DNA from: a virus
IMG/VR virus record: IMGVR_UViG_3300025689_000508
Span: 111-64,110 of that record
Length of the DNA: 64,000 nt
Reading direction: 5' to 3' (one strand)
The notes beneath the pieces are model-generated. The model did no database searches. It saw only the letters and a program-made list of their open reading frames with translations, and was not told where the DNA came from. A program made the position numbers and the translations under genes. The stretch's first letter is position 1, and the number at the start of each line of letters is the position of its first letter. Below are positions 1-64,000 of this stretch, piece after piece.

Positions 1-122
1 ATAAATTCATAAGTAACAACGGCTTCCGGAAAATCGTGGAAAACAACCTGCCCCATGTTGAACTTGTAGAGGTCATCGTCCAACATTGAGTCGAGTATAG
101 AATCTCTCAATTCGAGCTTCAT
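1..122 (-). CDS. pncB: Nicotinate phosphoribosyltransferase, N-terminal 40 aa only (runs off window; not in ORF track)
   Basis: Manual translation MKLELRDSILDSMLDDDLYKFNMGQVVFHDFPEAVVTYEF matches the PncB N-terminal signature S-L-L-D-x-D-L-Y-K-F-x-M; nicotinamidase nearby. Confidence 0.75.
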   Translation of the reverse strand, partial: MKLELRDSILDSMLDDDLYKFNMGQVVFHDFPEAVVTYEF

Positions 123-128
123 GTGAGC

Positions 129-156
129 ATTATACGGGTTTCCAAGAAGAAGTCAA
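129..156 (-). promoter_or_regulatory. Sigma70-like promoter (TTGACT-16-TATAAT), probably leaderless pncB mRNA
   Basis: Consensus boxes; -10 ends 6 nt before the ATG at 122. Confidence 0.7.
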
Positions 157-425
157 GCCATTAATTGGAGTCGGTCAGAAAGACGTTCCGAGGGAGGATG
201 ATTGACTTTTCGATACCGATTGCCCCACCAACGATTATTCCGAAACCAACGAGCAAAATCTTTCTTTTCAAGTTTTCGGCCAAGTCGCTTCTCAAAACAA
301 CCAATACAAATGACATCTCCCCATTTGCTTCGGGGGATTACAAGATGCCACAAACCTTTAAGCACATAAAAATCTTCCCCTTCGGCCCAAGGGCGACACC
401 GACAATCAGAACAACGCAAACTCAT
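153..425 (-). CDS. Hypothetical Cys-containing protein
   Basis: 90-aa ORF with CxxC...CxxC; start overlaps the kinase stop (ATGA). Confidence 0.55.
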   Translation of the reverse strand: MSLRCSDCRCRPWAEGEDFYVLKGLWHLVIPRSKWGDVICIGCFEKRLGRKLEKKDFARWFRNNRWWGNRYRKVNHPPSERLSDRLQLMA

Positions 426-2146
426 TTTCGTTTGATTTGGTGAATAGTGTTGCCGTTGATGAAATAAAAACCCTTCGGCGTTGCAAACAAAGGCATTGAT
501 GAGTCAAATGGTGGGTCGTCTAGAGTTTCGTATTGAGCCGCAGTCGAGAACAACTGGATTTGGTTGGGCGATGAAAGTAATAGACACAGCCCATTATCCA
601 AAACTGCAAAATTAATCGGGTCATATGCAATGTCCTCATCCACCCGTATATCCATGTTTTGATATTTTCGATCAAATACAACAACGTAGCGATTGTATTG
701 CCCCTTCTTCTCACCAACAATTATAGTAATGTTTTTGTCTGACTTGGCATCGATAATACGAACGTGGTCAAGTCCCGGCAAGTACTTGGAAAATGAGCGG
801 CCCAATGCATAAGGAATAGTCAGATACTTTTTCCCGAGTAAATCTTGAATAACGCAACCGGGATATATTTTAGCAGTTAGATTGGAAATATTCTCTACGG
901 TCTTTGGTCTATCAATCAATTTCGTTCCTATAGTGGTGAATGTATGCTCGATTAATGTTCCGTTAGTTACCGTATAAATTGCTCCGTTTCGCTCAAATAA
1001 ATCGTTACTACGGATACTTTCAATTTTGTCACCGCTATAGAGTTCGGCGAATTCCACGATATTTCCCATTCGAGTAGCTGTAATCATTGAACCGCCAGCT
1101 ACAGGACAGAATAGAACTTTCTTTGTATTATCGTTTAACCTGATTTTGTTGTTACCAGAATATAGCGCATCCTTAGTCACAACATAGTTAACTCCCATGA
1201 ACTGCTGAATAGAAATAATCGGTGAGCTACACGCTGCCACTTGACTTACCGTAAGCTTGTCTGTTCCAGTAATTGTGATAATTTGAGTCGGAACCAACAG
1301 AGGAACGGTAGAATCAGCAAATGGCGGTATGCTTCTATCACCTTTTTCGAAAACGAGCTTGAACCAGTCGAGATGTCGTTTCGGAATTACGTTGAAATCT
1401 TCAACCGTGGGAGGAACACGAACGTCTTTATGGAAGACACTAATGTTGTCATCCATTTGTTTATGTTTATCCTTTGGTTTGTAATTGGGATGAGTTCCCC
1501 TATATGGGTGAATGTTTGTGTACACCCAAAAAGATATGACAGCCCACGAGAACCAATCAGACAAAATAGTTGGATTGTAATGCATTTGTCCTTTCGAATC
1601 ATAGGTGGTCGCTTTCCTATCTCGAACGGAGTCCATGATAGCCGTTGCCTTGAATGAAGGAGTGGCGTAGCTGTCCGTATCAATAAACCATGGAGTAATG
1701 ATAGTCCCCAGATTAATAAGGATATTCAACTCATTGAAATCTACCACAAGACATTTAGCAGAATGAATGTTAGAGAGCGTTTGTTGTAGTTTCTTTACTA
1801 ATTCCGCAATCGCCTGTGGGCCTATATTGTTTGTATTTTTGTAAGCCCGATTAAATAGCTTCAATATCGGGTCCACATTATCTACAAACCGAGTAGTATA
1901 TCCTACTGGCTTACCAGTCTTGGCATCGTAAATGACATCTTGAGGCAGTACAACTTGAGGGTCGGTGATAAGAGACAACTCCTGCATCTTCTGAGGCGGG
2001 AGCATTTTCTGGTCCGGTTCATGGTAAAGTTTATATACCATGCCGTTTTTGGTATAGATCTCAGCTTCTCCACCAGCCGCAAGATATTCCTTATCGGTGA
2101 TAGTAACTTTGATTTTCTTTTGACCTATAACCAGTTCTTTTTTCAC
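422..2146 (-). CDS. Ser/Thr protein kinase-like protein (TerY-P-triad type) with beta-rich C-terminal region
   Basis: Gly loop AAGGEAEIY, VYKLY Lys, catalytic VVDFNELNIL, FIDTDSY (DFG equivalent); adjacent to PP2C and vWA. Confidence 0.8.
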   Translation of the reverse strand: MKKELVIGQKKIKVTITDKEYLAAGGEAEIYTKNGMVYKLYHEPDQKMLPPQKMQELSLITDPQVVLPQDVIYDAKTGKPVGYTTRFVDNVDPILKLFNRAYKNTNNIGPQAIAELVKKLQQTLSNIHSAKCLVVDFNELNILINLGTIITPWFIDTDSYATPSFKATAIMDSVRDRKATTYDSKGQMHYNPTILSDWFSWAVISFWVYTNIHPYRGTHPNYKPKDKHKQMDDNISVFHKDVRVPPTVEDFNVIPKRHLDWFKLVFEKGDRSIPPFADSTVPLLVPTQIITITGTDKLTVSQVAACSSPIISIQQFMGVNYVVTKDALYSGNNKIRLNDNTKKVLFCPVAGGSMITATRMGNIVEFAELYSGDKIESIRSNDLFERNGAIYTVTNGTLIEHTFTTIGTKLIDRPKTVENISNLTAKIYPGCVIQDLLGKKYLTIPYALGRSFSKYLPGLDHVRIIDAKSDKNITIIVGEKKGQYNRYVVVFDRKYQNMDIRVDEDIAYDPINFAVLDNGLCLLLSSPNQIQLFSTAAQYETLDDPPFDSSMPLFATPKGFYFINGNTIHQIKRK

Positions 2147-2946
2147 ACAATAATAGCCGACACAGAAATATCATCACTATGTGTCATACATTCTTTGACA
2201 CATTTCTTTTTGAATGCCGCTAGTCTTCTCTTGACGAAAATTCCCGTCGAACTCTTGAAACCAATGAATTCTTCGGCCAAATCCACCCAAAAAATCGAAG
2301 AGTTGTCGGCTCTTCTAAAACTCCCGATGCCATCTGAACAAACCGCCACGATGTCTCCCGGTTGTACGTTACGTGTGATGACAACGGGAGAAAATGGGGC
2401 TTGCTTTTCCATGGTTCTGATTTCCCTATCATAAACAGTAATCTCCTTGTATTCTTGGTCTGCCGATGAAGATTCAATATATTGCTGTTTTCGCTCAATA
2501 TCCAATGAGTATGACAGATAATCAGGTGCTCCACTCGTCAGTTCAATCTTCATCATATAAAGACCTTCTGGCGATTTATGAAAGAAAACACCATCTCCGT
2601 ACAGATATGCCTTGGCTATATTGTCTTTGACCCATGCCACGAGAAGGGTGGCATCCAGTGCTCGACTATTGAGCAATGGATATGTTAAGAAAAGGTTACT
2701 TGCTTTTCTGATTGTTTCTTCTCCAAACTTCTGGTAATCATGAACATAATCGGTTTGGAGAATTTCCCTTGCTGCCAAAGCCAACATTCTTGCTCCGATA
2801 TCGACATCTGGCGATGCCGAACAACCGTCACAAAGGATGGCGAAAGCATCGAAAGGAGAACATTCAAATAACTTTTTCCCTGCTATAGCATAGTCTTGAC
2901 AAACAAGATGGTCTTTGCCTATTTGGAAATCACAATCGGCATTCAT
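2143..2946 (-). CDS. PP2C-like protein phosphatase
   Basis: Motifs KDHLVCQD, LCDGCS, YGDG, CSDG, DDIS; start at 2946 inferred from ATGA overlap. Confidence 0.85.
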   Translation of the reverse strand: MNADCDFQIGKDHLVCQDYAIAGKKLFECSPFDAFAILCDGCSASPDVDIGARMLALAAREILQTDYVHDYQKFGEETIRKASNLFLTYPLLNSRALDATLLVAWVKDNIAKAYLYGDGVFFHKSPEGLYMMKIELTSGAPDYLSYSLDIERKQQYIESSSADQEYKEITVYDREIRTMEKQAPFSPVVITRNVQPGDIVAVCSDGIGSFRRADNSSIFWVDLAEEFIGFKSSTGIFVKRRLAAFKKKCVKECMTHSDDISVSAIIV

Positions 2947-3350
2947 GGCACAAGTTCCCACTTTTCGGAAACAAGTCCTCCATACATGTTTTTCGAACGA
3001 GTCACTTGAGCCTTTATTTCATTCTTATCGGCCAGATAGTTGAAAGTAGCTATATCTGTGAAACTTTTAACAACTTTCCCATCATAAGAAATATGCACAC
3101 TATTCTTATCATGGAGGACATTTACAATTACCGTTTCATTAACCTCTGATTGAGGCATTACACTCCCCAATGTCAACCATCCTAATAGGACGATAATAAG
3201 CAACATTGCCAAAGAAACACCCAACAGATCATCATTGTCTTTATAAAGTGCTACTCCTGCAAAAACAATGAAAAGTGCTGTGATACAAATGAGAATTACT
3301 AGTAACATACGTATAAATAATTCAAAGGGAAGAGTCGGTATAACCAGCAT
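2943..3350 (-). CDS. Membrane protein with two N-terminal TM helices
   Basis: Two hydrophobic stretches followed by a soluble domain. Confidence 0.6.
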   Translation of the reverse strand: MLVIPTLPFELFIRMLLVILICITALFIVFAGVALYKDNDDLLGVSLAMLLIIVLLGWLTLGSVMPQSEVNETVIVNVLHDKNSVHISYDGKVVKSFTDIATFNYLADKNEIKAQVTRSKNMYGGLVSEKWELVP

Positions 3351-3401
3351 TCATAATGTTGTTTTTCTAAACCGACATATAAATACATGGAAAAGTTGAT
3401 T

Positions 3402-4148
3402 TTAGAAGGAAAAGTTAAGAGGTTGGCTGGCTTTTCCAGTGCCCAATGCCGAACTTGTGCTTGAGATACTTTGGCTGATGAACTGGGCCAATTTGGCGAT
3501 TTTTCCGGGCGAAGCAGAACCTATGCTCACATAGGCATCGCATCCGGCGTTATCCTTGACATCCTTCAAATAGAAGTCAAGGTTCACATCGTCAGTAGTA
3601 ACGCCAACAAGAATGACGTTCAAAGACTCCAAACATTCAGCCTTGCGAGCATTTTCCAAGGACTTCTTGATTACGGCAGGATCGTGAATTGTTCCACGAT
3701 TATTCTGGCCGTCGGTAATCACAATCACGATACCATTGGCAGTGTAATCCTTTTGAGTGAGTTGCTTGCCATAGGTAGCTGTTGCTTGAATGGCTTCGTC
3801 CATTGCTTCAAACAATGCAGTCATGCCGCCGATTTGGAGAACGTTATCATAGTCCTTTTCTTGAATATTTTTCAAGAGCTTAAAACCATGAATCTCATAC
3901 AACTCATCATCGAAATGAACCACACGAAACATGAGATTGTCGGCACGAGGCGATTTTGCCATCGCTTTGAAAACCGTCTTCAAACATTGTTCCAATTGAA
4001 CAAGAAACTCGCTTACCGAACCACTAGTATCAATGACAACAGTTGCTAGTGTGTACTCCGCAGCTTCGAGGTCATCCATTTTAGTGGCACTGAACTTGTA
4101 TCCAGATGCCGCCTTAAGAGCTTCAAGATTTTTGCTAAGTAAACTCAT
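3402..4148 (-). CDS. vWA-domain protein (TerY-like)
   Basis: MIDAS DTSGSV, GGMTALFEA, ITDGQNN. Confidence 0.85.
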   Translation of the reverse strand: MSLLSKNLEALKAASGYKFSATKMDDLEAAEYTLATVVIDTSGSVSEFLVQLEQCLKTVFKAMAKSPRADNLMFRVVHFDDELYEIHGFKLLKNIQEKDYDNVLQIGGMTALFEAMDEAIQATATYGKQLTQKDYTANGIVIVITDGQNNRGTIHDPAVIKKSLENARKAECLESLNVILVGVTTDDVNLDFYLKDVKDNAGCDAYVSIGSASPGKIAKLAQFISQSISSTSSALGTGKASQPLNFSF

Positions 4149-4169
4149 TTGTTTTCCTTTTCTAAACGA

Positions 4170-4961
4170 TTACCAATCGACAGTTTTAGTAAGCCGCATA
4201 CCACGACCAACCATTTCTTTCACGAAATCCTGACCCAACTTTTCAAAGCCGGGAACGTTACTAGAAGTGTCTTCAAGCAACACGAACTTCTTGATGTTTT
4301 CATCACCGAAATTATTGGCAATATCTCGAATGGTATTGGCAACACAATGCGAAAGAGCTTCACCTGTGATAAGAATCTCATCGGCTTCCAAAAGCGTATC
4401 AATAAGAGCCGTATTGAGCTTTGTGGTGGGGTCCGAATCATCCGGCACGTCAGCCATAACACCGCTATAGTGCTCGGTAAGGAAGTTCGAGCCTTTAGTG
4501 ATGAAGTTCACTCGATTGATGGTCTTGGTTTCCCAAGCCACGAGAGCGTCTGCCACCAGCGGCGAAATGGAATGGCCACGTGTACCAATTAGACAATGCG
4601 GAGGCCAGATACAGAGGACATAACGTCCATTTTTCTTGAGTGTATCCACGTAGTGTTGAGCGTGCTGCTGCAAACCGGGGTGGAATGGACGCCACGTTCC
4701 ATTTCGAACATCGTCATCACTAATGAGAGTGAACGGTTTTGGGTTTTCACCCTTTGAATTCACCCAAAAAATTGGATGGGCAATGTGAATTACCTGATGG
4801 CTGTCAAGGGTACAGTGAATTTCACTGATTCGTTGTTGATTGGCATTGATAAACGCAGCCAATCGTTCCATGTCTTTATCGGCTCCGGTGACGAAGAGTG
4901 CTCCCTTCGGGTCACAGAAATCGACTTGAGGATCAATTGTGATGAGATGTGTTTTTTTCAT
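4170..4961 (-). CDS. pncA: Nicotinamidase (isochorismatase/cysteine hydrolase family)
   Basis: IDPQVDF, DSH, WPPHCLIGT, KG, GEALSHCV catalytic motifs. Confidence 0.85.
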   Translation of the reverse strand: MKKTHLITIDPQVDFCDPKGALFVTGADKDMERLAAFINANQQRISEIHCTLDSHQVIHIAHPIFWVNSKGENPKPFTLISDDDVRNGTWRPFHPGLQQHAQHYVDTLKKNGRYVLCIWPPHCLIGTRGHSISPLVADALVAWETKTINRVNFITKGSNFLTEHYSGVMADVPDDSDPTTKLNTALIDTLLEADEILITGEALSHCVANTIRDIANNFGDENIKKFVLLEDTSSNVPGFEKLGQDFVKEMVGRGMRLTKTVDW

Positions 4962-5004
4962 ATTATGTATTTTGTATCGGTTTCTATTTCGATTTTACAT
5001 GTGG

Positions 5005-5033
5005 ACTATACATTATTTCCACATAGAAGTCAA
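5005..5033 (-). promoter_or_regulatory. Sigma70-like promoter (TTGACT-17-TATAGT) for the pncA-vWA-PP2C-kinase unit
   Basis: Consensus boxes in the intergenic gap. Confidence 0.65.
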
Positions 5034-5042
5034 GAACTTATT

Positions 5043-6086
5043 TTACTGCTTTTGTGTCAAACGAAGTAATCTATTCCTCCAACTTAAAAGCATTGCGAAC
5101 AGAGAACGATGATTTGGAACAAACATGTCACCATTCAATGTATTAAGAGGAAGCCATTCAACATAGGCCAAATCATCGGAAGCTTTTAATTCGCCTTCCC
5201 AGACAGTTACCACATAAAATAGTGTCTTGATTTTATCTGGTAAATTGTGATAACGCCAGTCTTCAATTTTTCTTGAACCAATATATTCGAGTGACTTGCC
5301 AATGAGAGACGTTTCTTCCTTCAACTCACGAAGAGCGTCTTCTTCGTAACTGTTGCTGTTAACGTCGGCAAATCCACCGGGAAACCTCCAAAGAACTTCT
5401 CCCGGTTTCTTTCCCAAAAGCAGTATATCGTTTTTGAAATCAAAAACCGCAATATCCACCGTCGGATAACAAATAGGCCAACGATTTTGAGTAGCCCAAA
5501 CAACACCCTTTCGGAAATCCTCCGAATTAATAGAAACAAGACCAGTCTCTCGGCGAATCTTCGTAGAAGAAATATTGTGGGTCGGAATGATGACTTTCCT
5601 CTCATAGCGTCCAGAGTAGGGAAAACAGTCTCGGCTACCGTATAGCGTTACTGTCTGAGAAGGACCAGCCAAAAGAGCAATCTGATAATCCAAATTACGA
5701 CTCCACCGTTCAACATCTCCAACGTCATCGATTCTACAAATTTCAACGTTGGGATATTCAGTGTGAAGCATGTCAAACCGAATCTTGAAATCAAATGGAT
5801 CACGCTGATTACATTTCAGGGGGGATTGCCCAATAAAGACAAATACTCTTGCGTGCCGACTAAGGGCAAAATCAATCAGTTCCTTATATCCAGCGTGAAC
5901 ATAAGGCGATTGAAACCTCCCTACAATAACACCAATATCAGAGACTTTTGGTGCGGGTTGGAAAATAGGAGTGTCTGTTTCTGTATTTTCCTTAAGTTCA
6001 TTTGGACAATTACATCCGGGGTGATTTTGAGGAGTGTATGTTATCCCACAAAACGGACAATTCAATGTTGAATATTCGGCTGACAT
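5043..6086 (-). CDS. Bifunctional NMN/NaMN adenylyltransferase - Nudix (ADP-ribose pyrophosphatase), NadM-Nudix
   Basis: GRFQSPYVHAGY (HxGH variant), SSTKIR, Nudix box GGFADVNSNSYEEDALRELKEET. Confidence 0.85.
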   Translation of the reverse strand: MSAEYSTLNCPFCGITYTPQNHPGCNCPNELKENTETDTPIFQPAPKVSDIGVIVGRFQSPYVHAGYKELIDFALSRHARVFVFIGQSPLKCNQRDPFDFKIRFDMLHTEYPNVEICRIDDVGDVERWSRNLDYQIALLAGPSQTVTLYGSRDCFPYSGRYERKVIIPTHNISSTKIRRETGLVSINSEDFRKGVVWATQNRWPICYPTVDIAVFDFKNDILLLGKKPGEVLWRFPGGFADVNSNSYEEDALRELKEETSLIGKSLEYIGSRKIEDWRYHNLPDKIKTLFYVVTVWEGELKASDDLAYVEWLPLNTLNGDMFVPNHRSLFAMLLSWRNRLLRLTQKQ

Positions 6087-6128
6087 AATTAGATTTAGCA
6101 GTTGATTACATGTAATTATTCTACTTAT

Positions 6129-6581
6129 TCAAGAGACCGGCCCGCCACGAGATACCCATTTACCGTCACGAATTTCGACGTGAGAATAAGACTCAAGGGT
6201 ATCTTTCTTGGGTTCGGGGAGTTCGCCAGTTTCGGCGAAATGAATAAGGGCAGGAAGGAGCATTTTGACCATTTCTTGAGACAAATGCATCCTGCTAGGA
6301 ATCTCGATATCACAACCGGGAAGCAAATCATAAAGACACTTCTCCTGCGGACCAAACCCAAATTTGGCTTGTCCTTCATTTGGGTTAACAGGTTCACGAG
6401 GGAAAATTCTGATCATACCTTCCCGATTAAGGACACCAAGCCAGATACATTCATCGTTGGGACAAGTGGACACTATGGAACTCTTTTTGATAATACATCT
6501 TTCACCGTATTTATCTTCAAATTCGTCGTATGCGAACCCACTGAAATTTCGCTTGAATCTCATAATGTTCTCGTTGCTCAT
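6129..6581 (-). CDS. Hypothetical phage protein
   Basis: 150-aa ORF behind its own TTGACT-16-TATAAT promoter (6590..6617). Confidence 0.65.
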   Translation of the reverse strand: MSNENIMRFKRNFSGFAYDEFEDKYGERCIIKKSSIVSTCPNDECIWLGVLNREGMIRIFPREPVNPNEGQAKFGFGPQEKCLYDLLPGCDIEIPSRMHLSQEMVKMLLPALIHFAETGELPEPKKDTLESYSHVEIRDGKWVSRGGPVS

Positions 6582-6613
6582 CTTACAGCATTATACAGTT
6601 TTCCGACAAAAAG

Positions 6614-6991
6614 TCAAGTGGCAAAACGGTTTTGGATAATGCCATGATGTAGTGCATATTGCACCAGATGAGCCGGAATTTGAATGCCCAAGATTGTCCT
6701 CACATTGGCAAAATGAAATTCAACTGTTTTCGGGCTAATGTTTAATGTGTTGGCTATTTCTTTTATCGACATCCCTTCGGTGTAAAGCTTAAGAACGACT
6801 AGTTGTCGCTCCGTTAATGAGGTTTTCTTCGGCTTTTGAGCTTTTGCACAGGCGTTACAACATTTCTTACTCTCCAGATGCCATAATTGACATTTTGGGG
6901 AAAGTTTAGCTTTGCATCTTACAAGACGGTCCACTGGGCCGTCATATGGGACAGCTTCAATAGGGACGTTTCGATCATGCGATAGTTGCAT
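6614..6991 (-). CDS. LuxR/NarL-type HTH regulator with Cys-rich N-terminus
   Basis: SLTERQLVVLKLYTEGMSIKEIANTLNISPKTVEFHFANVRTILG is a LuxR C-terminal HTH. Confidence 0.85.
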   Translation of the reverse strand: MQLSHDRNVPIEAVPYDGPVDRLVRCKAKLSPKCQLWHLESKKCCNACAKAQKPKKTSLTERQLVVLKLYTEGMSIKEIANTLNISPKTVEFHFANVRTILGIQIPAHLVQYALHHGIIQNRFAT

Positions 6992-7008
6992 ATTATTCCT
7001 GAGTTGTG

Positions 7009-7026
7009 TTCGGGATTATTCCCGAA
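7009..7026. promoter_or_regulatory. 18-bp palindrome TTCGGGA-TTAT-TCCCGAA (candidate operator)
   Basis: Perfect 7-bp arms lying between a promoter (7039..7066) and the LuxR-type gene. Confidence 0.4.
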
Positions 7027-7075
7027 TGTCCATCCCGGAATATACCTAATAACGGAAAAAAGTCAAGCGGTTTCT

Positions 7076-7445
7076 TTAGAGTATCACCGGACACAATGTT
7101 GTCATAACCAAATTCATTGGAGATATGTAACAGTATCCAATTTGATAGTCGGCATATGAAACTCTCCGCTTCTGAATATAGAGTTTTACGTAGCTTTTAC
7201 ATTTACTTCTAAACTCCACATAAAAAGCCCTTGAATCTTCAACTCGATATAACTCTTCCCCGGGTATCTCAAAGTTCTTCATTTCAATGTGCCGTCTCAA
7301 AAAATTCCACATACGGCCCACGCTTACCAATAACAACTCTGGTGTACCCAATTGCCAAATGCAATCCACTCTTACTAAGAAAAACAAAATTGTCGTTTCC
7401 CTCGTCAACGGATATATTCAGTCTTTTTCTCCAAGGTTTGCTCAT
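7076..7445 (-). CDS. Hypothetical phage protein split by a +1 homopolymer frameshift (T6 at 7299..7304)
   Basis: Removing one T joins ...GKRGPYVEF to LRRHIEMKNF... giving one 122-aa ORF. Confidence 0.6.
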
Positions 7446-7446
7446 T

Positions 7447-8058
7447 TCAAGAAGGGGTAAAATAAGAACCTGTTTTGCCACGCTTGCCTTGATAGTTTGC
7501 GTTTATCGGATTATATCCAATCCATACGTCTTGGTCGTAGAATTTCTCAATGGCAGTTTTATAAAAAGGAATAGTTTCGGAATCCACTGGGCGAAAATGA
7601 TGAACATCCACTCCAACATTGAGCATATTCAGTTGGTATTTCCATGCAGCATGAACGTGGCCCACCAAATTAAACGCCTCTTCAATGCCTCTTGTAGGAT
7701 AATGAGTCAACCAACATGCAATATCACCAAAACAATATAGCCTTCCTTCTCCTTCTGGAACTATTTGCTCAAAATAAGGTGCCAATTGTTCATCGGTAAA
7801 CACTCGATCATGATTACCTCGGAATAAAATTTTCTTTCCGTTCATCTTAGCCACCCACGGAAGAAATTCCGGTGCTTTTTGATAACATACATCCCCTAGC
7901 ATAAGAACTCTATCATTACAATCAACAAGAGCGTTATGCTCGGCAATAATATGGTCAACCATATGAATTGGATCGCCGGAAAAGGGTCTTCCCATTAACT
8001 CAAACCGGTTTTCACCCAAATGCCAATCGGCGGTAAGCCACGTTTTCATGATTACCAT
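7447..8058 (-). CDS. Calcineurin-like metallophosphoesterase
   Basis: ADWHLG, LGDV, GNHD, THYP, GHVH motifs. Confidence 0.9.
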   Translation of the reverse strand: MVIMKTWLTADWHLGENRFELMGRPFSGDPIHMVDHIIAEHNALVDCNDRVLMLGDVCYQKAPEFLPWVAKMNGKKILFRGNHDRVFTDEQLAPYFEQIVPEGEGRLYCFGDIACWLTHYPTRGIEEAFNLVGHVHAAWKYQLNMLNVGVDVHHFRPVDSETIPFYKTAIEKFYDQDVWIGYNPINANYQGKRGKTGSYFTPS

Positions 8059-8918
8059 TTCAAAAAACCACCATAACTTTGGTCCACAATTGAGACCATT
8101 TCTGGGGGGAGACGCATTTTTGTTTCAGCCAGAATTCCAAGGTTAATACTTTCAACCCCATAATAGTGTTCAGCAATAGCTCCGGCAATTGCTGCGACTG
8201 TATCCGTGTCCCCCTTAGAATAAATCGAAAGACGAATGGCATCCTCGAAACTTGTTGATTCAAAAAAACAAATTAGAGCTTGAGGGACCGTTATATTGCA
8301 TCGAACATCTCTCTTGGACCACTCATTCCGAACAGTTTCAACGTCTGGGGTTAGGTCATATCCCGAAAGTTTCGATACGGTTTGTTGAATCTCGGCCTTG
8401 TCGTACCTGTCTCCTTTTTCGGTGCGATACCCCGCCATTATCATAGCAGTCACCGCCGCTAATGCGCCATTACGAGCCTCTTCGCAATTATGCGTCCACT
8501 CAGTACTATCGGAAACTTGTTTATAAGCCCATGCCAATTGGTCTTCAATTGTCATCGGAACCATATTACCTTCGTTGTTGACAAACTCTCGATTAAGAGC
8601 CCATAGAGCAATCGGACTGATACGCATAACCGCACCGTTACCCCGACTGTCATTCTTGTAATTTCCTCCTTTCTCGGCCCACTCAACAAAAGAAGAACCA
8701 TAACCAAGATTGGGATTTTTCTTGTACCACTCTATAAACTTCTCATGAAAGGGAACTCCCGTTAGAAGGGAATCGGCAACTGCGATAGTGAGATTGGTAT
8801 CGTCGGTAAACTTAGCTACCCCATACAAGAAAAATGGATGATAGTCACGTCTATCGACAGTGAGGCGGTCTCCTTCATAAGGTGAACCAGCGATATCTCC
8901 AATAATTGCTCCAATCAT
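8052..8918 (-). CDS. ADP-ribosylglycohydrolase (DraG/ARH family)
   Basis: GAIIGDIAG, FTDDT, GNGAVMRISP, GDTDTVAAIAGAIA. Confidence 0.92.
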   Translation of the reverse strand: MIGAIIGDIAGSPYEGDRLTVDRRDYHPFFLYGVAKFTDDTNLTIAVADSLLTGVPFHEKFIEWYKKNPNLGYGSSFVEWAEKGGNYKNDSRGNGAVMRISPIALWALNREFVNNEGNMVPMTIEDQLAWAYKQVSDSTEWTHNCEEARNGALAAVTAMIMAGYRTEKGDRYDKAEIQQTVSKLSGYDLTPDVETVRNEWSKRDVRCNITVPQALICFFESTSFEDAIRLSIYSKGDTDTVAAIAGAIAEHYYGVESINLGILAETKMRLPPEMVSIVDQSYGGFLKW

Positions 8919-9505
8919 ACGTTATATTTTCTTTTGCTTATGTAAACCGGACGACCGATAAACAAGTCAAGGAACCGAACTTTGACTCCGGCTTCCTCAA
9001 ACATTTCTTTTGAAATAGCATTATTCCACTTCGGATCTTGAGAAAAAATTTCAACTGAGGGACGATGTAAAACAATCTCCTCAATTCCAGCCGACACGAT
9101 AATACCCGCACAAGTAGGACAAGGCCATGCACCAATATAAAGCGTGCTATGGTTGGTGGCAATCCCATATTTGGCAGCACAGGCAATGGCATTAGTTTCG
9201 GCATGAACTGTCCACAAATACTTGTTATCAGTGTTTAATCTCTCAGCCGAATCATAAACTTTTGGAGGGAGACCGTTATAACCAAACAAAATTGGGCGTT
9301 TTTCTTTTACAATAACCGCACCAAATTTTGTTGACGGGTCTTTAGATTTTGTTGCTACTTCCGCCGCCAGCCGCATGAAATACATGTCCCATGAAGGTGG
9401 AACATAATCCGTGAAAGGTTCACCAAGAATTCCTGCCACAGGTTCGCCCCTTTGGTCCAGATATTCCTGTTCTACTTTAATTCCGCATGATTGATCAGGA
9501 TTCAT
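8915..9505 (-). CDS. dCMP deaminase
   Basis: SKDPSTKFGA, GYNG, HAETNAI, PCPTC zinc motifs. Confidence 0.9.
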   Translation of the reverse strand: MNPDQSCGIKVEQEYLDQRGEPVAGILGEPFTDYVPPSWDMYFMRLAAEVATKSKDPSTKFGAVIVKEKRPILFGYNGLPPKVYDSAERLNTDNKYLWTVHAETNAIACAAKYGIATNHSTLYIGAWPCPTCAGIIVSAGIEEIVLHRPSVEIFSQDPKWNNAISKEMFEEAGVKVRFLDLFIGRPVYISKRKYNV

Positions 9506-9704
9506 TGAGTTTATTTAGTTCGTTGGATGACAAAGGTCTATTTGGACAACGGTGTGGAGCTTTCTTTTCGTAAAGCACCCACATACCATTAATCGTTTTC
9601 CAGCGGAGGTTTTTCTTGCCGCAAAAACGGCATAAAGGTTTTATCCGCTTCGATGACACTTTGCCCATATTCCGGAACATAACAAACCAATGAAAAAAAG
9701 TCAA
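9495..9704 (-). CDS. Small zinc-ribbon-like hypothetical protein
   Basis: CRFCG...HRC. Confidence 0.45.
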   Translation of the reverse strand: MTFFHWFVMFRNMGKVSSKRIKPLCRFCGKKNLRWKTINGMWVLYEKKAPHRCPNRPLSSNELNKLNES

Positions 9705-9749
9705 GCAGAAAAATCAATTCTTTGCTCCAAAACAAATATACCAGCACGA

Positions 9750-10451
9750 TTACGATAAAGTCGCTCGTTGAGCCATTGTTTTTAGCATAAACATTATGGC
9801 ATACTTGAGGATACGCTTGTATGCTGTGGGGTTTCCTTTTTGAATCATTATTGTTTCTGGACTCATGAGACCATTTTGTTGGAGCCACTTGATAATCTGT
9901 TGTGGTTTAACCTTTTTGAGGTTTCTCTTTATCCATTCTATTTCCCCTCGTGCCAATGCCATCTGTTCCCATTTAATGTCATGATATGCCGTCGCTTTGT
10001 ACATTTTTCGAAGAGCCGGTGTGGCCATTCCCTTGTATTGTTTTTTCTGAATTTCAATATCTTGTTTGACGTGGACCCATTCGTGATAAATGCTTTCGGC
10101 AACACCATCCCAATCGATTTTTTGAATTCGTAACGGTCTAAAACGATTTGAAACATTATGGGCAAGATTAATAAATACCTCTTTTTGCCCATCACCTTCG
10201 AGAGATGGAATGTATCCTGCCTTAATACCATTATCAGGTTCGTAAATGAACCTCCAAAATACAGAGTTCAATTTATACTTAGGTGCGAGAACATCATTAG
10301 TGTGGTTTTTCAGTGCCGCACAGATAGCATTACTAGATGCGTTTTTGTAAAGATCGGAATGCCTCTTATAGAAACGTTCCAATGCTTTTACCATCGCATC
10401 AATTGCTTTTTCTTCTTGTGGCGGTATGTTGACGACACCTTCTAAGAGCAT
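9750..10451 (-). CDS. HExxH-containing protein (putative metallopeptidase-like)
   Basis: SIYHEWVH followed by a downstream WEQMA; start inferred just after a TATTTAT motif. Confidence 0.55.
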   Translation of the reverse strand: MLLEGVVNIPPQEEKAIDAMVKALERFYKRHSDLYKNASSNAICAALKNHTNDVLAPKYKLNSVFWRFIYEPDNGIKAGYIPSLEGDGQKEVFINLAHNVSNRFRPLRIQKIDWDGVAESIYHEWVHVKQDIEIQKKQYKGMATPALRKMYKATAYHDIKWEQMALARGEIEWIKRNLKKVKPQQIIKWLQQNGLMSPETIMIQKGNPTAYKRILKYAIMFMLKTMAQRATLS

Positions 10452-10517
10452 ACGTATAAATATGCCCATTAAGTCGGTTTTTGTCGCCTTTTTGATAAAA
10501 ATTTTGACCGATGAAGT

Positions 10518-10697
10518 TTATTCTTTCTCTTCGGCTTTCACTACACCGGACCACTCTTTGCAGTGTGAGCAGATACCGATTTGATTGAGGCGATCTCCAC
10601 AAATTTCTCCGTAAATGGGAGCACCACAGCATTCAGACAGAAACCGAGAATTAACTTCCAATTCATCGAATTCATTGAACTCTTCTATGTCTCTCAT
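10518..10697 (-). CDS. Small Cys-rich phage protein (59 aa, below ORF-track cutoff)
   Basis: Manual translation MRDIEEF...SECCGAPIYGE...GICSHCKEW. Confidence 0.6.
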   Translation of the reverse strand: MRDIEEFNEFDELEVNSRFLSECCGAPIYGEICGDRLNQIGICSHCKEWSGVVKAEEKE

Positions 10698-10757
10698 ACG
10701 TCTTTGTAATGTTTAATGAACTTATGAAAGTTTTATTCGTGTTCTTCCAATTCTGCT

Positions 10758-11096
10758 TTATAAAGCTGCCAACATTTCTTTAAGCTTTTTGCGAAGAGGT
10801 TGACGTTCCACTTTACCGTCCAAAGACCCATATTGGAGGTACTCATCAAGAACTTGAAGTATGGCATACATTTCTCGGTATTTTTCAGCGAAACGAGCGT
10901 TTGCTTGCATAGCGATAACTTCGTTTTTGGTTATACCTAAGTAGTTGTCATCTTCACCACACAACTCATCTGCCTTGGCCTTTGCCAGTTTCATCGCCTC
11001 GTCATCGAGTTCTCTTAAAGTTCTCATATCATCAATAATATCAATTCCAGTACAAAAGTCAAGCGGGAAGTTTCCTTCCCGCTTGATTCGCAGCAA
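10758..11096 (-). CDS. Hypothetical protein (true start probably internal, MRTLRE)
   Basis: ORF track; upstream part overlaps a TTGACT motif. Confidence 0.5.
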   Translation of the reverse strand: MLRIKREGNFPLDFCTGIDIIDDMRTLRELDDEAMKLAKAKADELCGEDDNYLGITKNEVIAMQANARFAEKYREMYAILQVLDEYLQYGSLDGKVERQPLRKKLKEMLAAL

Positions 11097-11108
11097 ACGA
11101 ATTACGAG

Positions 11109-11741
11109 CTAAAGCTGATATCCAAGTGAAATGGCAATATTTTTACACTCACGACGGGAAAGGCCCGTGCTGCGATCTCGCCGCTTAATAGCGGACTGGA
11201 TTTGTCGAAGGGTAGGCTTCTTGCCAATCTTATTGCAGTTGATAAGATAGAGATTAATACGACGAATCAGTTCCGCCATGTCAAGTTGAATAGTCCTTTT
11301 TGCCGAAGGTGCCGGTGCCGAAACAACCCGATTAGGATTAATTGGAGGAAGCGTGACTGCTGTCGGAAGGGAAGTTGGAACCTGAGTTGAAGCCGGAGTC
11401 TGGGCCGGAGTCGTCAAACCGAAGTTCGGATCAGCCGAAAACACCCGATATCCGAGGTTCGGATTATAATGATAATTCAGCGGTGGAAGACCGTTAGCGA
11501 GGCAATTCTGGTACAATTGTTCAAAAATTGCATCTACCTCACTTTTGCGAACATTGAACCGATTGGTGGCACCGGGATTGGTGTCCTCAATCTCAGGAAT
11601 CTCCAAAAGGCCGTCATTGCACTTCTGGCGAAGAGCCTTGGTGATGTCGTAGCGAGAGAAAGTCTGTCCAGAGTTGACGAATTCCTGAACTTGCATGAGG
11701 ACAGCCGTTTGCAGATTTACCGACGGAATTTGATTGCACAT
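11109..11741 (-). CDS. Hypothetical protein with Pro/Thr-rich linker
   Basis: 210-aa ORF, two domains joined by TTPAQTPASTQVPTSLP. Confidence 0.65.
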   Translation of the reverse strand: MCNQIPSVNLQTAVLMQVQEFVNSGQTFSRYDITKALRQKCNDGLLEIPEIEDTNPGATNRFNVRKSEVDAIFEQLYQNCLANGLPPLNYHYNPNLGYRVFSADPNFGLTTPAQTPASTQVPTSLPTAVTLPPINPNRVVSAPAPSAKRTIQLDMAELIRRINLYLINCNKIGKKPTLRQIQSAIKRRDRSTGLSRRECKNIAISLGYQL

Positions 11742-11864
11742 ATATTTGGTTGTTTATTTTGGACCTATTGTTTCTTACAAATCCGTTTTGTATTTTATGT
11801 TGGTTGTATTATATGGATTTTCGGGAAAATGTCAAGCTTTTTATTTGTTTTCAACACTCACGAA

Positions 11865-12074
11865 TTATCCCACCGAGTAAGCTTCTACAATTTTGCCTTG
11901 TAAGTTGACGATATCAACTTGATCAGCACCGGAGGGACTAAGGCGACCTTTGTAACGTTCTTGTACAAAAGCACGAGCTTGTTCCAAAGTGTCTTTCTCT
12001 TCAATTAGGATAGTCTCATTGTCAAACGTATCCCAATGATAGATACCGAAATTCTTTGTGTGTGAAATAGGCAT
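11865..12074 (-). CDS. Hypothetical protein
   Basis: 69-aa ORF directly downstream of PARP. Confidence 0.55.
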   Translation of the reverse strand: MPISHTKNFGIYHWDTFDNETILIEEKDTLEQARAFVQERYKGRLSPSGADQVDIVNLQGKIVEAYSVG

Positions 12075-12075
12075 A

Positions 12076-13362
12076 TTACTTTTTACATTCTAAAAGGTGA
12101 GTGATTTTGACCTGACTATTACGATAGACAACAAATTCGTCATTATACAAATCGGCCCCGCCTTTGGCGTAGATGGAGTCATAACCGGGATCGGCACCAT
12201 TAAGTTTCTGTTTGGTAACCTGTTGAATTCGACCCATAGCAAACTGACAGACAAACAACCAAGCCGCATCTCCCTTGCCGCCTTGACCCCAATGTCCAAT
12301 GCTATAATTCAGCGATTTGGTCGAAACATTAGCACCATAGATACCATTGCCAAACATCTTACCGGCAATCGCAGCAGTGCTTGGAGGGGAAGTTCGAAGA
12401 CCAGTTTTGAGAATGGAAAGTACATTTGCCTGAGACGTACCATGCCAAACTTCCCTAATAGGAATAGTCTTGGATTCGAAAGCTTCCGTCATAGCGTGAA
12501 TGTTAACCGTGTAAATCTGAACAACACGATATCGAAACGCATCTCTATGCATCGGTTTTTTTGAAGTTTCGAACCACCGATTGAGACGGTCGTACTCCGG
12601 ACCAGCGGCGAGAATATCCAAATCCACTTGGAAAACCTGCTCCATGGGAGGTTGATTCCCCGATGGAGTAGTAGGTTTCTGAGTCTGCAATGCCTGATAA
12701 GAGGCTTCCAAAGAGTCTAATACATCAGATTGCTTCTGAACGGCAGTAATGTCGGGAAAGATAGTGTTAACGTCAAATCGTTTCATTCCCACATTTTGAG
12801 GGACAATCCGCATATAACGATTAAACGCATCCCGTACTTTAGTTGAAGTATAATCTCGGCGAGACACACCTTGATTGATAACCATTAAAAGATTGCGAGC
12901 CTCAGTAATACCATCGGGGGTAACGATACCCAGAGGAGTGGAAAACAATCCCGTGCTGGAATTGAAAGTAATTTGGGTAGAAGACGTAATACGATGAACA
13001 TTGGCTTCCACCAAACGGTCAATAAGTCGATTTAAGGTCGGACTGCCAGATTTGGCAATTTGGGCTCGGGCGATTTGCTTTAATTCAGATTTTTCCACTA
13101 TTTTACCATGAGTCGTCACTGAGGAAGTGGGGCCTCCCACAGTCTTCAATTCAGTATAGCCCTTTCTGGCCTTTTCACGTTGCTTTTCAAGAAGGAAAGA
13201 TCTTCCGGCACCGGGAAACAATTTGGATTGACCAGAGTGACCGACACGGCCCCAAAGGGTTTCTACATCACCACTATCATAAAGTCTCCCGGTCCACCAA
13301 CGATTCATATTTGAATCTGCCTCAACGTTGATTAACCGAATTTCTTCAATGACGCTTGCCAT
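12076..13362 (-). CDS. WGR-domain poly(ADP-ribose) polymerase-like ADP-ribosyltransferase
   Basis: N-terminal WGRVG, helical middle domain, catalytic WHGT, GKMFGNGIYGA, KSLNY, YNDEFVVY (H-Y-E triad). Confidence 0.9.
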   Translation of the reverse strand: MASVIEEIRLINVEADSNMNRWWTGRLYDSGDVETLWGRVGHSGQSKLFPGAGRSFLLEKQREKARKGYTELKTVGGPTSSVTTHGKIVEKSELKQIARAQIAKSGSPTLNRLIDRLVEANVHRITSSTQITFNSSTGLFSTPLGIVTPDGITEARNLLMVINQGVSRRDYTSTKVRDAFNRYMRIVPQNVGMKRFDVNTIFPDITAVQKQSDVLDSLEASYQALQTQKPTTPSGNQPPMEQVFQVDLDILAAGPEYDRLNRWFETSKKPMHRDAFRYRVVQIYTVNIHAMTEAFESKTIPIREVWHGTSQANVLSILKTGLRTSPPSTAAIAGKMFGNGIYGANVSTKSLNYSIGHWGQGGKGDAAWLFVCQFAMGRIQQVTKQKLNGADPGYDSIYAKGGADLYNDEFVVYRNSQVKITHLLECKK

Positions 13363-13455
13363 ATGATGCGAATTATACGAAGAGTTTAAAAAAAGTCAAT
13401 AAAAAGTTTTTCAACAACAGGATTTTTCCCGGTTCGCCAATATAGATGAATTGAT

Positions 13456-13941
13456 TCAAGCCAAATACTTCAATGCGAAGTAATTGATGGTTAAGTGGAG
13501 GAAGTTGTCAATTACGATATAAATCCAAATGGTGATAAAGAAATGCCGAGGTTTGCCCCACCACTGAGGATAGACACGTTCAACATTATTCTGAATTTTC
13601 ATCCCATCAACTGCAAAAATATCCCTTTGAGCAGCCGTAGTATAAGGTGAATCGTCGTAGTGTCCTGTAGCATCACAATATTCATAGGGAGGATATTTTC
13701 CCGTGGGAAAGTGATTCTTTAACCAAATTAATCGCTTCAAAGGAGTATGAAATCGGTCAATAAAGAAATGCGTCACTCCGATAACCAACAATGCCTTCCA
13801 ACTTGTGGTAAGCAGAAGGAAACAGGAAGTATAAATAAGAACGTGAACGAGACAAGGAATGGTTCGTTTACTCTTGTTCAGTGCCATCCAGTCTGATTGA
13901 AGAACAAAGTCTCCTAATATATGAACTAAGAGTTGATTCAT
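13456..13941 (-). CDS. DUF3307-like membrane protein
   Basis: HILGDFVLQSDWMA...K, HVLIY, THFFID, DNFLH. Confidence 0.75.
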   Translation of the reverse strand: MNQLLVHILGDFVLQSDWMALNKSKRTIPCLVHVLIYTSCFLLLTTSWKALLVIGVTHFFIDRFHTPLKRLIWLKNHFPTGKYPPYEYCDATGHYDDSPYTTAAQRDIFAVDGMKIQNNVERVYPQWWGKPRHFFITIWIYIVIDNFLHLTINYFALKYLA

Positions 13942-15152
13942 AATATCCTTACATGTTTGATACCAAAGGCGTCTTTGAAATCAATTAAGGCTTGCTCGGC
14001 AGCGTAACCATAGCTTTCATCATTATGAATCGTCAAGATTTTTCCGTAATTATCCTTCTCAATAGCCTTGGAAATATGATAATGCTTTCGTTCATCACTA
14101 TATTGAGAGTGAATACGATGGGCAATTTGCTTGTCATTCAGGCCACGTCTTTTCAAACGCTCATACCGCAATTTGTCACTAGTTGTTACGAGAACAACAT
14201 TGTTATTGCAAATATGGGTCATTTTGAACTCAGCCAAAAGGGCGGCGTTAACTAAAATAATACCCTTGCGTCCTGCCAGAGAACGGCGAATGGCGGTCAT
14301 GAGGGGCTGATACATGATAGCATTCAGCTTCTCTCGTTTTCCAGCGTCAGCGAAGACTCGGTTTCCAAGTTCCACTCGCTCTTGTTCTGTAAGAATATCG
14401 GTCTCGCATTCCACCTGTCTCGATGAATCCAAAAAGAACGTATTGCGAATCGCTGCCCGAACTGCTTGATGGGCGGGAAGATTTACACTCTGAAACAGAA
14501 TAAATTGAGCCAATTTGTCAACGTCCAACTGTGAGACTTCTTCACTAGCCGACATCAGATGGTCACAATACCAATTTTTACCGGAGGCAATATTCCCAGT
14601 AACGCCGATAATTTGAACTCCATTCTTTACTTCAATGGCTCGCTTCACCCACAGCGGGACATATTCATGAATAAAACCAGCATGATTATACAATTCTTTC
14701 ACCGCCGTCGAGGAAATATGCGACAACTTTGGATCTCCACTAATAAAGTACGTTTCAATACCGTTCTGTTGCGAGACATTCACATCCCGTATTAGTTTCT
14801 CAAAATCATAGTCTGCCCAATTCCGAACACCCCGCACGATAGTATTAATATTGTAGTCAAAGGCCAAATCAGTGAGAAGCTTAGTTGAGTCTGATAAGGC
14901 AACCACGGTTATAATGGGATTTTTCAGATGGACGCCATTAACATTTGTGGGTCCAGAATTAACCACGAAAGGTCGCAGGGAATGTTGAACCATCTTCACC
15001 CGCTCCTCCAAAGTAAACATGTAATTCTTCGCCGGATTATTAGCCACAACCACCATCACATTAAACGTTTGGGTGGCTCGCTTGATAATGTCGATATGCC
15101 CGAAATGAATTGGGTCAAAACTTCCGGCGATAATTGCTCTAGCCTTTTCCAT
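13938..15152 (-). CDS. coaD: Fused phosphopantetheine adenylyltransferase (CoaD) - dephospho-CoA kinase (CoaE)
   Basis: AGSFDPIHFGH, IVRGVR, ISSTAVKEL; then IIGVTGNIASGK P-loop and CoaE-like lid. Confidence 0.85.
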   Translation of the reverse strand: MEKARAIIAGSFDPIHFGHIDIIKRATQTFNVMVVVANNPAKNYMFTLEERVKMVQHSLRPFVVNSGPTNVNGVHLKNPIITVVALSDSTKLLTDLAFDYNINTIVRGVRNWADYDFEKLIRDVNVSQQNGIETYFISGDPKLSHISSTAVKELYNHAGFIHEYVPLWVKRAIEVKNGVQIIGVTGNIASGKNWYCDHLMSASEEVSQLDVDKLAQFILFQSVNLPAHQAVRAAIRNTFFLDSSRQVECETDILTEQERVELGNRVFADAGKREKLNAIMYQPLMTAIRRSLAGRKGIILVNAALLAEFKMTHICNNNVVLVTTSDKLRYERLKRRGLNDKQIAHRIHSQYSDERKHYHISKAIEKDNYGKILTIHNDESYGYAAEQALIDFKDAFGIKHVRIL

Positions 15153-15921
15153 ACTTTTCCATTACTTCTTTGATTGAATCCTTCCAAGCAACCTTGGGGT
15201 GGTCTTTCAACTTATCAATCAACCACAAGATATTTTCATCGGATTGCATGGCAATGATTCTATCACATTTTTCTTTGACAATAGCATCAGTCTTGACAAC
15301 TCTACTGTCAACCTTATTCATCTTACCAATCCAAATCTTGTCGGTGACGTGGAAAGACATTCTATCAAACAATTCCAATGTCTCTTCTACCGTGCCTAAC
15401 ATTGGTTCCATGCTGACGCTCGTGGCAAATCCCTCTTTGTATGCCCAAAATAAACAAGCCAATCTTTCTTTAATAGAGGGGGCTCCCGGTTCCCAAAACT
15501 TAGCGGTATCTTCGTCAGATGTTCCAATGGTAAATCGAAACAAAATTTGCCCTCTCCAGAATGCCAATGTTTCACACAAAGCCTTGATACATTCCAAATG
15601 AGGTTTAGATACAATTAAAACGTTATTACCATTGGCCAACAATTTGGTTAACGTTTCGATGGCGGGAACTAAATAGAAAGGAGTAATGTCATGGGTTGTC
15701 GGGAACATGACCCACCCCTTTTTCTTATCAGTGGCAGGAAACTGAGTTTTCAACTTCTCGGAGGTCCATTCGGTATCCGATTTGATTTTACCGTCTCGTT
15801 TGGCTATGGACCTTGCATAGCAATATCTGCAACCATGAGAACAACCAGTTCCAATATTATAGCTGAATTCGGCCCATTCTCTTGTTCCTGTCTTTCTCTT
15901 GTTCACGGTTCGTACCTGCAA
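15139..15921 (-). CDS. Radical SAM protein (spore photoproduct lyase/DUF5131-like)
   Basis: GCSHGCRYCYA CxxxCxxC; SMEPM. Confidence 0.75.
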   Translation of the reverse strand: MQVRTVNKRKTGTREWAEFSYNIGTGCSHGCRYCYARSIAKRDGKIKSDTEWTSEKLKTQFPATDKKKGWVMFPTTHDITPFYLVPAIETLTKLLANGNNVLIVSKPHLECIKALCETLAFWRGQILFRFTIGTSDEDTAKFWEPGAPSIKERLACLFWAYKEGFATSVSMEPMLGTVEETLELFDRMSFHVTDKIWIGKMNKVDSRVVKTDAIVKEKCDRIIAMQSDENILWLIDKLKDHPKVAWKDSIKEVMEKYGKG

Positions 15922-16385
15922 ATGTAAAGGTCAAGGTCGGTTTCGTCTTTGAAAATCGTATCGATAATTGCTCGCACAATTCGCCAGTCACCACCTCCCA
16001 ATGTACAACCCATATTATATGGTAGGCCCAATTTTGTCAAGCCTTTCGATATGGCATGATTCTTAACCCTTTCAAGTCCTTCAACCATAGGATCATACAA
16101 GGTTTGTCGTCCATGACCAAAAGTATATTGACTGTAGAGATTGTAAATTAATTTTCCGGGATATTTCTTTGCCTCAGCATAAGTGAATGTACCCAATTTA
16201 CTTCGGTCCCCATACGCAGAATTTCGCTTGTCTGCCTCATACGTCTCTGGAAATGTATCCCGAATCTGTTTGGCGATACCTGCTCCGAAAGTATGAAAAC
16301 AGTTTGCTTGGTGGACAATTCCCGAAGGAGTTTCCTGTTCAACAAGCCATGTGAGCAAATTCTGATTTTCCAAACTATAAATCAT
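15903..16385 (-). CDS. Macrodomain (ADP-ribose binding/hydrolase, Poa1p/T4 Tk.4-like)
   Basis: IVHQANCFHTFGAGIAKQI, NLYSQY, PYNMGCTLGGGDW. Confidence 0.9.
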   Translation of the reverse strand: MIYSLENQNLLTWLVEQETPSGIVHQANCFHTFGAGIAKQIRDTFPETYEADKRNSAYGDRSKLGTFTYAEAKKYPGKLIYNLYSQYTFGHGRQTLYDPMVEGLERVKNHAISKGLTKLGLPYNMGCTLGGGDWRIVRAIIDTIFKDETDLDLYICRYEP

Positions 16386-16424
16386 ATCCTGATTATACCC
16401 CAGTAAAGGAGAAAGTCAAGGAGA

Positions 16425-16754
16425 TTATAGTCGTATCTTGCTCTTTCGGCGTTTTGAAACTTCGTTAAACTTTTGGATTATAGCCTTTTCAAGATTAATT
16501 CCGGCAGCAGCGGCCAAAAGATCGGCGTACACCACAACATCAGCTATTTCTTTTCCAAGCTCTTTAATGTCCTTTTTTCCTCCTCGGTCACCCCGAAGCA
16601 TTTTCTTTGTAAGGTTACAAGCTTCTCCACATTCCCCGGCCATGGCATTAGACCATTCAGCCAGAGACCAATCAGAAAGACATCGCTTAAACGCTTCTCG
16701 ACAACGACGAACATTAGTTTCTCGTAAACGACGAAATGTCAAAGGTTCTTTCAT
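16425..16754 (-). CDS. MazG-like nucleotide pyrophosphohydrolase
   Basis: GECGEACN...KELGKEIADVVVYADL...KFNEVS. Confidence 0.85.
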   Translation of the reverse strand: MKEPLTFRRLRETNVRRCREAFKRCLSDWSLAEWSNAMAGECGEACNLTKKMLRGDRGGKKDIKELGKEIADVVVYADLLAAAAGINLEKAIIQKFNEVSKRRKSKIRL

Positions 16755-16814
16755 TGTTTTCTAGTTCCTTGATTTTGGAAAACCTTATCGATTGGAAAAA
16801 TTTCTTTTCTTAGT

Positions 16815-17042
16815 TCACCGTTTCCAAGGATAGCATTTACGGCAAGGAATAAGTTCGTTGGTTGCAGAATCTTTTCCGACAAATCCACGCCCATAACACC
16901 GTTTACAGTTCTTTTTTGGTGGCCACGGAGCACGAAGTTTGTTACCTTCTTTGTCTTCCAAAACAACTGGACCTTTTGGCTCCGGTGGTTTCGGCTTTCC
17001 TACAACTGTACTTTCCAGCGTGTATTCTACTTGTTCGTTCAT
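16815..17042 (-). CDS. Small protein with CxxCxGxG zinc motif
   Basis: CKRCYGRG...CRKC. Confidence 0.55.
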   Translation of the reverse strand: MNEQVEYTLESTVVGKPKPPEPKGPVVLEDKEGNKLRAPWPPKKNCKRCYGRGFVGKDSATNELIPCRKCYPWKR

Positions 17043-17473
17043 ACGTCAAAAAATTCGAATTCAGTCTGTGGGATTTTGTAAAAGTATTCGCCTTTTTTCA
17101 TGAAGCAATTACTCGATTCTTTTGGGCTTTGTAGTTTTATAAATCGTTGAATTTTGGCGGCACTTATGAAACCGAGACGTTTATAATTCTTGGATAGAAT
17201 AACATAATGAATGTTGCCATCCTTAAAAAACTTCGCCTTTCTTTCCGGAACATTTACTTCGTCATATGGGAAATCACGCTTATTCCAACTATTTCGATGT
17301 TCCACTTCGACTCTTAACTTACCATCTTCCGTAATCAGGTCGATGTCACATTTGTTTGGATGATCAACGAGAATTATATCTCTCTCGGCGAAAAACTTCT
17401 TTACGACAATTCTTGATTTTGGGTCATTATTCGCATGAAGTTGCTTATCAAACGGTTTGCTTCTTCCGATCAT
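17039..17473 (-). CDS. PD-(D/E)XK nuclease-like protein
   Basis: IDLI...VEVEHR pattern. Confidence 0.55.
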   Translation of the reverse strand: MIGRSKPFDKQLHANNDPKSRIVVKKFFAERDIILVDHPNKCDIDLITEDGKLRVEVEHRNSWNKRDFPYDEVNVPERKAKFFKDGNIHYVILSKNYKRLGFISAAKIQRFIKLQSPKESSNCFMKKGEYFYKIPQTEFEFFDV

Positions 17474-18077
17474 TACGTCTATCTTTTTTAACTAATTTCC
17501 ATAGTTTAACCATGGTTTCATCACGGTTCTCCAAATGATTTTGTTTCAAATGGGATTCAACGCAGTGGGGACACGTTGTTCGAATCCACCCACCACTACT
17601 TTGTGTCACGAACTCATTGGTAACACCACATTCTTCACAGGTTCGATATGCCATTGCTTCTGCCATTCCAACAAGACCACGAATATAATCATCTCCGCCA
17701 GAATAATAAAAACGAAGTCCTCCAAATTTTTCTTTAACTTGGTGAGCCACAACTTGAGGAACGGGCGGTCCCGGCTCAAATAGCTCTCTCCAATAAATCC
17801 ACTGATCTGGAAAATGTAGAGTTTCCACAATCCAATTCCATACACGAGCACAATAAATTCTAAATGTCTTTTTGTAAATATATGGAGGATTGTCAATGTA
17901 ATTCTGAATACGAGTACAAAGAGCATCTAAAATAAAGAACCAACCGTCTCCACAATCCATTCCCCATGCCATACATGTTTTACGTGGGTCTCCACCATAA
18001 TCGGCAAAAATTTTGGGGTATTTTTTTACCAAATACTCTTCAAGGTGTCTATTCATAATATTCTTTCCAGAAACCAA
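17448..18077 (-). CDS. Conserved phage hypothetical protein
   Basis: CGDGW, QVKEKFGGLRFY, CEECG...W..T.C, recurrent in large phages. Confidence 0.75.
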   Translation of the reverse strand: MVSGKNIMNRHLEEYLVKKYPKIFADYGGDPRKTCMAWGMDCGDGWFFILDALCTRIQNYIDNPPYIYKKTFRIYCARVWNWIVETLHFPDQWIYWRELFEPGPPVPQVVAHQVKEKFGGLRFYYSGGDDYIRGLVGMAEAMAYRTCEECGVTNEFVTQSSGGWIRTTCPHCVESHLKQNHLENRDETMVKLWKLVKKDRRNDRKKQTV

Positions 18078-18094
18078 CCATTCCCTTTATTATG

Positions 18095-18388
18095 TTAAGG
18101 TAAAGGCGGATAATTTTGTTTTCCCAGTATTTTCCCGATCATTTCTTCCATTTCAGCTTCGACTAATTTGTCTTCTGCTAATTCGGATTCTTTTAATGAG
18201 TCTGCACCTGTGAAGTTTGTGTTGCCCTGTAGTGTTTTCCGAATAATATCAGCCATGACCATTATCAGGTTATCCGCACCATTCGGATTGTCTGTTGCAA
18301 ACCCACGACGGTCTAGTTCATCGGCAATTTGTTTAGCGGCTTCAATGTAGGTAGCGGTTGCCATACTTTCAATCAAATTTTTGTTCAT
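18095..18388 (-). CDS. Hypothetical protein
   Basis: 97-aa ORF; ATG overlaps a TATTTAT motif. Confidence 0.55.
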   Translation of the reverse strand: MNKNLIESMATATYIEAAKQIADELDRRGFATDNPNGADNLIMVMADIIRKTLQGNTNFTGADSLKESELAEDKLVEAEMEEMIGKILGKQNYPPLP

Positions 18389-18517
18389 AAATATAAAAGC
18401 CTTTCTGTGATATCGCCTGAGAACGTATCACAGAAAGGCGTGAAGGTCAACTTATTATAGTGAATTGATCTTGGACTCTACCAAAAACCCCTACGCTTTT
18501 AGGGTGGGTGTGGTTGA

Positions 18518-19159
18518 CTAATGATGGTCAACTTTTTGAATTGGTTTCTTGTCCATAATGTCTTTGATTTCCGAGAAACTCAAAGGTTTATGGAACAAAT
18601 CCCAACCGACATCCAAAATCTTTCCGTAACTAGATTCGGGACGGGTAGTAGGGAGACTTCCGTGTGAATGACCACAAAGGCACCAAGAACCATTGTGTCT
18701 TTCATTCCATATCTGAAAAGCATAATGAGAAAGTATAATCAACTGTTTGTTGACAACCACTTCGTGATAATGCCCCAGATAGGTAATATTCTTATACCTC
18801 ACGGGGTAGATCCAATCGAATCGGACACCGGGGCCAATTACCTTGTCCCTTTCGGGACGATAAACCGTCTTTTCGTGTGGATTATTATGGTTTCCCCAAA
18901 GACACAAAACATTCCTACAAACAATTTGGTCAAGGTATCTATCCAATTGTTCCATCGAGGTATTCAAACACAAATCTCCAAGATTAAACAATATGTCACC
19001 CTCACGAACGTATTGGTTCGTAATGTCGATAATACTCTGTGTGTGATGCTCCGCAGATGTATATCCACGAGCTTTCCATATGAACTCTTTTTGATGACCA
19101 AGATGCCAGTCGGTTGTAAACCAGACCTTTAATTCTGGCGACTCAGTAATACTAAACAT
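18518..19159 (-). CDS. Calcineurin-like metallophosphoesterase
   Basis: TDWHLGH, LGD, GNHN, SHYA, GHSH. Confidence 0.9.
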   Translation of the reverse strand: MFSITESPELKVWFTTDWHLGHQKEFIWKARGYTSAEHHTQSIIDITNQYVREGDILFNLGDLCLNTSMEQLDRYLDQIVCRNVLCLWGNHNNPHEKTVYRPERDKVIGPGVRFDWIYPVRYKNITYLGHYHEVVVNKQLIILSHYAFQIWNERHNGSWCLCGHSHGSLPTTRPESSYGKILDVGWDLFHKPLSFSEIKDIMDKKPIQKVDHH

Positions 19160-19161
19160 AT

Positions 19162-19731
19162 TTAGGATTTTCTATTTACTATGTTCAAAAGACACTTCAA
19201 CACTTCAACCGTTTGGAGTACATCTGTTTTGGCATTATGTAACTCTCCTTTTGATGGAAGTTTGAAATATTCCACCAACGAACCCAACGAGCCAGAAACA
19301 TCCCTTGGGAATAGACCAGCGGCTCTCAAGAATTGAGCAGCATTTCCGGTGTCGAGCACTCGATAGGATACGAAATTTTCCCACGAACCTTGACTAATCA
19401 AAGTCGGGTATATCCTGCGAACATCAAATGCAACGCCGTGACCCACCGGAATAAGCTTTTCACCCTGATAATTCTTCTCAATGAACTTATAGAGCAAAGT
19501 TTTGGCTTCTTTGTAAGGAATAGCAACCTTATCGTGCTCAATGAGATTGATTTTGTTAATTTCTAATGCACGAGCGGTAGTAACGTAGTTTCCATCATCG
19601 GGCTTAACCTTCAAGTCAAGTTCGTCAACCACACAAAAATTCTCATTTAATACCGCCAAAAACAAGGTCAAGAGACTAGTCTCGGGTGTAACCCCTCCAG
19701 TTTCAGTATCTAAAGCAATATAAGTATTCAT
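19162..19731 (-). CDS. DEDDh 3'-5' exonuclease (DnaQ-like)
   Basis: LDTETGG, GHGVAFD, LHNAKTD. Confidence 0.88.
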   Translation of the reverse strand: MNTYIALDTETGGVTPETSLLTLFLAVLNENFCVVDELDLKVKPDDGNYVTTARALEINKINLIEHDKVAIPYKEAKTLLYKFIEKNYQGEKLIPVGHGVAFDVRRIYPTLISQGSWENFVSYRVLDTGNAAQFLRAAGLFPRDVSGSLGSLVEYFKLPSKGELHNAKTDVLQTVEVLKCLLNIVNRKS

Positions 19732-19771
19732 TTTAACATATGCTACGGATTTTCAAACAGAAGTCAATAAC

Positions 19772-19796
19772 AAAAAACCGTCCCCTTCGGAGACGG
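19772..19796 (-). terminator. Intrinsic terminator downstream of DNA ligase
   Basis: CCGTCTCC-GAA-GGGGACGG hairpin followed by TTTTTT on minus strand. Confidence 0.7.
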
Positions 19797-19853
19797 CGAT
19801 AAGAAAAACAAAAGTTATTAACTTATCATTGATTTCACTACCAGTCAAGAAGT

Positions 19854-21038
19854 TTATTCATAATCTCGAATGGCAATGATTTTGGCAAATCGAGGAACCC
19901 CATCAGGAGTATAGTTTTGGAATCGCACAGTTGCCTTTTTGCCAATGACTTTCTTCTTTTCGACCAAAAGGCGGCGGAAAAAGTCACGGTTTCCTTTAGA
20001 ATCACATTCAAAAGTTCTTCCTCCCTTGAGCTTTAGAACAACCCTTCCCATCATTCCGGAACGGTTACCATCGCCTTCCAAAACATCTACGATTTCAAAT
20101 TCATCATCCTGAAAAAGCTTATATTTGAGAATAAGATATGAACGCTTATCGGGTTCATAGTCGCCTTCGGGAAGGTTCATCATACAACCTTCAAACCCTT
20201 GCTTGACACATTCTTCCAAGTACTTGTCAATATCCGCCTCAGAAAAGATAAGAGTGTGCTCACAAAGCTTAATCCAACGATTGTTTTTGAACCGTTCTTG
20301 AATGTTTTTCTTAAGCCATTTATACCTTTCAGTATAGCCGCCCTTAACGGAAGGCACGTCGAAAATATGATATTCGAGATTGGCTTCACTCTCTACCAAA
20401 TCAGCCTCCGTCGGCTTTTGCTTTTTGGCAAGTGAAATTATTTTATCAAAATCCGATTTTAGGGCGTGAGTATAACACTCTCCATCAAGAACCAAATTGG
20501 GATTCTCTACAAAAAGTTGTTGCAATTCTCTCGTGATATGAGGAAAGGAAACAAACTTGTTGCCCAAACGAGACCATGCGCCTTCACGGTTAATAATACA
20601 CCGGAGACCATCCATTTTAGGACTTGCCCAAACACCTTTTTTCCAATCAATGGGACGACGACTTTCAATGGTGTTGTCATCTTTCAACTTGACATATTTT
20701 TGGGCAAGCATTGGAGCGAAGAAACGCATCTTGTCAATGTCAGCTTCATCCTGCCAATAGCCGCCTTGTTTAAGCTTCTTCTGCATTGCAGCCTTGGCTT
20801 CTTTATGAGCTTGTTCTTCACCAGTAGTTTCGTTGGCTCGGCCAATGTTCTTACCTTGGCAGATTGTCCATTCCGTAGTGGTTAAGATTCCATTTTTTTG
20901 ACCCGTAATAAACCTGTATTTATTTCCCTCAACTTCAACTTGCCAAGTCTGAACGGCACCTGTATTGGTGCGGGAATACAGCACCGGATAAGGATTAATC
21001 TTTTTCGCTTTCTCCAGAAAATCGTCTAGTAATGACAT
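19854..21038 (-). CDS. ATP-dependent DNA ligase
   Basis: SPKMDGLRC (KxDG), LDGECY, YHIFD, EGCM, LKYK, TVRFQ...PRF. Confidence 0.92.
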   Translation of the reverse strand: MSLLDDFLEKAKKINPYPVLYSRTNTGAVQTWQVEVEGNKYRFITGQKNGILTTTEWTICQGKNIGRANETTGEEQAHKEAKAAMQKKLKQGGYWQDEADIDKMRFFAPMLAQKYVKLKDDNTIESRRPIDWKKGVWASPKMDGLRCIINREGAWSRLGNKFVSFPHITRELQQLFVENPNLVLDGECYTHALKSDFDKIISLAKKQKPTEADLVESEANLEYHIFDVPSVKGGYTERYKWLKKNIQERFKNNRWIKLCEHTLIFSEADIDKYLEECVKQGFEGCMMNLPEGDYEPDKRSYLILKYKLFQDDEFEIVDVLEGDGNRSGMMGRVVLKLKGGRTFECDSKGNRDFFRRLLVEKKKVIGKKATVRFQNYTPDGVPRFAKIIAIRDYE

Positions 21039-21089
21039 GCTAATATCCTACCTATTTGAGGGCAGAAGTCAACTGTTTTCTGATTTTCA

Positions 21090-21377
21090 TTAGCGATTTG
21101 ATTCTTCGTCGGGATTGTCACATTCATCTGTTTCATCGGATTTCCCAGAAAAGCCGTTAAAAAGATTCTGAATACCAACAGAATCCGAACGGCAACCGGA
21201 ATGAAATCCCAACGTTTTTTCCTCAGTATTACCCGTTAAACGAAGGGCTTTATTATCATCAAAAAACTTCAAGTATTCTTCTTGGTCCCGATAAGCACAG
21301 GTAAGCATGAGATATGCCCGAATCTTATCATGTTCAATCCAATGATACAAACGAGCAAGAACATGTAACTTCGCCAA
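21090..21377 (-). CDS. Hypothetical protein
   Basis: ORF between thyA and ligase. Confidence 0.45.
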   Translation of the reverse strand: MAKLHVLARLYHWIEHDKIRAYLMLTCAYRDQEEYLKFFDDNKALRLTGNTEEKTLGFHSGCRSDSVGIQNLFNGFSGKSDETDECDNPDEESNR

Positions 21378-21404
21378 CTTCGAATTTGAAGTCTTTTTTC
21401 CTAT

Positions 21405-22604
21405 TCATACTGCTATGGGTGCTTTAATGGTTGGATGTGGGTCGTATCCCTCAAGTTTTATATCCTCGAATTGAAACTTAAACAAATCATTGATTTGAGT
21501 ATTCAACCACAATCGTGGTAAAGATTTAGGAGTTCTAGAGAGTTGTTCTTTTACTTGCTCCATGTGATTTTCGTAAATATGTAAATCTCCGGCTACGTAA
21601 GTCAAGATACCGGGATGCATATTTACTACTTGAGCAGTCATTGCCAATAGTAAAGAATAACTTGTAATATTGAACGGCATTCCGAGGAAAAAATCGTTGC
21701 TCCTGATATACATTAGAAGGTTTAGACGGCGGGTTGGAATATTCAATGCGTCATATTGTTTTTTATTTAACTCATGAACGCTAGTCCATCCAACATTATG
21801 CCCTCGGGACTCGGCAATATTACATCTTTCCAAATCGGTTAACTCTTCGGTATTGAAATGAAATAAACAATGACACGGTGGCAATACACAATGGTCAACC
21901 CAATAAGGATGCCACGCACTAACTATTATACGGCGGTCATCTGGATTTGTCTTGAGCGTGTCAACTACTTTATGGAGTTGGTCCACGACTCCAAATACTT
22001 CTTCCTCCTTGTAATAGTAATCAATATTTGGGATTTTCCCGTCGTAGGATAGTGTCGCAGCCTCGGGGTTATCTTGGAAAAACTTATCATCCGGACACCA
22101 AAAAGGAAACGCTCTCCACATGCTACCATAAGTACCTTCTCCAAGATTTCCCCATGTGCGAACCCACCGGTCGTCAGCAGGAAGGTCTTTAAGACGCCTT
22201 ATGAATGCATCCATATTTGGACAGTCTTTAGTACCACATGCATCATTATATCGTTTGTAGGCCCACTCATTCCAAATACTCACCCCATTATCCACAAGGT
22301 ATTTGATGTTGGTATCACCTTTGATGAACCAAAGGAGTTCATGAACGACGGACTTGAAATGAACTTTTTTTGTTGTTAGAATTGGAAAAGCATCCATTCG
22401 AACTTCAAACTTGGCCATTTCACCAAAAAGACTAATAGTGTCAACTCCGGTGCGATTCTTTTTGCATCGGCCATATTTGAGAATATTTTTTAAGAGCCGA
22501 AAGTACTCTTCGTCGGTTTGATTCCCATTACCTTTGGGATCATTTGTAAGAGGGAAAGATTGAAGACAACACTCGTTTGCCGAAATTATTTCAGAAGTAG
22601 TCAT
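21405..22604 (-). CDS. thyA: Thymidylate synthase
   Basis: RTGVDT, ELLWFIKG, LPPCH, RSNDFFLGMPFN, DLHIYENH. Confidence 0.97.
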   Translation of the reverse strand: MTTSEIISANECCLQSFPLTNDPKGNGNQTDEEYFRLLKNILKYGRCKKNRTGVDTISLFGEMAKFEVRMDAFPILTTKKVHFKSVVHELLWFIKGDTNIKYLVDNGVSIWNEWAYKRYNDACGTKDCPNMDAFIRRLKDLPADDRWVRTWGNLGEGTYGSMWRAFPFWCPDDKFFQDNPEAATLSYDGKIPNIDYYYKEEEVFGVVDQLHKVVDTLKTNPDDRRIIVSAWHPYWVDHCVLPPCHCLFHFNTEELTDLERCNIAESRGHNVGWTSVHELNKKQYDALNIPTRRLNLLMYIRSNDFFLGMPFNITSYSLLLAMTAQVVNMHPGILTYVAGDLHIYENHMEQVKEQLSRTPKSLPRLWLNTQINDLFKFQFEDIKLEGYDPHPTIKAPIAV

Positions 22605-22609
22605 TTATT

Positions 22610-23086
22610 TTATTTCCAGTATTTCACAATCCAGAAGTTTTTAGTTTCTCGAATTACTGCCCCATTAGGAAACAAGTGTTCAAATTCGGGCATATAGGTA
22701 TCTCCTTCATATTCTTCTAGAATATGAGTAACATAGATACTCGAACAGAGAGGAAGAAACTCTTTATAGACTTTGGCCCCGCCACAGAGCCACATGTTTC
22801 GAAATTTCTCCGGATCTTTATGAAATTGTTCTACTACCCATTCACCGCTTACGTAGCATGTAGAGGTTCCCAATGGAGTCAAAAGCTTTGCCCTATCAGT
22901 TGTCAAAATATATGTGAACCTTCCGGGAAGAGGTTTTCCAAGTGCTTCAAACGTAGTTCTTCCCATCAACAGGTTTTTGCCCACGGTACTATCCTTGAAG
23001 AATTTTAAGTCCTCGGGATAGTGCCAAGGAATTTTCCCACGGTATCCAATAACCCGATACGGGTCCATTGCTGTTATAGCTCTCAT
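22610..23086 (-). CDS. folA: Dihydrofolate reductase
   Basis: IGYRGKIPWHYPEDLKFFK, MGRTTFE, LPGR, GGAKVY, GDTYMP. Confidence 0.95.
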   Translation of the reverse strand: MRAITAMDPYRVIGYRGKIPWHYPEDLKFFKDSTVGKNLLMGRTTFEALGKPLPGRFTYILTTDRAKLLTPLGTSTCYVSGEWVVEQFHKDPEKFRNMWLCGGAKVYKEFLPLCSSIYVTHILEEYEGDTYMPEFEHLFPNGAVIRETKNFWIVKYWK

Positions 23087-23285
23087 TATATTGGTGTTTC
23101 AGTATCATCGGTTAACCAAGTGGCGGCAATGTCTCCAGTTTTCTCCATCCACTCAAAACATCGTTTAGCGGTTCGTGGACTGAAAATACAAAATACCATC
23201 CAGAGCATCATTCCACCCAGACCAATCGTCATCGCCCAACAGATTACTGCTATTAATCCAAAAAAATCGTTTTAAAGGTTTCATA

Positions 23286-23630
23286 TCAATAAAATTCAGC
23301 AAACTTTGCCTTAAGGACATTAAATGTTTCTTTATCTTGCCACAAAATAGCATTACTTGCCATTGTGGACCATGGCTCCGGACAGTTGGAAGAAACAAAC
23401 TCCAAAAAAATTGTTTCCTTCTTGGTGAGCCGTTTTTCCGAATTTCCCCTAGTATTATTTTCTAGAATAAGAGCGTCAACAATCCGCATGGCGTTATATT
23501 TGTCAGTAGCATGAGCCATTACTTCTTCCTGACCGGCTCCAAGTGTATGCCAAACTTCAATCGGGCGAGTGGTTTCCCACCCATCTTCAAGGAAACACCA
23601 AGCCCAATCGTTTCCGTATTTTTTACTCAT
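23286..23630 (-). CDS. Hypothetical protein
   Basis: 114-aa ORF in the minus-strand run. Confidence 0.55.
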   Translation of the reverse strand: MSKKYGNDWAWCFLEDGWETTRPIEVWHTLGAGQEEVMAHATDKYNAMRIVDALILENNTRGNSEKRLTKKETIFLEFVSSNCPEPWSTMASNAILWQDKETFNVLKAKFAEFY

Positions 23631-23663
23631 AGTCGTTCAACCTCTTATTTACTGTTGACGATC

Positions 23664-24476
23664 TTATTCATACTTTGGAATCATTTCCAGAAGCTTACCG
23701 TTGTCTTTGGTGAAGACCCAAGCATCCTTAGAAACCCAACGAGTTCTCTGAACAACGCTGTCTTGAACCTGAACTTCAAAGATTTCTTTTACAATAAGCC
23801 TACCGTTCTTCTGGCTGTCGGTAAAATCCGTAGCCCAGTTGATACCCTTCTGATGGAGCATTTCATGCATATCAGATTGGCTCTTGCCGTGAAGTTCTTT
23901 GTGTGAATAGTTAGCCTGAGCAACCATTGACACAGAGTTTCTTACACAATCTTGCTGACGCCATCGGAAGTAGTTCATTACTTCCACTCGATCAGGAATG
24001 GTAAACCCCCGGCAGTCAAAGTAAGCTGATGGACAGCTTTCAATGAATTTCCATTTCTTTCCTTCACCCTTTGTCACCATTGTCATAGCTTTGTCATCTT
24101 TATCCCAAATCCAACGGGCATAACGATTGCGGTTGAATTCCGCAGTCATGATGCTGGCGGCAACGGAAACCATTTTTTGAAGGTTTCCATCAAACCAAGC
24201 CGAAGTAGATGGCTTCGCAAAATCCGTTAGGAGAACAGAGATTTCGTCGCTCTGGGTGTAAGCAAACACCGCACCCTGTAGTTCAGAAAGCATCGCAATG
24301 ATTGCGGCATCAATATCCTCAAACAAAGCACTGTCAAATGGCTTCTCCAAACCACGAGTGTACGTGTGGAATGCCTTACCATCCAACCGAAGAATAGTGT
24401 AAGTCCGCCGAGGCAGAAGGAACCGAGTCCTGTCCTCATACTGCGATTTCATTCTATCACCAAGCTGATCTTCCAT
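23664..24476 (-). CDS. tRNA-His guanylyltransferase (Thg1-like)
   Basis: RLDGKAFHTYT, YTQSDEIS, FDCRGF, WRQQDCVRNS. Confidence 0.92.
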   Translation of the reverse strand: MEDQLGDRMKSQYEDRTRFLLPRRTYTILRLDGKAFHTYTRGLEKPFDSALFEDIDAAIIAMLSELQGAVFAYTQSDEISVLLTDFAKPSTSAWFDGNLQKMVSVAASIMTAEFNRNRYARWIWDKDDKAMTMVTKGEGKKWKFIESCPSAYFDCRGFTIPDRVEVMNYFRWRQQDCVRNSVSMVAQANYSHKELHGKSQSDMHEMLHQKGINWATDFTDSQKNGRLIVKEIFEVQVQDSVVQRTRWVSKDAWVFTKDNGKLLEMIPKYE

Positions 24477-24517
24477 GGTGACTACTATAACAAGAAGCGG
24501 CTAAAAAGTCAAGCGGA

Positions 24518-24721
24518 TTATATTGTGTCAGCGACGATAATGTATTCGAAGTTGATGGACTCGCCTTGCATGTGAGCAAAACGCTTCCTCATGTGGTTCT
24601 CAAACTTATTGCGTGCCTCAACGGTGCTCGAAGCATTGACCATTTGAGTAACAACTTGTTCGAAGGGTCCGGAAATTCCGAAAACTTTGATAATAACTTT
24701 ACATTGTATCCAATATAGCAT
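24518..24721 (-). CDS. Hypothetical protein
   Basis: 67-aa ORF preceded by GGAG. Confidence 0.5.
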   Translation of the reverse strand: MLYWIQCKVIIKVFGISGPFEQVVTQMVNASSTVEARNKFENHMRKRFAHMQGESINFEYIIVADTI

Positions 24722-24732
24722 ATGTGTGTCTC

Positions 24733-24972
24733 CTAAAATGGACAGGATATTAATTTATCCTCTTCCACGATTACGCATAAATATTTGTACCGTTCCGTAA
24801 TACGTGGATTTTTTGGGTACACTGCGTAAAAATTCGTCCCGTCGGCATGTCTATAAAAAGCCGCTACATTTCCCCTTCCTTGTCCGTAATCTGGAATATC
24901 GAAATAGACTTCTTCGCCGGGGTCGAAACGGGGTGGTTTATTCGATTTTGTATCAGTCGATTTTAGCATCAA
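24733..24972 (-). CDS. Hypothetical protein
   Basis: 79-aa ORF. Confidence 0.5.
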   Translation of the reverse strand: MMLKSTDTKSNKPPRFDPGEEVYFDIPDYGQGRGNVAAFYRHADGTNFYAVYPKNPRITERYKYLCVIVEEDKLISCPF

Positions 24973-25255
24973 AATGCTTTTTGTAACTCCGGCATTTCGT
25001 CGTGATTACATTGAGCAAAAACGACGTTTCTTCCGGACTGAGTTTTTGAGAAGTCTTTACTCGTTCAATAAACTGTTGTTGAACAAGGCGACAAAGATAA
25101 CGTTGAGTTGAGGGTTCTTTCACAGAGAAAAGATTCCTCAAAACAGCACCTAGTTCGCTCAAAGTAGAACTGACGTATCTTCTCGAACGTGGATTGTTTT
25201 CAACAATTTCCGCCAGCTTAATGGCGGCACCCGAATTACCGAACGGAGTTTTCAT
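24953..25255 (-). CDS. Hypothetical protein (start MKTPF inferred)
   Basis: ATGA overlap with the upstream stop at 25252. Confidence 0.5.
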   Translation of the reverse strand: MKTPFGNSGAAIKLAEIVENNPRSRRYVSSTLSELGAVLRNLFSVKEPSTQRYLCRLVQQQFIERVKTSQKLSPEETSFLLNVITTKCRSYKKHFDAKID

Positions 25256-25944
25256 TTTGTTGGAGGAATAAAAGGAACTTTCGGTTTTCCCAAATGTGGA
25301 AACTTCTTGGTCCATTTGGACCAGTCAAACTGAAAATCATGTCGAACTTCATGTAATCTCATTGGAGTTGTCAAAACATATTTACCATTATTCTGACGTT
25401 CCAACAATAAATATTCACAATTTCGTGGATTTGCCCAACTTTCGAATTCTTCTACTGAGGTATGGAAAAACCTCATTATGAAGCACCTCATCGCCATGCC
25501 GTGTGTTACAATGATGACGTTCCGAGGAAAAGATTCTTTTTTGAAATCCCTAAACATTGTTCCCATGAAATCGCTCATGCGGTCATAAACATCCGCACAG
25601 GACTCCCCATTATAAAATCGGAAGTACATGTGACCGTAATCGTTCCGAGCCTTTTCTTGTTTCCATTTTACACCCGTTGCCGTAACCATATCCTGACCCC
25701 ATTCTTGTTCTCGAAGTCGGGGATCTTCGTAGTAAGAAATAAGGTGTTGAGGAAATTCATTAGCAATATCTAGAAACGTCTGGCGGGTTCTCCAAAATGG
25801 AGACACGTAAAAATGAACTGGATTCGGTCCCATTATTTTGAAGAGTTCCTTACCAACAAGAGCAGCTTGCTGGTGGCCCTTCTCGGTTAGAGGAATAGCA
25901 TAGTCAGGAATTTCTTTGTAAATACCCTTGTCTATATTTCCTTG
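25252..25944 (-). pseudogene. Histidine phosphatase (PGM family) lacking the N-terminal RHG motif
   Basis: Frame reads QGNIDKGIYKEIPDYAIPLTEKGHQQA...SPFWRTRQT...RLREQEWG...IIVTHG, but a TGA at 25960..25962 closes it with no RHG upstream. Confidence 0.6.
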
Positions 25945-26417
25945 ATAAACCCCAACTGTTCAAGGGTAAACTTTTTTTCTCGGAGAAGTTTCCTAAGCAT
26001 TTCCAACCGAAGCGTAACTAATACCTGTTCGATAGTTGCACAATTGCTAAATCGAGATTTCTTTTTGCTTCGCCGTGCTTTAACCCACTCGGTCATCAAT
26101 TGTTCGGATAGGTCAGCAGACCCATATGCTTCGGTATTTGCAAAATGAAATGGAGACTCCATGAAGGTACTGAAATCACCATATCCAATGCCAAATTCCC
26201 ATTCAAATTCGTGATATCCCTCATACCACGTTGGCTCAGAACCGTGGTTGAAATTAATAGAAAGTTCATAGCACCGCATCTGAGTATCATCTTGATGAGT
26301 ATCGTAAAGAACTCCAGTGTAGTCACAAATAAACTTACGGCTACTTCGGAGAAGCACGGGATTTACTGGTTTACCAGTCTGGGGATCAAAACGGGCGGAG
26401 CTACTGTAGAGATACAT
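25932..26417 (-). CDS. Hypothetical protein
   Basis: 161-aa ORF whose 3' end overlaps the truncated phosphatase. Confidence 0.6.
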   Translation of the reverse strand: MYLYSSSARFDPQTGKPVNPVLLRSSRKFICDYTGVLYDTHQDDTQMRCYELSINFNHGSEPTWYEGYHEFEWEFGIGYGDFSTFMESPFHFANTEAYGSADLSEQLMTEWVKARRSKKKSRFSNCATIEQVLVTLRLEMLRKLLREKKFTLEQLGFIKEI

Positions 26418-26829
26418 AATGGTTTAAGTAATAAGCAATCACATGAAGGTGACAAAGATTGGGGTGGCACCAACAACCAATCCGTTTTCCTTTGAGGGCG
26501 TAAATGGCATTTCGAAACTCTACATCTTTTGCCATTCTATCAAAGAAATAGTCAATGTATTTAAGAATGACATCAACTCGGGTTCCATCTTTTCCTATAC
26601 GATATGGATTTCCATAGATGGACGGCCTGCCGCAGTAAACGTCCGGTTTTTCATGCCGAACGTTTACTACAACAGTAGGGGATTCGTTCCTAGGCAACTC
26701 GCCTGCGAAGTTGCAGGGGAGAGCGGAGGATATAGTTACTGATGTACTGGAGGGTTCCATCTTCACGCAACTCACGAATTTGTCGTTTCGTGAAGGTAAG
26801 ACCATTATAGGGTCCAATGTACTCGCCAT
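26401..26829 (-). CDS. DUF4326-like protein (start uncertain)
   Basis: DVYCGRPSIYGNPY, LKGKRIGCWCHPNLCH. Confidence 0.75.
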   Translation of the reverse strand: MASTLDPIMVLPSRNDKFVSCVKMEPSSTSVTISSALPCNFAGELPRNESPTVVVNVRHEKPDVYCGRPSIYGNPYRIGKDGTRVDVILKYIDYFFDRMAKDVEFRNAIYALKGKRIGCWCHPNLCHLHVIAYYLNHYVSLQ

Positions 26830-26890
26830 GGCTCTTATAAAAAATAGCTAGGCGGTTACGAGGACGGCGATTTGATTTACGATTCTTCAT
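26690..26890 (-). CDS. Small basic phage protein
   Basis: 66-aa Arg/Lys-rich ORF. Confidence 0.55.
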   Translation of the reverse strand: MKNRKSNRRPRNRLAIFYKSHGEYIGPYNGLTFTKRQIRELREDGTLQYISNYILRSPLQLRRRVA

Positions 26891-27167
26891 TTGTTTGTGT
26901 ATTTTGATTTTTTGGCTTTATTTCTGGACGAGGCTGATATCCAGACGGAAACTTTTCAGGATTCATTTCGTAGAGTTTATCAGCCGCTTTCCAACTTCCA
27001 AGTAAGAGAGCAGCCATATTCTTCTCTGGAAACATCGCTATCGATATGTATGTTAAACAATCCGCATCGAGCTTTTCCTGATCATTTACATACTGGAGCA
27101 ATATCTCAGTATCATCCATATCAGGAGGAAACCGAGACAGTGATTTTCTCAACTCACCCAGATTCAT
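26877..27167 (-). CDS. Hypothetical protein
   Basis: 96-aa ORF behind a TTGACA motif. Confidence 0.55.
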   Translation of the reverse strand: MNLGELRKSLSRFPPDMDDTEILLQYVNDQEKLDADCLTYISIAMFPEKNMAALLLGSWKAADKLYEMNPEKFPSGYQPRPEIKPKNQNTQTNEES

Positions 27168-27224
27168 TATCGAGCTTCATCTTACCACAGTTTCTATCTA
27201 CTGTCAAGCTTATAAAAACAAAAT

Positions 27225-27248
27225 CCCCGGTAACTTTCGCTACCGGGG
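27225..27248 (-). terminator. Intrinsic terminator after the TerD-like gene
   Basis: CCCCGGTA/TACCGGGG 8-bp stem followed by ATTTTGTTTTT on minus strand. Confidence 0.75.
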
Positions 27249-27266
27249 TGAATCAACCTAAATTGA

Positions 27267-36255: not shown

Positions 36256-37231
36256 TCTCCGAAAACATCCAAACGCAGACTGTCTGGATATTTTTCAGGT
36301 TTTAGGGTGGCAAATAGTTTCAAAATCTGGAACGTTTTCCGAGGGAGATTTATGTATTTACATCGAGATTGATTCCATTGTCAACGAGCACCCAGAGTTC
36401 GAGTTTCTTCGAAACAAAGGTTTTCGAGTTCGCCCGATTCGTCTGCGAGGCGAAGCTTCAAATGGCCTTTGCCTGCCGGTAAGTTCCTTGGCCAAATTTG
36501 GTTACGATATGGCTGGCCCTCTTTATGTGGGTATGGACGTATCTGATATAATTGGTGCCAAGCATTACGAGAAGCCGCTACCTGCCGCTTTGTCTGGTCA
36601 GGCTTTGGGTTATCTGCCAAGCTTCATCATCAAGACAGACGAGGACAATCTCCGAAGTTACCCCGAAGCTCTTGACGAGTTAAGGGGCCGGGAGTTCTAT
36701 ATCACCCGAAAAGACGACGGTAGCTCTGGTACATTTTTTGTACATAAGGGTGTATTCGGTGTTTGCAGTCGAAACCTTCAACTGGCCGAAGACGACAAAA
36801 ATCTATTTTGGAAGTTGGCTCGTAAATACGATATTGAGAACAAAATCAAGACATTCTTCGGAGAGCAAGACATTGCTATTCAAGGTGAAGTCGTTGGACC
36901 GGGAGTCAACGGCAACAATCTTGGCTTGACAGACCATGAGTTGCACCTGTTTAGCATTCAGTTCTTGGATGTTCGAACCTACGCTACGTTTGTCCAGTTG
37001 CAAGGTTTTTGCAATGATACATCCATTCCAATGGTAACACTTGTTGAAATGGGTGATAAATTTCAATACAATCTTGAAGCTCTCATCAAGAAGGCCAATA
37101 ACTTAAAGTATCCAAACGGTACTCCTGCTGAGGGTATTGTTATTCGTCCACAATGGCCGCTGCGAAGCACCGTCCTAAACAAGGAGTGGTCTGGAAAAGT
37201 CCTTAACGAAAATTACAAGGACACTGAATGA
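36221..37231 (+). CDS. RNA ligase, Rnl2/DRB0094 family
   Basis: HPNAD.L, ITRKDDGSS (KxDG), CSRN, QGEVVGPG, EGIVIR. Confidence 0.9.
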   Translation: MKPTATIQRVSNLRKHPNADCLDIFQVLGWQIVSKSGTFSEGDLCIYIEIDSIVNEHPEFEFLRNKGFRVRPIRLRGEASNGLCLPVSSLAKFGYDMAGPLYVGMDVSDIIGAKHYEKPLPAALSGQALGYLPSFIIKTDEDNLRSYPEALDELRGREFYITRKDDGSSGTFFVHKGVFGVCSRNLQLAEDDKNLFWKLARKYDIENKIKTFFGEQDIAIQGEVVGPGVNGNNLGLTDHELHLFSIQFLDVRTYATFVQLQGFCNDTSIPMVTLVEMGDKFQYNLEALIKKANNLKYPNGTPAEGIVIRPQWPLRSTVLNKEWSGKVLNENYKDTE

Positions 37232-37644
37232 GCAATCTTTTCTTAGACGACATTCGCAAGCCGCTCGACGTAACACATGCTTGGCATAATAGCGGATGGG
37301 AAGAATTCCCACTATATTCGTGGGACATCGTACGCTCTTATGATGAGTTTGTTGATTACATCATTAAAAACGGTTTACCTAGCCGCATTTCCTTTGATCA
37401 TGACTTATCGTGGGAACACTATCCTCAAGATGAATTGAGGATGGGGGGTCCAATAGATTACAGTAAATTCAAAGAAAAAACTGGACTGGATGCCGCAAAA
37501 TGGTTGGTTGAGTACTGCGATTCTAAAAACTTGCCATTACCTGAGTGGTTTGTTCATTCATCCAACCCCGTGGGAAGGATGAATATCGTAAACTATCTCA
37601 GGTCTTATGAACTTTTCAAACAATCGTGCTTCCTAAACCGCTAA
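37228..37644 (+). CDS. Cyclic-phosphate-processing receiver-domain protein
   Basis: LFLDDIR.P, ISFDHDL, TGLDAAKWL, HSSNPVG. Confidence 0.8.
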   Translation: MSNLFLDDIRKPLDVTHAWHNSGWEEFPLYSWDIVRSYDEFVDYIIKNGLPSRISFDHDLSWEHYPQDELRMGGPIDYSKFKEKTGLDAAKWLVEYCDSKNLPLPEWFVHSSNPVGRMNIVNYLRSYELFKQSCFLNR

Positions 37645-37663
37645 ACAAAATTTTAAGGAAACC

Positions 37664-37847
37664 ATGAAGTGCCCCCGCAACCCATAGAAAGCTGGCTGGT
37701 TACCAGTATGGGCCTTTACGGGACATCGAATCAGACCGGGGTCTTCGCTCCGTCAAAATCATATACCTCCAATTGGCGTGTCCATCTGAACTGTTCGCCA
37801 AATATCATGGTTTCCCCTTGACTTTTTCTAAACAATCCGTAGAATAG
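37664..37847 (+). CDS. Small hypothetical protein split by a +1 homopolymer frameshift (C5 at 37672..37676)
   Basis: Removing one C gives MKCPATHRKLAGYQYGPLRDIES...KQSVE*, filling an otherwise empty gap; AAGGAA upstream. Confidence 0.45.
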
Positions 37848-37852
37848 CAGTT

Positions 37853-38053
37853 ATGTATGTTAAAATTGTCTATGGCTGCGAACGTTGTCACAGTGAGCAC
37901 GACCATCATAATTGGGTTTTTCCATGTCATGAATGCGGTCAAGAAATTTGTGAAGATTGCATGTATGGATGGGGAGTCTGCCAGAAATGTGCCGAAGGTA
38001 AGACCAACAAAGAACTGAAAGAGAAATTCGAAAAAAGGCATGAAACCCGATAG
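37853..38053 (+). CDS. Small zinc-finger protein
   Basis: CERC, CHECG, CEDC, CQKC; promoter 37818..37845. Confidence 0.65.
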   Translation: MYVKIVYGCERCHSEHDHHNWVFPCHECGQEICEDCMYGWGVCQKCAEGKTNKELKEKFEKRHETR

Positions 38054-38363
38054 AGAAGGTATTTGGGAATGGTTCGACAGTAAAGGCGTTAAACGCCTTG
38101 TATATGTCTGTGACACCAACAAAAAACGCCGAGAAAAAACAGGACACACTGAACCATCTTTGGAGGTTTACTGGTGGGGCGGATATTATCCCATCAACGA
38201 TACTGTAGAAGACCTTTACAACGGCAAAGGCGAGTTAATCCAAAAAGGGTACGTGAGAAAAGCAGAATGGCCCGACAGGTGGGGAGAATTCGTGGGCGAA
38301 CATGGTAGTATCCCGGATGATCAACTTTGCTTGGGACCATGGCCTGAACATCATACAAAATAA
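38040..38363 (+). CDS. Hypothetical protein
   Basis: 107-aa Trp-rich ORF. Confidence 0.55.
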   Translation: MKPDREGIWEWFDSKGVKRLVYVCDTNKKRREKTGHTEPSLEVYWWGGYYPINDTVEDLYNGKGELIQKGYVRKAEWPDRWGEFVGEHGSIPDDQLCLGPWPEHHTK

Positions 38364-38422
38364 TGGAGAAAGCCAAGCTTTCCAGTTGACAATTACCCGA
38401 AATCCAATATCCGAACCAAACA

Positions 38423-39547
38423 ATGAAAATCAACATCAACGACATTGACCTTGACCAATTCATGGTTCACCCACATACCACAAATGGTGAAACCCTGTAT
38501 TTGGTTCAACCCCAAATCATGGGATGTCGTTGGACGCAGGAGAATAAGATCTTTCGTTCCTCTCTTTGGAACGAACAAGGTGAACTCGTGTCCGCTGGTT
38601 TCCCTAAGTTCACAAACTGGGGCGAGAATCCCGACAACTTTCCTGTACCAAAGTCCCTTAAGGACACTGTGATTACTGAAAAGTTGGATGGTTCGCTTTT
38701 GATTGTATCCAAGTACAAGGGTAACTACATTCTACGTACTCGGGGAACCGTGGATGCTACTAAGTTGAACAATGGCCACGAACTTGAAATCTTTAAGCAA
38801 AAGTATTTGCCGAAGCTTAAGTCCTTGATGACTCCGGATATTATAAATAATCCGGAAGGCCCAGATACTTGGGATTCATCTTGGTTGTTCGAATGGGTAT
38901 CACCCCAACAGCGCATTATTTTGAACTACGGGGATCATCCCGAATGGTATTTGGTGGGGAGGGTGATTCACGAAGATTATTCACTGGTATCGCAAGATAC
39001 CTTGAACGATATCGCTGATTGGGTCGGATTTAAGCGTCCTACCGTTTACAGCTTTCCTTCTGTAGAAGACCTCATGAAGGATGTTGAAGCGTGGAAAGGT
39101 AAGGAAGGTGTTGTGGTTTATTCTGGCAATGGTCAAGTGCTCCACAAGGTTAAGGGTGCTTGGTATCTTGCACTTCACCGCATGAAGGAAGCCTTGGCGT
39201 CAATCGACAAGGTTATCGACGTGTGGTATGAGCAGGGTGAACCGACCTATGACGAATTCGAGAAGTTCATCGTGGACCGATTTGACTGGGAACTCTGGAC
39301 TCAATGCCGAGGCGACGTGTCTCGTATCTGCGACGGAGCAAAGAACGTTCAAGAAATCATCACCGGGATGCTTTCTTTCGTGAACGATACGCTCAAGCCA
39401 TTGCCTACCCGTAAGGATCAGGCAATCAAGGTCATCCAGTCCTACGGTAATACGAACCGTGCATCCTTCGTATTCAAGTTGCTTGACGGAAAGACGCTTG
39501 ATAAAGAAGACCGAAAAAAGTTGTTGTATCAGGTCTTGAAAAAGTGA
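38423..39547 (+). CDS. RNA ligase, T4 Rnl1-like
   Basis: GFPKFTNWGE, TEKLDGSL, RTRGT, LFEW, EGVVVY, KVKGAWY. Confidence 0.85.
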   Translation: MKININDIDLDQFMVHPHTTNGETLYLVQPQIMGCRWTQENKIFRSSLWNEQGELVSAGFPKFTNWGENPDNFPVPKSLKDTVITEKLDGSLLIVSKYKGNYILRTRGTVDATKLNNGHELEIFKQKYLPKLKSLMTPDIINNPEGPDTWDSSWLFEWVSPQQRIILNYGDHPEWYLVGRVIHEDYSLVSQDTLNDIADWVGFKRPTVYSFPSVEDLMKDVEAWKGKEGVVVYSGNGQVLHKVKGAWYLALHRMKEALASIDKVIDVWYEQGEPTYDEFEKFIVDRFDWELWTQCRGDVSRICDGAKNVQEIITGMLSFVNDTLKPLPTRKDQAIKVIQSYGNTNRASFVFKLLDGKTLDKEDRKKLLYQVLKK

Positions 39548-39674
39548 AGAAACTTTCAACATATAGAAAAGGTGTGATACAAGACACTGTTAAATGGGTA
39601 GTGACAGTAGGAATACTAGCACTACTCATTTACCTTTGGAACGAATGTTTAACCAATTAACGAAAGAAAAATAC

Positions 39675-40682
39675 ATGGGTTGCTGGAACGGAACATGTGG
39701 TATTAGTCAACTGCCAATCACGGCAGGGGCCAAGGTCAAAGCGATACTTCTGCTTCAATCGGAGTATCATCAAGAAATACAAGGTTCGAGTTCCTGTTAC
39801 TCTTCAAACTTTTTCCGCCCTTGGTTCTTTCCTGTCACTGCCGAGTATAATAATTACGGTAGTATCGAGAATATTGTAAAGGATTGGAATTCCAAGTACA
39901 TGCTCGAAACGTTCCGTCGGTGGGTGGCAGAAGGAGAAGTCAAACTCCTTGGAGAACATGCCGAAATCAACGACCCCGGCATCACTAAATTTAATAAACT
40001 TGAAGACGTATTTGCTTGTGTAGAACGGGGTTCTCTCGTGAAGAAAGGAGAACGTACAGATAAATATCTTAAAATCAGTCTCTTCATGGTGCTGGATAGC
40101 GTTTATCATGCTATGATAAAAGCTTCCAAAAAATTCATGAATAAACCTGAAAATAATGATGACAAAAAATATTACGAAGAAAACCGTGCCGAAGCGTTAA
40201 AATCTATTGCCAATATGAGACAGGGAAATCTGTCTCTTCCCATTTCCGGAGATTTGAAAGACGATGAAAATACCAAATCGGCTCTTCAACGAGCATTTCT
40301 AACTGTTCATAACTTTTACGTTAATCGTCTATTGGGTGGCCCGATTGAAGAACACTGTGCCTACAAGCATTACAAAAATATTCTTTATTCTCCTAACGTA
40401 GTTACAGTAGAAGACTTCATGGTGGCACTGGACAATGCTTATTGGTTGGAAACTGCCATGTGCTATCTCCGCAAACTTTGGATTCCCCAGACGGGGCAAG
40501 GTAGTCAAAGTGAAGAATTGGAGTTTAACAAAGCTTTGAATGAAGCAGTTTCCAAACATATTCGGCATCGAAATGCCGAAATGAAGAAATGGCATCTTAA
40601 AGACGAAAAGGTCGTAAAAGAAACAGGAAAGCCATCAAAACAATCAAAGAAAAAGGCAAAAAATGAAATGGATACACAATAA
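39675..40682 (+). CDS. Conserved phage hypothetical protein (start MGCWN inferred)
   Basis: MGCWNGTCGISQLPI, YNNYG. Confidence 0.7.
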   Translation: MGCWNGTCGISQLPITAGAKVKAILLLQSEYHQEIQGSSSCYSSNFFRPWFFPVTAEYNNYGSIENIVKDWNSKYMLETFRRWVAEGEVKLLGEHAEINDPGITKFNKLEDVFACVERGSLVKKGERTDKYLKISLFMVLDSVYHAMIKASKKFMNKPENNDDKKYYEENRAEALKSIANMRQGNLSLPISGDLKDDENTKSALQRAFLTVHNFYVNRLLGGPIEEHCAYKHYKNILYSPNVVTVEDFMVALDNAYWLETAMCYLRKLWIPQTGQGSQSEELEFNKALNEAVSKHIRHRNAEMKKWHLKDEKVVKETGKPSKQSKKKAKNEMDTQ

Positions 40683-40953
40683 AAACGAGGTTCCTAAAGA
40701 ACCGCATTTCGCTATCATCGAGTTTTCACGCTACTGGGTGGAAGGCGATGAACGGAGCCAAACTAACCCCGGTCACGGCTATCCCGGCCATTACGAGAAC
40801 AAATGCGAGTACATTGTCTTCGAATGTGAAGGCGAATGGAAAAATGAGATTGAAAAGCGAATGAATTCAGCATTTGGAAAAAAGGATAATTTTGTTGCCG
40901 TAAGGGTTACACCGGCAAACGTTTCGACGCAAGTCACAGTAAATATCCGGTAA
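40663..40953 (+). CDS. Hypothetical phage protein
   Basis: GDERSQTNPGHGYP motif. Confidence 0.65.
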   Translation: MKWIHNKNEVPKEPHFAIIEFSRYWVEGDERSQTNPGHGYPGHYENKCEYIVFECEGEWKNEIEKRMNSAFGKKDNFVAVRVTPANVSTQVTVNIR

Positions 40954-41002
40954 TGAACAATGAACTTGACAGGACTGGAGAAATCTGATAGATTACGAAT
41001 GT

Positions 41003-41464
41003 ATGATAGCGATACTTCTTGTTGGTGCTCCCGGTAGCGGAAAGTCAACATGGGGTGAGAAGTTTGCCAAAGACAATGGATACACGTATCTCTCGTCTGA
41101 CCGCAACCGAGCCCGTGTTGGAAGGGGAGAGGATGATCAGCAAGCGTCTGCCCTTGCCTTTGCTCTGTTAAAAACAGAAATGACAATGGCACTCAACCGT
41201 GGTGAAAACGTCGTTGTTGACGCAACTTTCATGTCACGGAAATCCCGTGAGGATTTCGTCAAGATTGCCCGTGATCGGGGTGCTTTTTTGAAGGCTGTTG
41301 TATTCGATATTCCTAGGGAAACCATTCTCAAACAGAATGCAAAACGTGCTGCTTCCGGTGGCCGTAATGTGCCTATTTCTGTGATTGACAAAATGTTAAG
41401 CAACTATCAAAAACCAGAACCACCAGAATTCGATGAAGTCATCATCCGAAACTCCTTACAATAA
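41003..41464 (+). CDS. P-loop polynucleotide kinase-like protein (AAA_33)
   Basis: GAPGSGKST, SSDRNR, VVDATF, RNVP..VI..M. Confidence 0.85.
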   Translation: MIAILLVGAPGSGKSTWGEKFAKDNGYTYLSSDRNRARVGRGEDDQQASALAFALLKTEMTMALNRGENVVVDATFMSRKSREDFVKIARDRGAFLKAVVFDIPRETILKQNAKRAASGGRNVPISVIDKMLSNYQKPEPPEFDEVIIRNSLQ

Positions 41465-41585
41465 AAATGCCGGGAAAGGCATGAGACCAATTGTGGGATA
41501 CAACTATCGCAACTGGTACAAAAATTTTCCAAAATCGATGGGGCCTAAGAAACCTAAAGCCTCAAAACAAAAAGAACAATAACAT

Positions 41586-41945
41586 ATGACAGAACAAGAA
41601 AATAAACCTTTAGTGCCCCAATCCGTTATTCCAGAACCAGTACCTACTAAAGTGGACCTTCCGTCGGCAACGGGGGTAGTAGTAATTGATTTTGAGACTG
41701 TCAAGCCCAACTCCGTGGTTGTCATAAAAATTGCCCCAGAAGGAATGCAACAACGAATTGCGGCAACTCAACAAATTGCTATGGCACTTCGTCCTCTCCG
41801 TGAAAAGATTCAAGAAAAGAATTTGGCGTTTATTGTTATGTCCACAGAAGAAACTATGGATGTACTTGACCCAGAACAAATGGAAGCATTGGGTTGGATC
41901 AAGAAGGAACAGAGTCGAATCATAACTTTAGACCAAGTACGTTAG
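41586..41945 (+). CDS. Hypothetical protein
   Basis: 119-aa ORF. Confidence 0.6.
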   Translation: MTEQENKPLVPQSVIPEPVPTKVDLPSATGVVVIDFETVKPNSVVVIKIAPEGMQQRIAATQQIAMALRPLREKIQEKNLAFIVMSTEETMDVLDPEQMEALGWIKKEQSRIITLDQVR

Positions 41946-42452
41946 TGAGGATTGATACTACAAAAATAACAAACTGGAAAATTGCCAGTAAAACTCGTCC
42001 TATCAAGGCGAAACCTCTTGTTAGTCTTATTGTTGATAAGTCTGTAACAAGCAAGTTTCTTGTGGATACTCTTGAAGGACACGAACCTCTTGGTGATGGC
42101 GTAGTTATCTGTATCGGGGAAGCAGGAGATGCGTGGCAACAAATGCCAAAAAAGCTTCTCCAAAAATATTCCGTAAAAGGGATTGACAAAGACGGCTGGA
42201 TGGAATGTGAACCTCTTCCGGACAATGCTGTGAATTGTTGGGAAGTTCCAGACTCCGCCTGTTCTCCGGATGAATTAAATCGCAAGATCTTTACTATTAT
42301 CGGTCAATGGGGAGCAACGGTGGGAAATGAAAAAAAAAAACGTCCAAAGTGGTGAGAGTGGAGACTTCATTTGCCAAAATCAAACAGACCCAACAGATGT
42401 CTGGATTGTTAAACGGAAATTGTTTTTGAATACCTACGTAATCAAGACCTGA
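41945..42452 (+). CDS. Hypothetical (PGDYG-like) protein split by a +1 frameshift in an A11 run (42330..42340)
   Basis: Removing one A continues into NVQSGESGDFICQNQTDPTDVWIVKRKLFLNTYVIKT*; GTG start overlaps the previous TAG. Confidence 0.6.
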
Positions 42453-42491
42453 TAAGGTCTTGACATTTAGATTCAAATCGGGTATAATGAT

Positions 42492-43310
42492 GTGATGAAA
42501 ATTACACTCATTTTACCCGATCTTCATTTGAGATGGCAACATGCTCAAAGGATTATTGAGTCTATAAAAGCCGACCAAATTATTTTTCTTGGAGATTTCT
42601 TTGATGACCACGGAGATAATCCACAGGTAATTGGTGAAATGGCTGATTGGTTGGAAGCTGAGACCAAAAAGCCAAATAGAATTTTTTTGTGGGGTAACCA
42701 CGACCTTCATTATGCTCGTGCTGAATCCCATCTACAATGTAGCGGCTATAACCAATGGAAGTATTTTATCATCCGAGATCGTTATGAAAACACTAAAGTC
42801 TGGGATGCATTCAAATTCTTCCATATTCTCGATGGAAAATGGTTGCTATCTCACGGTGGGCTGCATAAGTTTCACCTTCCGAAAGCTATAGCCGACCTTC
42901 ATACCGACCGACCCGTCTTTTTTAAGGCATTGGAGGGATATCTAGACGAAGAATGTCGAAAAGCATTTCGACGGGATAGTTGGGTAACCCATGCTGGTCA
43001 TTCTCGTGGAGGAATGCAGAAAGCGGGTGGTTTAACGTGGTGTGATTTCGAAAGAGAGTTTTATCCCATTAAAGGATTGAACCAAATTTTCGGCCATACG
43101 GCACAGGGGTTTGGGTTTGCTAAATGGTGTTACCTCCAAGAAATTTCATACGTGACCTATCATCCATGTAACTTGTGGATGCCCACTCCAGAAAATTACA
43201 ATGACATCAACCAATCCTTAAACATCGATTTGGATGTTTACAAAAACATGCATTGGGGAATTTGGGATGGTGAACACCTGCGAGTTTTCAACTATAAAGA
43301 CGATTTGTAA
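42492..43310 (+). CDS. Calcineurin-like metallophosphoesterase
   Basis: PDLH, LGDFFD, GNHD, SHGG, QIFGHT; promoter 42460..42488. Confidence 0.88.
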   Translation: MMKITLILPDLHLRWQHAQRIIESIKADQIIFLGDFFDDHGDNPQVIGEMADWLEAETKKPNRIFLWGNHDLHYARAESHLQCSGYNQWKYFIIRDRYENTKVWDAFKFFHILDGKWLLSHGGLHKFHLPKAIADLHTDRPVFFKALEGYLDEECRKAFRRDSWVTHAGHSRGGMQKAGGLTWCDFEREFYPIKGLNQIFGHTAQGFGFAKWCYLQEISYVTYHPCNLWMPTPENYNDINQSLNIDLDVYKNMHWGIWDGEHLRVFNYKDDL

Positions 43311-43372
43311 CAGAAACGTAACGGAGTTTCATCGACTCCATTCTCTGGGTAAAATATGTAAGCTCAGAGATT

Positions 43373-43585
43373 ATGTCATTATATTTTGAAGTCAAATGTT
43401 CAATCTGTAATAAGGCTCTTAAAGTTCACCGGGGAATCTACAGATTTACCTGCATGTGCGATGAAGAGATTCGACTTCTAAATGCATTTGAGTTGGATAG
43501 TATTGAACACGGGTGGAGAATCAAAAAGAATCAGGCAAAAACATCTGTATTCGACCAATTATTTGCAATTGATTCTCAAGCCTGA
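43373..43585 (+). CDS. Small zinc-ribbon-like protein
   Basis: CSIC...CMC. Confidence 0.45.
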   Translation: MSLYFEVKCSICNKALKVHRGIYRFTCMCDEEIRLLNAFELDSIEHGWRIKKNQAKTSVFDQLFAIDSQA

Positions 43586-43859
43586 TATATTGAAGAACAA
43601 TTGTATTGGGGTAAAATCCAACAGTATCCAGCCTAATCCCATATTCAAACTCTTTTTCATTGAGAATATAATCAATATAATCCATGAGACCCCGAGGTTT
43701 CATCCAATGATAAAATAAGTCCTTCATGTCTTGGGTTGTGTGGAGAAGTATGTTCATACCAAGATTTTCATGACAAAGCATTGTTACGGTACGAAATGCA
43801 AAAGATTCAGAAGGAGGCTCCACAAGTGAATCGGATATGATTAAAATATCTGTATTCAT
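43521..43859 (-). CDS. Hypothetical protein
   Basis: 112-aa ORF; TATTTAT 5 nt upstream. Confidence 0.55.
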   Translation of the reverse strand: MNTDILIISDSLVEPPSESFAFRTVTMLCHENLGMNILLHTTQDMKDLFYHWMKPRGLMDYIDYILNEKEFEYGIRLDTVGFYPNTIVLQYIRLENQLQIIGRIQMFLPDSF

Positions 43860-43899
43860 CTATAATAAATATCTCTAGAAGACTCACAACAGGATATTT

Positions 43900-44466
43900 A
43901 TGTCCATGAAACAAAACATTGAGTGGATAGATTCGCTTTTGATGTATGGCGTTGATAGGCCAAACCGCCGCATTTTTTTATTCGACGACGTTGATAATAT
44001 GCCAATTGGTCTTGTTATTAAGGCAATGTATTGGATGGATTCTGAATCTAAAAAACCCATTCAACTTCATGTTGGATCTTATGGTGGATGTGAATACGAC
44101 ATGTTTGCGTTGTATGATGTCATTCAAACATTGAAATCACCTATTCATACAGTAGCTATTGGAAAATGTATGTCCGCAGCCCCGCTTCTTGTTGCTTGCG
44201 GGAGGAAAGGATATCGAATGGCAGCACCGAACACCTTTTTTATGGTCCACCAAGCTCATGGCGACATCGGAGGAAAGGTTGACGAAGTAAAAAACGACCT
44301 CGAACATTGGAAAGTTCTAGAAGAACGATGGAATACCCTTATAGCGAAACATACTAAAAAATCTATCGATTTCTGGAAAGCCCAGTGCGAAAAGATCGGA
44401 GACCGATATTTCGATGCCAAACAGGCAAAGGAATGGGGATTGGTAGATAAAGTATGGGGAGACTAA
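43900..44466 (+). CDS. clpP: ClpP-like protease proteolytic subunit
   Basis: RRIFLF, SYGG, GKCMSAA (Ser), FMVHQ (His), DRYFDAKQAKEWGLVD. Confidence 0.9.
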   Translation: MSMKQNIEWIDSLLMYGVDRPNRRIFLFDDVDNMPIGLVIKAMYWMDSESKKPIQLHVGSYGGCEYDMFALYDVIQTLKSPIHTVAIGKCMSAAPLLVACGRKGYRMAAPNTFFMVHQAHGDIGGKVDEVKNDLEHWKVLEERWNTLIAKHTKKSIDFWKAQCEKIGDRYFDAKQAKEWGLVDKVWGD

Positions 44467-44532
44467 ACTTTTTCCGCTTGACTTTTTATATGGAATGAAT
44501 ACAATAATCCTACCCTACTAGAAAGGAACGTT

Positions 44533-45171
44533 ATGCAGGGTATTGAAAACAAACTGTTGGTATTAAAATTGAACAAGTACTGGGTGGTTGTTGACACCGC
44601 TATTGTTGGTGATGCTCTCATCGACTTGGCGGCTGGTAAGAACAGCTATGCTTTGGACATCGATTATGCTGTCACAGAAGACGGCAAACCCGACACGTCT
44701 AAGGCACCAAACATCCGTCCAGTAACATGGGAAGAGTGGATCACTCTTCCAGTTCGACCTTGGGATTTTTCCATCCGGACAGTCAAAATGGAGATTCGTG
44801 TTCCAACCGTAATGATTGCTAAGAACTACACGAAGGTGCCGGAAGTGAGGTTCAGTGATATTCCATCTGCCGAACAGATCCGTATCCGAGACGGTAACAT
44901 CTGTCAGTACACTGGTAGAAAGTTGAAACGTGGAGAGGGATCGCTTGACCACATTTTACCGAAATCTCGTGGTGGTTCGAACACTTGGGAAAATCTTGTT
45001 TACGCCTGTAAGGAAATTAACTCCCTGAAAGGCGACAAGACGATCAAGGAAGCCGGACTAAGACTTATTAGGAAGCCTGTCAAGCCAAAACCGATTCCGA
45101 GAACGCTTTTGATTCGGGAGGCAAAACACCCAGATTGGCGTCTTTTCTTAAAAGAAATTGACGAAGATTAA
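44533..45171 (+). CDS. HNH endonuclease (McrA-like)
   Basis: IRDGNICQYTG, SLDHILPKSRGG.NTWENLV.AC..IN..KGD. Confidence 0.9.
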   Translation: MQGIENKLLVLKLNKYWVVVDTAIVGDALIDLAAGKNSYALDIDYAVTEDGKPDTSKAPNIRPVTWEEWITLPVRPWDFSIRTVKMEIRVPTVMIAKNYTKVPEVRFSDIPSAEQIRIRDGNICQYTGRKLKRGEGSLDHILPKSRGGSNTWENLVYACKEINSLKGDKTIKEAGLRLIRKPVKPKPIPRTLLIREAKHPDWRLFLKEIDED

Positions 45172-45176
45172 ACAAA

Positions 45177-45200
45177 GAGCCCCGGTTTTCACCGGGGCTC
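45177..45200. terminator. Bidirectional intrinsic terminator between convergent genes
   Basis: GAGCCCCGGT-TTTC-ACCGGGGCTC 10-bp stem flanked by A and T tracts. Confidence 0.8.
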
Positions 45201-45230
45201 TCTTTTGGTACTGATTCCGTATCCTACTGT

Positions 45231-45905
45231 CTAAATCTTATACCCTTGCTGGATTTGAGCTTCTTTATCTTCTTCGTCAAAAGAAATACCTTTGCTCATT
45301 TCCGAAGCAGCACAACAACGATATTTGATAGTTTTATCGCTAAGTGATTTCCACATCGAATCAGTTCCACCTGCACTAGCAACATAAGCTAACGTGGACG
45401 ATGATTTGAATCCAAGGTTTCCACCAACTGCCCAAGCATCCTGATTGGCTCCAAGATAAACAAATTCCCACTTGTACTTTTCTTCTTGGTGCTGGATCAT
45501 TTGTTTAACCTGATCGCTATTCCATTCTGTGGAAGAATTCTCTTCCCCGTCGGTAATAACCACAACCAAAACCTTTTCGGGTCTTTGGTCTTCTTCGGTC
45601 TTAGATAGCCGTTCGCCAACTTTCTTAACGACTATAGCGACAGCATCCAAGAGGGGGGTACCCCCACGAGGAACAAATATTTCTCGATTGAGTTTTGGAA
45701 CCTCTCTAAGGTCTTTCTGTTCATACACCGTTTCAACTTTTGGATCGTGAGTGTCAAATTGATAAAAGGAAACTTTGCATTCTGTTGGGACTTTGAGTTG
45801 TTCTTCGATGAAGGCGTTGAATCCACCAATCATATCATCTCTAATGGATTCCATGGAACCGGAACGGTCCACAATAAAGATGATCTCCGTAAGACCTTTT
45901 TTCAT
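45231..45905 (-). CDS. vWA-domain protein
   Basis: DRSGSM, GGTPLLDA, ITDGEENSS, FVYLGANQD. Confidence 0.9.
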   Translation of the reverse strand: MKKGLTEIIFIVDRSGSMESIRDDMIGGFNAFIEEQLKVPTECKVSFYQFDTHDPKVETVYEQKDLREVPKLNREIFVPRGGTPLLDAVAIVVKKVGERLSKTEEDQRPEKVLVVVITDGEENSSTEWNSDQVKQMIQHQEEKYKWEFVYLGANQDAWAVGGNLGFKSSSTLAYVASAGGTDSMWKSLSDKTIKYRCCAASEMSKGISFDEEDKEAQIQQGYKI

Positions 45906-46018
45906 AATTCTAACCTTTCTATTTTATGAAAGCCCCTCATACCGGGGATTTCGAGTTCATTAGATACATAGAGAAAATTCCGCTTTTCCACTTTTTTATT
46001 TACCTTGACGTGCAAATT

Positions 46019-47131
46019 TTAATCCATTCCAGCTAGATGCATATCATGGGCTACCATTTTAGAAACCAAGTGGGCAAAATCTGTTTTTGGAGACCAACCG
46101 AGTTCCTCTCGAATCTTACTGCTATTACCGCAAAGATGTTCAACTTCGGCAGGACGATAAAACGCCGGATTGATTCTTACCAGAGTACCTTCAATGGTAT
46201 CCGAAGGAACCGGACCACTAACATATTGATAGGTCTCATCCATTCCATTACCAACCCACTTTCCTTTGATTCCCACTTCTTCAAACGCCAATTCCACAAA
46301 CTCACGAATACAATGACTTTCTCCACTGGAAACAACATACTCCTTGGGTTCTGTATTGTTCAGCATCATCCAAATGGCTTGAACCATATCCTCGGCATCT
46401 GACCAATCTCTTAATGCATCAAGATTGCCAAGTTCAAGGGGAATAATTGGATCTTTTGTTCGGCTCTGTATTGCCTTGTATAATTCGACAACTTTCGAGG
46501 AAATCTTTCGTGTGACAAACTCTTTTCCACGACGAGTCCCTTCATGATTAAAAAGCCATGCTTGAATAGCAAAAAGGTTATAGGACTCACGATATACTTT
46601 GACCAATTGACGTGCAGCCGCTTTACTTGCGCCATACGGGGAACGAGAACGCATAGGATGTTTCTCATCCTGTGGGGAATATTCTACATTACCAAATTCT
46701 TCTGAGCTTCCAGCATTGTAAAACCTACACTTTGGTTGGTGGTGACGCAGGGCTTCAAGAATGTGAAGGACTCCGGTGGTATTGCATTCCCACGTTTGAA
46801 CAGGAAAATCCCACGACGATTTAACAAACGTTTGAGCGGCAAGATTGATGAAAAAATCCGGTCGTATTTCCAATATCAGCTTATCAATCGAATGTGTGTC
46901 AGTCAGATCAAAGTTGACCAATGTGAAACGGGGATTTCCCTTTAAGTGATTGATATTAACGTGGTTATGAACCGCCAGTCGTCTAGCACCACCCACAATA
47001 TTGTAGGTCGTAGTCTTAAGAAGATAGTCCACCATCAGACTTCCATCTTGTCCAGATACACCCGTAACAAAAACCGTCGGCTCGGAACGATTCAACTTTG
47101 ACTTAACATCGGTGGCACTCATTATTTGCAT
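46019..47131 (-). CDS. gmd: GDP-mannose 4,6-dehydratase
   Basis: TGVSGQDGS, NLAAQTFV, SSEEFG, SPYGASK, FNHE, LGNLDALRDW. Confidence 0.93.
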   Translation of the reverse strand: MQIMSATDVKSKLNRSEPTVFVTGVSGQDGSLMVDYLLKTTTYNIVGGARRLAVHNHVNINHLKGNPRFTLVNFDLTDTHSIDKLILEIRPDFFINLAAQTFVKSSWDFPVQTWECNTTGVLHILEALRHHQPKCRFYNAGSSEEFGNVEYSPQDEKHPMRSRSPYGASKAAARQLVKVYRESYNLFAIQAWLFNHEGTRRGKEFVTRKISSKVVELYKAIQSRTKDPIIPLELGNLDALRDWSDAEDMVQAIWMMLNNTEPKEYVVSSGESHCIREFVELAFEEVGIKGKWVGNGMDETYQYVSGPVPSDTIEGTLVRINPAFYRPAEVEHLCGNSSKIREELGWSPKTDFAHLVSKMVAHDMHLAGMD

Positions 47132-47178
47132 AACTTGATAAAAACATTAACATTTTTCTTGGAAGGATACAACTTATT

Positions 47179-47619
47179 TTATTCGTCTTCGTCCTCTCCA
47201 CGAATTTCTTGAACCCGCCTGTGGAATTCTTCAAAATCCTCTTCTTTCAATCCTAAATTAGCAACCAAGTAATTGATAAAATAACACAGTGACATCTTAT
47301 CGAATTTCTTTGATTTCATCTTTTGAGATAAGAAGAGAACCATATGATTAAGGGATTCCACAGTTTGTAATGGAATAATCTGTTGTTTTGATTTTTCTAA
47401 AATAATGCCGGGAAGAGTTCCTTTATGTGTTGCATCTATGATTTCTTTCATTATTTTAGTCTTGACCCGTGTCAAAATTTCATCTTCCGACTTTCCTTTG
47501 TTCTTAGCATCTTTCAACATGGCATTGATTTCATCCTCGGTAATCTTCTTCGAAATAGAAAAAGAAGCGAGGATGCCTGCCTTTGTCAAAATATGCATGG
47601 GTTGCTCGTTCATATCCAT
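47179..47619 (-). CDS. Hypothetical helical protein (start MDMNEQ inferred)
   Basis: ATG overlaps a TATTTAT motif. Confidence 0.6.
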   Translation of the reverse strand: MDMNEQPMHILTKAGILASFSISKKITEDEINAMLKDAKNKGKSEDEILTRVKTKIMKEIIDATHKGTLPGIILEKSKQQIIPLQTVESLNHMVLFLSQKMKSKKFDKMSLCYFINYLVANLGLKEEDFEEFHRRVQEIRGEDEDE

Positions 47620-47624
47620 AAATA

Positions 47625-48317
47625 TCACTCTTGCAACCAATCTGGGTCTAAATACTTCCTCCCGCTTCTAAAATAGCCCCGGCCACAAACGAGTGTACAA
47701 TTGACACAATAGAGTTTCATGTTTTCCAAAGCATGGTTTTTATGATTCTCGTCCATGAAATTAAGTAACAAAGGAACTTTACCAGTCAAAAGACTTCTTT
47801 CGTGCCATCCACACCGTTCACATTCTTCTTTTTTAATGCCACTTCGGATAAGCTTGTCCTTGATACGAAATACTGAGTAGTTCGGATGCTTTCCTTGAAG
47901 AATTTCACTCAAAGGATACTTACCTCGCTCCGGATCAAATATATTCTTCTTACCCTTGATATTTGGACTGGGAGACCAAACCCCATGCATCTTCGCATAC
48001 TTTTTATATGTTTGATAGGTGAGTCGCATATGACGTGCGACCATGGCTTCATTAAATCCATTTGGAAACTTGAGCTTAAGAGCTTCCTTCGCTTCCAAGA
48101 TTTCATGTTTCATTATTGGACGATAGCCATGACCACGTTTTAGACGAGGCGGGGGTTCAGAACTAATTCCTAATTGGGCAATAGCTTCGGGAGGTAATTC
48201 TTTCCGAAGATTTTCTTGCTTTATTTCGTGAACTTCCTTAGCAAGATCCTCAACTTTTTGAGCGAGGACAGCTATAATTCGTTCTTTGTCGTCACTGATT
48301 TGTTGATTTTCCGGCAT
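47625..48317 (-). CDS. Protein with HTH-like middle and degenerate HNH/zinc-ribbon C-terminus
   Basis: CERCGW...LLLNFMDENHKNHALENMKLYCVNC. Confidence 0.6.
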   Translation of the reverse strand: MPENQQISDDKERIIAVLAQKVEDLAKEVHEIKQENLRKELPPEAIAQLGISSEPPPRLKRGHGYRPIMKHEILEAKEALKLKFPNGFNEAMVARHMRLTYQTYKKYAKMHGVWSPSPNIKGKKNIFDPERGKYPLSEILQGKHPNYSVFRIKDKLIRSGIKKEECERCGWHERSLLTGKVPLLLNFMDENHKNHALENMKLYCVNCTLVCGRGYFRSGRKYLDPDWLQE

Positions 48318-48681
48318 TGGCTCTGGCGGGTTCTTTCATCAAATCAACCTTATGCAAATTCTTGGTCTTTTCACGCAGTAGTTCGGCCATACTAAATAAG
48401 CCAGCATTCAAGAGAATATGATACATGTTGATTTGATGATGGCATTCTACTTTATCTTCATCAACCTTCTCATAACACTCCCCAATAATTCGGATTTTAT
48501 GAAAGAAAGTTGGATCATTTTTGTATTTCTCCACGACACGAGTGGCAGCTTCAATAAAGATATCATCATGAATCTCGGCGTCAACCGTGATTTGATGTCT
48601 CTTTCCATTTATTTTTACAATAACCACTTTATTGGTGGATGACTTCATAGTTTTTTGCATAGGCATTTGTTTCCATAACAA
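48292..48681 (-). CDS. Hypothetical protein
   Basis: 129-aa ORF. Confidence 0.55.
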   Translation of the reverse strand: MLWKQMPMQKTMKSSTNKVVIVKINGKRHQITVDAEIHDDIFIEAATRVVEKYKNDPTFFHKIRIIGECYEKVDEDKVECHHQINMYHILLNAGLFSMAELLREKTKNLHKVDLMKEPARANAGKSTNQ

Positions 48682-48835
48682 TTTTGAGCGGATTTAACCG
48701 CACGAGATTTACAAAATTCAGCATACACCTCTGAATTTGTCTCGAATATTCCCACCAGTGTCTTCTTTTATCTTCAACTTTAGACCGGTAGGCGACTAAA
48801 TTTTTACCACTAATTTTTTGGCTGGCGAATTTCAT
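48629..48835 (-). CDS. Small hypothetical phage protein
   Basis: Start overlaps the helicase stop. Confidence 0.5.
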   Translation of the reverse strand: MKFASQKISGKNLVAYRSKVEDKRRHWWEYSRQIQRCMLNFVNLVRLNPLKIVMETNAYAKNYEVIHQ

Positions 48836-51516
48836 TTCGATACTACTGTATATGCTTTCGAATACGCTAAATCACCATCGTTAAGAAGATCCAAATTATT
48901 CAGTTTCTTCATAACGTTATGGTAAACATTTTCTTCTACTGTATGTGCAACGCACACCAACTTTTGAATAGCCTTCGTTTTCGCATCATCTCTCCAAATA
49001 CGTCCAATAGCCTGTCGCATATTTACAGGCGAATGCGACGGAGAAATAAGCGACATACGAGGGTGACCTCCATGTAAATCATGCAATGATAACCCACCAC
49101 CTCCCGATTGTACATTAACTAGAATAACTTGTTCTTCATTGTTTTGAAATCTTTGTCTATTCCGCTCTCGAACAGCATCTCCTACTTTTCCATCAAAAAT
49201 ACAAGAAATTCCGAGACGATCAGCCAAAGCAGTAATCGTATCCGTAAAGTTCAAAAACACTACGATTGAAAATCCTTCTTCTTTTGCGTCTTCAATCATA
49301 TCAATAAATAGTGGAACCTTAACCAGTTCGATACGTTGTCGATGTCTTAATTCAACAACAAGATGATTCATCTTGTTAAGTTTGGAAAGTTTCTCAAGTT
49401 CTTTGAGTTCTTTTTCCATTTCATCATAAATGGCGTTGATTTGTTTTGTGTCCTTTTCCTCCATGTCTAGGAGAACCGCAAACAAATCACACTGCGGGAA
49501 ATTTGGAATAGTGTCTCTACGTAACCGAACACCACGATCAAGGAAAATATCTTTATGGAGTTTTTTCAAGATTTTTTGACGAAGTTTTGGGTCAGAAGTA
49601 AACTCCATTCCCCACTGTCCTTTAGAACAGCCATGCTCTCTAAGCCATTGAAACCATGCTGCCTGACCACCCTTGAATAATTTCAATGCTGTCCCAACTG
49701 TTCGAAGTTCGAGTGGATTTGTAGCATTCGTAGCCGAACAGAAAAGTTGCTTATATCCTTGTTTTGTGGCTTGAATTGACATTTTGGCATTTTTAGTTTT
49801 CCAGTTTTTGAGTTTTTGGGATTCGTCCCAAATAATCAACGTATCCTTTGGAATCTTCCATTGAAATGTTCTGCGCCGTGTGGACCGAGGCACCACATAA
49901 GAGGCAAGTTTTGAGTCTGATCTGCCTATTTTGAGTTGTTCATAGTTTGTTACCTCTATGAGTTGTTTTTCCATGTGGAAATGATTTGTGATAACTTCTT
50001 TCCACGAAGAAATAACGGCTTTAGGACAAACTACAACCATCTTCATACCCAATTCACGGGCTACACCACAAGCCGTATAGGTTTTACCTGTATTATGTAC
50101 TACAGTAAAATCTCCAAGTAAAAACCGACCATCTCCGTCCAGTGAAAACCCATAATAATTATCTTTTTCTAAAATCTCTATTTTGAATCCCCGTCTAAGG
50201 ACATCTTTCTTTTGTTTCCTAGCAGTTGCCATTTTATAAGGAATCTTGCAAGGAATAATTGAACAATCTCCAGATATAGAAGTTTTATAATAAGTTCCTT
50301 TTATGCCGTTTTGACATGTTTTTTGAACCAACGTAGTATATGCGAATAAACCTACAGAATTAGCAACAAATGCTACGTCTTCTGCAAGAGTTTTGGATTT
50401 TACACAAAATTCATATCCCCCATTCCTATAATATCCGTCAGTATCTAATAGTCCGGCTAAAAGTTCCAATCGTTGTGATTTACTTCCAGTTTTATAGTTG
50501 TTCGGGATAAACTTATTTTCACATGCAATAGGAAGTAAATTATTGTCTCGAAGCCACTTGAAAAGAAGGGGGCTCTTTGTGATTCTTTTTGTTCGGGTTT
50601 CCTTTGTCTTCGATAAGACCCATCCAAATTTATTTGATTCTGAAATTATTTCTTTCCAAACCTCTTCGTTGTCATTTGTAAATGTCACCGTTGAACGTGT
50701 AGATAATCCTCCATCACCAAGTAAAGCACCCACAAAATACGGGGACAATGGAAGTTCTTTTCTCGGCCAATCAACCCCTACACTAAACAACTTCATTGCA
50801 TGTTTTGTAACTTCTGGAAGTTTCAAGTAATCTCGTACTTTAATATCTACGATGCTGTTATATAAATATCCGCTTGTTGTTTTATGTGTAGGAGAACAAC
50901 CATTCGTCAACACAACAGTTAATATATGATCTAGATTTACAACGAAAGAATTTCCTTTTACGGGGATAATTCGTACCATCTGCTGCTCCCCACGTTTAAG
51001 TTCCGTAACTTTTTGCGGACCCTTCCAACCCATGACTAAATCACCCACTTCAATATCTTCAACTTTTTTTGTGGTGCCATCTGCCATTAGGATAAGTTGT
51101 CCTTTAGCATGACATCCTGTGTCGCTACCATCGATAGCTGCACCCCATTCATTGAGCGCAGATACGATTCTACCAGCGGCAACAGTTTGCCAAGGTCTCA
51201 AACCATCATCGTTTTTAATGTTATAGACAGGAAGTAAAAAATCGGACAATGGAGGGGGCTCCAGTGAGCGAGTATTACCAATTTTTTCAAACTGGAGCTT
51301 GGAAAGTTTTGTTTCTGAAAGATACCATACTTTGTTAGCACCTTCACCTTCTGGATAAACACGAAACCCTCTAGCAAGCAATTCAAATTTCATTTCACGC
51401 CAGAATTCAAAAAACGCTGGCGTTACATCATCGGGAATCAACCATGTTCGACGCCAATGGTCTATTGTGCCGACTTTGACTTTATAAGGTTCACACCAGT
51501 TAATGTTAAGATCCAT
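48832..51516 (-). CDS. SF2 (SNF2/DEAD-like) helicase containing an intein
   Basis: Walker A DTG|TGKT split by the intein; IIWDESQ, SATNATN, GGGGLSL, QAIGRIWR; start MDLNI inferred. Confidence 0.88.
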   Translation of the reverse strand: MDLNINWCEPYKVKVGTIDHWRRTWLIPDDVTPAFFEFWREMKFELLARGFRVYPEGEGANKVWYLSETKLSKLQFEKIGNTRSLEPPPLSDFLLPVYNIKNDDGLRPWQTVAAGRIVSALNEWGAAIDGSDTGCHAKGQLILMADGTTKKVEDIEVGDLVMGWKGPQKVTELKRGEQQMVRIIPVKGNSFVVNLDHILTVVLTNGCSPTHKTTSGYLYNSIVDIKVRDYLKLPEVTKHAMKLFSVGVDWPRKELPLSPYFVGALLGDGGLSTRSTVTFTNDNEEVWKEIISESNKFGWVLSKTKETRTKRITKSPLLFKWLRDNNLLPIACENKFIPNNYKTGSKSQRLELLAGLLDTDGYYRNGGYEFCVKSKTLAEDVAFVANSVGLFAYTTLVQKTCQNGIKGTYYKTSISGDCSIIPCKIPYKMATARKQKKDVLRRGFKIEILEKDNYYGFSLDGDGRFLLGDFTVVHNTGKTYTACGVARELGMKMVVVCPKAVISSWKEVITNHFHMEKQLIEVTNYEQLKIGRSDSKLASYVVPRSTRRRTFQWKIPKDTLIIWDESQKLKNWKTKNAKMSIQATKQGYKQLFCSATNATNPLELRTVGTALKLFKGGQAAWFQWLREHGCSKGQWGMEFTSDPKLRQKILKKLHKDIFLDRGVRLRRDTIPNFPQCDLFAVLLDMEEKDTKQINAIYDEMEKELKELEKLSKLNKMNHLVVELRHRQRIELVKVPLFIDMIEDAKEEGFSIVVFLNFTDTITALADRLGISCIFDGKVGDAVRERNRQRFQNNEEQVILVNVQSGGGGLSLHDLHGGHPRMSLISPSHSPVNMRQAIGRIWRDDAKTKAIQKLVCVAHTVEENVYHNVMKKLNNLDLLNDGDLAYSKAYTVVSK
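50092..51114 (-). mobile_element. Intein (341 aa) with LAGLIDADG homing endonuclease
   Basis: N-terminal CHAKGQLILMADG, block B NLDHIL, ALLGDGG and LAGLLDTDG, C-terminal VVHN followed by Thr. Confidence 0.93.
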
Positions 51517-51802
51517 ATTCGGGCTTATTAAACACAAAAGCCGTAGTAATATCACATCGCATTTTGCGGCCTTCACGGATAATGCCGATATTGAACCGTT
51601 CAGCCATCGAACGAACAAATGTCACCGATGTTGGATCATCTTCACCATACCCCATCGATTCCAAAAACAGCATGTACTTCTTTCGAGTTTGGCCAAACGC
51701 CCGTTGAGACATTCCTTCAAGGTATTTAACCGCAGATGGATAGTCGTTAAAAACCTTATCCTGTGGAGGTCTTAATGTTGTATCTGTAATGTAAATTTGC
51801 AT
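51506..51802 (-). CDS. Hypothetical protein (start MQIYI inferred)
   Basis: AGAAAGGA RBS and TACTTAT upstream. Confidence 0.6.
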   Translation of the reverse strand: MQIYITDTTLRPPQDKVFNDYPSAVKYLEGMSQRAFGQTRKKYMLFLESMGYGEDDPTSVTFVRSMAERFNIGIIREGRKMRCDITTAFVFNKPEYGS

Positions 51803-51920
51803 ATTTGTATGTATCCTTTCTGACGATAAGTAGTACAGAAAATACGCCATAGCACTTTATCTTAGATAGCACTATGGCGTATAAAATCCGAAAAGCAACT
51901 TATTTTATTCGTTTATTATA

Positions 51921-52619
51921 TTAAGGCTCAGGAACTTCTGGGTCTCTCTTACCAGCGGGATCAGGATTACCGGGATAGTCCTTAACTGTTTTTCCGGACC
52001 TGTGTTGAACTCGATAATTCGATTCTTGAAGTTCGGATTCCTCATCTTCTTCCGGTTCTGGCTCGATTTCATCCTTTTCGGGAACATCCTTCAAAGGAAC
52101 TTCATCATCAGTTTCATTACCAGTAATGTCTTTACCACGATGCATTTGAAGCAATCTCAGCACAATTTGACCCAATTGCTTAAGGAGTTCGACTTCTTCG
52201 GCCTCGTCGTAGGCATGTTCTTCTGGGGAATCTTCGAGACCATCCACGGGACTTTCGCCTTCAATCTGGCCCTTCTTCTTCATAGACCATGCTACTGCCC
52301 AAGGATTGTCAACATTAGATTTCTTTTTCAAGGCTTTTACGACATCTTCACCACCGGGAGGGGCAACTTCGTTAATTTCAGGATCACATTGCATTTCACG
52401 AGCTTTATTACGAAGCCCCGGTTGTTCCAGTTGAGATTTTTTACCACGAACCTTATACTGGGGTCCAGCCTCTTTAACGCATTGTTTTACAACCTCGGTT
52501 ACAAGAGCTTTGAGTTCGGATTTTTTCATAGTTGTGTTTTCCTTAATAGTTGGTGCGGATGCAGCAAAATAGTCTTGCAAACATTCAACAACAAGGTTTT
52601 GCAAATCGTACTTTGTCAT
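51921..52619 (-). CDS. Acidic low-complexity protein, putative head-internal protein
   Basis: Repeated IKE/VKE/INE/LQE motifs, NPWAVAWSM, acidic tail. Confidence 0.65.
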   Translation of the reverse strand: MTKYDLQNLVVECLQDYFAASAPTIKENTTMKKSELKALVTEVVKQCVKEAGPQYKVRGKKSQLEQPGLRNKAREMQCDPEINEVAPPGGEDVVKALKKKSNVDNPWAVAWSMKKKGQIEGESPVDGLEDSPEEHAYDEAEEVELLKQLGQIVLRLLQMHRGKDITGNETDDEVPLKDVPEKDEIEPEPEEDEESELQESNYRVQHRSGKTVKDYPGNPDPAGKRDPEVPEP

Positions 52620-52633
52620 AGGTATAAATATTA

Positions 52634-53590
52634 TCAATTATAACCAATGTCATGTTTTATTTTTTCAACCATTTCCTTCTCATCCGTGTTCATAGATTTA
52701 GAAAGTTCATTGAGAAGTTCATCGATGGTAAACTTACGTGTCGGGTCTCGTTTCTGGATTTGTTTGAGATTTTCAATGTTATCAATCATCTTGGTCATAA
52801 TATCCCGATATTTGTTCGCTACGGCGGTTGCGGTATGACCAGCCACTTCAACGGCTTTTGGAACAATAAGCTTGATAAGATTGATAACCCAACTCGCTAT
52901 AGTCTCAAAAATCGAAAAGATAGACGCCGCCACAGGACTCGACATTGATGCAAACCGAAGAACAAGAAAGAGAATAGAACCAATTATTAGTATCCATGAC
53001 AAACTAGTTACAAGACGTTTCACGCCATACCAAATAGCACCCAATCCCATAAAACTGTTCATATCATCTAACTTTGCCTGAATTGCATCTGCTTTCATGG
53101 CAGTATCTTGCGCCAGTTTCATGTACTTCTGAATTTCCTTATCTTTTGCTTCAACGAGTAATTTAGAACGGAGTTGAATGGCGTAAAGTTCATTATCCTT
53201 TGCTTCCAACGCTTTTTGTCCCCGTGCAACTTCGGTTGCAAGCTGAGATGTTAAATCATCAATCATCTGCTTCATTTTTTTCATCTCTTCGACGGTAGGA
53301 GCACCAGTAAGAGAAGCTGCTCGGTTATTCAAGTCCTTTGCTATTTCAACAGCTTTGGATGGATTCTCTTCCTTTCCCAATGCATAACCAACACCATACG
53401 TAATATTTGCAACTTGGTCCAGCTTGTCTTTTAGATTAGCCTCAATTTGAGCTTCGACATTTTGTACTTTGGCTTTTGCATTAGATTCTGCCTGAGATTT
53501 CTTTCCAAAAATCCGTGGCGTCTCACATCCAGCTAAAAATAAGACTCCCACCAAAAGAATACCCGTAATGGCTTGTTTGAAGTAGTTCAT
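52634..53590 (-). CDS. Lipoprotein with coiled coil and C-proximal TM helices
   Basis: Signal peptide with lipobox LAGC; heptad-rich middle; hydrophobic LSWILIIGSILFLVLRF segment. Confidence 0.7.
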   Translation of the reverse strand: MNYFKQAITGILLVGVLFLAGCETPRIFGKKSQAESNAKAKVQNVEAQIEANLKDKLDQVANITYGVGYALGKEENPSKAVEIAKDLNNRAASLTGAPTVEEMKKMKQMIDDLTSQLATEVARGQKALEAKDNELYAIQLRSKLLVEAKDKEIQKYMKLAQDTAMKADAIQAKLDDMNSFMGLGAIWYGVKRLVTSLSWILIIGSILFLVLRFASMSSPVAASIFSIFETIASWVINLIKLIVPKAVEVAGHTATAVANKYRDIMTKMIDNIENLKQIQKRDPTRKFTIDELLNELSKSMNTDEKEMVEKIKHDIGYN

Positions 53591-53616
53591 ACACCAATAA
53601 GTAGATATTTATAAGG

Positions 53617-54018
53617 TTAACCGTGCAGAATCATTCTTTTCTTTAAGGCTTCGGTATAGGGATAATTTGGTCCATAACCCTCGGTTTGCGAAGGTGTATC
53701 AACAATTCCGAGCTTTTGTTTGAGGAAAGCGAGTGCTGCCAATGGACTCATGGAGCCACAATTAAACCCAAGAATTCCATGTTGACGGCAAAATTCTTCG
53801 AGTTTTTTTACATCTTCTTCTGGCCAAGTTTGAACGGGAGATAGAACCTCTTCTTTATTTTGCTTCTTACGAGCAAGCATCATTTGATAGGGATCAATAA
53901 CGGTTTTACCCGTGGAGGAACGAGTAGAAGATGTTTCCGTTGCTTTGCTGGCCAACCTCTGATGAAGAGCAGCCATAATATCAAACTCAGAGAACCTATT
54001 AATTGTTTCATCACTCAT
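53617..54018 (-). CDS. Hypothetical protein
   Basis: 133-aa ORF. Confidence 0.6.
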   Translation of the reverse strand: MSDETINRFSEFDIMAALHQRLASKATETSSTRSSTGKTVIDPYQMMLARKKQNKEEVLSPVQTWPEEDVKKLEEFCRQHGILGFNCGSMSPLAALAFLKQKLGIVDTPSQTEGYGPNYPYTEALKKRMILHG

Positions 54019-54023
54019 ATGTA

Positions 54024-55160
54024 TTAGACTACAAACGGAAAATACACAAGTTTATGGCCGGGGAAGGTTTTTTCAAGAGCCACAAGCAATTCAGGTGGTA
54101 AATCTTTCTTGGGATCTCCGGTGAACTTTTGAAGAGAGTCTTCTCCCTGTTCCGGAATTGTTACACTCAATTCGTTGGTTTTGACATCATACCTTCCACG
54201 GAATGTTTTATAGGGTTCTTCGGGACCAAAATTTCTCAGATGATCTTTACCGTATTTGGCAACAATTTTCTTCTTCTTGGCATCCCAATACCAACAGAAA
54301 TGAGGATTTTCAAAGCCAATAAAATAATATTTCGCTCTTTTTTTCCTATTCTCGTCTTTCTGAGCAAGGTAAAGCCTAATCCATGCTTTATGATTGCTTA
54401 AAAGATCATTAGCTGTCGCCTTTCCTTTTTCTTGAGAACGTTTTTTCTCAATTTCAAAAATACGGTCCATGATAATCTCTTTCAACTGGCTTTTGGTGAG
54501 CTTTTCACGAATCATGTTTGGTTGGTTCTCCCAATTACCCCGATTGTTCACAGTCTCAATGTATTTTTGAAGTTCCAATTCCAGTTTTCTGGCAATCTCA
54601 TCAACAAAATCTTTTGGGTCCATGTCGCCCGATGTTAAATCACGATGAAATGAAGTAAGAGCCCGTGTTTTGATTAAATCAAATAACATCCGTTTGATTG
54701 CTTGCTGAACAGCATCCGGGTCTGAAATTTTCAAATTTTCATTGACGGGACCATACCGATTTTCGTCTTGCCAATCACGAAACAGAATGTTTCCGAGAAG
54801 ATAGGCTTCCATTTCTCGCTTACGCAAAATAGGATCGTTTTGAGCATAATGAGCGTGACCGCCTTTCTTTTCTTGTGGAAGTGCTCCATGCTCATTTTGC
54901 CAGTGATGAATAAGCTCATGAGCAAAACTACGAAGAATGTCAGTGGGGTGTCTGCCCGTAACATACAAGCGAACAGACCTATCTTGCTGGTTATAGTAAG
55001 CCGTTAATCCAAACGGATTTTCTGCGTTTTCCGCACTTTGGGTTAGAGTAACTCTAGGTACTTGCCGAATTCCAAGACGTTTTGCCATGAAGGCATACAA
55101 ACTCGCCACCCGTTGTTTCAAATCGAGTGAATCGTTTGAGTTATTCGTCGTTTGGGCCAT
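54024..55160 (-). CDS. HExxH metallopeptidase-like protein
   Basis: TAYY, DILRSFAHELIHHWQ, EMEAY...FRDWQD. Confidence 0.7.
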   Translation of the reverse strand: MAQTTNNSNDSLDLKQRVASLYAFMAKRLGIRQVPRVTLTQSAENAENPFGLTAYYNQQDRSVRLYVTGRHPTDILRSFAHELIHHWQNEHGALPQEKKGGHAHYAQNDPILRKREMEAYLLGNILFRDWQDENRYGPVNENLKISDPDAVQQAIKRMLFDLIKTRALTSFHRDLTSGDMDPKDFVDEIARKLELELQKYIETVNNRGNWENQPNMIREKLTKSQLKEIIMDRIFEIEKKRSQEKGKATANDLLSNHKAWIRLYLAQKDENRKKRAKYYFIGFENPHFCWYWDAKKKKIVAKYGKDHLRNFGPEEPYKTFRGRYDVKTNELSVTIPEQGEDSLQKFTGDPKKDLPPELLVALEKTFPGHKLVYFPFVV

Positions 55161-55170
55161 TTAGATAACA

Positions 55171-56760
55171 TTATTTTGATTGTTTTTTAGCAAGATATGC
55201 TTGTGCTTTTTTCAAAAGCGGAGTTACTTTACCCTTAGCATTCAAACGATCAACCACTTCACGAAGTTCAGAAAGAGCCCCCGCTTCATTTGTCTGGGGA
55301 ATTTTATTCAATCCATGAGAATCTTTTGGATCATCACATCCACATGTAGAACATTCCTTGACATTGGCAAGTTTCATGAACCTCTCTTTGAGTTGTTCTG
55401 GAAAAGTATCATCATTTTTACTTGGTGTCACACAGGAAGGACAAATACCTTCGCCCCCTTTAGGAGTAAATTTTGCTCCGCATACTTTACAATTACGAGG
55501 TACTGTATCTTTCCGAATCTTTGTCGATTGACGAGATGCTTTCCATTGTTGTTTTAAGGTATCTATATCCGGAAGAAGCAAGTTTTCTCCTCGACTACGA
55601 GCTTGAGATAGAGCTTCATTGGCGTGTTTCAAAATAAATTCAAACATCTTTGGGGTTTGATTTTCCATATCCTTCATGCTCAACCCCTCCAATCCGGCAA
55701 GAGACCATATATCCATACGTCCAGCGAAAGTGTCGAACGTAGATGCATTACAAAGTTCAACCAATGTATCCCAATCGATAACTTCCGAGCCAGTCTCGGC
55801 TTCTTTCATCTCTACAGGTTTGTCGGTTGTCTTTGGTTTTTCTTTGGATAACCATTGAGCGTCTGTAGTTTGTTTTGTTTTTGGATTAAAATACTTTACA
55901 TCACGAACTTTCCAACCTTTCGGAATTTCACCTTCCTTAATATCAATGCTTACATCCTCACCCTCACCCTCACCCTCACCCTCTTTTTTGTCTTCTTCGT
56001 CATCCATTTCAATTCCCCACGGACATTTCTTGAGTTCCTTTTCGGCTTCTGGCTGAGTTTCCAGATCAACAGGTCCACCTCCACCTGCGGCAGACGGAAT
56101 ATCATCACCCCGACGAGTTGTACCATCATCTTCAAAAGGTTTATTTCCCAGTTTTTGAACTTGCATTGGATGTTCAGTTGCATCTCCCTTAATGCTGATT
56201 TCTGGACCAGCACCTTTGGTAATTTTTTCATTGTCTGGAGTAAAATGACCACCATCGGCCTTGATCTGATCAGAAGACGGAGTATTAGCAATCGTACCTT
56301 GGGAATTTGGTTTGAGGTTCTTTACTAGTTCAAAACCACCTAAACGAGCTTTTTCTGGATCATCTACAATACCACCAGCGGGAAGCAAACCCGTTTTGGT
56401 GCCTCGTACACCAATAGCAATTACAGGCATTAAACCACGGGCGGTAGGAGAAATTAGATTGGTAAGCTGAGGAATAGCAGGTTTTTCCGGCGTTGCTTTT
56501 GGAATTTCACCATCAGACAACTCATCAGCCATACCAGCTTGTTTCAAGTGAGAATAATAGTGCGGGTCTTCGGCGAGATGGTCCATCGCAATTTCTTTGG
56601 CCAAGTCGGCATCATGCGTATGCTCCATCTCCACTTTAATACCTTTTTCGAGTTCTTCTTGGTCGATTTGAGAGGGTGATAGTTCATCGCCTTTTCCTCC
56701 TGCCATAAGGTCTTCTTTAAGACCTAACGATTTCAAAAAATAGCTTTTGTAATTACTCAT
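55171..56760 (-). CDS. DUF5661-like protein with low-complexity linker and C-terminal zinc finger
   Basis: ELEKGIKVEMEHT...AKEIAMDHLAEDPHYY; CKVCG...CPSC. Confidence 0.75.
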   Translation of the reverse strand: MSNYKSYFLKSLGLKEDLMAGGKGDELSPSQIDQEELEKGIKVEMEHTHDADLAKEIAMDHLAEDPHYYSHLKQAGMADELSDGEIPKATPEKPAIPQLTNLISPTARGLMPVIAIGVRGTKTGLLPAGGIVDDPEKARLGGFELVKNLKPNSQGTIANTPSSDQIKADGGHFTPDNEKITKGAGPEISIKGDATEHPMQVQKLGNKPFEDDGTTRRGDDIPSAAGGGGPVDLETQPEAEKELKKCPWGIEMDDEEDKKEGEGEGEGEDVSIDIKEGEIPKGWKVRDVKYFNPKTKQTTDAQWLSKEKPKTTDKPVEMKEAETGSEVIDWDTLVELCNASTFDTFAGRMDIWSLAGLEGLSMKDMENQTPKMFEFILKHANEALSQARSRGENLLLPDIDTLKQQWKASRQSTKIRKDTVPRNCKVCGAKFTPKGGEGICPSCVTPSKNDDTFPEQLKERFMKLANVKECSTCGCDDPKDSHGLNKIPQTNEAGALSELREVVDRLNAKGKVTPLLKKAQAYLAKKQSK

Positions 56761-56814
56761 AATAGTCCCGTATGGATATAAATATCAGTTCGGAAGGCAA
56801 AAGGCAAAGGTTTG

Positions 56815-58116
56815 TTAGCTCGCCTTGAAGAACTCCCGTTTTCCAAATTCCCACTTATACCGTTGCAATTTATCTTGTACATCGGGAGGAATTTCTATCT
56901 CAATGAGTATTTTTACCAAATCTATTGGCATTTGATATCTTACAGCATATGGCCACCAATGATACAAGCTATCAATCTTCTTCGCATCCTTAATTTTAAG
57001 TTTGGAACCAGAATAGAAAGTACCCATTTTGACATCGGGGTCAACCAATCCTTTTTTTAAGCAATAATCCCATAAAGCCGTACCCCGATATGGTTGAAAC
57101 ACGGAAATGATGGATTCCGTAGGTTGCATCCTCATATTGAACTCCAGAGTTTCCAAGGCATCTCCAAGCGGATCATCCACAGGTAACCCTATCATGCTCA
57201 ACAATCGAACTTTGAACCCAAGTTCCTTTGCCCATTTTACGGCATTCTCAACATCTTGATTGGTTATGTTTCCACGATTGAGGAACTTTTGGGTCGTTTC
57301 ATTAGCACTTTCGATAGCTAATGTCAAAAACTCACACCCAGAATCCTTCATTTTAGCTAAAATGTCTTTGGTGACAGACGATGCACGAACAAGACCCGAC
57401 CATTCGATTTTTCTCTTCTTGATTTCATCGCAAAACTCATTTAACCAATCTAGATCAGCGGCGATATCATCGTCATTCATAACCGCATGTTCCATTCCAT
57501 ACGTTTTAATAACTCCATCCATCTCCTCCATCAGTCTGCTGACTTTATGCCTGTTCCACATTGATCGTTTTTGGTCGGTATATAATCGTTTGAATCGGTC
57601 GTTGAAACAATATTTGCAACTAAAAAAACAATACCTTCCGGCCATGAACCTCTTCATTCTCGCTTTTCCAAACTCATCGTATCGATATTGAATTGTCCTA
57701 TCGGGAAAAGGAAGTTCGTTGATATTAGGAATGTCTCCACGAATACATTTCGTGTTTACCTGCCCTGCAAGAATTTTATTGATAACCAATTCTCCAGCAC
57801 CTTGAACCACATAATCTACATTTGGATCTTTAATTCCATCGTCTGGAAAAAATGTAGGATGTGGACCACCGATAATGGAAATGAATTTAAACTTTTCTTT
57901 GAGCTGTCGGTTCTTTTCAAACATCCACTCCGATTCACAGGTCATCATAGACCAGCACACTACATCTATTGGATGAGATTTCATGTAGTCTTCCGAAGAT
58001 TCAATATCATCCCAAATAAGGTGTGTTGTGTGTCCTGCTGCTTTCAGTACCGCCGATAAATACATGATGGCAAGCTTATCGGTTCGAAGACTTTTTTCTA
58101 TGAATAGGACATTCAT
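56815..58116 (-). CDS. Cobalamin-binding radical SAM protein (class B methyltransferase-like)
   Basis: B12-binding region IIGGPHPTFFP, GAGE; CFFSCKYC; DDD; AIESAN. Confidence 0.88.
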   Translation of the reverse strand: MNVLFIEKSLRTDKLAIMYLSAVLKAAGHTTHLIWDDIESSEDYMKSHPIDVVCWSMMTCESEWMFEKNRQLKEKFKFISIIGGPHPTFFPDDGIKDPNVDYVVQGAGELVINKILAGQVNTKCIRGDIPNINELPFPDRTIQYRYDEFGKARMKRFMAGRYCFFSCKYCFNDRFKRLYTDQKRSMWNRHKVSRLMEEMDGVIKTYGMEHAVMNDDDIAADLDWLNEFCDEIKKRKIEWSGLVRASSVTKDILAKMKDSGCEFLTLAIESANETTQKFLNRGNITNQDVENAVKWAKELGFKVRLLSMIGLPVDDPLGDALETLEFNMRMQPTESIISVFQPYRGTALWDYCLKKGLVDPDVKMGTFYSGSKLKIKDAKKIDSLYHWWPYAVRYQMPIDLVKILIEIEIPPDVQDKLQRYKWEFGKREFFKAS

Positions 58117-58967
58117 TGTGATAAATATAACAAAATTGAGTTATAACACCCCCGGTAACTGAAATACTGTTGATACACTTTTTTACCGTTTTGGCGATAA
58201 TTTTCAATGTCTTCTGGTGTTTTTGACGACAAAACTTCATCGAGCATCGGAATATCCCGCTCGTGTATCAAAATCCCATAGGTTTCAAAATCAAGGACAT
58301 CGAAAAATGGAATCATCGGGTCATCATAAATGTACACAGGAATGGAATCATTCTGTAATGCCTCACAAATACGGTAGGAAGTCTGTCCATAACCTCTAGG
58401 ACAAAGAGAGAACGTACTGTTTCGCATGGTTTGAATAAAATGAGGATAACTCATATTATTCATTTTCGCTTCTTTTATAATATATTTCGAGTTGCCCTTT
58501 AACGCATCTCTCATTTTGACTCGAATAGGATGACGAACCCCCTCTGCATCTATCGCACCAACAAAACTTGCAAAAATTGTTTTTGGGTAAACTTGTGATG
58601 GGTCTGACTTGGAGGAACAAATCAAGGGCAATGGATAAACTCTTTTTCGATACCGACCATACCCTCCCGCCGCCAAAATAGTAATGTTCAAGTGGGATAA
58701 ATCGTTTAGGATATTATCGTCATGTTGACAAATAGTAAAGTATCTCTTCGACCTATCCAGTTCATTTAAGAATGCTTGAACATCATCATAATTTCCTTTT
58801 ATATCCCGATGACAAATCATAGGAGTCCAGAGAATGGGAAGATACGTCCATTCATCAACAGAAATGAAGCGATCTAAGAAATACTCTTCAAATAGTTCAA
58901 TATTATTAGGAGGATATTGGAACCACATCCTTTTCTGGAACTCTTTTGGGGTTATAACCATATTCAT
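58113..58967 (-). CDS. Exostosin-like (GT47) glycosyltransferase
   Basis: ASFVG, STFSLCPRGYG, RICEALQ..SIPVYI. Confidence 0.8.
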   Translation of the reverse strand: MNMVITPKEFQKRMWFQYPPNNIELFEEYFLDRFISVDEWTYLPILWTPMICHRDIKGNYDDVQAFLNELDRSKRYFTICQHDDNILNDLSHLNITILAAGGYGRYRKRVYPLPLICSSKSDPSQVYPKTIFASFVGAIDAEGVRHPIRVKMRDALKGNSKYIIKEAKMNNMSYPHFIQTMRNSTFSLCPRGYGQTSYRICEALQNDSIPVYIYDDPMIPFFDVLDFETYGILIHERDIPMLDEVLSSKTPEDIENYRQNGKKVYQQYFSYRGCYNSILLYLSQ

Positions 58968-59797
58968 AAATAGATCCATCCGTCATATCGGGGAAAGACA
59001 GTGTTATTATAATTCCCATCTTTGAAGATACTTTTCTTCGTAGGAGAGGTATTGAGAAACATTGGCCAAAGACTAAACGACGTAAAAAATGGAACAATGT
59101 AATGGTCACAAAGAACCATCATACCCATATCAACAACTTCCTCATTATGCTCTATGAAAACATATTCGTCTCCTTGAAATGTTTTTCGGCAGAATTCGTA
59201 TGCTTCCGGATGGGTAAATTCCCCTTTGTTTCCCCCAGAAAACACCAAGAAAACCGCATTTGGAAAGTATGACTTAGCAGCAGCGATGAATTCCATAAGT
59301 GAAGCAACAGAGGGAAATATTTTATCCCATAAAGGTATTGCATCTCCTCGACGAACATGAAGACAAACAAGTTCCCGATTCGGAAAACGAGATTTTATTT
59401 CAGAAATTTTGGCAGAACTCTTTTCCATTATATGCGCTTTCAAAGAACACTCTTTTCTAAGTTCAGAAGCGTAACGCTCAAAATACTTAGGATGTTGAAA
59501 GAAGCCTTTGATGCTGGTAAAATCTTGTATTTCAAAAACCGATTCGTGGTACACAAACTCATTGGCATATGGTTCTTCGTAGTAGTGGCGAATGGATTTT
59601 ACATCTTCATCCGTAAGAATAGAACACGATATATTAAAATTATGAAGCTTATTTGATTGACCCCAACATACTCTTCCTGTTACGTCGGGAATTTTCATCT
59701 CATATCCATTGTACAACGCAACTGACCTCAACGCAGCATATTGAAAGATCTGGTTGGTCATCCTTCCATGAAATCCTAAATCAAGAAATGTAATCAT
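58964..59797 (-). CDS. Alpha-1,2-fucosyltransferase-like (GT11)
   Basis: GRMTNQIFQYA, GFFQ..KYF, LHVRRGD, TSFSLW. Confidence 0.85.
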   Translation of the reverse strand: MITFLDLGFHGRMTNQIFQYAALRSVALYNGYEMKIPDVTGRVCWGQSNKLHNFNISCSILTDEDVKSIRHYYEEPYANEFVYHESVFEIQDFTSIKGFFQHPKYFERYASELRKECSLKAHIMEKSSAKISEIKSRFPNRELVCLHVRRGDAIPLWDKIFPSVASLMEFIAAAKSYFPNAVFLVFSGGNKGEFTHPEAYEFCRKTFQGDEYVFIEHNEEVVDMGMMVLCDHYIVPFFTSFSLWPMFLNTSPTKKSIFKDGNYNNTVFPRYDGWIYL

Positions 59798-59828
59798 TTT
59801 TCTCGAATATGCATATATATACGTAAAT

Positions 59829-60458
59829 ATGAAACTGTTATCGTTTTACACTCCTTCCCATTACAAGTTATTTCACAACTTTTTGTTACCTAGCGTAGCC
59901 ATTTTTCGGGAATTTCAGGTAATACCCATGGAAGGAGAACAGATTGGTTCTGGAGACTGGGGAAACCCAAATTACGGACTCGCTGTTTATAAAAAAATTG
60001 ATGCCATTTTGAGGACCACAGATTGGTCGTCGGAGGAAACAATTTTATATTGCGATGCCGATGTTCTTTTTGTTAAACCAACAAAGGAATTTTTACTTAA
60101 ACAGCTAGGCGGATACGAAATGGCATTTCAATATGATGATGGATATTGCAATACAGGATTTTTTGTTTACCGAACTATTCCCAAAGTAAAGCGATTGCTT
60201 GAACGGACACTTGAGTGTGCTCCGAAAGGAAATGACCAATATGCACTCAATGACATCATACATTCTTCCGGTATCAACTATCGTCTATTCAGTAGTTCGA
60301 TATGGAATATATCATTTCTATGTGGGCAAGAAGTATGGGATGGCACTACACCCATTCCGTTTCCTCCTAAAATGAAAATTTTTCACGCCACTTGGATCGG
60401 TAACTGTGCGCTTAAAGAAAAAGCACTTCAAGCGGCGAAAGACCAATTTTTATCATGA
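59829..60458 (+). CDS. Nucleotide-diphospho-sugar transferase (GT77-like)
   Basis: YCDADV (DxD), CNTGFF, DQYALN, IFHATW. Confidence 0.8.
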   Translation: MKLLSFYTPSHYKLFHNFLLPSVAIFREFQVIPMEGEQIGSGDWGNPNYGLAVYKKIDAILRTTDWSSEETILYCDADVLFVKPTKEFLLKQLGGYEMAFQYDDGYCNTGFFVYRTIPKVKRLLERTLECAPKGNDQYALNDIIHSSGINYRLFSSSIWNISFLCGQEVWDGTTPIPFPPKMKIFHATWIGNCALKEKALQAAKDQFLS

Positions 60459-61135
60459 AAATCCACTCCTTCATCTTTACTTGGAACGATTATTGGCGAA
60501 AAGCGGAACAATACGAGAAAATTCTTTCCCCCCTATCGTTCAAAGTCACCGTAATCAATGGAACACCAACAAGCCATCCTCATTGGATTCATTTGGACGA
60601 TGGTTACTTCACAGAACAATGGAATACTGCATGTGACAATTTCTCTCCGGATGCCGATGTATTGTTTCACATTCAAGCAGATGCCGAATTTTCCGATTTT
60701 GACAAGTTATTCAATCGTGCTTCGGATTTCATTCAGAACCGGAATTGTGGAGTCTATGCTCCCAATATTGACTACACCGCATGGGTTTACTCTCCCGAAG
60801 AACTGGGCGAACAAATATCCCCAAATGTCTATGAAGTACAGGATACCGACGATACGTGCTGGTTTCTTAGAGCATCCATTATTCGAGAGTTTCCACGAGT
60901 TTCGCCTTCCATCAACAAATACGGGTGGTTTATTGACCACGTAGCACATGTTCTCTGTCGCAGACAGGGATTGAGGTATGTCAGGGATTATTCTTTCACT
61001 GTCAAACATCCATACTTCACCGGATACAAACACGAAGAAGCACGAACAGAGTTTGTTAAAACCATCCAACATTTAGGATTACAGGAAGAAGTCATAAAAA
61101 TCATTCCTCGGTGTGCCCATATTTTTACAACTTAA
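60455..61135 (+). CDS. GT-A-fold glycosyltransferase-like protein
   Basis: FHIQADA, GVYAPN, DDTCWFL, GWFID. Confidence 0.55.
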   Translation: MKIHSFIFTWNDYWRKAEQYEKILSPLSFKVTVINGTPTSHPHWIHLDDGYFTEQWNTACDNFSPDADVLFHIQADAEFSDFDKLFNRASDFIQNRNCGVYAPNIDYTAWVYSPEELGEQISPNVYEVQDTDDTCWFLRASIIREFPRVSPSINKYGWFIDHVAHVLCRRQGLRYVRDYSFTVKHPYFTGYKHEEARTEFVKTIQHLGLQEEVIKIIPRCAHIFTT

Positions 61136-62219
61136 AAGATATTGGCGGTGGACCAACTCCACTTAAATCAATAATTTGTACTGGGATAGATACAGTTCCG
61201 GTTTTGGTAATGACACTCTTCAAACAGATACCTAACACCCTATTATCATGATTTTTCTCATCCCTTTCAGAAGGAATGAATCTTATTGCCGTTCTGCCAG
61301 ATATTATAGATGAATGGTTTGTCGGAATGATAATTTCATTGTTTCCAACTTGAAGATGAAACTCGCTTTTCTCATTTCCAACTTCTACGGTGAGTTGATT
61401 TTCAATGGGAGTGCTGCATAGCAAAGTAATAGAGTCAATACTTTCTGGAATACTTATTTGAAATGTATCTTGACTCCAACGCCATACTTCTTCATTATTT
61501 CGTTCTATCGGATACCAACCTTCAAGAAGTTTCAAATCTTTCAAGAGATTTTTCTTACAACCATAAATATCAGTGTCCCAATCATAGACAAGTGAAGTCC
61601 ATACTGAATCCGAAATGTTCAAATAGCTTCGTTGTTCAACAAGGGATGGATCAAAAACATAGTATCGAATTTTTGGAAGAAGCCGATGGACAATAGTTAA
61701 ATCAATGTTAGATTGAAATGGCATCATACAGTTACAAAGCTCTTCTAACACTGATTTTTTAACGAGGTAAGCATGAGTTGCCGTGGGGATACGAATACTC
61801 AATCCTTCGGAAACCATGAGTGGTGGCACATCATTACCATAACGAATCCAACCAACGTATGCCATCTGCCAATCTATTGGAAGTTTCTCATATATGGGAA
61901 AAAACTTCTCTTTGAAATCGGGTTCTATAAGAGCGTCATCTTCGAAAATCAAAAATTCTTCGTCTGGTAGATATTTCAAAACATGCCAGAGAATAAAATG
62001 AGACATGTTGCATCCTAAAGCACGCTCATTGAGCATAACATTTCCACCGGGACATTCGATTGTATTTGGAAACTTAGCTATAAGTCCCATTCGAGTTCCA
62101 AGAATACCATCAAACATAGTGGCTTCTATTCCCGCCTTTTTGGCTGACTCTTGAAAAGCCTTCTTTCTGAGTGGAGTTTCCTTGAGAGTGACACAAAATG
62201 TTCGTGGTAACTTATTCAT
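61125..62219 (-). CDS. GT25 glycosyltransferase with C-terminal beta domain
   Basis: GCNMSHFILW, LIFEDDA, THAYLV; tail WYPIE...WRWS. Confidence 0.82.
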   Translation of the reverse strand: MNKLPRTFCVTLKETPLRKKAFQESAKKAGIEATMFDGILGTRMGLIAKFPNTIECPGGNVMLNERALGCNMSHFILWHVLKYLPDEEFLIFEDDALIEPDFKEKFFPIYEKLPIDWQMAYVGWIRYGNDVPPLMVSEGLSIRIPTATHAYLVKKSVLEELCNCMMPFQSNIDLTIVHRLLPKIRYYVFDPSLVEQRSYLNISDSVWTSLVYDWDTDIYGCKKNLLKDLKLLEGWYPIERNNEEVWRWSQDTFQISIPESIDSITLLCSTPIENQLTVEVGNEKSEFHLQVGNNEIIIPTNHSSIISGRTAIRFIPSERDEKNHDNRVLGICLKSVITKTGTVSIPVQIIDLSGVGPPPISFKL

Positions 62220-62236
62220 AACTGATTGAAAATTCC

Positions 62237-62806
62237 TTAACGATTGTAACGTTGTGCTTTCTTTGCCTTGGTTTCTGCTAAGGCATCTTTGATAGATTGA
62301 GGCGTTTCTGCCTTTTTACTCTTTGCTTCCAACATTTGGTTAAGAAGTTTGATAGTTTCGATTTTTTGAGACTCTGCAACGGATGGTTTTTCGGTGGATT
62401 CTTTCATCATTTCTTTATCGTCTATGTTCAGCATGTTTAGCTTGCCATAGTAATGTGGGTCTTTACGAAGATTGGCAATAACAAGTTCTTTTGCCTTGCC
62501 TTTATCCTTTTTGATCATGTTATGAAGTTCATAATCCAGCCCCGCTTTAACTTCATCCGGAGATGGCGTAACTTCTTTACTATAAATCTGGTCTATTGCC
62601 GCATTGATATCCGTTGGGTGTGCTTGTGCTGCGGTAGCAGTATTGCTATGATTTCCAAGTGACTTTGATTTTACGAATTCATCTGGATTTTGAGACACAT
62701 CTGGGGAAGCAGGAGTACCGAATCCAGTGGAATAGTCCATTGCTCCTGTAGTCCCGGCAATGCCCATGTCAAAGGCATTCTCTTTTTTTGGTGTCTTATC
62801 TTTCAT
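62237..62806 (-). CDS. DUF5661-related protein (start MKDKT inferred)
   Basis: EVKAGLDYEL...AKELVIANLRKDPHYY resembles the DUF5661 core of 55171..56760. Confidence 0.6.
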   Translation of the reverse strand: MKDKTPKKENAFDMGIAGTTGAMDYSTGFGTPASPDVSQNPDEFVKSKSLGNHSNTATAAQAHPTDINAAIDQIYSKEVTPSPDEVKAGLDYELHNMIKKDKGKAKELVIANLRKDPHYYGKLNMLNIDDKEMMKESTEKPSVAESQKIETIKLLNQMLEAKSKKAETPQSIKDALAETKAKKAQRYNR

Positions 62807-62826
62807 GGATATAAATATCTCCTCGC

Positions 62827-63564
62827 TTACCAATCGTTGTTTTTTTCGTATCCCAAGGCAATCAGGGTTTCTCCGAACTTTTCCTTGAAATATTCCTTGT
62901 GTTCCTCGGTGAAGTGAAGTCTCCATTGTCCCGGTTCTCCAGAACGCATATGTGACTTCGGATCAACCTCTCCAAGCTTCCTCCCCGTCTTCGCCGTCAT
63001 ATGATGCCGACGAGATACTTCCATACACTGATCCATCCACTCCGGAACAACTCCCCAATGATGGAAAAGACGAGCAAAAATTTCATCTGGATTCAGAATC
63101 AAATCTTCATATCTAATCTCTAACATCTTGGGATTGTTATAGTTCCATACTCGCATTCGTTCAATAGTTACCGCACCCATGTTCTTCATTTCAAACATCA
63201 TCCCTTCATCTTTTGACATGGAGTTTATTTTTTCCTGATATGTCATCCCCCATTCAGGACGAACTACATGAACCCATGCTTCCTGTGTCCACAAATGATA
63301 AAAGTAACCAGAAACAATGATATCCCGTGGATCACGTATCATATGAGATCCAACATAGTTCTCTCTATCGAAAATTGTTAATGAGTTGTTATCGTATAGA
63401 ACATCGGCATGTTGATAACTCGATAGACGACTATCATCGTCCTCAAAAATTACCATATTTAGCCCACGTTTCATACAAATTTCCTGTAAAACACACGCAA
63501 TCCAAAATGAACCCGCTTTGTGATGAGCACAATGAAGAACTTTGTTGGGATGATTAAACAACAT
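62827..63564 (-). CDS. PAPS-dependent sulfotransferase
   Basis: HHKAGSFWI (5'-PSB loop), IRDPRDIIVSGY (3'-PB), IRYEDL, RSGEPGQWR. Confidence 0.88.
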   Translation of the reverse strand: MLFNHPNKVLHCAHHKAGSFWIACVLQEICMKRGLNMVIFEDDDSRLSSYQHADVLYDNNSLTIFDRENYVGSHMIRDPRDIIVSGYFYHLWTQEAWVHVVRPEWGMTYQEKINSMSKDEGMMFEMKNMGAVTIERMRVWNYNNPKMLEIRYEDLILNPDEIFARLFHHWGVVPEWMDQCMEVSRRHHMTAKTGRKLGEVDPKSHMRSGEPGQWRLHFTEEHKEYFKEKFGETLIALGYEKNNDW

Positions 63565-64000
63565 ACATAGCCATGTTCTTCAAAAGGTAATCTTTAACAT
63601 AATTCTCTGTGCGATACTTATGATTGTTTTCTACACTTTTCAAGTAAAGGGAGTATAGAGAACCCTGATTGTTTCGAAGGTTGTAACGAATAATCTCATA
63701 TGCCTCATCAATTTTGAGTCTATTTCGTTCATCAACGGGAAGAGCAATACAGTTTTTTCCGTTAACCCATGGATAAGAATAATGCAGAAGAGATGGATCG
63801 GCTTTGAAAGCCAAAGTGTCGATTGTCCCTTCGGTGGATCTAAAACACTTCATACCCGCACCATACAAATCCATAGTGGTATAGGTCATGGAATTTTGTG
63901 ATTTGAATGGAACTCTCTCATACCACTCCCTATGATAAACAACAACAATCCGTTTCCTTCCTTGCTTGAGGAACTCTTCTTCGGTTTTCTCTGTTTGAGC
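63554..64000 (-). CDS. C-terminal part of a longer ORF (possibly glycosyltransferase-like), runs off window
   Basis: Frame is open from 64000 through the annotated ATG at 63889. Confidence 0.55.
   Translation of the reverse strand, partial: AQTEKTEEEFLKQGRKRIVVVYHREWYERVPFKSQNSMTYTTMDLYGAGMKCFRSTEGTIDTLAFKADPSLLHYSYPWVNGKNCIALPVDERNRLKIDEAYEIIRYNLRNNQGSLYSLYLKSVENNHKYRTENYVKDYLLKNMAMYVV

Follow-up and report, generated by a model that had tools for sequence, protein, structure and literature searches.

The 64,000-nucleotide stretch of DNA analysed here (the window) belongs to a 64.7-kb contig of a sewage-sludge huge phage, which represents about 18% of the genome and leaves 82% unseen. The left end of the contig lies 110 bases beyond the window edge, with no wrap-round, and next to it we identified an array of genes, all on the minus strand, that runs from the start of a pncB gene through a Cys-rich ORF, a kinase, a PP2C phosphatase, a membrane ORF, a vWA protein and pncA to a NadM-Nudix fusion. 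Further along the same strand are three ADP-ribose genes, all within 12 kb. The features are as follows:

3..122 in the window, minus strand: 5' part of pncB (PncB-type nicotinate phosphoribosyltransferase), matched by NF003704 and PF17767
129..156, minus strand: promoter-like TTGACT-16-TATAAT, just upstream of pncB
153..425, minus strand: Cys-rich 90-aa ORF (CxxC...CxxC), phrog_6053 E=2.6e-8
422..2146, minus strand: protein-kinase-like protein, 574 aa, with an N-terminal kinase core and a C-terminal part of ~300 aa
2143..2961, minus strand: PP2C-type protein phosphatase, PF13672 E=6e-7, above cut-off
2943..3350, minus strand: 135-aa ORF whose sequence has a long hydrophobic N-terminal part
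3402..4148, minus strand: von Willebrand A protein with MIDAS motif (DTSGS...T...D), PF00092 E=9.4e-10
4170..4961, minus strand: predicted PncA/Pnc1-type nicotinamidase, 263 aa, assigned from motifs, invariant residues and fold
5043..6086, minus strand: NadM-Nudix fusion, PF01467 at 54-179 and PF00293 at 208-331
8052..8918, minus strand: ADP-ribosylglycohydrolase (ARH), PF03747 E=1.4e-31
12076..13362, minus strand: WGR-PARP, PF00644 E=7.7e-28, plus PARP_reg and WGR
15903..16385, minus strand: macrodomain, PF01661 E=3.7e-6

An earlier note on this DNA had taken the ORF at 4170..4961 for a nicotinamidase, and our analysis bears this out. The putative catalytic triad (D10/K156/C206) and metal ligands (D53/H55/H122, with H122 in WPPHC) are invariant in 20 homologues, the triad aligning with yeast Pnc1 and M. 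tuberculosis PncA and the ligands with the DWH and WPVHC of Pnc1; such an Asp-His-His metal site distinguishes nicotinamidases among isochorismatase-like hydrolases. The motifs IDPQVDF, WPPHC, TKG and ALSHC are all present, and the best 20 Foldseek PDB matches of an AF2 model (pLDDT 94.5) are nicotinamidases (E 2e-15 to 8e-9), with TM-scores (target length) of 0.74-0.81, including 2wta, 3v8e and 1ilw, and with the long chain 9u8m (0.51) as the exception. Sequence and model together confirm a nicotinamidase-like protein with predicted activity. It is ~50-80 aa longer than solved nicotinamidases and scores below curated cut-offs (PF00857, 20.2 bits vs. 27, E=6.7e-4; NF008623, the NCBIfam PncA model, 37.7 vs. 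174), and by these comparisons the phage PncA is a divergent, longer nicotinamidase sub-family.

The NadM-Nudix fusion claimed at 5043..6086 likewise stood, with both domains matched. A Cys-rich N-terminal tail is followed by a pyridine-mononucleotide adenylyltransferase domain (GRFQSPYVHAGY, ISSTKIRR) and an ADP-ribose-type Nudix domain (RELKEET), which is the domain order of the NadM-Nudix family, and alignments to 2qjt and 2qjo cover both halves; the best solved relatives are the NadM-Nudix enzymes of Francisella (best) and Synechocystis. The ISSTxxR motif (ISSTKIRR) and the Nudix box REUxEE (RELKEET) are both present, the latter with Ser for Gly after EE and, in our own alignment, Asn for the first Glu. 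The expected (H/T)xGH motif instead reads HAGY, with Tyr for the second His and a loop two residues longer. The NadM proteins of two related loci, L043 and L045, read HEGY at this position, and those of remoter relatives HxGH or TDGH; the HxGY variant is therefore conserved and no one-off lesion. Against the NadM-Nudix equivalog model the best score was 58.2 bits, with a cut-off of 397.

The ORF at the window edge, in which the earlier note had seen the start of a nicotinate phosphoribosyltransferase, extends to the contig end over 77 codons and matches NF003704 (positions 7-71, E=7e-17), PF17767 (E=2.7e-12) and TIGR01514 (E=1.8e-15), with no Nampt model among the matches listed. These profile matches confirm a predicted PncB-type (TIGR01514/PRK05321) rather than Nampt-type start. 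As for a full pncB to the left of the window, which the earlier note had proposed to look for, the contig ends 110 bases on and the gene is disrupted: similarity to PncB stops at codon 69 (contig bases 26-28, outside the window), and the final 25 contig bases repeat the 3'-terminal sequence of an unrelated HAD-like gene. This contig diverges after ...GATAGCTCTTAC, as do five others with 99.99% identity to it, and among those five there are three distinct deletion junctions at pncB codon 69. In these near-identical contigs either the PncB catalytic barrel is deleted or the gene lacks residues 70-184 and continues out of frame, and 3/5 of them have also lost the stretch where relatives carry nadE. 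The catalytic barrel PF04095 (FGTRRR, in one frame) was not found on our contig, nor did profile searches of its 64.7 kb (~18% of the genome) detect NadE or PRPP synthetase (Prs), the other enzymes proposed there, or PnuC.

We considered whether the real phage carries a complete pncB-nadE, with the truncations being minority variants or assembly products at a strain-variable site, in which case the full deamidating route would hold here too. Assemblies break at the same spot in our contig, L038 and L040, a 29-30-base repeat lies at the junction, and form A keeps the C-terminal half of PncB, 69% identical to that of L012. In addition, a Logan contig from another sample (run X3) continues in frame for 35 bases beyond codon 69 with PncB-like codons (PGEFLFLTGI), and an intact pncB allele probably exists in some populations. 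However, L037, L039 and L049 span the junction and run on for >3 kb without the catalytic part, the junctions recur in at least 4 samples and three assembly pipelines, our own contig has the 25 foreign bases behind codon 69, and no intact PncB bearing this N-terminus turned up among the 120 database sequences most closely related to the L043 PncB. We accordingly judge a complete pair in this phage to be quite unlikely. The genes found intact here are those for PncA and NadM-Nudix, such that a deamidating route in this phage would need host PncB and NadE/NadD, and a second pncB, nadE or Nampt gene could still lie in the unseen part of the genome. With pncB disrupted and the nadE stretch deleted in most of the assembled variants, the deamidating route that the earlier note had proposed does not hold for this genome, which, its pathway being broken, cannot serve as evidence for a working one.

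For the phage group, by contrast, the proposal survives. The nearest relatives have PncA proteins 95% and 88% identical to that of this phage, and the L043/L044 and L045 arrays carry, on one strand, NadM-Nudix, PncA, vWA, PP2C, kinase, intact PncB (379/387 aa) and NadE (272/256 aa). Five related huge phages (mostly near-complete) each have one PF04095 match, which is PncB, and no Nampt; four of the five encode NadE, whose gene adjoins pncB in two, and three encode Prs, in two cases within about 1.3 kb of pncB. As a predicted gene set, the deamidating route is thus real for this group, and we consider it reasonably likely that huge phages share a recurring island for NAD/ADP-ribose recycling, of which the present stretch is a partly decayed copy.

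The analysis shows which genes these are, the break in pncB and the gene order kept among relatives; the enzyme specificities, the sequence of reactions and the biological role are inferred. PncA would deamidate nicotinamide freed by NAD cleavage (through the phage WGR-PARP or host NADases), and PncB would combine the product with PRPP to give NaMN. Thereafter, either a Francisella-like NadE would amidate NaMN to NMN for adenylylation by NadM, or NadM would adenylylate NaMN first and NadE amidate last; the Nudix half would convert ADP-ribose to AMP and ribose-5-phosphate. A relative's NadE has 3FIU, the Francisella NMN synthetase (PMC12143786), as its best match (1e-30, next best 7.7e-24), and the partner of a NadM enzyme can be either an NMN synthetase or an NAD synthetase (PMC3376133). 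The enzyme set, without NadD, resembles that of Francisella tularensis, whose route is outlined as PncB, NadE* NMN synthetase and NadM-Nudix (Sorci et al. 2009, as cited in PMC3376133). For NadM of the phage and NadE of the relative alike, the best solved matches are Francisella proteins, at ~20-30% identity by eye. The phage differs from that outline in adding PncA and in lacking nadE on the contig, and its substrate preferences are predicted.

Phage NAD rebuilding is a current counter-defence topic, with three pathways demonstrated at the bench, none of them via nicotinate. NARP1 pairs the PRPS-like Adps with Namat and uses ADPR-PP plus nicotinamide; NARP2 pairs Nampt with Nmnat, as with NadV and NatV of KVP40, the latter of NadM-Nudix type; and the substrate of NARP3 is nicotinamide riboside. 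The island is like NARP1 and NARP3 in that NAD would be rebuilt by phage-encoded enzymes, from different substrates, and on this contig, an incomplete view of the genome, neither Adps (PF13793) nor PnuC (PF04973) was matched. With NARP2 it shares a phage NMNAT-Nudix fusion and the recycling of nicotinamide into NAD, but no Nampt (PF04095) was matched on the contig, and deamidation would come first here, so that PncB and amidation by NadE are required. A NARP2-like, non-deamidating arrangement, with NadM-Nudix adenylylating NMN from a Nampt encoded elsewhere in phage or host and PncA as unrelated housekeeping, strikes us as very improbable: characterised NadM-Nudix enzymes do use NMN well and are often paired with NadV (PMC3376133), and most of the genome is unseen, but a second PF04095 gene occurs in 0/5 related huge phages, the edge ORF is PncB-type, and PncA would destroy the substrate of Nampt.

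Five co-oriented genes that the earlier note overlooked separate pncA from pncB, namely those for vWA, the membrane protein, PP2C, the kinase and the Cys-rich ORF. The last lies directly upstream of pncB, as does a homologue in L012, L043 and L045, and the 135-aa ORF, which probably encodes two membrane-spanning helices, has a similar-sized counterpart at the same place in L043 and L045. The kinase-like protein has atlas neighbours with Pkinase, mostly viral, and a weak LanL kinase-region match, and across 14 homologues its Gly-loop (G25-G26), K39, E56, D136/N141 and D156 hardly vary. Across 21 non-redundant related loci, vWA and kinase genes neighbour pncA in 19 each and PP2C in 18, compared with 8/21 for PncB, 8/21 for NMNAT and about 8/21 for NadE within 10 kb, which makes the vWA-PP2C-kinase triad a steadier companion of PncA than PncB or NadM is. 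In the literature searched, this pairing is an undescribed association, and it may provide regulated control of nicotinamide.

These counts lend themselves to another tentative reading, possible rather than probable, in which PncA is the enzymatic arm of a module with vWA, PP2C and kinase that strips nicotinamide, which as a product inhibits PARP, sirtuin-like and other enzymes that cleave NAD, perhaps under phosphorylation control, with the NAD-rebuilding genes optional. In keeping with such a module, pncA, the triad and nadM are letter-identical in 8 contigs of the lineage despite deletion of pncB and nadE, the triad proteins keep their kinase, MIDAS and PP2C motifs, and the phage PARP is close by. 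On the other hand, for most triad-only genomes the counts cover the neighbourhood of pncA (in LR756511, pncB lies 30 kb from pncA), and in L012 and L027, which lack the triad, pncA stands directly alongside pncB and nadE, hence PncA is also a salvage partner; a kinase-regulated nicotinamidase is moreover without precedent in the literature searched. The triad resembles TerY-P as described through PMC10542128 (citing Anantharaman et al. 2012 and Gao et al. 2020) in combining vWA, PP2C and a Ser/Thr kinase in a co-oriented array, and differs from that description in being phage-borne and joined to a nicotinamidase; the phage kinase also has a different C-terminal part, and none of the three proteins matched the PADLOC TerY-P models at E<=1e-3.

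Returning to the recycling island, the earlier note had counted its route as a 'third', a place already taken by NARP3 (PnuC + NadR, PMC13464706), and a deamidating phage route is already known as an idea from the 'NAD-jumbo phages' (Microbiome 2024, PMC11662467), in which complete NAD salvage or Preiss-Handler sets, such as a pncB-nadD-nadE cluster, plus pncA were reported from sequence. Those phages likewise cluster NAD synthesis genes (including pncB, nadE, nadM and pncA), carry NAD-consuming enzymes and were assigned a proposed counter-defence role from genes alone, as the earlier note does here. The present island differs in having NadM-Nudix instead of NadD, PncA within the array, the triad between pncA and pncB, and, in this genome, a truncated pncB. 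More speculatively, and with rather low confidence, huge phages may hold a fourth, Francisella-like kind of NAD reconstitution, from PncA through PncB and NadE (as NMN synthetase) to NadM, with Nudix and often Prs returning ADP-ribose carbon, PncA wired to a vWA-PP2C-kinase switch triggered by phosphorylation during infection, and the codon-69 deletions in this lineage reflecting selection, in some hosts, against PncB/NadE of phage origin. The relatives supply a compact, testable deamidating set (NadM-Nudix, PncA, PncB, NadE and, in some, Prs) and allow a test of the unusual step order of NadM plus a Francisella-like NadE.

Two further observations concern the surroundings of the array. The promoter-like site upstream of pncB is an 11/12 match that occurs again at 6590-6617, and it is treated as only a lead, since the total number of such sites is no higher than chance. 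PARP enzymes consume NAD and release nicotinamide, and the earlier suggestion that the phage's own PARP may be an NAD consumer is borne out as regards the gene, with consumption itself presumed; three relatives (G001, G002 and G004) also have a WGR-PARP gene no more than about 10 kb away from their NAD genes.

The source record is a single linear contig of 64,716 bases, of which the window takes up bases 111-64110. Its CheckV completeness is 18%, and with genes for rIIA, rIIB, an ATP-dependent ligase, thymidylate synthase and a primase-helicase it is part of a huge phage genome. Activated-sludge and anaerobic-digester metagenomes contain near-identical DNA, and the top relatives in GenBank, 460-735 kb long, are uncultured phages; a megablast of window positions 1-6200 against GenBank phages gave zero matches. 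A circular join of the contig ends was rejected, since the pncB frame, continued into the other end, meets a stop within a few codons, and a terminal repeat is absent. From window position 6086 down to 1, all genes lie on the minus strand, overlapping or separated by short gaps, in the following order:

5043-6086, minus strand: NadM-Nudix, first in the array
4170-4961, minus strand: PncA-like protein
3402-4148, minus strand: vWA protein
2943-3350, minus strand: 135-aa ORF, probable membrane protein
2143-2961, minus strand: PP2C
422-2146, minus strand: kinase-like protein, 574 aa
153-425, minus strand: Cys-rich 90-aa ORF (orf90)
122 downward, minus strand: start of pncB, last in the array and running off the window edge

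Minus-strand sites resembling TTGACT-16/17-TATAAT, which precede pncB (129-156), orf150 (6590-6617), a LuxR-type gene (7039-7066) and pncA (5005-5033), may represent a host-type early promoter class, the total of promoter-like sites being no higher than chance.

The PncA-like protein matches Pfam PF00857 weakly (E = 6.7e-4) and scores 37.7 bits against the NCBIfam PncA model, whose cut-off is 174. Every functional motif of yeast Pnc1 and M. tuberculosis PncA aligns with it, and both the catalytic residues (D10, K156, C206) and the metal site (D53, H55, H122) are unvarying among 20 phage homologues. The 20 best PDB matches of its AlphaFold model (pLDDT 94.5) are all solved nicotinamidases, led by 2wta, 3v8e, 1ilw, 3r2j and 3pl1, with other isochorismatase-like hydrolases ranking lower, and the sub-family has more than 5,000 database relatives, many of them labelled nicotinamidase by JGI. 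On motifs and modelled fold, we take the product to belong to a divergent nicotinamidase sub-family that is very abundant and has longer proteins. One related huge phage, L026, has two diverged nicotinamidase-like copies about 5 kb apart (10001-10774 and 15475-16368), the second with large insertions.

Nucleotidyltransferase and Nudix domains were both found in the NadM-Nudix protein, whose best solved relatives are the bifunctional enzymes of Francisella and Synechocystis, and ISSTKIRR and the Nudix core RELKEET are intact. In its first nucleotidyltransferase motif, GRFQSPYVHAGY, Tyr replaces the second His; the two closest relatives (loci L043 and L045) have the same variant and more distant ones HxGH or TDGH, and judged from sequence the Tyr is conserved across this sub-clade rather than being a lesion confined to the window's phage. 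Some relatives encode NMNAT and Nudix by two genes, and others have just one of the domains: L007 and L010 have NMNAT alone, L012 Nudix alone. An IMG/VR search for related loci with NadM-Nudix as query found none, and the relatives described here were obtained with PncA as query. Residues 1-47 (window 5946-6086) form a Cys-rich N-terminal extension (CPFCG...CNCP), possibly a zinc ribbon, which is also present in L043 and missing in most relatives.

The earlier note had read the ORF at the window edge as the start of pncB, and this reading was borne out: of the pncB codons, 40 are visible in the window and 77 in the contig, and the 77-codon part matches PncB-type NAPRTase models at positions 7-71 (E = 7e-17) and none of the Nampt models. 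Similarity to PncB ends at codon 69, and the last 25 contig bases (...GATAGCTCTTAC|TTCAACGTCTCGGAGAATTGGACAA) are a copy of the 3' end of an unrelated HAD-like gene. An exact-PncA look-up yielded eight contigs of the same phage, 99.98-99.99% identical across 11-15 kb, and a pattern search one more; these diverge past one common base, after pncB codon 69 (...GATAGCTCTTAC). In form A (L038, L040), a stop codon is followed by PncB residues from ~185 onward in a different frame, residues 70-184, FGTRRR included, being absent. In form D (L049), the junction enters the HAD-like gene at about codon 14, and since this gene sits ~3.2 kb downstream in L043, the remainder of pncB has been lost along with nadE, a gene of 112 aa and four others. 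Form B (L037, from a 157.8-kb contig, and L039) is form D with a 25-base patch, and the window's own contig shows the patch and then ends. These junctions lie at contig bases 1-30 (left of window base 1), L037:15042-15070 and 15400-15429, and L049:62-110. At least four different continuations follow codon 69 in phages otherwise 99.99% identical, with TTAC/TAC microhomology at some joints, and because a single sample yielded both form A and form D, assemblies break at this codon. Reading the continuation KERDGTVSL (X4/L049) as an in-frame internal pncB deletion was rejected, as L049 shows these residues to be an out-of-frame reading of the HAD-like gene's 5' part.

Past codon 69, a Logan contig from another sludge run reads ACT CCC GGA GAG TTT CTT..., or T-PGEFLFLTGI, which is consistent with PncB (compare YPESNFLRSIPGI in P0123, a relative PncB), and because of this fit an intact allele probably exists somewhere. 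Among the best 120 relatives of the L043 PncB, no intact PncB with the present N-terminus was found, and a junction pattern search gave zero matches in IMG/VR, where the set searched may leave out near-identical records.

Complete gene sets occur in the nearest lineages with a different PncA (L043/L044, 95% identical; L045, 88%), whose single-strand arrays run NadM-Nudix, PncA, vWA, small ORF, PP2C, kinase, (orf90), PncB and NadE, with PncB of 379 and 387 aa and NadE of 272 and 256 aa in L043/L044 and L045, respectively. We also surveyed five related huge phages, four of them at least 91% complete. PF04095 finds exactly one gene per genome in all five, always PncB, and no Nampt in any; NadE occurs in four (directly adjoining pncB in two), PRPP synthetase in three (at most ~1.3 kb from pncB in two) and PARP in four (within ~10 kb of the NAD genes in three). 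From these arrays and this survey we conclude that, as gene content, the deamidating set is real and recurrent in the phage group. Locus L047 (PncA 81% identical) has no pncB or nadE in the ~3 kb of contig past the kinase, so the loss is not unique to the window's phage; it also has a DUF723 gene inserted between PP2C and kinase (L047:13222-14163). NadE of L043, L045 and L012 is a single domain of ~260 aa; in two relatives, L016 (G001:156334-157257) and G004 (92292-93134), the NAD synthase domain is part of an open frame of 700 or 695 aa, which probably encodes two domains.

Upstream of the NAD genes, the window encodes:

8052-8918, minus strand: ARH
12076-13362, minus strand: WGR-PARP
13938-15152, minus strand: CoaD-CoaE fusion, between PARP and macrodomain
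15903-16385, minus strand: macrodomain

The phage PARP would yield nicotinamide and, once ARH and the macrodomain have acted, ADP-ribose, which would be substrates of PncA and the Nudix domain, respectively. NadD is missing from the arrays of the window's phage and its relatives, and the CoaD-CoaE fusion was rejected as a hidden NadD because its N-terminal half scores 127.6 bits, above the CoaD equivalog cut-off of 103.3. NadM-family enzymes use NMN well and some also use NaMN, their partner being NadE acting as an NMN synthetase in Francisella and an ordinary NAD synthetase in Acinetobacter and archaea (PMC3376133). A relative's NadE has as its best solved match Francisella NadE 3FIU (1e-30; next 7.7e-24), an NMN synthetase (PMC12143786), and the phage NadM matches Francisella NadM best. 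These matches are a hint, no more, that the order might be NaMN to NMN to NAD.

Descriptions of the phage pathways NARP1 (Adps+Namat) and NARP2 (Nampt+Nmnat) do not mention PncA, PncB or NadE. The earlier note had proposed PncA-PncB-NadM/Nudix as a third, deamidating route, a label already taken since NARP3 (PnuC+NadR) exists (PMC13464706), and a 2024 study of gut jumbo phages, by annotation only, reported complete salvage or Preiss-Handler sets, e.g., pncB-nadD-nadE, and mentioned phage pncA (PMC11662467). The earlier note overstated the novelty. Its observations of a nicotinamidase, NadM-Nudix and a pncB start hold, but not a whole pncB past the window edge; its kind of pathway is right for the group, where PncA, NadM-Nudix, PncB and NadE occur together, but it was wrong on a usable PncB in the window's genome, where similarity to PncB ends at codon 69 and near-identical contigs carry deletions. 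Our literature search turned up no experimental test of a deamidating route in phages, nor any account of NadM/NadE pairing in phages or of a link between PncA and the vWA-PP2C-kinase triad.

Neighbours of pncA in 21 non-redundant related loci
vWA directly adjoining: 19/21
Kinase near: 19/21
PP2C near: 18/21
PncB within 10 kb: 8/21
NMNAT domain near: 8/21
Nudix domain near: 7/21
NadE near: about 8/21

In the triad-less loci (L012, L027), pncA abuts pncB and nadE. PncA thus sits in two overlapping neighbourhoods, the triad and NAD salvage. Beside the salvage reading, for which the recurrent gene set speaks, stands a serious rival, that PncA removes nicotinamide independently of phage PncB, and it is strengthened by the window's lineage, which retains pncA while losing pncB.

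In huge phages, the triad with its small membrane ORF (window 422-4148) accompanies this nicotinamidase sub-family more consistently than any other neighbour (19/21). A PADLOC search of its proteins matched no TerY-P models; in architecture, it is the same as TerY-P triads (PMC10542128). The vWA protein has a complete MIDAS motif, and the kinase-like protein retains the Gly-loop, Lys, catalytic Asp/Asn and DFG-like Asp.
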